DNA of 63,039 nucleotides, the filler included, from Collodictyon triciliatum (taxonomy: Eukaryota): the NCBI GenBank assembly GCA_043381765.1. It is 11 parts of 11 records of this genome, joined end to end, with 100 filler letters (N's around TTAATTAATTAA, not from the genome) between each part and the next. Parts side by side here need not be neighbours in the genome. Positions count along the whole stretch, not along the records: positions 54,599 to 60,647 come from JBHJMP010004745.1; 10 more parts are not named here. One strand, given 5' to 3'. A program made the translations under genes and the position numbers. This document shows positions 1 through 63,039 of the stretch, in pieces (within the stretch, counting starts at the first letter, position 1; the number at the start of each line of letters is the position of its first letter). The notes beneath the pieces were generated by a model, which saw only the letters and a program-made list of their open reading frames with translations, was not told the origin of the DNA and searched no databases.

Positions 1-48
<48 letters not shown>

Positions 49-287
49 TTTTTTTGTTTTTTTGTTTTTTTGTTTTTTTGTTTTTTTGTTTTTTCCACAC
101 GAAATGGAGGGTGAGACTCGTGGAGACAGAGGAAGGAGATGATGGTGGTGATGAAAAAAAAGAAAGGTATCTTGTGGACCGAATGAAGCTGTAAAGACAA
201 GCAGAGATAATTAAGAGAAGGAGGGGGAAATGAATCATGAAAGAGAGAGAGAGAATACTGTTTTAATGGGGGTTTCTTTTAGCTTAC

Positions 288-424
288 AACTCTCAGAATG
301 ATGACATATCCGAGCTTCTGGCATTGCTCCTCATAATTTTCCTCTGCAACTTTCTTCAGCTGCTTCTGAAAAACCGTCTTTGTATCCTGGCGCATCTCTT
401 CCCCTCTGTTCGTGCTGTTGCTAT
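288..424 (-). CDS. possible coding exon of an unknown gene (…EEMRQDTKTVFQKQLKKVAEENYEEQCQKLGYVIILRV)
   Basis: Open frame bounded by an AG acceptor and a GTAAGC donor on the minus strand; no recognised motif. Confidence 0.3.
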
Positions 425-1089
425 CTACCCCCTCCCTTATTAAATCTCAATTTTTAAAAAAAAAAAAAAAAAAAGGGAGGAGAAGGAGGGGAGGATATTC
501 CTAGATGTATGTATCATGATACGCAGCAAACCACAATAACTGAGTGGACTGGATAAACAAACGAATAGAGCCGAATGCCAAGCCTGGCATTATTTCCACA
601 CCAATCATCCACCCACCCTCAGTGCTGATCTCGCCCGCCAGCCGATCGATATGCAACCCCTTTTGCGCCTGGCACAGAGAAAATGACAAGGGTTGGGGCG
701 ATCAGATTCATCTTGACATCTCGGCCTATTTTTCCACATTAGGGCAACCCACTCCGCCCTCCCGGCTGACACGCAGAGAATAACCCACACGAGAGCAGAC
801 GAGCATAAGCCAAGACACACACACATACAGACGCACTCACACACAAGGCATTGCGGGGGCGATGTTGATATATTGTGCTGCGCAAACGGAGAAGGCGTGG
901 CCACGAGCGTCGCCAGCAACAAGGAGAGCGGAGGCCACCCGAACAGGGGAGAAGAGGAGGCAGAAGGGCAGGCTTAAAAAGAAGAAGAAAAAAAAAAGGG
1001 GAAGGGAAAGAGACGGAGACGACTGGGGAGGGTTGGGTTTGAGAGCAAGGCGGAGGCGGAGGCGGGAGGGAGAAGAGCGGAGGCTGAAT

Positions 1090-1833
1090 CTACTTGTCGC
1101 CTTGCTCGTCGCCGTCGCGGGCGGGCTCGCCATCGGCGGTCCAGAGGGAGAGGTTGTCGCGGAGCAGCTGCATGATGACGGTGGAGTCCTTGTAGGATTC
1201 CTCGCCGATGGAGTCGAGGCCGGCGACCGCCTCGTCGAAGGCCTGCTTGGCCAGCTGGCAGGCGCGCTCGGGCGAGTTGAGGATCTCGTAGTAGAAGACC
1301 GAGAAGTTGAGGGCGAGGCCGAGGCGGACGGGGTGTGTGGCGGGGAGCTGCTCCTGGGCAATGTCGAAGGCGGCCTTGTAGGCGACGAGCGAGTTCTCTG
1401 CGACCTCCTTGCGCGCGCTGCCGGCCACGTACTCGGCCTGGTAGCGGAAGTAGTCGCCCTTCATCTTGAGGAAAAAGACCTTGCTCTCGCCCGAGGACGA
1501 GGCCGGCACCAGGTGCTGGTCGATCAGGGCCAGGATGTCCGCGCAGATGCCCGACAGCTCCCCCTCCACCTTGTCGCGGTACACGCGGATCTGCCGCACG
1601 CGCCGCTCGTTGCCCCGGCTCTCCTCCTTCTGCTCCAGCGCCGACAGGATCCGCCACGCCGCGCGCCGCGACCCGATCACGTTCTTGTACGCCACAGACA
1701 GCAGGTTGCGCTCCTCCACGCTCAGCTCCGCCCCCAGGCGCCCAAGGCTCTTCACAGACTCCTGCATGTCCTCGTAGCGCTCCGCCTGCTCCGCGAGCTT
1801 TGCAAGGAATACGTGTTCTTCGCGGCTGGCCAT
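1090..1833 (-). CDS. 14-3-3 protein, intronless CDS
   Basis: Signature motifs [68 protein letters not shown]; strong GC3 bias. Confidence 0.98.
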
Positions 1834-3514
1834 TGTGCTCTTGTGTGTCTGCAGTGGGGATTGTGGGGTTAGAGGCTTTGGTCTCTTACTTTGTATGTGT
1901 GTATATATATGTTTGTGTATGTGTTGTGGTTAGGGCTTTTTCTTTTTCTTTTTCTTTTTCTTTTTCTTTTTCTTTTGGAGAGGTGGGGGTATGTGCTTGT
2001 CTCTGGTTATGTTTGGTCTGCCGCTGTCGCTGTCTTTGTGTGTGGTGTAGTGTGTAAAGGGAGTGACGTCGAAGACACGTGGCTTTAGGAGAGGGTGCGT
2101 GGGTGTGTGGATTGGTGGGCCAGTCCGGTTTGTTTTGATTTGTGGATGCGTTGCGGTTTGTCTGGGTGTGAGATGCAGACAAGTGTCCCGGACTGATTTG
2201 CACAGTTTGAGTTGTTCAGTTTGTTGGGGGAGGCGATTGTGTAAGGATCGAGAATTTTGAATTTGCTTTTGAACTTCAATTTCGTGGATTTTCATGGTCA
2301 TTTAGAACAGTAAAATATACACAGAATGCAGCTCGAGTGGATTGTGCAGACAATTCGCTTCAATTGGACAGAATGTATGAGCATGCGTGAAATCTGGACA
2401 AAATGGTGCGCCGTGTTCTCTTCTTCAAGCCTCTGGGTTATTATGGGTTCAGAAATTGACATATACTGATTTTTTTGGTTGTAAGTGGTTGTAATGGAAT
2501 AAACTGGAGCAACAGATATACCAGAGTGATAATAATATAATAATTTTTAATATAATAACAAGGTCTCATTAAAATTGGAGTTTAGAAATTATGAGTGTCT
2601 GAAATATAAATATTAACATTTAATTTCCACTAATATATGTATCCAGAAATAAGCTACCTGAATCAGTAAATTGAAAAAGTTGATTAATTTGGAGCTAACC
2701 TATTCTTCCAGAAATGGCATCTTCATTCAAAATCCGTTATATTTATACCGTATAAAATATACTACATATAGTATATTGTACTCAGAGAAACAGGAAGAAA
2801 TTTTCATTTACGAATCCTATCATCCCGCAACCGCCCTTACACCACCAATCCTCTTTCCGCCAGCTTTCTGTCCCTCCGCAGACCTTCCGCACGCTTCTGC
2901 ACCAGAAAAAAAAAGGTAAGCCGAGGCGGTATTGCTATGTCTCTCGTATCCGGAGGGTTGCAAACTCAGCGACTCTTTAGTAGCCTTCCTTTCTCTCCCC
3001 ACCTGCATCTGAAGTTACAAAGCTCTATCGAGGAGGTATCTAGAGAAAGCATCACACTAGTGTTTGCATGCCACCAATTGGAGTGTTTCAGAGGATTTGG
3101 TATCACAAAATTCAGATGTAATTTGGAGTCAGTACGGAATTGAGTTTCTCAGAGACACGACACTTTTCATTTCGGAGGTATCGTGCCACCCTTTGGCATC
3201 TATTAATTTCCGGAAATTAAGACGGGGTGAAATTTGTTGCAAAATCAGATCTAGACTGTAAAGTAAGCCCCAACCGGGACCGATCATTGGAAAGCCACAT
3301 ACACCCGAGCTTGATCGCCACAGTTCCTCAGCCTATTCTAATTAATATTAGTACCTCATCCTTAGCTGTTTTTTAGCCTCCTACCACTTTCTTACTCAAC
3401 AAACCCTGCTTACCAAACGCAACCTACGTTCCTATCGTCCCTGTGGTACAATTTCACACTTCTAACCCGTGTACTTCCACGTCTCTTACCTACCACTCTG
3501 CTGTCTTTTAGAAA

Positions 3515-4405
3515 ATGGTAAGTCACTCCCCTGTTTATTCGCAAGCATGTGATAACCCTTTTGATCTACACAAGCGCCACACAAATTGCCATCCAGACAA
3601 TTCATACGCAGACCTTATAACGCCAGGTCCGCCAATACGTCGTAGTTGGACGCCGCATCCCGAAGGAGGGCAAGACCCAGGACGACAGCTCCGAAATGTA
3701 CCGCATGAAGATCTTCGCCCCCAACGAAGTCATCGCCAAGAGTCGCTTCTGGTACTTCCTCTCCAAGCTCCGCAAGCTGAAGAAGGCCAACGGCCAGATC
3801 GTCGTCTGCTCCCAGATCCACGAGAAGAACCCCAATGTTATCAAGAACTACGGTATCTGGCTCCGCTACAACTCTCGCACTGGTACCCACAACATGTACA
3901 AGGAGTACCGCGACCTCACCCTGAACGGCGCTGTTGACCAGATGTGTGAGTAGCTCAGTTATTGTATGCAACACAAGAACTCTTCCAACTGGAATTGCAT
4001 TCCTCTCGTGCTCATCGCAAAGTCTCATAGACAATGACATGGCTGCCCGCCACCGTGCACGCCGCCCCAGCATCCACATCCTCCGCACTGACACCATCGC
4101 CGCCAAGAACGTCAAGCGCACAGCCAACCTCCAGTTCATCGTGAGTGTCATCAATATCAGTCCCACTCTACGTCGATGGTGTCACTGCAACCAGTCTCAT
4201 CACCCCACTCGAAGCCATCCCTTTTACTATGCCTTCACAGTGGGAACACATACCTTCACTTAAAGAGCCCTGTCCCACTAATACCACTGCACCTTCACAG
4301 AACTCCAAGATCCGCTTCCCCCTTGGCCGCAACTTCACCCGCCGCTTCACCAGCAAGAAGTACCGCAGTGTCTTCAAGGCCTCCCGCCCGTCCACCCAGT
4401 TTTAA
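3515..4405 (+). CDS. RPL18A: 60S ribosomal protein L18a (eL20); exons 3515-3517, 3627-3945, 4031-4140, 4301-4405
   Basis: Spliced 178 aa: [10 protein letters not shown]…[21 protein letters not shown]…[23 protein letters not shown]…MAARHRAR…[10 protein letters not shown]; three GT-AG introns in consistent phase. Confidence 0.96.
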
Positions 4406-4672
4406 GCGGGACCATAAACTGTATCGCTGCAAGCCTTCCCTCCGACTCAGTTTCACTGCCCCTGTTATTCCCATGACGAATATACAAGAATCAAAGCAAA
4501 ACCAATGTCACAACCAACAAAAAGGAAAAAAAAAAAAGACGAAAACCCGATGCCTGATATGCCGCACACATCTCCCCACTGGAAGGCACTCGGGCACAGA
4601 CAACAGAAAACCCGATCAACACGAACACGACACATAAACCCGTACCCGCAACAACTCTCAAACCAGACAGCT

Positions 4673-5896
4673 ATGCTTGCCACTGCAGTGAGCCGGCTTG
4701 CCCTCTATGCGCGGCCTTTGTCACGGCCCCAGCCCGTCCGCCACCTGCGCTCCCACCTGCAAAGCAACCTCGAGGCACTCGGCAGCGATCAGTCCTTCCG
4801 CCGCTCCCTGACATTCACGCTCGGAGTCGGGCTTTCTGCCGTGGGCGGGCTCTTTGTCTACGGCCAGTACGAAGTGCGCAGGCAGGACTGCGTCTGGGAT
4901 GCCTTCGAGCGTGCAAAGGCCTCGGTTGCGGTGCAGCAGCGCATCGGGCCGGCCGAGTCGGTCCAGATGGGCACCATCCTCACCGGAAACCTGCGGACAG
5001 ACCCGCTTCATCCTTCCCAACGGCGAACAGCCGAAATCTCGTTTGGCCTTCGCGGCCCGCTCGGGGTGGCCACAGTCCACTTCACAGCCCACACGGAGCC
5101 CAAGACAGCAGAGCAGCTGGAGCCATCGACCACGATGAAGCCTGTTGATGTGCCAAAGGTCTGGCTTCTGGATAATCTCACCGTCACCTGCCCGCAAACG
5201 AGTGAGCTCATCATCATGCTGGAGAACGGGAAGCCGCCCCAGTTTATCTTGCCGGCCGATGAGTTCAGCGCACAGGCAGATGTCTCGCCTGGAGCGGCGC
5301 AGGCATTGAATGTGGAAGAGACAAAGGATATACAGCCACACCCGCCTTTGGCAAACACGGCTGATCTGAACCCAAACGCAGGGCCGAATCAGGCCACAAA
5401 CGACTTCCCTTTGCTCTATATCCTTCTTGCTGCGGCGATAGGCACACCTCTTATGGCGGGTTCCATTTACTTGGCCTTGCGATGGAAGCGAAACCAGGAC
5501 TTCAAGGCGTTGACAAGCAGGTTTCTGCAGCATCCAGAGCTGGTCCGTGCTGTTGGCTCGCCAATCAAGATGTCTGGTGCATTTAGGGGTCTCTGGCAGC
5601 CAGCCGACTCGAAAAGCCCGCAAGGCGTGGCCAGTGTTGTCTTCAATGTTGTTGGGCCAAATGCATCAGGAGGGTCGAATCACACAGCCACGCGAGGCCT
5701 TGTTGAGGTTCACGTCCAGGCTATCCAGAACGAGCCAAAGGCAGGGTGGAGGGTTCAACAGGCCAGTGCCATCATCCCGCCTCATGGGAGGAGAATCGAC
5801 CTGCTTGCCGAACGCACAACACCTGCATCTTTCACACACAGAAAACACCATCACCACCCTCGAAGTGGCAGTGGCCAGGACGAGAAAGGAGAATAA
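4673..5896 (+). CDS. probable mitochondrial inner-membrane protein with two TM + Coa1/Tim21-like domains
   Basis: Likely start ATG at 4673 gives an Arg/Leu/Ser-rich presequence (MLATAVSRLALYARPLSR). Two units follow, each TM helix + 'V...G.P/A' + 'A.(I/V).F.(L/V).GP' + 'V...A' + 'W'. Confidence 0.6.
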   Translation: MLATAVSRLALYARPLSRPQPVRHLRSHLQSNLEALGSDQSFRRSLTFTLGVGLSAVGGLFVYGQYEVRRQDCVWDAFERAKASVAVQQRIGPAESVQMGTILTGNLRTDPLHPSQRRTAEISFGLRGPLGVATVHFTAHTEPKTAEQLEPSTTMKPVDVPKVWLLDNLTVTCPQTSELIIMLENGKPPQFILPADEFSAQADVSPGAAQALNVEETKDIQPHPPLANTADLNPNAGPNQATNDFPLLYILLAAAIGTPLMAGSIYLALRWKRNQDFKALTSRFLQHPELVRAVGSPIKMSGAFRGLWQPADSKSPQGVASVVFNVVGPNASGGSNHTATRGLVEVHVQAIQNEPKAGWRVQQASAIIPPHGRRIDLLAERTTPASFTHRKHHHHPRSGSGQDEKGE

Positions 5897-6066
5897 ATGT
5901 CAATCATACCGGATGTGGATACGCCAGTCACATTGACACCTTTCATGCCTAAACATACCGACGCCAGAACCAAAAAAAACAAACAAAAAACAAACAAACA
6001 AACAAACAAACAAAAAACAAACAAACAAACAAACAAACAAACAAACAAACAAACAAACAAACAAAC

Positions 6067-6166
6067 NNNNNNNNNNNNNNNNNNNNNNNNNNNNNNNNNN
6101 NNNNNNNNNNTTAATTAATTAANNNNNNNNNNNNNNNNNNNNNNNNNNNNNNNNNNNNNNNNNNNN
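6067..6166. other. artificial contig linker (44N-TTAATTAATTAA-44N); also at 12228, 18049, 24210, 30366, 35943, 42191, 48351, 54499, 60648
   Basis: Identical 100-nt block with stops in all six frames, recurring about every 6 kb. Confidence 0.98.
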
Positions 6167-6722
6167 GAAAAAAAGAACAAAAGAACAAAAGAACAAAAGA
6201 ACAAAAGAACAAAAGAACAAAAGAACAAAAGAAAAAAAGAACAAAAGAACAAAAGAACAAAAGAACAAAAGAACAAAAGAACAAAAGAACAAAAGAACAA
6301 AAGAACAAAAGAACAAAAGAACAAAAGAACAAAAGAACAAAACAACAAAACAACAAAACAACAAAACAACAAAACAACAAAACAACAAAAGAACAAAACA
6401 ACAAAAGAACAAAACAACAAAACAACAAAACAACAAAACAACAAAACAACAAAACAACAAAAGAACAAAACAAAAAAGAAACAAAAAAAGAAACAAAAAA
6501 AAGAAACAAAAAAAAGAAACAAAAAAGAAACAAAAGAAACGAAAAAAGAAACAAAAAAGAAACAAAAAAGAAACAAAAAAAGAAAAAAAGAAACAAAAAC
6601 AAAAACAAAAACAACGGAGGCAAGATGATCGCGGTTTTCTTTTCGCTCTTATTTAAGAAAAAAGAGTAGAGAGTACACTGAAGCTGCAAAGCTCTGGCAC
6701 AGCACCACAAGGTTGAAGTGTT

Positions 6723-8108
6723 ATGGTGATGTCTGCAGATAAGAGACGAAAGGGTAAAGGCGCGTACCAAAGTCATAAACCCGTTCCGGAGTTGATTCGC
6801 TTCGAGTATCCTCCGCCGTGTTGCTGTGTTATGGTCACCAATATCAGTCTCCAAACAACCAGCGCAGAATTACATCAAGCCTTTCAGCCTGTAGGATTTG
6901 TACTCGAAGCTAGACTTTTCCCGCCACCCTCCTCTTCTGTGGCGTCAGGTTTCTTTGAAATAAAATATCCATTGAACATTCTTTTTTTCGCTTACTCTAT
7001 CGCTACTTTTTTTTTTCTCTAGAATTTATATTATTATTTATCAGTGGGTTATGGAATTGTTCGTTTTTGCACACCCACATCGGCCAAGTTGGCTGCACAT
7101 CAAATGGATGGTGCTATCATTAATGACTATCCGTGCAAGGTAGATAAAACATAATGTTATCGGTTACAGCCAACCCAGAAGCCTAATATCTATTTGATTA
7201 TTTATTAATGGTATGACATTGCCGATAAATATGATGCACATCCAAACTAGCAAACACATCAAAAGTTTATACCAAACCCTTTATTTCATGGATTCTTAGG
7301 TTGACGTAATGAAGCCTGTGTCAAGAAAGTTCAAGAAACAGCTGTCAGTTGAGCAATCCACATGCTTACTGAATCACTTTCTTGGGTTCAATGGATGGTC
7401 AACATCTATCAAAGAGTTACAACTATCGAACCAAACGACACTAGCTTCTTCTTTAGAATATTTATGTGAGTTCTCTTGTCTCATTGAATTCAAATTTAGC
7501 CACATGAATAATACCCTTGTATCTGACGATGGCTGGCAAGGTTGGAAGGAGAGTTTCGTCAGAGATACCAAACTTAACGCTCGAAGTAATGCCAGAGAAC
7601 TTGCTCAACCATTTGAGTTACAAAAAAATGCAGAAAAATCAGAGCGATTGGGCACATTGCTTCTCCATGAGGGAACTTTACCACAAAACCTTTTGGTAGA
7701 TGATATCGCCCACCCTCGACAAGATTCAATGATCGCTGGACATTCAGAAAATGGAACTATAGTACAAGAGTATAAGGTTGTAGGTTCATTAAAAACACAG
7801 AGTCCATTGACATCCGATGAGAATTCGCAGACTGAGGAAAGCGATTCAGAAGATGATACTACTGAATCGCAAGATTCGAGTGAGGAGCGCGAAATGACTC
7901 AAATAGAGAATAGTAACTTTTCTAGAGACCAAATGACCCTGGATAGTAATGTGGTACGAGGATTTGGCCGGGGATGGGGCCGGGATACCAATAAGCGCGC
8001 TGCACTAGACAATGGGAGAAAGGTAGGTGCATGTTCGACTGTATTTATTTACTTATAAATTACTCTACCCGTTTTGATGGGCACACCTTCTCCGCTCTCA
8101 CATTAGCA

Positions 8109-8205
<97 letters not shown>

Positions 8206-8461
8206 CTCTTCTGCTCACCAGTTTTGATATTGAATATGTATCTATGTATTAAAATATGTTACATATAAACTTTACAATTAGCGAAAGAAAATATTGAAAC
8301 CCAAATTATTTAAATAAACTAATAAATAATAATGATGATACAAATAAATAAATCAGGGTGCTATCAAATCGGCCCGTTTGCACGCCTTGAACCAGATTGC
8401 CTTAGTTACCATGCCCGACGGCCGTGCATTTATTCAAAGAATATTGATGGAGGATGAATGA
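6723..8461 (+). CDS. RDM1: RAD52 motif-containing protein 1 (RRM + Rad52-like domain); exons 6723-6948, 7045-7139, 7300-8022, 8357-8461
   Basis: RRM (VMVTNIS…GYGIVRF…MDG), then LSVEQSTCLLNHFLGFNGWSTSIKEL (RDM1 RD-motif pattern), VVRGFGRG and C-terminal ALNQIALVTMPDGRAFI; splice phases consistent. Confidence 0.8.
8110..8203. repeat. intronic (CTAT)n microsatellite
   Basis: Direct reading. Confidence 0.95.
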
Positions 8462-8643
8462 TATGTAGTATTATTTTTTTGATTTTTGGACCAAAAAATA
8501 ATAATAATCATACAAAGAGAAAACATCTAGCCAGGAAAATGTGCCAATTTCAGTATGCTTTGAATTCTGCTTAGTGTTGTGATGACTAGAATTTCCGCTG
8601 TATGCATAAAGAAGGACTTTGCACAGACCAACATACATGAGAG

Positions 8644-11091
8644 TTATCTCGTATTTGATATCATCGCCTGGCTATTATGTTTCAATAAATCATGAACATA
8701 GTTAGGAGGCAGGTTGGTTGAGTTTCCCATCGAAAAGTCGGTCTCAACCCCGATGCATCTCAGAAGCCCAAGAGCAAACAACTTTATCTCTGTAGAAAAA
8801 AGAAAGAAAAAGAAAGAAAAAGAAAGAAAAAGAAAGAAAAAGAAAGAAAAGAAAAAGAAAAAGAAAAATAAAAGAAAGGAAAGGAAAGGAAAGCTGTTCC
8901 GCTGAAACTGACCCAAGTTCAGGCATACTGATTTTTCTAACAGGGGCTGTGCGTCGATGCCTTACCTGTCTTTTTCTTCCTTTTCTTAGCTGTATATTTT
9001 GGATATTGAACGTCTGTACAGAGCGTCACTGGCTCAATATCACTAACTCCAACACACCATTCGAAAGATTGGTAAACCTGGTGCGCTAGTATCCAAGTTC
9101 TCACCATTTTTTTCGCTATAGTCGTGTAGTGGTGAAGGCTGCCAGGAAAGATCCAACAGCCTGTTTTTATAAAGAGAGGTGCAGGCATATTTTGAGGATT
9201 AAAAGAACCTTCTTGAGTTTATTATTAGCGCTGTTAAAGTCCCTTGTCGAAAATACACTTTGTTTGCTTTCTGACCGATTGCATTCTTTACATATGAGAC
9301 ATCTAAACAACTTTTTTTTGAATTTCCTTTCGGATTCATATATTCCAGTTCTTTTTCACAGTTGCAACACATCTTGGAAGTTCTAAATTCATCTATACTA
9401 ACTGTATCAAAACGTTTGGATAGTATTTTTCGTAATCATCTTCCGATTGTTGGCATAAAAAGTTTCATCGGACATTTTCTGCTCCAGTCTCTATACGCCA
9501 GTGCAACATCCTTGCCAAATGTCTTTTCGATTCGATCCATACACATATGTTCACTTCTTTTTGTATTAACATAATGCCTCCAGTTCATCTTTCGAAAAGT
9601 TACTTGTTCATAAAATCTGGATAATTCTATCTGGTATCTTGATTTCATAGATACATATTTTCGAATTTTTTTCATAATCTACCGAGCATGAACTATGTTT
9701 ACTCAGTTCTATCTCTAAATCGATTAAATATGCTCTTAATGTCTCAAACTGCCGAATCTCTTCAAAAGCCATGAGACCAAAAGAAACAGCACTTTGTAAA
9801 CCTGTTTGTCATGCATATCCGTGAAGAATTGTATTTTTCTTTTTTCTCGCGCAAGAGCATTTTGTGATTTTTAAGAGATTTGCTATCATGTCTTTTGGGT
9901 GCCGTGTAACGTAATTTCTTACCTGTCTCATCCACCACGTAAACCAAATTAAACTTGCCTGCGTCCACTCAAACTATTTTTTTTTGTCGCTAATAAAGAT
10001 AGCTGCCTTTCGGAAAGTTCATCTATATAAACATATTCTTGAGGTTTTTTGATTATATTTGTATTTTGAATTTGAAATACCTTTCTTCTCAAACAATAAT
10101 GACACTGCCAAGGCGTCTGTTTGTATCATGTATTTAAAATTCTAGTCTCTTTGATGAAAGACCCTCTTCTTCATTTCAAAGAACTTATCCCATAGTGTCT
10201 CTTTGCATCCTGATGTATTCTTCAGTAATGATGTTTTTCTAGTTGATGCTAATACTTATCGAACATGCAGTATCTGGAGTAATATGACATAGTATATAGT
10301 TAGTTCTTATAGGGATTGGTTGAAGCAGTTTGGATACAATGTCATCAAAAATGGGATTCATGTAAATCAGACACGTATGTACTTATTTGGATTGACTTTG
10401 ACATCATATTCGATACTTTTTACAATATCGCTGGGAATGATATGACGCAAATGCGTTATAGACCATTCTTTATATTGTTCCGGTATTTCGAGATTCTTGG
10501 AGATGAATTATTTTAACTTTTGTAACTTTGCCTTTTCAATAGCTTCCGTAACATTCTCATCTTTAGGAACTGTTTGATTTATAAAGCGCAGTAACCTCTT
10601 TACAAAATGCTCCTTAATGTTATTATGATAAGATGTTAACATTTACTTCGCAAAGTACGGTAATAGATGAGTCATTCTAACCAACGGAAAGCGTTCTTCT
10701 CGGGACAAAAGGAATCGAAAATCATTGAGATAAAAAGTCATCATGTCATCCATCATTTCTGTTTTTTTTTTTTTTTTTTTTTTTTTTTGTTTTTGTTTTT
10801 GTTTTTTTTTTAATCTTGCGGGTCTATCTTGTGAAACTATTCCAACTGTCTTTAAAGCGAACAAAAAAACATTTCATCGATTGTTGGGACTTGTGATTTC
10901 AATATGTAACATCTTGCAAACAGATAAGTGTCAGTAACCAAATTATGACACAATAAAGCCGTATCGTTGATTTTTTCATAGTCACTCACATTCTTTACAA
11001 TCGACTTTAGAGATGTTTTCACATTTCAATAGCCTGGTTTTACAGACTTTAGACTCTCAGATTCAAGACGTTTTCTTTCCTTCATCTGAAA

Positions 11092-11170
<79 letters not shown>

Positions 11171-11860
11171 TCCCTTACAAAACTACCGAGTTTTCAATTT
11201 TAATAAAATTTTAATCAATCAGCCAATTTAATAAATAAAAAACAACTACACAAAATCAATTATGTAAAATTAAGCATCTACCGAGGCTCTCAAAATGTGC
11301 GCATTGTGGCAATCAAACACACAAAGTTTTTTATAAGTGATTTGAGACAAAACCCTGAGAGCCGATTCGGCGAGTTCGAAAGGACGGCTGTATAGCCATT
11401 GCAACAGAAAGTCAACACATCGGCCCCAAACAACATGATTAGCGCCGCAAGTGTGGATAGTATGGTTTTTTGAAATGCACGTTTGGTGGCAGGTTCATAG
11501 GGTGGGTTCTGTCTGGGCCAAGGCAAGGGCTTGTTTGTAATTTTTGAATTTTAATGATAGTACATACATCAATGAAAAATAAAATATAAATTGATTAAAT
11601 GAAAAGAATGAGATTATTAAGCGTTTTTAACATTATTATATACTAATCATACTATTATATTATTCAGGTTCTTTCTGGATCCATCAGAGCTCCTGCTTTC
11701 GTCAACCCAGATTTAATTTGATAGTTGTCATTGTGTTAAACCGCATTATATGTGGGTACACTATCGTTGTATAAAAAGTGTTGTGCCTTGAAAGGGATAA
11801 AACCAAGTTCGTCACAGCCTTTGTAATGAACTTTATCCATTTACAGTCTGAATGAGACCG
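8644..11860 (-). pseudogene. decayed spliced host gene with an ankyrin-like motif, interrupted by the Fanzor segment
   Basis: Exon ~11354-11529 reads LAALIMLFGADVLTFCCNGYTA (GADV…NGxTA ankyrin-like). Downstream exons ~8966-9160 and 8644-8790 are joined in frame by a GTAAGG…CTACAG intron. Frames are inconsistent between pieces. Confidence 0.4.
9222..11085 (-). pseudogene. Fanzor1 (eukaryotic TnpB-like RuvC nuclease) remnant with multiple stops and frameshifts
   Basis: Reconstructed across frames: NVKTSLKSIV…NNIKEHFVKRLLRFIN…KSIEYDVK…YMIQTDALAVSLLF…VDAGKFNLVYVVD (RuvC-I)…FRKMNWRHY…YRDW…IDEFRTSKMCCNC (RuvC-II + Zn)…CKEC…TRDFNSANN (RuvC-III). Confidence 0.85.
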
Positions 11861-24444: not shown

Positions 24445-26747
24445 ATGGAAACTTCTGGTGATGAACTCAGCAAGCAAGGATCGACCTCTAACGTGTCAAG
24501 CAGTCTTCACTTTGGTCCCAGCAGACTTCGAATTAACCGCTTTACGGCTCGGTTCTACGATCCTCAAGTAGAGCGCCTGTTTGGAAGCTACTCCTACAGG
24601 AACCGATTGCAGTCAGTTCGCCACGGGACGGCAATATTTGGGTTCTTTGTGCTTTTATACATGGTGGCTGAGACCTGGATGATAGGAAAGGAGATCCTGG
24701 CTATCTTTAGGTTGATCCAGTTTGTTGGCATTGCTATCGTGTGCTTTTTCGTTTTTAGGGAGTTTCGCATGCTTAAGGAAAATGTAAGTAAAGAAGGAAT
24801 ACCAGAGAACCAAAGTATTTCCCTCGATTCCATCAATGTTGCATGGGCTCGTGCATTCTCATCACAAGCAGGAAAAATAATGGACTGTATATCCATCTAC
24901 TGTTGTTTGTGGGGGTGGATAACTCTCATCCCTATACGCGTAATACTCGGAAACTGGGACGAGATGCCTGTTTCTCTGATTATATTTAGTTGGGGAGCTC
25001 CTGTTGTGGCTCGGTGCCCTTTTGTTTATTCTTTACTATCTCACATTGTTGGAATAGGAAGGTTTCTCTTCTTCCTTACTTTTATACAATATATCAACAA
25101 CTGTATGATGGTGAACCAAAAACTTATACGACTTACAGCCTTTGGCTATTTTTTTATCTTTTCAGATTCGATAATTGTTTTATTTGATTTTTTAAAATAA
25201 ATAATAATAAAAAGCTTCGCGTTAGTGAGTATATTTCACTCAAGTTTCACCAACGTATGCCTCCAAGTATCTGCATTAAGTTCTGCATCTATTGCTGGTG
25301 TTTTTTTGTCTTACTCTACCTCGATATATCAACGCTCCCAGCTTCGAGCAATACTATGGTATTATGGAGGTATTCCTATTCTCTTTCCTGAAGAGATATA
25401 ATATGTCAAAATTTGTTTGAGTCTATATGAATATAAAAATCTTGTTTCCCGTTGTTCATAATTAAGTTCTCCATTCAATAATTTACTAAAAATTTTTTTC
25501 TACAGCAACGCCGCAAGGAACATCTATTTTTGAATTTATGAGAGTGGAGTATGCAAGGTTAAAAGGCAATTTACGTGGTTCTGTTCGCTTCTTTCGGTTT
25601 AAAAATCCAGACTGGGAGACCAGATTTGTAGATTTTCTTCATGTTAGGTTAAGCCTTTTGCTTTCTATTACTTATCTTCATTTATTTGTATCTTATTTAT
25701 ATAAGTCATGTTTGAATTCTGTAAAATACTGTTAAAATAATAAATCAAAAGCCAACATACACTGAAATCTTACCTTAACATAGATCTGAATTCTTTGTCA
25801 GAATAACGCTGCTCGGAATGTGCTTTAGCAATGCAATACTATATATACCTGATAACCAGCTTAATTCGGTATCAGCTTTATCGATTCACAATTACATCAT
25901 TATTTGATTGTATATTTTTTTCTGCAGCAACGATATATACCAAATTTTTTTTTTGAATGTTTGTTGTTTTTTTCTTCAAAAAAATAATATGCTCAACCAC
26001 CTTTGTTGTTGGCATGAAAAGGTTGAATCTTGATGTTTTTTCTTGATATGACAAAAATAGGATGTACGCAATTTTGCATTTTCTATCCGAACATATGCGA
26101 TGTTCCCTTTGTGGGTGTTGTGTCTGATTCTATCAATGTATGAAAAGTTAGCACCATATCGGCATTGGTTGGTCACATTTTTTTCATGCATGGCCATATG
26201 CCTTGAATATTCTGTCATTGCGTTCTTGAAAAAAGACGAAATCGACCCTTATTTCATCATGATGTGGAGAATTGTGGATGTCAGCTGTACATCACTATGC
26301 TTACCCTTTGTTAATGTTGCCTTCGTCATCATCGTGGCATTCTTCGGCACAATAGCCATGGTCATCGCTCAAAACCATTATTTCTATAACCTTTTGAACA
26401 TGACATTGTACATCAGCTCACTAGCAGTCGGTCTCTACTTATCGAAGCTCACCCAGGACGATTCGCGCATGGCATTCATCCAATTCGCCCATAGAATCAA
26501 AGTGGGAGATGATGGGATATATGGAATCGCTGAGCTGCCCTTCCCTCGGCCTTCCATGATTCCTGACATGCAAGCGTTCGCTCAAGTCCAGGCGCAATAC
26601 ACAGAGGATATTGAAATGAACGCATACTCGTCGCACACAGACGATGCGGTTGACTGCAGGGATACAAAACCGCATAGCGAGTCTTTGGATGCAGACTCTA
26701 CAGTTTCGCAGTTTGAAGTACCACAAAGCTTTCGCGTAAACCGATAA
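24445..26747 (+). CDS. multi-pass membrane protein resembling the two 6-TM anchors of membrane adenylyl/guanylyl cyclases, with no catalytic domain; 5 exons
   Basis: Two repeats beginning RFTARFYDPQVERLF and FFRFKNPDWETRF, each followed by hydrophobic helices ending LSYSTSIYQRSQL and YLSKLTQDDSRMAF; canonical splicing in phase. Confidence 0.65.
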
Positions 26748-26963
26748 ACCCAATTCTACTTTTCCTATTCTGCATGGCAAACAACAGAAACGAAAAAGAA
26801 AAAGAAAAAAAGGGAAAAAAGGAAACGAAGGAATCCTTGGCACCTTACGCTCCATTTGGCTGACTACGGCTTTTTCTTTGAGCCCTCTTCTTTTTGTTTT
26901 ATAAATATATGTAAACTACTCTTTTGATAACTCCGCGCAGCCAATAACACAAAAGGGGATAAA

Positions 26964-29557
<2,594 letters not shown>

Positions 29558-30015
29558 AGCAGCAACGAAAACACATTTATTGCTACGGCCCTCTTTGGGT
29601 TGAGTAGTCACCACATACCCTCACTTATTCCCACTCATGAACTGTTTCTGCAAAGTCCAAAATCACTGAATATCCCTTCGTATATAGAGATATATACAAA
29701 GCTACCCAAGGGGATATCTAGGAAGGACTCTGAGGAAAAGAATAAACACGTCATGGCGTTTGGGGAAATGTTAATAAATCAATACAAAAGGGGGTGTCAT
29801 CTGGCGGGTCGACCGTTTGGCAAACTTCATTCAATGTGTCTCCCTTGCGTTGAATTGATTAGAATGTGTCTGGCGTTATCCTTCTCCCTGAGTCGCCCCG
29901 TCTGACCGTGCTCAGAGTTTGGGTTTAGCCTAGAAAAGAAGCGGCACAGTAAGGCGCACAAAGGGATTCGTAGAAGGGAGTTGACAAATCTTTTATCATA
30001 GAGGCAAAGGCGCAG

Positions 30016-30145
30016 ATGAAGGCCGAGGCTGTCGGGATCTCGCTTGCAGCCGTCCCGGCTGTATGGCTGCGTAGCTCACTCCAGCTGTTGATGAAGAACA
30101 CGGCCACCGTGGGCCTTCAGGATGATCTGCTTGCGAATTGTCTAG
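30016..30145 (+). CDS. possible first exon of an unknown gene, truncated by the contig end
   Basis: MKAEAVGISLAAVPAVWLRSSLQLLMKN… open to a GTTTGT donor. Confidence 0.3.
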
Positions 30146-30615
30146 GTTTGTCGACGTGCGTTTAAGTTCTTTCGTCGCCCTTGGCCTAATATATTTCTTT
30201 CTAAATGTTGGTATATAAAACTAATAATGATTAATTAAAAAAAAAAAAGAAGAAAAAAAGAAAAAAAAAAGAAGAAAAGAAGAAGAAAAGAAGAAGAAAA
30301 GAAGAAGAAAAGAAGAAGAAAAGAAGAAGAAAAGAAGAAGAAAAGAAGAAGAAAAGAAGAAGAAANNNNNNNNNNNNNNNNNNNNNNNNNNNNNNNNNNN
30401 NNNNNNNNNTTAATTAATTAANNNNNNNNNNNNNNNNNNNNNNNNNNNNNNNNNNNNNNNNNNNNTGTTTGTTGTTTGTTGTTTGTTGTTTGTTGTTTGT
30501 TGTTTGTTGTTTGTTGTTTGTTGTTTGTTGTTTGTTGTTTGTTGTTTGTTGTTTGTTGTTTGTTGTTTGCTGCTGTCCTTGCTGATGTCGTCATTAATTA
30601 CATGTTTATGAATAG

Positions 30616-33337
30616 GCCTTTATGATTGAGCCCGGCTGTCCTGAATTTGGATTCCAATATGCACCAAGAGATTTACAAGCTTACACATCCTCCGAAAAAG
30701 GGAAAATGCTGGCAAAAACTCGGAAATCTCTCGATAATATATCCAGCGTGTTTTATCTATGGAATGACGTAAACTCTATTCTTCTTGATTTTGTGCAGTT
30801 TTCCTAGCATGATATATTTCCCTTAAAAATCTTAATGAGCTTAAACATTAAACTACATAGTTTATTGTGTTTGATGGCAACATCGAGCGGCCGAAAGGGT
30901 ATCTACTTTTGTTCTTTTGTTCTTTCTTCCTTTCGTCTTCCTTTCTTCTTCCTTTCTTCTTCCTTTCTTCTTCCTTTCTTCTTCCTTTCGTCTTCCTTTC
31001 GTCTTCCTTTCGTCTTCCTTTCTTCTTCCTTTCTTGTTTTTTCTTTTTCTTTTTCTTTTTCTTAATTCTGCGTTATCTACTTACAGTATCACTGGTTATG
31101 AGGCCAATCAGTTCTCTATATCGCAATTGAAATCAAAAGATAGCATCGAGGCTCTTAGGGAGGTTAGTCAGGCGCTTTTACCCTCATATTCTACTGAATT
31201 TTATTCTCTTATCTGTAATTTATTTGCTTGTTTGAATAAATTGGTATCCCGTCATGCACCTAATTTTATTATAACTAAACAAATTACACACATAGGGTGT
31301 TTCATTAGTCAAAATTATGGACCACCTTTTTACTATGTTTACAAATTCGAAACTTCTGGGCAAGGTAGGTAAATTAGAAGAGCCTCATATGGAAGAGTCT
31401 GGAAGGTACTTTGATCGCCCATCGCTCAGAAAAGAAGTGGTTCGAGCGCTATTCCTACTGTCTGACCACATGAATGGACAGCAAATCGAAAGGATGATTC
31501 TATTGTTTGATTACTTACTTGTGGAGATAAAGGGTACCGCGATTGAGGACCCTCTCATTAAACCGTGGCTGTTGCTCGGAATCTGCAAGGTAAGTACTGA
31601 GTTGGGCAAACCATTTCTTTTACCTCGAAACAAAAAAAAAAAGTAATTGCTATCTCGCTAATACTATCACAGGGAATGTCTTTGATGGAACAGCCACCCA
31701 AGATTCGGACGCATGTTGATCAGGTCGTCAAGGAACTGCTTGATTCTAACCTAATATTCACCCATCTGGCATGCTTTGATGCAGTCATATTCTTATTCCA
31801 GGCGTCGAAGAGACAAGTAGCACCTTATTATTATGTCATTCAAAACTGGGTTATACAATTTAGATTTTGAGGAACCATTCGTTTTCTTAAAAATATGTGC
31901 TAACTTTATCTATTGACTCTATGTAGCACTTGAATCCCTGCATAGTAACTTTGATGGACAAAAGCCGACAGATTTTAACTAGGACTGTTGTTACCAAAGT
32001 ACACGGTGAAAACACTGACTTAAAAGGTGTGAAGTATTCCTTCGATGCAAGAATCGGTGTGAGGTATTATCAGAAGCTCTTTGCGGTGATGTATCAGATT
32101 GTACTTGAATACCCAAGGATTTCAGAGGAGGCTGATTACACAAGATTTGTTGTAGCCTATTCAATTTCTGCCTCCACCTCACAATATACTCCTGTTAAGG
32201 TATTATTTGAAAGGAAGAAGAAAAAATAATATCTATTATGTACATTTCTTAGATTTTCACGTAAAGTCATTTTATTCATCCCCTAAATTACATTCTAGGT
32301 ATTGGTATCAGTATATGCAGGGCTAGAGCGCCTCCTAACTTCCTACACGCTCTCCCAAGTCCATAGACATGCAATCAGACTATTCACATTGAATCGATAC
32401 GAGATAGAGAAACCAAAGATGAAGTTTTCTAGCCATTATTTTAATCTTTTGCAAGTATTTTCCGACTGCGAGTCCTTCACGCAGAAACTTATATCCATTT
32501 ATGAAGAGACTCGTAAAGGAATTCTTCAAAACAATTTATTTATCACTTCGTCATATTTGAGTATTATGCAAACGGCACAAGCAACTCAAGAAGTTGATGG
32601 ATACACACCAAATGTGTGAGTTTCGTTTTATATATAAATAGTTTTTTGAGATTGTACTTAATGTTTGATACAATTCACAGCCAAATGGATTTGACAGAGC
32701 GAGTGATGGAATGCTTTGGCCGGATATGGGAGAAGCCGACTAACGATGGGATTTATCTTTCAAAGTGAGTATTATGCATAATTTTTGCCTTCAACATACC
32801 ATGAGATTGTAACAAGGAGTACGCGAGTGCAATCTGACAAACTACTTGTCTATTCTATTTTTAGATGGCTCTCCCATTCCCTATGTGATTTGCTTGCGAT
32901 TGAGCAGACTGCTATGCTACTCTTTGGAGAGTTTCTTACACAGCGAGGGAATCCGTTTATGATTGGACATGTTATATTCAAGGTCCTTTGAATCTCATAT
33001 TTTAGAGCATTGCATGTAACATGGCTAACTATCTAGAAGTAGAAATCGCTCCATATGATGTGTTAATATTCCTTTTCTTTTAGGTTGGCAGCTACATGGT
33101 GTCAAAGAAAAGACATGACTTAATTGTGGAATGGATCACCTCCTTCATCACTGCCGCACCATCGAGCATTCCACCTGATTACTTGCTCTGGTCACTGTCG
33201 GTTCTTTTCTTGTGTGCATCTACGAAACCGCATATTCACTCTCTGTAAGAAAGACTTTCTTTTTCTTTTTCTTTTTCTTTTTCTTTTTCTTTTTCTTTTT
33301 CTTTTTCTTTTTCTTTTTCTTTTTCTTTTTCTTTTTC

Positions 33338-33368
<31 letters not shown>

Positions 33369-33868
33369 CTTTTCTTTTCTTTTCTTTTCTTTTCTTTTCT
33401 TTTCTTTTCTTTTTCTTTACATTTTACTTGAGCAACAAAGCCATGTGTAACTAGCAACCCTATCGATTAGAAAACTATGTAACGCTTTTGCTAAAAATGA
33501 ATAGGTTTTACCACATCTCCAATGCACCATTCCCTGACCGTGAAGTCTTTTTAACAGCCGCATGCGATTTTTACTCTCACCAGGTTTTTTTTTAGAGCAT
33601 ATTTGTGTTGCTTGCACTTCAGTATTAGGGACTCATGCTTAGCTCCGATGAAATCCTGAGGATGACATTTTCTGGCTTCAAAATGCGATGTTTGTGCATT
33701 CTGATTTTATCCTTTTCAATTAATATTAATTCACTTTTACAGAATTTGACCCCGGAGAAACGTGCAGAGATGAAGCGCGAGTTTGAAGAGCGCAGCAAGT
33801 CGGTTCATGTATTCAGCACACTGGTTGACCTGATGGCCGAGTTTGATAGAGAATCATTCATTCATTAG
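30616..33868 (+). CDS. HTT: huntingtin-like protein, C-terminal HEAT region (5' partial, 12 exons)
   Basis: Motifs follow huntingtin C-terminal order: PGCP…PR…GKML…R; LFLLSD…QIE…EDPLI…LGICK; YAGLERLL; TERVMECFGRI; LFGEFL…VIFKV; IVEWI…LWSLSVLFLCAS; FLTAACDFY. Confidence 0.8.
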
Positions 33869-34535
33869 ACAAAACCCCCAACTTATGATTTCATCTTCTC
33901 TGGGCAAATAAAAAAAAAATATTGAAATGAGACATGAGAGAAGGCAAACCACCAAGTGTCAACTAAAATCCATCGGGTGCCCCAAGTGCTCTTTTGGTGA
34001 TGATGCTTACCTTTCGAACGCGGCAGAAAAGAGCGGTGAACACAGAGCTCATCAGCCGAATGGTTTGAAAGGAAGAGAAAGAAAAGAAAATGGAGACCGT
34101 CCTACTCCATCTGCAGAAAACATCGCCTGTGAGCATAACAACCTATGCACGGCTCTGGCAGAGAAACGTCACGCGAAAACCACCACCTGTCACCCTCATT
34201 TCCGTTCACATTCCACCACACAGACCACATTTTCCAATTCAGGCATGAATGAACAAAGCATTCAAACCCTGGGAAAAGAAAAGAAACAACAAACAACAGG
34301 CGTAAAAGAAACATATATAGACGAAAAGAACACATAACGCCTTTTGACACGAAAGGATCAAACGGTGGCCTTTGGCGTGACCTTTGGTGGGCCAAAAGCG
34401 ATTGCCTTTTCGAATCGCCCTTCTTCTCAAGGCTCCTCGCGCAGTGGCAAAAACCCGAGGATCGGCTCATGACAGCTGCCTTTCTAAACAAACTTCTGCC
34501 ATCGTAGCTGTGCCTGTCATCAACCCACGCACCCC

Positions 34536-35278
34536 ATGTGGCTGAGCGAATCCTCCCGCGCAAAGTTTCTTCGTCGCGGCCCGTATGTTGTGTACGCACT
34601 CACCATCTTTGCGATCATGTTTGTGGTTGTGGCAATGATCTTGGACGTATACTCGCACTCCGACTGCATGCGATCGGACACCATGTATACATTCGGCTGG
34701 GACGATGTTCGTGCGGGCGACGACAACTCGATCAAATACGAAGACTGTGATCAGCGCTCGGAGTGTGAGGATTTGAAAAAGACTGGGCGGGTTACAATCA
34801 CGATGGGCATCTTTACAGTGATCGCCGCCACGCTTTCCAATATCTTTTATCACCTGTACAGCTCGCCGGTATGTTCTTTGTCTTCATCGGTGTTCTTTTT
34901 CTTTTTCTTTTATCGTTATCTTTTATCGTTATCTTTTATCTTAATCATTATCGTTATCATTATCGTTATATTTTATCTTAATCATTATCGTTATCATTAT
35001 CGTTATCGTTATCATTTTTTTGCTTCAATTTCTTTTCTCTTTTTTTTTCTTTTTAATTAGACACATATATTTATTGTTTTGGTTTCTTAGGGAAACAAAT
35101 GGATGAAGTCGGCGTCGTTGCTCTTGTATATTCTCTCGACCTTCTTTTGCCTGTTTTACTTTTCCATCTGGTCGAGTGAAAGCGACGCGCCTATTGAGAG
35201 ATTTGTCACAGAGGTGGAGTCCTTTTCTACGCGCGCATGGTCGTTTATGTTCGCAGCCGCATGTTTTGTCTTTTTCGT

Positions 35279-35340
<62 letters not shown>

Positions 35341-35523
35341 TATCATCATTATCATTCTGTGATTTACCCTTTGGCTTTTGTTCCGACGTCATCTTAGGAT
35401 TGCGATGTGGAGCTTGACGCGTCCATTGATCTGGGCGTTGCTGGGTTTGTCTTTCTCCTCGCTGCTTCGGTCACACGCGGCCTGCTTTTGATGGCAGAGA
35501 TTCCGTACCGAAGCATCGAGTGA
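34536..35523 (+). CDS. four-TM claudin/PMP22/amastin-like protein; exons 34536-34868, 35091-35213, 35398-35523
   Basis: Four hydrophobic helices; first loop with GW and C…C; ends in a YRSI (YxxΦ) tail. Confidence 0.65.
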
Positions 35524-36042
35524 ACATAGTCTTGTCGCGATGAAAAAAAAAAGTTATCATCATCACCATCATTGCTGTGCTGATGATACGCATATGATTC
35601 CATTAACATGAAACGCGCTCCAGCAAATGAAACAAAAGGCGGAAGAACAGAGACTAAGCACGAGACAAGACGAAAGAGAAAGCCTTAATTATAAAGTCGA
35701 TATAAAGAGCCTGTGTCTAGTCACACAGCAATCCTTCCCACCTTCTGCCTGCCTTGTGCCTTATGAATCCCGACTTTCTCGGGTTGCCATCGAAGCAGTC
35801 TTTTCGTTTCGGTGCGTGATTCGCATCGCGCTCAGGAAAAGAGAGTAGGTGTGGGTGTGTCTGGTTGCTGGGCGACTCCGTTTGTAACCGCCTTTTTTTT
35901 TTTTTTTTTTTTAAGGCAAAGGGTTTCGGCATGTTTTTCTTTNNNNNNNNNNNNNNNNNNNNNNNNNNNNNNNNNNNNNNNNNNNNTTAATTAATTAANN
36001 NNNNNNNNNNNNNNNNNNNNNNNNNNNNNNNNNNNNNNNNNN

Positions 36043-38723
36043 GTCTTGGTCATCGATGCATTCAACCAGTTGGTCAATTCAGAGCAAAACAAGCACGTCC
36101 ACCGCCTTGAATGGCTTCCCAAAAAGACACCAAAGAACATCTCCATCGTAGCATCAACCATCGACACCCACGAATCATGCGATGTTTGTTAATTTTTTTG
36201 AGGATTTAATACATTTGGATTAACCCAATCGCTTTTAAATAGGTTGCCAGGTCAGCAGGGCTAGATGTCATTCATGTATCGAAGCTTGACGATGTCGGAA
36301 TCAGACAAGCAGCCACCTCGTTCTTCAAGCGCTACAACAAGACCTTGAACGAGGAACAGATGAAGACGATACTGAGTAAATGTGGTGATACTGGTGAGTG
36401 TAGCTAATGATTCGAATATCTTTATATTCTATTTTTAGGACACATATATTAATGATGTATACAAGAACAGGTCATCCACTCTACCTGCGCATTGTGTTGG
36501 ATGAGCTTCGTGTGTTTGGAGTGTACGAAAGAGTTGATGCTGAGATTCATGAAATGCTGGCGATAAAGGGAGTTGTCAATTTGTTCGACCTTGTGATGAG
36601 TCGCTGGGAAAAGAAATACGGTTTTGTGATGCATTTAAAGCGGTTCTTTTAATATGATTTTATTGACTTATATGGAATTTTAGGAGAGGATATTGTCCGT
36701 CTGTCCATCAGTGTTCTTTATGTGTCGCGCATTGGTCTTGATGAAAACGAGCTGGATAAATATATGGAGCATCGCCTTAACCAAATTCATATGCAAATCA
36801 ACCATGCGACCTGGTATATCGTGTCTTGTTATATGATTTATACGTAAACTTTTGATAAATTATATTTTTTATAATAGGAAATCATTTCTTTTTGTCTTGC
36901 TGGACTCGCTCTTTGTGAGGAACGGGAGGTGATATGGGTATTCATATGTTTCTTAATGGTCGTAATTGTTAATCACAATGTCTTTATTAGATACGCGTTC
37001 TCTCACCAGCTGCTGACACAATCCATCAAAGAGAGATACTTTAAGGATGAAGCATACACAAAAAGTGAAGCACGTGAATATGGATTGTGGCTGCTGGGTG
37101 AATACGGCTCTGGCACTGAAGACAAGAGTCTTGTTGCCGAAATATGCCACAATCTGAGGATTTCGAGCGAATATGACAAACTAGTGAACTTTATGAAGAG
37201 TGAAAAGGTTAAATTGTGGATTTTATTTTTTTAGAACTGTGACATGTGTTGTAATATAGTCTTTAGGTTGTTGTGAGCATGCTGAATGACAACTATCGCT
37301 TCGAGTTTTATGAATGTTGGAGAGCGCTGAATAAGAACGGTTATGACCACAAAGTCGTCTATTGTGAGTTGACCAAGGTGATAAAACTATAATACATATA
37401 TCAATAATGAATTTATTATAATGGGTATGTACAACAGCAATTGAATCCTGCTGGCTCTGCGCTGGTTGAATATTTTCAGAAAATTCAAGAGAATGCCTTT
37501 TTGATTCCGATTCTTGAGCACCGCATTTCTGTTGAGACGGATGAAGGTTTGGTCGTTTGATTTGGATTTTAGTTAGTATTGCTAATGTTGGTTCGTCTTT
37601 ATTAGGTTCGAATAGCAAAAATCTGATTTTTCTGGGAAATGTTTATCGTCAACTTGGAAAGTATATTTTATTTGATTATGTGTATGTATTTGTTCTTAAT
37701 TAACATATTATTTAATAGGAATGACAAAGCACTGGAGTACTACCACAAATCATTGGAAATCCGACTGAAGGTGTTTGGAGAAATCCACCCTAGTGTTGCC
37801 GCTTCATATAACAATATTGGAAGTGTTAACGATGGCTTCGGAAAGTATTTACATATTTAATCACGTACTATGTATATATTTATCCTTAATTAACTTATTA
37901 TTTAATAGGAATGACAAAGCACTGGAGTACTACCACAAATCACTTGAAATACGACTGAAAGTATTTGGAGAAATCCACCCTGATGTTGCCGAGTCATATA
38001 ATAATATTGGAGTGGTTTACTATAACCTTGGAAAGTATCTTTTATTTGATAATGTATATGTTTAATCCTTTCATTAGCTTAATATTTAATAGGTATGACG
38101 AAGCCTTGGAGCACTACCACAAATCATTGGAAATCCGACTGAAGGTGTTTGGAGAAGTCCACCCTGATGTTGCCGCTTCATATAATAATATTGGAGTGGT
38201 TTACAAGAAGCTCGGAAAGTATCTTTTATTTTATTATGTGTTTATATTTATTCCTTTCGTTAAATTATTATTTAATAGAAATGAAGAAGCTCTGAAATAC
38301 TATCACAAATCACTGGAAATTCGACTGAAATTATATGAAGTCCATCCTGAAGTTGCTGAGTCATATAACAATATTGGAAATGTTTACGGTGACCTCGGAA
38401 AGTATTTTTTTATTTGATTGTTTTATGTTTATCCTTTCGTTAAATTATTATTTAATAGGAATGACAAACCTCTGGAGTACCACCACAAATCACTTGAGAT
38501 TAAGCTGAAAGTATATGGAGAGACACACCCTGGTATTGGGGATACATACTACAATATGGGTAGACTACTCATGAACCAGAAGAAATATCAAGAGGCTTTC
38601 GACATGTACCAAAAAGCCAAGAATGTGTATGAGCATGTGTATGGTGCAGACCATCCCGAGACCAAAGACGCAGAAAAGCGAATGATAAATGCACAGAAGA
38701 ATCCAACATGTTCAATCCAGTGA
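36043..38723 (+). CDS. NACHT/STAND ATPase (NPHP3/TEP1-type) + TPR repeats + CaaX, 5' partial
   Basis: Walker B VLVIDAFNQL, LEWLP…IVAST, GHPLYL…LDELRVFG and YAFSH; 42-aa TPR repeats (KALEYYHKSLEIRLKVFGEIHPDVA.SYNNIG); ends CSIQ*. Confidence 0.88.
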
Positions 38724-41127
38724 CTCATCTGTTACCCACCCCATTCATCCACCCATACAGCACCCTTTCCACAAAAACAAGTACAAGTGAGTACTATCAC
38801 GATGACCGCCAAACTGAACGAGTGCAGACGACTGCTAGCTTGTTCGCAGGGGCTGGATGAAAAGAATAAAAAAAAAAAAAACTCAACCAACGTAACCTTT
38901 CCAGCAGTTGCCGATAAATGAGACACATCTCCTGTTTGTTTGATAACCGACCTGGAGTATGTACCACAGGCTAAAAGAATGATTATGTGTTGTTTATCAT
39001 TGCGCTACTGAGGCTGTTTGCTTTTATTTGATACATTCATATTATTATTTTTTTCGCTTAGTTAAATGTTGGAATGTCAGCTTCATGGACACAATGCTTT
39101 CATTTTCTTCTTGCGCCCATGATGATGGTGGGCTGTAACGATACATGCACTCGCTTTGTGTGCCTTTATTCTGTCTTATATTATATTCATCGACTTACTT
39201 GAAGGCTGTCGGTATCCTTGACTGACTGCACTGTTGTCTGATGCATATGCAGTTTGATTATTCGCCGAAGTGTTTTGTTGTTTTGTGTGTGTTTGTTTGT
39301 TGGCTCCACAGTGCGATTGGTCTCGGTTTTTTCTTTGACATTCACCTGCTCACTACATTTCTTTTCGTTTACTTTTTGTTTTCTTCTCTTTTTTTCTGTT
39401 TCCTTCTGCTTTTACTTTCTTCTCTTTTTCTTCTCTTTTTCTTCTCTTTTTCTTCTCTTTTTCTTCTCTTTTTCTTCTCTTTTTCTTCTCTTTTTCTTCT
39501 CTTTTTCTTCTCTTTNNNNNNNNNNTTTCTTCTCTTTTTCTTCTCTTTTTCTTCTCTTTTTCTTCTCTTTTTCTTCTCTTTTCTTCTCTTTTTTTTGTTT
39601 TCTTCTCTTTTATTCAATATTTTCATCTTTCATTATAATACCTCCAATTTGCGCAACATAGTGAAGGACTTGGCTTGGATCGCTAGCCATCGATTGCATG
39701 GACTCTACTAGGTTGCTATTTGGCCGGTGAAGCAAACTGTAATCAATAATTGTTTTATGTGCGTTGGCCTGTAGGCTGATTTTTGTGCTTGCATGAGAGA
39801 GGCAGGGTTTATTCTCTTTCCCGGTTTTTATTTTGTATAGATTATTCAATACCAGGTGTCTACATATGCTTAGCTTTACGTGTATGTACCCCTGGATGAA
39901 TAAGCATGCTTGACTAATATCACTTTGTAGTGTATATCCCTACTAAATCTCAATTTGTAGTCTATGGCCAGCTTTGTATCCTTCACAAGGGATTAGCAAT
40001 CATTGATGCATTATATCCAACAGCATGCATTTGGTGACATGTCTCATAAAAAGGTACACCGGTTCATTTATTTGAAAATTATTTGCATTCCTGTGTGTGT
40101 TTCTCTGTCTCTTATAATATTGCTTTATTTTCTCTACGTCACCTTCGCTAATTTTATTTTATTTTCGACTCTTTTTTTTTTCATTATTAGGAATCACAAT
40201 ATCTACACTCACAAAAGCAAAGTTTTCTTTCCTAATTGTCTTTGATATCCCACAAAGTTGCTTCCTCATAGGCCTTTTCCAAAAAACTAATGTACTATAT
40301 AAGTCTCTGCAGAATAATATGTCATTTGTAATAGCTTATTAGAGTATGAATACTATTTTGGTAATGCAAAGATAACAGATTGGTTTTGTTGCACACGCCC
40401 TTGATGCTTAAAGATTATTAGTTGTGTATTGGTCTTGCTGCTTCATTTGAACGGCACATATCAAGGTTGTCCTCTATCCATTTGCTACTTTTATTTATTT
40501 TGTCTTTTTTTTTTTTTTTGCTTATAATATTAACAAGATATGTTTTTATTCAATCAGAGCAAGCGTCGCTTTCCTACCTGATAATCTTGTAGTAATATGA
40601 GCCGTAAAGTGGAACGTATCCCAGAAAAAGATACCGCACAGTTTTATTCGCGTAAATTGTATACGTTAACGATTGCACATAAAGCACAATTTTTTTCTCA
40701 AATAACTCATCTATTTAATTTTGTGTGCTTATGTCTTCATTTTATGCATATTTTATTGCACTATCGTGTTTTCCCCCTTTTTTACAACAACAATATGTAT
40801 TGTGCACTCAGCATTGTTTGTTCCATTACGCTGTCTTCAACCTCATTATGCTTTCTTGGATTGCTTCTGGTCAGTCAGTCTCATTTCCTGATTGTTACCT
40901 TGATCTGATGACCTTCTTTTATCGCCTTCCATCGTGCTTTGGCTCCAATTGTTTCTCATTCTATCTTTTTACCCTTGTTAAAACAGGGGCTTCTATAATA
41001 AAAAAAATTAAACAAAATCGATGCATGGACCTTTTCTATAACAAAAAACTGCGTATGGTTTCCTTTCATGAATGACAATCACTACAGCTTTCATGTCCTT
41101 CTCTTTTTTATAAAAAAAAAAATGCAG

Positions 41128-41129
41128 AC

Positions 41130-41226
<97 letters not shown>

Positions 41227-41246
41227 TATAGATAGATAGATAGATA
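41128..41246. repeat. (GATA)n microsatellite
   Basis: Direct reading. Confidence 0.95.
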
Positions 41247-41776
41247 ATGGAGATAGGTATGAATTTCACCATATTCATCCTTATTTTCATTTTTAATATA
41301 ATTATACATTCACAATTTATATATGATTGAAGTAAATTTTTACAGGATGTGAGTCCTTTTCGTTGCCCAGCAAAAGAGGTTGTCCGCTTATATAATCAAG
41401 TCTTTAAAAAGGTTGGTAAAGAAAACCGTCCACCCTCATCGGTTCTACTTTCAACAGAAAATAGTTAAATCTACGATGATTCCATGTTTCAAGCAAAAAC
41501 TAACAGCATATGCAATTAAACACAATATTTCAAAAAATAATGATATTGAAAGAAAAGGTGGTATGCTTTAATTGTTAAATATATTCAAATACAACATTAT
41601 GCATAAAATGATGTAAGATGGAAACCTTTCCTATTTGTCCAGTAATCATATGAATGGTCGACTATGGCATACCTTCTCACGACATCATCAGGCTTTTCAT
41701 TAAACCTTAACAAGTATAATGAACAATTATCATATGTTTCCCCTTTGGTTTTGCACAAAAACCACACGAATGGCAA

Positions 41777-42040
41777 CCAAGCCTCAACTTTGACGACGAA
41801 AATGCGGTCTACGAGCACTACCGGACGCGACGGGTGGAGCGAACAGAAGGGATGCAGGAGAAGGGGCTCTACCCGGCTGGCTGCGTGGTGCGCCTTGTGA
41901 GCGAGTACACTGAGACACTGACGCACGCCACACGCCTGCGTCTGTTGGAGCAGCTGTGCGAAGTCCACCACATCCGCGAGTGCGCCACGGAGGGCGCTGT
42001 GCTGCTGGCATCCAACCTGTCGAGCGGCCTGGGCCTTGCG
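41777..42040 (+). CDS. GC-rich possible coding fragment of unknown function
   Basis: Abrupt GC rise with an open frame and GC-rich third positions (PSLNFDDENAVYEHYR…LEQLCEVHHIREC). Confidence 0.3.
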
Positions 42041-42414
42041 TACCCCCGCAGGAAGACGGCCGAGCGCTTTGCCCCACAACAAAGGCAAAGCCACACCACA
42101 GCTCGCGCCGATTCCAGAGTCAGCGCACACACCAACCCAGGCAAAACCCCCGCCAACCCCAAAGACTCCACAAGAGGCTCCCCTTCCACTNNNNNNNNNN
42201 NNNNNNNNNNNNNNNNNNNNNNNNNNNNNNNNNNTTAATTAATTAANNNNNNNNNNNNNNNNNNNNNNNNNNNNNNNNNNNNNNNNNNNNTTGTTTGTTT
42301 GTTTGTTTGTTTGTTTGTTTGTTTGTTTGTTTGTTTGTTTGTTTGTTTGTTTGTTTGTTTGTTTGTTTGTTTGTTTGTTTGTTTGTTAAACTAATTGGAT
42401 CGACGCCTTTACAG

Positions 42415-42795
42415 TCGACTGTGAAAGTTCCAAAGCTCGGCCTACAATGACCTCACCGAATGCAAACAACTCCTTTTCCTCTGCTCATCAATTCACAACA
42501 ATCCCGAGTGCCCAGCCCCCTGCGAGGATGAACCCTTTCGCCATTTTCCAGGCCAATCCTTTATATTTCCAACAGATATCAGGGCAAGTAAACGAAAGTA
42601 GCTCTTTATCCCAGCCAACCCAGCCGACTCTACTATTCAACCCTTCTCCGCCAGCTGGCGCGTGTGACCAATCAACCCCGTCTGCAACATCCAACCCTCA
42701 GACTGTTGAGCCGGCACAATCGACCCAGCAAGTCGACTCTGAAACACCAACCAGCAACGCAGCCCCAGCGAAAGATACGGAGAAGAAATCGCAGA

Positions 42796-42887
<92 letters not shown>

Positions 42888-44767
42888 TAAGTAAACCAAC
42901 TCTCGAATTATCATTCCCCAAACATGATCGAGCAGGCAACTTTAACAATATGTTTCGAAATCTTACCACCCGCCATGAATAATAGAGATAGATTTTCCTC
43001 TTCCTTTGGCTGACTCCAGTTCTAACAAGGATACCCAAGGATTAGACATTGGTGAATCCAGTAAAAAAATTGGGCATGTCGAAAACAATACTCCTATATC
43101 GCCAGTTCTGTCGATAGAAATCGGAGACGTTGATATAGAGAGCTATATTGGCTCCAAACACTTGGAAACCAAAGACTTTGATGGGGGGCGCACACTTTTA
43201 TCTTGCTACATTCCTGAGCCCCAACCTTATGGATATGCTGGAAGAATTTTTCCTGAGATTATTACAGATTACTCATTAATAGATTGCATGAGAGGATCTT
43301 CATTTGGCATTTCCAACCCCACTCCTTGTAAGCAACTTCATATACCATGATTTTCATATTTGTAGTTGGTCATCATTTTTCTACTGCATTCAGTACATGA
43401 TTCAGATAAAAACATATTATGGTATACCTAATTGTCATGTCCCTCTATTGCTCATTTAAGCTAAAATAACTATAAAAAACAAGATGAGGTTGCAAAATGC
43501 TTAAGCGTTGGGCAAAAAGTCGAGAAATATCAGGTTTGTGTCCTCCTAGCTAGATTCCTTAATATTATTATCGATCCACTTATTTATTATTTTATCAAAA
43601 AAAATTAAGCATGGTAAGCTCGAGAAAAGAGGCACTATTTTTATTTATATTTCAAATCAACCACTGCAAAGGGAATGCTTTATCTTCTTATCTGATATTA
43701 GCATGAAGGGGGTTATCTAATGGGTTTAACTGGAGTCCAACCATTCAGCGAATATGATATTAATGAAATCAGACTGGCAGACTATATTAACAGAATGTTA
43801 TGTGAGTATAAAATCAAATTTCTCCTCATTTTACTTTCTTTTTTAAAAGAAAAATAAATCATGGCCATTGCGTGCTTTATTTTTAAATTATCAATGAAAC
43901 AATTTTTACTTGTGAATTCGCGAGCTCCAACATCAATTGCTTAATTCCTGTCAATGCAGTCATTCCGAGGTATTTTTTAGTTTTATATACACTTATACAT
44001 TCATACATCGCTACAATTCTTCCCTTGTTATGCATATTCCAAGGGAGAGATTTAATAATGTTAATCTTTTAGTGATGTTACTGCCAAAGACCCAGTGCCA
44101 AATAAATTGTCCGATACAACTTGTATGTATTCTTTGTATTCCGCTATTATCTTTCCCTCTGGTCGACACATTTTTTCCTGTATTTGTCTCTATTTTTCGA
44201 AAGGAGATGGTATATATACATTTGACTTTATGAATGCTGGATTAGACTTCAGAAGAAAATGATCTAATTATCTGACTTAACTATGAATTATTTAACATAG
44301 TGATATCACATTCAAGCACCAAAGAAATGACTTCACTTTCAAAGGTTTTTCACATACAGAACTTGATACTGTACATTTTCTTACACGTAATAATCCACAA
44401 TAGATTAACAAAAACTCCATCGATATTGGGAGGGTAGACTATGACTTAATGGTATATACCATGATTTTCTTTTCTCTCAATCGTATATGAACTGCATGAA
44501 TCCCGACTTAAAAAATATACTAAGCCTGTCAGGTGCTAAGCTGAAGAAAATTAATTCTAGTTCGAGGAAGCTATATGCAATGAGCAATATGTGACGGAAT
44601 TATTGGATACAAAGTTACACTCGCTCTTCCCAAAAAAATCTGATGAAAAAGCTACGTCTACAACATCAAATGAAGCGAACACACAGATTACTGACACAAA
44701 GAAATCAACGGTGGCTTTGGAAAGGTCGAAAAAGAAAGTATCCCGAATTCGGACAACCAGAAGATAG
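42415..44767 (+). CDS. multi-exon gene of unknown function (S/T/P/Q-rich N-terminal part); structure only partly resolved
   Basis: A chain of GT-AG-bounded open exons from ~43283 to TAG 44765-44767 can be joined in frame; the 5' exon links are uncertain. Confidence 0.45.
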
Positions 44768-45564
44768 ACCCAGGAATTTACGCCGATGAATTGACGACGG
44801 GAGTTGCGTCCATTTGCAAAAGGAATAAAAACGAAATGTGCGTTGAGATGNNNNNNNNNNNNNNNNNNNNNNNNNNNNNNNNNNNNNNNNNNNNNNNNNN
44901 NNNNNNNNNNNNNNNNNNNNNNNNNNNNNNNNNNNNNNNNNNNNNNNNNNNNNNNNNNNNNNNNNNNNNNNNNNNNNNNNNNNNNNNNNNNNNNNNNNNN
45001 NNNNNNNNNNNNNNNNNNNNNNNNNNNNNNNNNNNNNNNNNNNNNNNNNNNNNNNNNNNNNNNNNNNNNNNNNNNNNNNNNNNNNNNNNNNNNNNNNNNN
45101 NNNNNNNNNNNNNNNNNNNNNNNNNNNNNNNNNNNNNNNNNNNNNNNNNNNNNNNNNNNNNNNNNNNNNNNNNNNNNNNNNNNNNNNNNNNNNNNNNNNN
45201 NNNNNNNNNNNNNNNNNNNNNNNNNNNNNNNNNNNNNNNNNNNNNNNNNNNNNNNNNNNNNNNNNNNNNNNNNNNNNNNNNNNNNNNNNNNNNNNNNNNN
45301 NNNNNNNNNNNNNNNNNNNNNNNNNNNNNNNNNNNNNNNNNNNNNNNNNNNNNNNNNNNNNNNNNNNNNNNNNNNNNNNNNNNNNNNNNNNNNNNNNNNN
45401 NNNNNNNNNNNNNNNNNNNNNNNNNNNNNNNNNNNNNNNNNNNNNNNNNNNNNNNNNNNNNNNNNNNNNNAAGAGCCTTAAGAAACTCATGTGCTCTTCT
45501 TTTTCTTTCTTTTTTTTTTTTATCCCCTCTTTCTTACCTGAAAAAAAAAATCCTCATCACATAG

Positions 45565-46373
45565 CCAAACAGAAAGAATCGATCGATCGCAGATAGCATG
45601 CAGGATATTCAGGCTGAGTTTATCAACCGAAGACTCAATAACTCGCTATATAAGACGGAACTATGTCGCACATTCAGAGAGATTGGAAGCTGCGCTTATG
45701 GTTCTCGTTGTCAGTTTGCTCATGGGGAGCATGAACTACGCCCAGTCATCAGACACCCTTGCTTTAAGACCTCATCGTGTAAGTACTCTCGTAGTAATTT
45801 GTTAAATAACCAATCGTCAGATAAGTCAGGCTTTTCATTATCGAGTGTCATGTAGTTGCTTTCGTCGCTGCTTCCTTTAACCTTGTCTGAATGCAGAATC
45901 ATAATAACTGCATAAATAAAAAGCTTTTTAATCCGCGGCAATTCTATTTAGGTCATGCCTTCGCCAGGAACGGTTATTGTCCCTTTGGGAGTAGGTGTAG
46001 ATATCTCCACACCCCTGCCAACCACAATGCTGGATTGCGCAATAACATTTACGGACAGAACCTTGAGTCCGACTTCCCAACCAGCGCCAAGTTGACGAGC
46101 CCAGTTTATGCGTATTATGGAGACAAGACAAACACTAAGACCACAGAACAACAATCAACCTCGCCTTTCAGACGGTTCGACAACCCCTCGAACCTCCAGA
46201 ACCTGTCATACGAGGAATCAGATGAGTATGACTCCGAAATATCCATTGGGGGACTGGACTCTGATAGCGAACACCTCTCTATCGCATCGTCTTGGGGAGG
46301 GCACGATGATGCTGGATTTGCTGCCCGAAAAAGCCGCCGCCTCCCTGTCTTTATGCAAATAGTTCCCTACTAG
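45565..46373 (+). CDS. ZFP36: tandem CCCH zinc-finger protein, tristetraprolin/TIS11 family; exons 45565-45778, 45952-46373 (5' end may lie in the gap)
   Basis: YKTELC-x8-C-x5-C-x3-H, then FKTSSC-x8-C-x5-C-x3-H after splicing; C-terminal RRLPVFMQI matches the TTP NOT1-binding motif. Confidence 0.9.
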
Positions 46374-47886
46374 CAACTCTTGTAATAGTAAATTAAGTCT
46401 AGTTCGTATGTAACAACTATCCGTGGGAGATAAAAAAAACCACCTACAACTAAAAATCATGATGAAGACAAGCGTCCGTTTTTTATGCTGTAATAATTTC
46501 ATTCTTTTTTCTTTTTTTCTTTTTTTCTTTTTTTCTTTTTTTCTTTTTTTTCTTTTTTTTCTTTTTTTCTTCTTTTTCTTTTTTTTCTTTTTTTTCTTTT
46601 TTTTCTTTTTTTTCTTTTTTTTCTTTTTTTTCTTTTTTTTCTTTTTTTTCTTTTTTTCTTTTTTTCTTTTTTTCTTTTTTCTTTTGTTTTTGTAGGTGAG
46701 ATAAATTTCGATATAATTTTAACAGCAAGAAAGCCAAAAGTAAGGAAAGGCAAGTATTTATCGAAGTGCCTCAGATATCAACGAGAAACATTTGCAAAAG
46801 TCCTCTACGGTTATCGACCCCAGGGACATCTGTGGTTAACGCGTAGGTGTCGTGAAGCAAGCACATTCATTCCGAAAGCTTCTCACAAGGTATCTTCAAC
46901 GAGACTGGTCTTTCACAAAATTTACAGAGCCTCGTGTATGATAATTATGTGAGAGCGGTGTCTATGCGCACACAGAAGAAAATGGTGATAATTGTTCATC
47001 CCCATTGTTTTATTTTATTTTATTTTATTTTTAGTTAAATCTAATTTAATTTGGTCTCGTAAGGAAAGGGTTATTAATGTGGGGAGTAGATCTTTTTTTT
47101 TGAGTCGCAACGAATGAGATATGCGCAACCAAACGAAAATCTTTGTATGTGTGGATGAAGACTCAAGAAAACTCCTGCCAAATCCCTATGGAACAGCACG
47201 CGGAGTTCTGACCAAAGCCTCATTGCGCTGGTTGATAGGAACTGGAGCACACGAACACCAAAGGATTTAAAAAAATCATAAAGAAAAAGCTGTACGGGTG
47301 CCTAGTATCTAAGGAGTAGGAGAACTCGATCGCGATGGATGGGATAGTATTTCCAATAACATCAGTCTGACCTCTGCATCAATATATCGAAGGAAGGAAC
47401 CTCCTAAAAAAAAAAAGGAACAGAACTAAAAAAAAAAAGGCTTCTTGCGCGAAAAGTTTCTATATAATGACCGAAAGAACATATCACCAGAAACGCTAGA
47501 GAAGATACGAATCACAAGAAAGAGAAAAAAGAAAGATAAGATAACATAAAGGAAGAGAACAGAAGACTTTATATAACACTGGATATACAAAACAAAAAGA
47601 AAAAAGGGAATGGAAAGCATAGTATTGTGATGATCGTCAGGAAACCAAACCACACTCCTCTCGACTTTCCAACAGGCCATATTATCACACCCTCCTGGAA
47701 GTGAAGAATATTTTTATTATTTTCTCTTCTAATCACATCCTTTAACGAAGCCGCTCTTTCATTAAAAAAAAAAAAAAAAGTAAAGAAGGAAAGAAAAGGA
47801 AAGAAATGTTTTCAGCGGGCCATTGATCGCATTTAATAACTTTATAGCATTCTCTCATAGGTATCAGACAGGCTAGAGACTCGTAA

Positions 47887-48197
47887 ATGAAGGCTTTGCT
47901 ATGTTTACTGGAGGCCGAGTCCGTCAGTCTTTTTCCCGAACTAGCCAGCAAGCTGGATGAACTTGCTCGCCTTGGGTGTGCCGGACAACTGGTATGGAGA
48001 TCCATCGGGGGAGGTTAGTGCTTAGTCTACATAAGTAATACATGCTCAGTAAATATGGCGTTGCAAGGCTTGTCCTTTAGCTAACACTGAAATGACTTAC
48101 GCGCAGAGGACTTGAATATCCCCGTCAAGGCGTTTGCTATAAAACAAGTACTGGGCTTATCATACGCGAAATATAATGAAGCTCCCTTATCCTCACG
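47887..48197 (+). CDS. possible 5' two exons of an unknown gene
   Basis: MKALLCLLEAESV…WRSIGG|EDLNIPVKAF… joined in phase across a GTTAGT…CAG intron. Confidence 0.35.
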
Positions 48198-48450
48198 GTT
48201 TGGAATTAGAGCTGCTCGTTCGACGGACTTACTTTCTTATTCTGTTATTAGTATTGGTATTATTGGTATTATTGGTATTATTGGTATTATTGGTATTATT
48301 GGTATTATTGGTATTATTGGTATTATTGGTATTATTGGTATTATTGGTATNNNNNNNNNNNNNNNNNNNNNNNNNNNNNNNNNNNNNNNNNNNNTTAATT
48401 AATTAANNNNNNNNNNNNNNNNNNNNNNNNNNNNNNNNNNNNNNNNNNNN

Positions 48451-48538
<88 letters not shown>

Positions 48539-48955
48539 CAACCTTCCGATCGGTTAGCTGCTTTGTTCTGATTTATTTGATTGTGTATTATTTCCTCGGG
48601 TCAAAACCTATTCTGAACCTCTATATGCTGAAGCTGTCCTTAAAAGAAAAGCGAGCATAGAAAGATAGAAAGTTAGAAAAGAAAAGAAAAGAAAAGAAAA
48701 GAAAAGAAAAGAAAAGAAAAGAAAAGAAAAGAAAAGAAAAGAAAAGAAAAGAAAGTGATCCCCGGGTTGTGTTGCAGTGTCTTTGTTGAGTCGAACCCCC
48801 GTTTATCCTATCTATAAAACTGAAAGGAGAAATAGGGACGTTGCAAATGAGCCCTTCACCTTCGTTGTCACCTTCACCTTCACCTTCACCTTCACCTTCA
48901 CCTTTTTCTTCGGTGCACTCTTAACTTTTTGTGCGGTTGGAGAAATGGGATTTAC

Positions 48956-49011
<56 letters not shown>

Positions 49012-49071
49012 GTTCGATGCAAACTAACACGCACAGAAGCAGACAGTCCTCCACAAGCCTGGGAAAAAATC

Positions 49072-54020
<4,949 letters not shown>

Positions 54021-54692
54021 TTTGTGGAAGCTTTACCCACGCCTATTTAGCTGTCTTTTCTGCTTTTCCCTCTTTTTTTTTTTTAACCATTTTTCATGAT
54101 TATTCTTCTTTTTCTTTTTCTTTCTTTCTTTCTTTCTTTCTTCCTATCTATCAAAGAAACAAACATTTGTGACGAATTAATTATTGGATTCAATAGTTGC
54201 CTTTGGCGTAGTGGCGCACATAAATTATCAAAATAAAGAGTTTAGTTTCCTCGCGTCTGTTTTTATATCGTTGAACTGAAGAACCACAGATCAAGCAATA
54301 ACCAGACAAACTCAGACTCTTGGGCGTAACTTGGCAGCCTTGCAGCCTCTTTTCTTTTTCTTTTTCTTTTTCTTTTCTTTTTATGTTTCTCTTGTTTTTT
54401 TTCTTTGTTTTTGTTTTTGTTTTTGTTTTTGTTTTTGTTTTTGTTTTTGTTTTTGTTTTTGTTTTTGTTTTTGTTTTTGTTTTTGTTTTTGTTTTTGTNN
54501 NNNNNNNNNNNNNNNNNNNNNNNNNNNNNNNNNNNNNNNNNNTTAATTAATTAANNNNNNNNNNNNNNNNNNNNNNNNNNNNNNNNNNNNNNNNNNNNTT
54601 TCTTTTGTTTTCTTTTGTTTTCTTTTGTTTTCTTTTGTTTTCTTTTGTTTTGTTTTATGATTATAGATAAAAAAAAAATATTAGAAGCTCAC

Positions 54693-57600
54693 CCAATTAG
54701 GACCCAGAATGGCAAAAATATGTGTGTTGGTACCCATTTTGACGTCTGTAGGGGTTTCAACCAACCGCGCTTTTGTTTTTAAAAGGTGGCAGGCGGTACA
54801 TACATCCTTGACAACTCCTTCAATATCGGATACATGCTTTTCTGTTAGTCCGCATCCGATACATGAGTTTCTGTACATTCTCACTTTGCTTTTTACACTT
54901 TCAATAATTCCACTATCCGGGGATGTCCCAGTGAGAAACAATATCGACAAGGTTAAGTGAACAACATGATATGTGAATTCGTCCACGGCCTTTTTTCTTT
55001 CTATCATGAGTTTCAAATTAGCATCTGAAAGCGATTCGAGAATCGAGAGAATCCGAGGGTGAGAGACAATCTCTCTGTGTACATGTTTTGGATGATCAAG
55101 CATGGATATATTATGCGCGGACAATATATGACCGTGCAAAATAATTGAGCGGAAAACATCCATTCCACACCTATGAATTGGTTTTAGTTTTCTAAACCAT
55201 TCCACGATTTCTATTGGGGTTTGGACTTTTAAATGCGGTGCTATTTTTCTCCTATAGTTGCTCATATTGCTTCGAAAATCAATCATAGAATTCAACATTT
55301 GGCTAGGACAACTGATGGGAATAGGCCTCTGGTGATAAAACTCCGATAAGTGAATTTTTTTTGATTTATCCGGACACAACATCTTGAGAGGACAAAGTGT
55401 TCGGATGTCCTGTAGTCCTTCGTGAGAATACAACATGCAGTGCTCCTCATCGCCCCATTCAGTACAAGTGTCATTCTTGGGACATACAGGACGAAGGATG
55501 TGAACGAATCTCTGCAAATGAATCGGGTCGTCTAATTTTTTGCAGAATCGACCACGAGGACATATATGTGAGAAATTTTGAATATGTTGTGGGTCCTTGT
55601 TGTTGCAGTGATAGGGGGTTTCTGGGCAGACTGGCAAAAACAGGTGCTCGATTTCGTCGTAGTGAGGCTTGAAATTATACTCTGTACAAAAGGTACCTTT
55701 CGGACATTGAGTCTTTAAATGACGTTTCTCGGATGCATGTTTTGGATCGCTTCTGAGAGGACACTTGATTCCATTCGGGCACAAAGGTAAGTGGATGTAT
55801 GACTCTAGATGGTTTAAATTTACATTTTCACATGAACCACCTAATTGACAGAGCGGAGGATGGCTGAAGTATTGTGCATGTTGGCTGTCTTTCCAAACTT
55901 CTTGACACAGCCCTTTCTCAGGACATACGTGGTCATGAGACCATAGTTCGCGATGAACAGGGTCATCAAAACGAAGACATGGTATGTCCTTGCAAACATA
56001 AGGGTGGCCATATCCATGCATATGATTTGGAGACTTGTTTGTGCACCTTGGTCCGTAGTGGCAAGGTTTCACAAAGAGTTTGTCTATTTTACCCGCTGAT
56101 GTGCTCATGGAGCCAGTTCCGATTTCCTTGTCAAATTGGGAAACTAGCTCAATGTATTGAGGGTCTGTGTTAGAGAATGTCTCATTGCTTAAGCAGAAAA
56201 TGACTTTTTGAAAGAATCCTCCGTACATGCGAAGGGATTCATGAATAATTTTAAACACTAGAGAGGGTGGATTGTTGTATTTTCCACACCCAAATGCATC
56301 CAGAATCAAGAAATCATGGCCTTTATGGATTGCAATCGCCATTATGGTTTTGATTTTGTGAAAAGTGGCAATGACATATTTGTTTTTTTCATCTTGCGAC
56401 TTAACGGATGGAGATGGGATAGGAGCTACTGCAATCAGATCAATTTCGAAACTATCTTTGAGTAATTTATAACCAGATTCACGTCCATCTCGAAACACGG
56501 TGATATTCTTGGAATAAATGCATCCGTACTCAGGTATTGGATATAGCGAAACGAAAGATTCAGTAGATTGTTTAGAATACAGATGCGGTGCCAGGGCCAT
56601 GCTATAATTCGTCCGTTTAAAAAGCTCGCATTCTAGTGTATTCTCGCCCACATTAAAGTCATCTTCAGGGCTGGTATATGATGCCACATTAAGCAACAAA
56701 GGGCGAACACCTTTGCTTTTCAAGTTTTGGGCAGTAGCTAGCATATCTGTGTTTTGATTAAACTCAATTATGACACTTTTTTGGCTTGACCTTGGTTCAG
56801 TGGTAATTGCCGGTGCATTTGCATAAAGGACAGACGGTGGAGGATTTTTTATCGTGATTGAAGCGCCACACACCGATGTGTATGCCTTATTTTGACATAT
56901 TGATAAGGTATTGGCCATGACCATGATATTCAAAGCTTTGAGATGTTTCACACACCTCTCTTTTTCTCCAGGAGTATTTCGTGACTCCAACTCAGTCTTA
57001 TATTGTTTCCAATGTTTCGCCCAAGCTGCCGCATTCCACAACATGCTATCAAAATCTGTTTTCTGGATGAGATCTTTTACAGAGATGATAAGATCAAGCT
57101 GCTTCGTACTAAAGCTTTCCTCGCTAATGACTTTAACACATATCGCTTGTTTCATTTCGGAGACTGAAACAAACTTTTCACACAAGTAAATCCCTTCGCT
57201 TCTTAGTATTTGATCACATAGGCCTTTATCGTATATTAGCAAGCTAACTTCCTCCTTGTTCTGGTTGATATCCCATAAATCTGAGTCCAGTAACTTGGCC
57301 TTTGATAAATTCTCTCTCAAAAGCTTTACGTCTTTAGAGAGTGATATTGGAAGATTAACAAAATATAACTTTTTATAGACAGGATAGTTGATGATTACAC
57401 TCTTATCCAGGATCTTCATCCTTGATAATACTTGAAGTGATATGATGTCTTTCATGTGAGAGAAAAAAATCCTGTACGTATGAGTCTCTTCATCTACATC
57501 GATGAAAGAAATATTGCGATATGATGACCTGAGATTTGTTTCAATAACTTGACTGCTCAATGATAGTGTAGGTTGGTCAATTAGGATATAACCAGGATCC

Positions 57601-60418
57601 GTGGAATAGTTGAATCTGATACCACTCAACTCTCTCTCTTGTTTAATGAGTTCTGGTGTATTTAATGCATCCTCGTTGGATTTGAAGTATAATCCGAGAA
57701 CCTTTTTGGATATTTTTTTCATAAAGATAGCCTTTGATTTGACCTCGATGACTCTGAACAATTCCTCAGCGATGGGCTCCTTGGAGTTTATCATCACCAA
57801 TATTCTTATAGGATATCCTTCGTACATGTGCAATGTTTTATGATCGATAGTGATGTAAGAGGGTGCTGTCGCACTATCTATATTGCTAATAATTAAGGAA
57901 GACATTTTAGAGTTGGGAACTAACTGAGACCCATGGAGTGCTTCACTGATTGAAAGCATAGCTTGTTTCGATTCTAGTATATCTTGTGTTAAATGAGGAA
58001 TTGTGTAAGTTCCTGGATGGAAGTAGTCGATGACATGCACATCCCATTTGTAAGATCCTATTTCGATTAACCTGTTCTCCAGGAATGGATTTTGAGTTGG
58101 TGAATTAGACGCTCGAAAAATCATTCGTGGGATTGATGAGTAATCTTCCATTTTGAAGTGAGTATCTTTGGATGTCATTTCCCTAATTCTGCTCTCGAGC
58201 GAAAACTTTAGAATATGTGGTACATCTTCTATGCTGATATAGACATACGGCATTTCTTTAGCAGATGGATATTTTCTTGCTCCATAACCACCTGCCAATG
58301 GTAGTTCTTGAGTACCGTTTCTTTTATTAAAGGAAGGTTCTTTAGGAATGTCATGGGCAACAGGTGGTGATATATTAGGATAAACGCAATTATTGTTTGG
58401 TGCTGGATATACTAAGGATAATTCTGGCTGTCCAGGACCTTGATGGAGTCCTGATAACGGTTGTTGAGCAAGCCCTTGCACTAATGAAGGATTTGGTATC
58501 TGGTGAGGTGGGGAGTAAACCTGCTGCTGACCATATCCCGGTGATTGAAAAGCTGATTGTGTGTTTTGATATTCAAAACCAGGGTTATGAAATGTCACGT
58601 ATTCGTATCGCTGATGTGCACTTTGAGGGTGCTGGATATGAATTTGCTGCTGTAAAACTGCTGCTGCATACTGCTGGTTATGAATCGGGTATTGAGGTTC
58701 ACCTTTTCCATTATACTGTTGGGTATACCCCTGTTGTTGGGTGTATCCTTGTTGTTGGGTGTATCCTTGTTGTTGGGTGTATCCTTGTTGTTGGGTGTAT
58801 CCTTGTTGTTGGGTGTATCCTTGTTGTTGGGTGTATCCTTGCTGTTGGGTGTATCCTTGCTGTTGGGTGTATCCTTGCTGTTGGGTGTATCCTTGCTGTT
58901 GGGTGTATCCTTGCTGTTGGGTGTATCCTTGCTGCTGGGTGTATCCATGTTGTTGGGCGTATCCTTGCTCCTGAAAATTTTGGACTACATTTTGTTGGGT
59001 AAGTACTTTTTGTTGCTCATAATTATGATTTTGATAAGATTGGGGCATTTGTTGCTGCTGATACCCAAAATATTGGGTTGGGTTAGCTCCCGTATTTGAC
59101 TGTACATTTGCCGTATACTGGGAGGGTATGTTTCCGTGATGATGCTCATACCCTGGGTTGTGTAGTGCGGCTGTCATGCACTTAGAGTGCTCGCTTTCAG
59201 GGTTATGTAAGGGCTTCACCCCATGAAATTCTGAATACTCGTGATGAGTCGTGTTGGGATGTTGTGGTTGTGAATAATCGTCATACCGAAAGGGTGGTGT
59301 TGAAATGTGATGATGGCTGCCTTGATGGAGATAGTGGGACTGCTCAAGTGTGATGGGTAAATTTGTTTGCACCATGTCTGTGGGATTGAGCGTGAAAGAA
59401 GAGTGAATGGAACTGCCTAAAGATGAAGAGCTATTCCCAAAATCTTGAAGTACATGCTCGTATGTAGGATGTGCTACACCGCCACCTTGACTTTCCAGAG
59501 ATTTTTTCAAGTAATTTAAAATTAGGCTATCCTTAAGCTGAATTGAGTCGAAAAAATAAACCTGTGGTGAATGAAGACCATTTTACAAAGAAAAAAATAT
59601 GAATGTAGTTTCACGGGGGGTAATAGATATTAGATATGTTATACATATACAGTCTACACTACAGGAGTAAACTCAAATCGTAATCTATAACGCCAAGGTC
59701 ATCTTTTAATTATTTTTTAATCATGCTCTATATGATTGATATTATATCATTTTTATGATTAAGATTTACCAGTTGGTTTGATACTGGACATCCCTGTTCA
59801 TAACGAGCCCATAAGTAATCTTGTGCCAGTCTGGAGCATTCTAGAGAAGCCAATTTGTGTGTTTTGTATAAGTTGACTCTGAATATTCCCGGAGTTATAC
59901 TTTGCAGTATATCAGCTAAAGAAGGATCTGCAAAAGATGTGAAGCCTGATAGGATTACGATGAAATCTCCTTCATTGGGAACTGTGTGTAGGACTCGTAA
60001 CTATTTAATTGATATACAGATTAATTAGTCATAATGGTACAATTATTTTAAACACATAGAACCAAACGCAGATTATGCACGCAAAAGAAAGGATATATGT
60101 TGAGAAAAAACACAATATTGAATTGGATGGAAAGTAGGTTTGTGAGTATATGATATAAATTGAAGCATACTGACAAAGTGTTGGGCTTACCAATAACTAT
60201 GTCGGTAATTTATAACTCTAAATTTTTTTTGTAAAAAAAAGTTATAAGGATTCATAACGAACCGGGTATTCAATCGGTATATCGAATTCAGTTTGGATGA
60301 GCATAATCCCAGTGCGCTTGAATGCCCCAGGTTGAAAGACGACGGCAGGAGGCAGAGATAATCTCGGCAGCGGATCGCTTCCTTCGAAGACAATAAATGG
60401 AAGTGGAAAGTAACTCAT
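54693..60418 (-). CDS. large ADP-ribose-related multidomain protein (RRM-like, Q/G/Y repeat, TIGR02452/DUF2263-like macrodomain, 10 PBZ-like fingers, DarT-like C-terminal domain); exons 60263-60418, (60191-60196), 59770-60000, 54693-59537; 3' partial
   Basis: 1609-aa ORF plus upstream phase-0 exons. Macro motifs LLNVAS…P…ELFKRTN, LYPIP…IYS…VFRD, IAVAP, LILDAFGCGKYNNP and FQKVIFC. CCHH repeats. Ends at a TGG|GTGAGC donor. Confidence 0.85.
58722..58968 (-). repeat. coding 18-bp tandem repeat encoding (QQGYTQ)n, ~13 copies
   Basis: Direct reading, in frame within the large exon. Confidence 0.95.
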
Positions 60419-60747
60419 CCCACTTGAAGTCCGAATGAATTAAACTAAACTATCACGCTTCGCTTCTAACCACCCGGAGACGTGTCTTGAAACTTTTCTG
60501 TACTGCACAAAATAAGCAACCATGTGATAAGGGGCATGCTCTCCTCTGTTTTTGTTTTATTGTTTTATTGTTTTATTGTTTTATTGTTTTATTGTTTTAT
60601 TGTTTTATTGTTTTATTGTTTTATTGTTTTATTGTTTTATTGTTTTANNNNNNNNNNNNNNNNNNNNNNNNNNNNNNNNNNNNNNNNNNNNTTAATTAAT
60701 TAANNNNNNNNNNNNNNNNNNNNNNNNNNNNNNNNNNNNNNNNNNNN

Positions 60748-60888
60748 TTTGGCCCCGTAAAAAATTTTTTTTTTTGGCCCGGTATAAAAAATTTTTTTTT
60801 GGCCCCCGTAAAAAATTTTTTTTTTTTCCCCCGTAAAAAATTTTTTTTTTTTTTTTCGTTAAAATTTTTTTTTTTTTTTTTTTTTTTA
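60748..60888. repeat. imperfect ~25-30-bp tandem repeat T(n)GGCCCCGTA(n)
   Basis: Four copies at the contig start. Confidence 0.7.
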
Positions 60889-61543
60889 CAACGATAGGTC
60901 AAAATTGCCACCCAAGGGCGCTCCGGAAGGGCTCGAGAATATCACGACGAGACAGAGTGAATTATAATACAATCAGATATCATTTCAATAAATAAAAAAT
61001 AATATATAGATAATTCAAAAGTCAAGTGCAACGTCCTCGCTTTTATTTGATTAAAAGGACGCTTATTGTTGTACGAGAGTTTGATGGTTTTTTCTTGCAA
61101 TTGCGGTGGCAATTATTCAACTGTTTTTGATTGCGTGGTCGCACTGAAAGGAACTGGAAATAAATATTACTATGATGAATTATATGGCGCTCTAAACATT
61201 TGCATGGTCTTGTTCGTAAGTTTGACACACATTCGGTATGCATGAAATTGCTTCACATACGGGTGTTTGGATTTGCTCCTGTATCTCACTCATCAGCTTC
61301 TGTTAGTCGCAATGTGCGATCATCTTTTGCGGAATACTCCAAGACTCTATCGCGCCATAGCAAGCCAATCTAGCGTAAAATGATCAATTAGCTACCACAT
61401 CATAATGAAGTTCCTATTTGTCGGCCTCTGGGAAAAAGTCATATATTCAATTATACCTGATGATGTAATATATGAATAGTATCAGTCTATTTTACTTTAT
61501 TTAGTTCTTTACTTATTCATTAATTTGCTATATAACTATCATT

Positions 61544-61617
61544 ATGATTATCATTATCCAGGTCCTGGACAAAAGTTGAAAGGAAGAATAAAATAAAAAA
61601 ATGATTATCATTATCCA
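61544..61617 (+). mobile_element. second copy of the short retroposon (61561-61600) with 17-bp TSD
   Basis: ATGATTATCATTATCCA at 61544-61560 and 61601-61617 flanks GGTCCTGGACAAAAGTTGAAAGGAAGAATAAAATAAAAAA; 31/32 identical to the core at 28150-28181. Confidence 0.9.
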
Positions 61618-62160
61618 CCTCTCGCCAGAGTCGGTACCATAGAATGGTATTGAAAATGTCCCAGTAATTTTTAAGGATGAGATTGAAAGTCATCGTAAAA
61701 AAGCTATGCTGTTGAATAAATGAATGAAGGCGTATTTCCATGGAAGAGATTAAATAGTAAATGTAAGTGGTATTTCATTATATTTATGATTTTTTTATTT
61801 ACAAGTGACATTAAATTTATCACAATCTTTTAAAATAAACACGGCTAGGTTGAAATGTCGAGTTATATGGCCTCAGAAAATGAAGGCTGAAATGTAATAT
61901 CATATTTTTAAGACATGTATCGTGCAATTAGATTTTATATTTATAATTTTTACCCTGTCGCGTGTAAGCGCTTTGTATCTTTTTGGGAATAGCTTCAACA
62001 AAATAACATCTGACAAGCGTTGAGCTATTTGCCCAGGAACGAGTTTGAGAAACACCATTACAAAAGTACGAATCAAAATGACTGACCCATGCGAAATATT
62101 TGAATTCACAAGTTCCTAGGTAATTATCAGCCAAAAATAAAAATTGAAATTAGGGGCTAT

Positions 62161-62246
<86 letters not shown>

Positions 62247-62930
62247 GTTGAGAGGTCTACTTCAAAATAGAGTATCATTCATTGATAGAAATGTTCGGAG
62301 AATAGCCATCTGAACAATATACCCTAATCAGAGGATTAAGATGGAATATGATGAAGAAGCAGCCACCACGTGTCGATGTCAATTGTGCTGAGGAACGTGT
62401 TATCAACTCTCTAACGGATGGCCATTCTTTCGATATGAGTCTATATTCAATGTTAATGGACAGTAGTGTATAAATATCTGGTGTAAATCTCTCAATATAC
62501 TGTCATACATCGAGATAAATATGTGCTGTGTAAAAGTAGAACAAACTATTGTGTCTCAAACCTTCTTCCAGTAAATTTGATAAAGACCATGAGATTGACC
62601 AAAGTGAGTAATGATACAGATGAAGAAACATTTCTCGACCCAAAAGATGAGTAGCACCATATTTGACTAATTATCTTATAGACAACAGAATTGCGACACC
62701 CTCCGGAGATCTTGTATCGATATTTACATATATCTAAAGGGACAATTCCATAATATGATTTCAGAAAATTCGTCATGATTATATTCTATTACTCTCAAAA
62801 GTTGAAGGTGTGTGGGTGAAAAGTGATCATGTATCTTGAAAATGGTGATGCAAAAAGAAAACGAAGCTATAGTTACATGTTCATATACCTATGTATGAAT
62901 TTTGAATCGAATAATGGGGGAATAACGTAC

Positions 62931-63039
62931 GTATGTATGTATGTATGTATGTATGTATGTATGTATGTATGTATGTATGTATGTATGTATGTATGTATGT
63001 ATGTATGTATGTATGTATGTATGTATGTATGTATGTATG
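62931..63039. repeat. (GTAT)n microsatellite
   Basis: Direct reading. Confidence 0.95.

Follow-up and report, generated by a model that had tools for sequence, protein, structure and literature searches.

We identified in Collodictyon triciliatum part of a gene whose product is probably a member of a conserved family of giant ADP-ribosylation proteins, which join an RRM-fold array, a PARG-type macrodomain, PBZ-type zinc fingers and a domain with the ADP-ribosyltransferase (ART) fold in one chain. We give this reading a probability of about 0.7. From the N terminus to the C terminus, the parts are an N-terminal domain, a Q/G/Y region, the RRM-fold array, the PARG domain, ten fingers and the start of the ART-fold domain. 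An earlier sequence-only reading had placed a gene with such parts at 54693..60418; we confirmed it at those coordinates on the minus strand, and the strings that it quoted, PIHRCGMDVFRSIILHGHILS ... TDVKMGTNTHIFAILGP, are present in the translation. Its interpretation as a whole is supported, while the antiviral role and the activation by nucleic acid or PAR that it raised are only conjectural.

Gene structure and the contig end

The window, the whole stretch of 63,039 nucleotides that was analysed, consists of contigs of ~6 kb strung together with N linkers. The gene (60418..54693; all its features are on the minus strand) is partial, with three exons and 1,752 codons, and runs off its ~6 kb contig. 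Exon 1 (60263..60418, 52 codons, MSYFPLPFIVFEGSDP...IPIEYP) is a conserved N-terminal segment that begins with the start codon ATG at 60418-60416 and is followed by a donor GT at 60262. Exon 2 (59770..60000, 77 codons) is in frame with exon 1 and lies between an acceptor AG at 60002-60001 and a donor GTAAAT at 59769. Exon 3 (54693..59561, 1,623 codons) follows an acceptor AG at 59563-59562 and stays open up to a candidate splice donor.

These predicted borders were drawn from GT/AG sites, the reading frame and the collinearity of the exon 1 and exon 2 peptides with the N-terminal end of isoform P0069 from Diphylleia. The exon 1 peptide is collinear with the start of P0069, MLEIPFIVFKGYDP...IPSEYP, and the exon 2 peptide resembles its segment ...PVESEFIVLLK.... 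In Pfam, exon 1 had no match and exon 2 no significant match; the two exons appear to encode a small conserved N-terminal domain that is kept in P0069, and exon 2 holds what the sequence-only reading called RRM-like. The frame is uninterrupted from 59582 to 54681, and the exon 3 open frame extends over 4.9 kb in DNA of roughly 36-41% GC. Residues 424-1608 of P0001 are collinear with residues 388-1568 of Diphylleia P0002 (31% identity over 1,189 columns, 12 gaps). Judged from its sequence, the span 60418..54693 covers the initial 1,752 codons of a genuine eukaryotic gene with introns.

The candidate donor GTGAGC (54687..54692) stands directly after ...ILGPNW, and relatives go on at the same residue with G-x-YYG. 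Reading through it adds VSF and then a stop at 54681-54683. The contig terminates at 54599 in a 10-nt microsatellite (54599-54656), which adjoins an assembly linker, N44-TTAATTAATTAA-N44 (54499-54598); an identical linker follows the opposite contig end at 60647. Since the contig ends in this microsatellite and linker, and relatives extend past the donor, the earlier reading was right to call the gene truncated by the contig end: the contig stops before its 3' part.

The locus might also be a decaying or naturally truncated copy, whose frame ends at the VSF-stop and whose product has no working ART or PARG. This is consistent with the in-frame stop three codons past ...ILGPNW, with the degenerate PARG signature described below, and with a tblastn search that found no remainder of the gene elsewhere in the window. 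However, 1,623 codons are open, every finger Cys and His is intact, 12 of 13 assessable ART positions are kept, and the consensus GTGAGC donor lies exactly where relatives continue. The contig also stops 94 bases later in a microsatellite, a typical assembly break site. We consider such a copy quite improbable, and read the locus as a gene cut by the assembly.

RRM-fold array, PARG-type macrodomain and PBZ-type fingers

The translation of 58311..59453 is a low-complexity region rich in Q, G, Y and H, including an 18-nt tandem repeat that encodes QQGYTQ (58717-58967; 13.9 copies, 95% matches by Tandem Repeats Finder). Next comes a tandem RRM-fold or ferredoxin-like array (57144..58247, P0001 residues 422-789), predicted with AF2 and Foldseek/VIA. 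The AF2 model, built from 7 sequences, has repeated beta-alpha-beta-beta-alpha-beta elements. Its best 10 Foldseek matches are all multi-RRM proteins (Prp24, raver1; E 5.5e-6 to 1.5e-4), and VIA matched it to hnRNP A1 RRM2 (Z 9.0, 2.1 A over 71 residues) and also to the tandem RRMs of UP1 and U2AF65. The best-matched modelled units are at 57378-57599 and 57144-57374, with a further ferredoxin-like unit at 57597-57815. Pfam RRM models do not match the array sequence; in P0003, a weak RRM_occluded match (E 0.026) falls under the cut-off. The middle region would thus hold at least three RRM/ferredoxin-like units, in a model of only moderate confidence (pLDDT 68.7). Both the Q/G/Y region and the roughly three RRM-like domains after it had been proposed from the sequence.

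The macrodomain, previously located at ~56190-56930, was found at 56178..56921 (P0001 residues 864-1111) and is of the microbial PARG type. It matches TIGR02452 (E 2.5e-17; 63.3 bits, cut-off 50) and PF10021 (E 7.4e-9), and a PDB sequence search retrieved the bacterial PARG entries 5zdb and 3sig (E 2e-8 to 2e-7). In alignments to D. radiodurans PARG and P0002, the catalytic signature of the window copy, SPEDDFNVGENTLEC (56628..56672), reads EDD..LEC, whereas bacterial PARGs and most relatives have GGG-x-QEE. Both GGG and EE are kept in 15 of the 20 relatives in alignment A2, and 3/20 are degenerate like the window copy; the signature is lost in Diphylleia P0004/P0077 and P0005. As aligned, the diphosphate loop and the catalytic Glu pair of the window copy are degenerate, in agreement with the earlier label "(pseudo)eraser". 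This suggests that the domain probably erases poly- or mono-ADP-ribose in most relatives and is non-catalytic in the window copy.

The ten PBZ-type CCHH fingers (55329..56072) were found with the pattern C-x4-6-C-x6-8-H-x5-6-H, and the count agrees with the sequence-only reading. Their aligned consensus is xxxCPxGxxCxxxxDPxHxxxxxH. A profile made from these ten fingers alone has a single PDB match, the tandem PBZ of APLF (E 1.2e-6), and the family profile matches the APLF PBZ at E 2.4e-4. Both APLF fingers, of the form C-x5-C-x6-H-x5-H, are in register with the window profile. The Pfam PBZ model PF10283 matches the fingers of relatives but does not score those of the window. In APLF, as described in PMC6264785, the Tyr and Arg of C-x-Y and C-Y-R touch ADP-ribose. 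These contact residues are mostly absent from the window fingers, where an aromatic residue stands at C1+2 in 1 of 10 and Tyr after C2 in 0 of 10. Therefore, binding of PAR by the ten-finger array appears doubtful.

The core of a microbial-type PARG with PBZ repeats behind it recurs in Adineta vaga, where Perina et al. 2014 (PMC4245714), with reference to Slade et al. 2011, noted a fusion of bacterial-type PARG and PBZ repeats. The passage on A. vaga in PMC4245714 names PARG and PBZ fingers and mentions neither an ART-fold domain nor an RRM-fold array. The A. vaga protein P0016 (UJR32654.1), which carries PARG and PBZ, is among the relatives of the window tail; it keeps GGG..QEE, unlike the degenerate window copy.

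The C-terminal ART-fold domain

The segment 54693..55328, as defined by alignment to P0023 and family counts, holds the linker behind the last finger and the beginning of the ART-fold domain. This part runs through beta1, alpha1, beta2, a helical insert and beta3 (HIFAILGP). The window tail has 67 relatives (best E 1.1e-45). Those with an organism name come from Diphylleia rotans, bdelloid rotifers, one fungus and one red-alga transcriptome, and the others are environmental sequences. In relatives, the domain extends to about 320 residues, of which about 110 form the helical insert that separates beta2 from beta3.

We assigned a putative triad of His, Tyr and Glu on the basis of their conservation, their spacing and their place relative to the predicted strands. 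Among the sequences of alignment A1 that reach each column, His (in beta1) is present in 35/35, Tyr (in YYG) in 34/34 and Glu (in E-x-H-L-P) in 33/33, and the triad is invariant across Diphylleia, rotifers and environmental sequences at 26-61% identity. The window has the His (PIHRC, codon 55173-55175); Tyr and Glu fall past the contig end, so that the window copy is the His-bearing first part only. The 13 reachable positions counted above are those conserved in at least 30 of 35 A1 sequences, and the sole one changed is S184, which is Ala here, as in 6/35 A1 rows.

Searches with Pfam at E<=10, with PADLOC and against PDB sequences revealed no link of the domain to DarT or any ART family. No Pfam ART model covers the family's transferase-like domain, and no family name was found for it. 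The AF2 model of the complete relative P0023 (pLDDT 92.3, pTM 0.89) was compared with known structures. Its best Foldseek match is SopF with NAD (E 6.4e-4, probability 1.00), and the best 14 VIA rows are all enzymes of the ADP-ribosyltransferase superfamily (Z 9.3-11.2). In an independent search of 48,161 PDB chains, the best 9 rows again all belong to this superfamily: SopF (Z 10.9), the DarT of Thermus (10.8) and M. tuberculosis (10.7), CopC (10.3), Thermosipho DarTG (10.2), yeast Tpt1 (10.1), OspC3 (10.1 and 9.3) and DarT1 (9.7). The rows after these align the helical insert only. Mouse Tpt1 gave Z 6.7 against the same model.

Together, the P0023 model and alignment A1 show a predicted ART fold for the family, with His, Tyr and Glu invariant. 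Failure of the C-terminal domain to model as an ART had been named in advance as the result that would count against the sequence-only reading; checked on P0023, the domain models as an ART. Z values of ~10-11 are clear, not overwhelming, and the modelled matches DarT, SopF, CopC/OspC3 and Tpt1 are not rankable against each other. We read the modelled domain as a new ART-fold family, not as a DarT member. The earlier term "DarT-like transferase" stands for the fold, with DarT (Z 10.8) tied with SopF (10.9), and does not stand for DarT membership at the sequence level. Likewise, "built from bacterial conflict-system parts" applies to the PARG type only, as relative searches found no prokaryotic relative of the ART domain.

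Possible activity and comparison with known systems

DarT (DUF4433, PF14487) is the toxin of DarTG systems and ADP-ribosylates thymidine or guanosine of ssDNA. Like DarT, the domain has the ART fold and a long ARTT region, and it aligns with the Thermus, M. tuberculosis, Thermosipho and E. coli structures (Z 9.7-10.8, 163-185 residues aligned). Its beta1 likewise carries a His, and the helix behind this strand is of the ...SIxxHGxxxS type. A conserved Tyr and Glu follow at comparable spacing: His-to-Tyr is 150 residues in the family (about 40 without the insert) and Tyr-to-Glu 105, against 58 and 89 in Thermus DarT (H13, Y71, E160), as given in PMC9967889. Each also has a macrodomain partner, which is DarG in trans in the case of DarT and the PARG type in cis here. 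However, the domain has no match to Pfam or PADLOC models of DarT, has H-R-C where Thermus DarT has H-I-T (PMC9967889), contains the ~110-residue insert that DarT lacks, and is part of a single multidomain chain in a eukaryotic host rather than of a two-gene toxin-antitoxin pair. Its partner macrodomain is of the PARG type, not the DarG type.

The closeness of SopF raises the possibility that the domain acts on proteins and not on nucleic acids, by glutamine ADP-ribosylation like SopF or arginine ADP-riboxanation like OspC3/CopC. SopF (Salmonella) ranks first in Foldseek and in the two VIA runs (Z 10.9-11.2, in alignments of about 200 residues), and CopC and OspC3 (Chromobacterium, Shigella) reach Z 10.1-10.3. 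All three align from residue 1 of the P0023 model, in its N-terminal helix, and therefore cover more of it than DarT. An ESM Atlas feature search gave, as a lead only, a cluster (score 0.92) with PF06128 Shigella_OspC in 33% of its members. Yet these Z values are tied with those of DarT within 1 unit, identity is 8-14%, and sequence searches link the domain neither to PF06128 nor to another family. Bacteria secrete SopF and OspC as effectors, which depend on host cofactors (ARF1 and calmodulin, from PDB entry titles). For the present domain, which lies next to PARG and PBZ modules in a eukaryotic protein, nothing points to a cofactor, and the RRM-fold array with DNA-repair-type fingers points to nucleic-acid surroundings. 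A protein-modifying activity of this kind is possible, but we hold it only tentatively.

A Tpt1/KptA-like enzyme, which would use NAD+ on RNA or DNA ends for 2'-phosphate removal or 5'-phosphate ADP-ribose capping and be guided by the RRMs, appears very unlikely. The RRM-fold array suits an RNA substrate, and the yeast tRNA 2'-phosphotransferase has the highest identity of the best rows (19%), but its alignment spans only 108 residues, whereas the remaining top-9 rows span 163-206. Sequence searches gave no match to Tpt1, and the family carries His, Tyr and Glu as invariant residues in place of the H-H-h motif given for Tpt1/KptA in PMC9967889.

The domain could instead be a pseudoenzyme, serving as an NAD+/ADP-ribose sensor or scaffold in a protein that is a reader or adaptor of ADP-ribose signalling. 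Eukaryotic ART-like pseudoenzymes are known, for example the LRRC9 family (PMC7955679), and loss of catalysis occurs in the present family, since the PARG signature is lost in the window macrodomain, P0004/P0077 and P0005. His, Tyr and Glu are nevertheless invariant in all sequences that reach them, as expected for an active site, which makes a pseudoenzyme unlikely. We lean towards an active transferase: the family's domain would bind NAD+ through His and Tyr and transfer ADP-ribose with Glu. The RRM and finger arrays may select its target, which would be either nucleic acid or a protein bound to it; for nucleic acid itself as the target, we would put the odds somewhat below even.

PARP14 and PARP10-type animal proteins also carry RRM, macro and ART domains in one chain, and the family profile has a weak match to a PARP14 macrodomain (E 0.18). 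Here, the macrodomain is of the PARG type, not the MacroD type, and Pfam searches of the window and family gave no match to PF00644 (PARP catalytic), so that the ART domain is not a PARP catalytic domain. The resemblance is analogy, not common membership.

Across relatives, the companions of the ART-fold domain are PARG, PBZ, WWE, Macro and R-S-E ecto-ART, and in complete relatives it is followed by a conserved beta-rich region and then by a terminal cluster of canonical PBZ fingers. The family is seen here in the protist Diphylleia rotans, bdelloid rotifers, one fungus and environmental sequences.

Gene structure and composition of the window

We placed the gene on the minus strand, within the contig piece 54599..60647. 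ORF translation gave an open frame from 59582 to a stop at 54681-54683, and three exons with candidate borders were delineated: exon 1 from an ATG at 60418 (52 codons, ending before GT at 60262), exon 2 at 60000..59770 (77 codons, flanked by AG and GTAAAT) and the long exon 3 from 59561 after an AG (1,623 codons). The coding span 54693-60418 proposed from the sequence alone was found to be exact, as it holds 52 + 77 + 1,623 = 1,752 codons. We found that the joined peptide of exons 1 and 2 is collinear with the N-terminus of P0069, an isoform from Diphylleia rotans, with the window's ...IPIEYP / LRVLHTVPNEGDFIVIL... aligning with ...IPSEYPFRPLLLPVESEFIVLL... of P0069. This collinearity supports the predicted start codon and first intron.

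At its 3' end the protein reads ...GTNTHIFAILGPNW, followed by GTGAGC in the DNA. The relatives carry on from exactly the last window residue with G-x-YYG-x-I..., and the contig ends in a microsatellite 94 bases beyond the last coding residue. This agrees with the earlier view that the gene is cut off at the contig end. A tblastn search of the window with the C-terminal parts of three Diphylleia relatives (P0002, P0003, P0004) and with P0023, a complete relative of 366 aa, did not find the remainder of the gene elsewhere in the window, and returned only cross-matches of fingers and the known tail.

N-runs occur about every 6.1 kb in the window, at 6067-6166, 12228-12327, 18049-18148, 24210-24309, 30366-30465, 35943-36042, 42191-42290, 48351-48450, 54499-54598 and 60648-60747, and each junction reads N44-TTAATTAATTAA-N44. 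Because these junctions recur, the window consists of distinct contigs, each ~6 kb long, strung together. Binned at 2 kb, the GC content varies between 0.26 and 0.56, and the pieces may come from more than one organism. Inside one contig we also observed a 620-base N run (44851-45470), unlike the regular linkers.

ORFs of the other contigs (14537-15955 on the minus strand; 51357-53190, 4418-5896 and 7300-8058 on the plus strand) encode a NIDO domain (E 2.5e-33), segments resembling PITPNM proteins (IP_trans, PITM1-3 beta-sandwich), Coa1 and a product with weak similarity to Rad52/RDM1. Since the pieces are separate contigs, adjacency in the window is not genomic context, and these ORFs were ruled out as neighbours of the gene, on which they shed little light. 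The presence of NIDO and PITM1-3 suggests animal-like content in the assembly.

[quoted passage not shown] A family profile searched against the PDB found PARG and the PBZ fingers of APLF (E 2.4e-4) and no ART. A word-index homologue search with residues 410-1609, restricted to near lengths, returned 4,517 candidates, none of them significant. This blank reflects a limit of sensitivity, since relatives did emerge when 1.84 billion representatives were searched exhaustively with HMMER: 67 proteins passed E<=0.001, and 13 of these also passed E<=1e-10. The closest relative of the tail is P0002 (E 1.1e-45, 42% identity). Residues 424-1608 of P0001 align with residues 388-1568 of P0002 at 31% identity with 12 gaps, and this near-gapless alignment indicates that the whole architecture is common to both proteins.

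We looked up 30 of the 67 relative clusters; 18 carry an organism name and the other 12 come from metagenome sources. Among the named clusters, 12 belong to bdelloid rotifers (Adineta, Rotaria, Didymodactylos) and four to Diphylleia rotans, with one fungus (Jimgerdemannia flammicorona) and one red-alga transcriptome (Madagascaria) making up the rest; none of the 18 is a prokaryotic relative of the ART domain. A scan of the genome contigs with motifs from an alignment of 11 relatives (A4) gave 62 pattern matches, none confirmed, which is a weak negative. The origin from bacterial conflict-system parts suggested in the sequence-only reading therefore holds for the macrodomain, which is of the microbial PARG type, and is a conjecture for the ART domain, which has no prokaryotic relative among the 18 named clusters or the scanned contigs.

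In most relatives the domain is accompanied by a microbial PARG and PBZ fingers. It also occurs with two WWE domains (P0036), after a classical Macro domain (P0049), after an R-S-E NAD:arginine ecto-ART (PF01129; P0027 of Rotaria) and after LRR-Roc-COR (P0035). The partners of the domain thus belong consistently to ADP-ribose biology. In the relatives the domain extends ~150 residues further than in the window, through G-x-YYG, HPD, a conserved Trp and DSH-x-x-x-E-x-HLP. Complete relatives (P0002 at ~1720-1990, P0008 at ~380-600, P0032 and P0052) have another conserved region of ~250 residues after the ART-fold domain, which has no Pfam match and is followed by low-complexity sequence and then 3-5 terminal PBZ fingers that score well in Pfam.

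The sequence-only reading had staked its transferase call on the C-terminal domain modelling as an ART fold. The AF2 model of P0023, built from a 35-sequence alignment, reached a pLDDT of 92.3 and a pTM of 0.89, and bore this out. The leading Foldseek match in the PDB was SopF in complex with NAD (E 6.4e-4, probability 1.00), and ARTs fill seven of the ten leading rows: two rows of SopF and one each of DarT1, Thermus DarT, M. tuberculosis DarTG, OspC3 and Thermosipho DarTG. By VIA, the best 14 rows are ARTs throughout (Z 9.3-11.2), followed at 7.6 by matches to the helical insert only. A second, independent VIA run over 48,161 representative chains gave members of the ART superfamily in all nine best rows (Z 9.3-10.9): SopF 10.9, Thermus DarT 10.8, M. 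tuberculosis DarT 10.7, CopC 10.3, Thermosipho DarTG 10.2, yeast Tpt1 10.1, OspC3 10.1 and 9.3, and E. coli DarT1 9.7. Because SopF, DarT, CopC/OspC3 and Tpt1 are tied within about one Z unit, these scores do not separate the nearest ART subfamily. The model has the split beta-sheet of the ART fold, and by this predicted fold the domain belongs to the ART superfamily.

In the P0023 model, beta1 (residues 42-46), alpha1 and beta2 are followed by a helical insert of ~110 residues (63-176) and then by the remaining strands. The most conserved residues of the 35-row alignment are His44 (35/35), Arg45 (34/35), Cys46 (34/35) and Ser62 (35/35), and, counted over the rows reaching the column, Tyr194 (34/34), Gly195 (34/34), Glu299 (33/33) and His301 (32/33). 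His is predicted on beta1, Tyr before beta4 and Glu at strand 299-302; the spacing is 150 residues from His to Tyr (~40 without the insert) and 105 from Tyr to Glu. We infer from their conservation, predicted strand positions and spacing that His-Tyr-Glu is the family triad. In Thermus DarT, H13, Y71 and E160 are spaced by 58 and 89 residues (PMC9967889). Of the 13 strongly conserved positions (>=30/35) within its reach, the window fragment retains 12, including the His, whose codon lies at 55173-55175. The window holds only the first part of the domain and, of the triad, the His alone; the family Tyr and Glu lie past the end of the contig.

As to the DarT-like transferase proposed earlier, the likeness stands for the fold and fails for family membership by sequence. 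The DarT model (DUF4433, PF14487) matched neither the window tail nor the 11 relatives of A4 (Pfam E<=10), no PADLOC model of DarT or any other ART matched, and neither phmmer nor hmmsearch retrieved a DarT from the PDB. Thermus DarT is described with an H-x-T NAD+-binding motif, a catalytic Arg (R51) and a Glu (E160) (PMC9967889), whereas the family studied here has H-R-C (Arg 34/35, Cys 34/35), with a conserved Glu at comparable spacing. DarT is part of a two-gene toxin-antitoxin system with the DarG macrodomain or NADAR, whereas the window holds a single eukaryotic multi-exon gene whose linked macrodomain is of the microbial PARG type and fused in cis. The PARP catalytic model PF00644 gave no Pfam match, and PARP1 and PARP2 appear far down the Foldseek list for the P0023 model (E>1). 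By sequence comparison, the domain is not a member of the DarT, OspC, PARP or Tpt1 families. The LRRC9 ART-like family, described as LRR-flanked (PMC7955679), is also a different family.

Pfam and PADLOC leave the transferase-fold part unannotated, and so do the source names, which for the relatives read 'Uncharacterized protein' or 'Microbial-type PARG catalytic domain-containing protein'. In the open-access main texts searched, neither the ART-fold domain nor an RRM array with PARG-PBZ was found described. The new element is an ART-fold family that has a helical insert, lacks annotation and is conserved across scattered eukaryotes.

We also observed weak leads outside eukaryotes. ESM Atlas gave bacterial and viral clusters, with OspC in 33% and DUF3626 in 39% of members. 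A viral structure library held no match to the P0023 model at E<=0.001; weak likenesses at E 0.005-0.02 were to uncharacterised proteins of the giant viruses Bodo saltans virus, Pithovirus and Yasminevirus, and to iridovirus 422L, betabaculovirus ORF32 and a phage DUF3626 protein. An 'ORF28' family of arthropod viruses is called DarT-like in a review (PMC9503650).

Macrodomain, zinc fingers and RRM-fold array

The macrodomain of the window protein is a member of the microbial-type PARG family, with matches above the curated cut-offs to TIGR02452 (residues 864-1111, E 2.5e-17, 63.3 bits against a cut-off of 50) and PF10021 (E 7.4e-9, 36.6 bits against 23.5). A Pfam scan of the whole protein missed the PARG domain, and a piecewise scan detected it. 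Its only sequence matches in the PDB are the bacterial PARGs of Deinococcus and Thermomonospora.

The catalytic signature of microbial PARG is GGG-x6-8-QEE, a motif reportedly described by Slade et al. 2011. Perina et al. 2014 cite that study for the PARG-PBZ protein of Adineta vaga. Aligned with the bacterial PARGs and with P0002, the window copy has EDD in place of GGG and L-E-C in place of Q-E-E. Since the signature is lost, the macrodomain is most likely a non-catalytic PARG-like domain, in keeping with an earlier suspicion of a pseudo-eraser. In an alignment with 20 relatives (A2), both GGG and the Glu pair are kept in 15, the Glu pair is kept with a changed glycine loop in two, and the signature is degenerate in three: Diphylleia P0004, its isoform P0077, and P0005. 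The macrodomain of these Diphylleia paralogues is too degenerate for Pfam and has no GGG..EE. Because they coexist with Diphylleia P0002 and P0003, which retain most of the signature, the comparison indicates that the eraser site was lost more than once in the family.

We identified ten CCHH units in the window protein. The Pfam PBZ model PF10283 gave no match on them at E<=10, and PBZ matches were found by Pfam in many relatives. A profile built from the ten window fingers alone matched two distinct PDB sequences at E<=10, both of them APLF tandem PBZ (E 1.2e-6), whose Cys and His line up with those of the window fingers. The earlier count of ten PBZ-type fingers is thus confirmed, and by descent and spacing, as judged from sequence, the fingers are of the PBZ type. 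ADP-ribose is contacted in APLF by the Tyr of C-x-Y and of C-Y-R and by the following Arg (PMC6264785). The window fingers carry an aromatic residue at C1+2 in one of ten, Tyr after C2 in none and Arg at C2+2 in one, and canonical PAR binding by the ten-finger array is doubtful. Complete relatives end in a PBZ cluster of more canonical appearance; in the window it would fall beyond the contig end.

A stretch of the long exon, residues ~20-400, is enriched in Q, G, Y and H and includes 13.9 copies of an 18-nt unit encoding QQGYTQ. The ~450 residues after this low-complexity region have no Pfam match, RRM included (E<=10), and their sequence relatives are only P0002 with its isoforms and P0003 with its isoform P0073. 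An AF2 model from seven sequences, of moderate confidence (pLDDT 68.7, pTM 0.55), has repeated beta-alpha-beta-beta-alpha-beta units. Foldseek returned 14 matches at E<=0.001, and the best ten rows are multi-RRM proteins throughout, namely Prp24 in the U6 snRNP and raver1 RRM1-3. VIA matched model residues 229-302 to hnRNP A1 RRM2 (Z 9.0, 2.1 A over 71 residues) and TDP-43 RRM1 (Z 8.5), residues 229-381 to the tandem RRMs of UP1, U2AF65 and PABP, and residues 157-229 to ferredoxin-like domains (Z 8.0). The RRM assignment is therefore one of predicted fold, with no match to a sequence model of the PF00076 type, and at this level the proposed three or so RRM-like domains are upheld. The core fusion of RRM-fold, pseudo-PARG, PBZ and ART-fold parts survives.

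Proposed function

We estimate a probability of roughly 60% that the ART domain of the family works as an NAD+-using enzyme and not as a scaffold, because the putative His-Tyr-Glu triad is invariant across lineages at 26-61% identity. The favoured target would be nucleic acid or proteins on nucleic acid, since an RRM-fold array and repair-type fingers occur together with DarT/Tpt1-like fold matches. The domain may instead act on proteins more generally, as the fold matches to SopF and OspC are equally good. In most relatives, the modification could be reversed or trimmed by the PARG; the window copy has probably lost this activity.

On a more speculative reading, ssDNA or RNA presented by the RRM array would receive ADP-ribose on its bases or ends from the ART-fold domain, and the mark would be removed or read by the adjoining PARG-type macrodomain and PBZ fingers of that chain. 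Dead-eraser copies, the window's included, would then be writer-only or regulatory variants. Such marking could serve genome maintenance or defence against viruses or mobile DNA, and the system would be present in bdelloid rotifers, Diphylleia and the window organism.

ADP-ribosylation of DNA or RNA bases is tied mainly to bacterial toxins like DarT, plus a few animal toxins. A 'DarT-like ART' in human cells appears solely as speculation in the text of PMC8501950. That eukaryotes have their own DarT-like writer of nucleic-acid ADP-ribosylation, self-contained with eraser and reader in the same chain, is a tentative proposal that we consider rather unlikely as a whole.

These eukaryotic proteins join an ART fold like that of DarT, SopF and OspC, with an invariant His-Tyr-Glu, to PARG and PBZ fingers. 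If the domain is active, they would be a candidate eukaryotic writer-eraser-reader in one chain, directly testable, and a new branch of the ART superfamily. The PARG-PBZ part was known before: Perina et al. 2014 (PMC4245714) note a bacterial-type PARG with PBZ repeats from Adineta vaga. We found that the A. vaga protein P0016 (UJR32654.1) is a member of the ART-fold-domain family, and bdelloid rotifers account for 12 of the 30 relative clusters looked up. Bdelloid rotifers are known survivors of desiccation and radiation.
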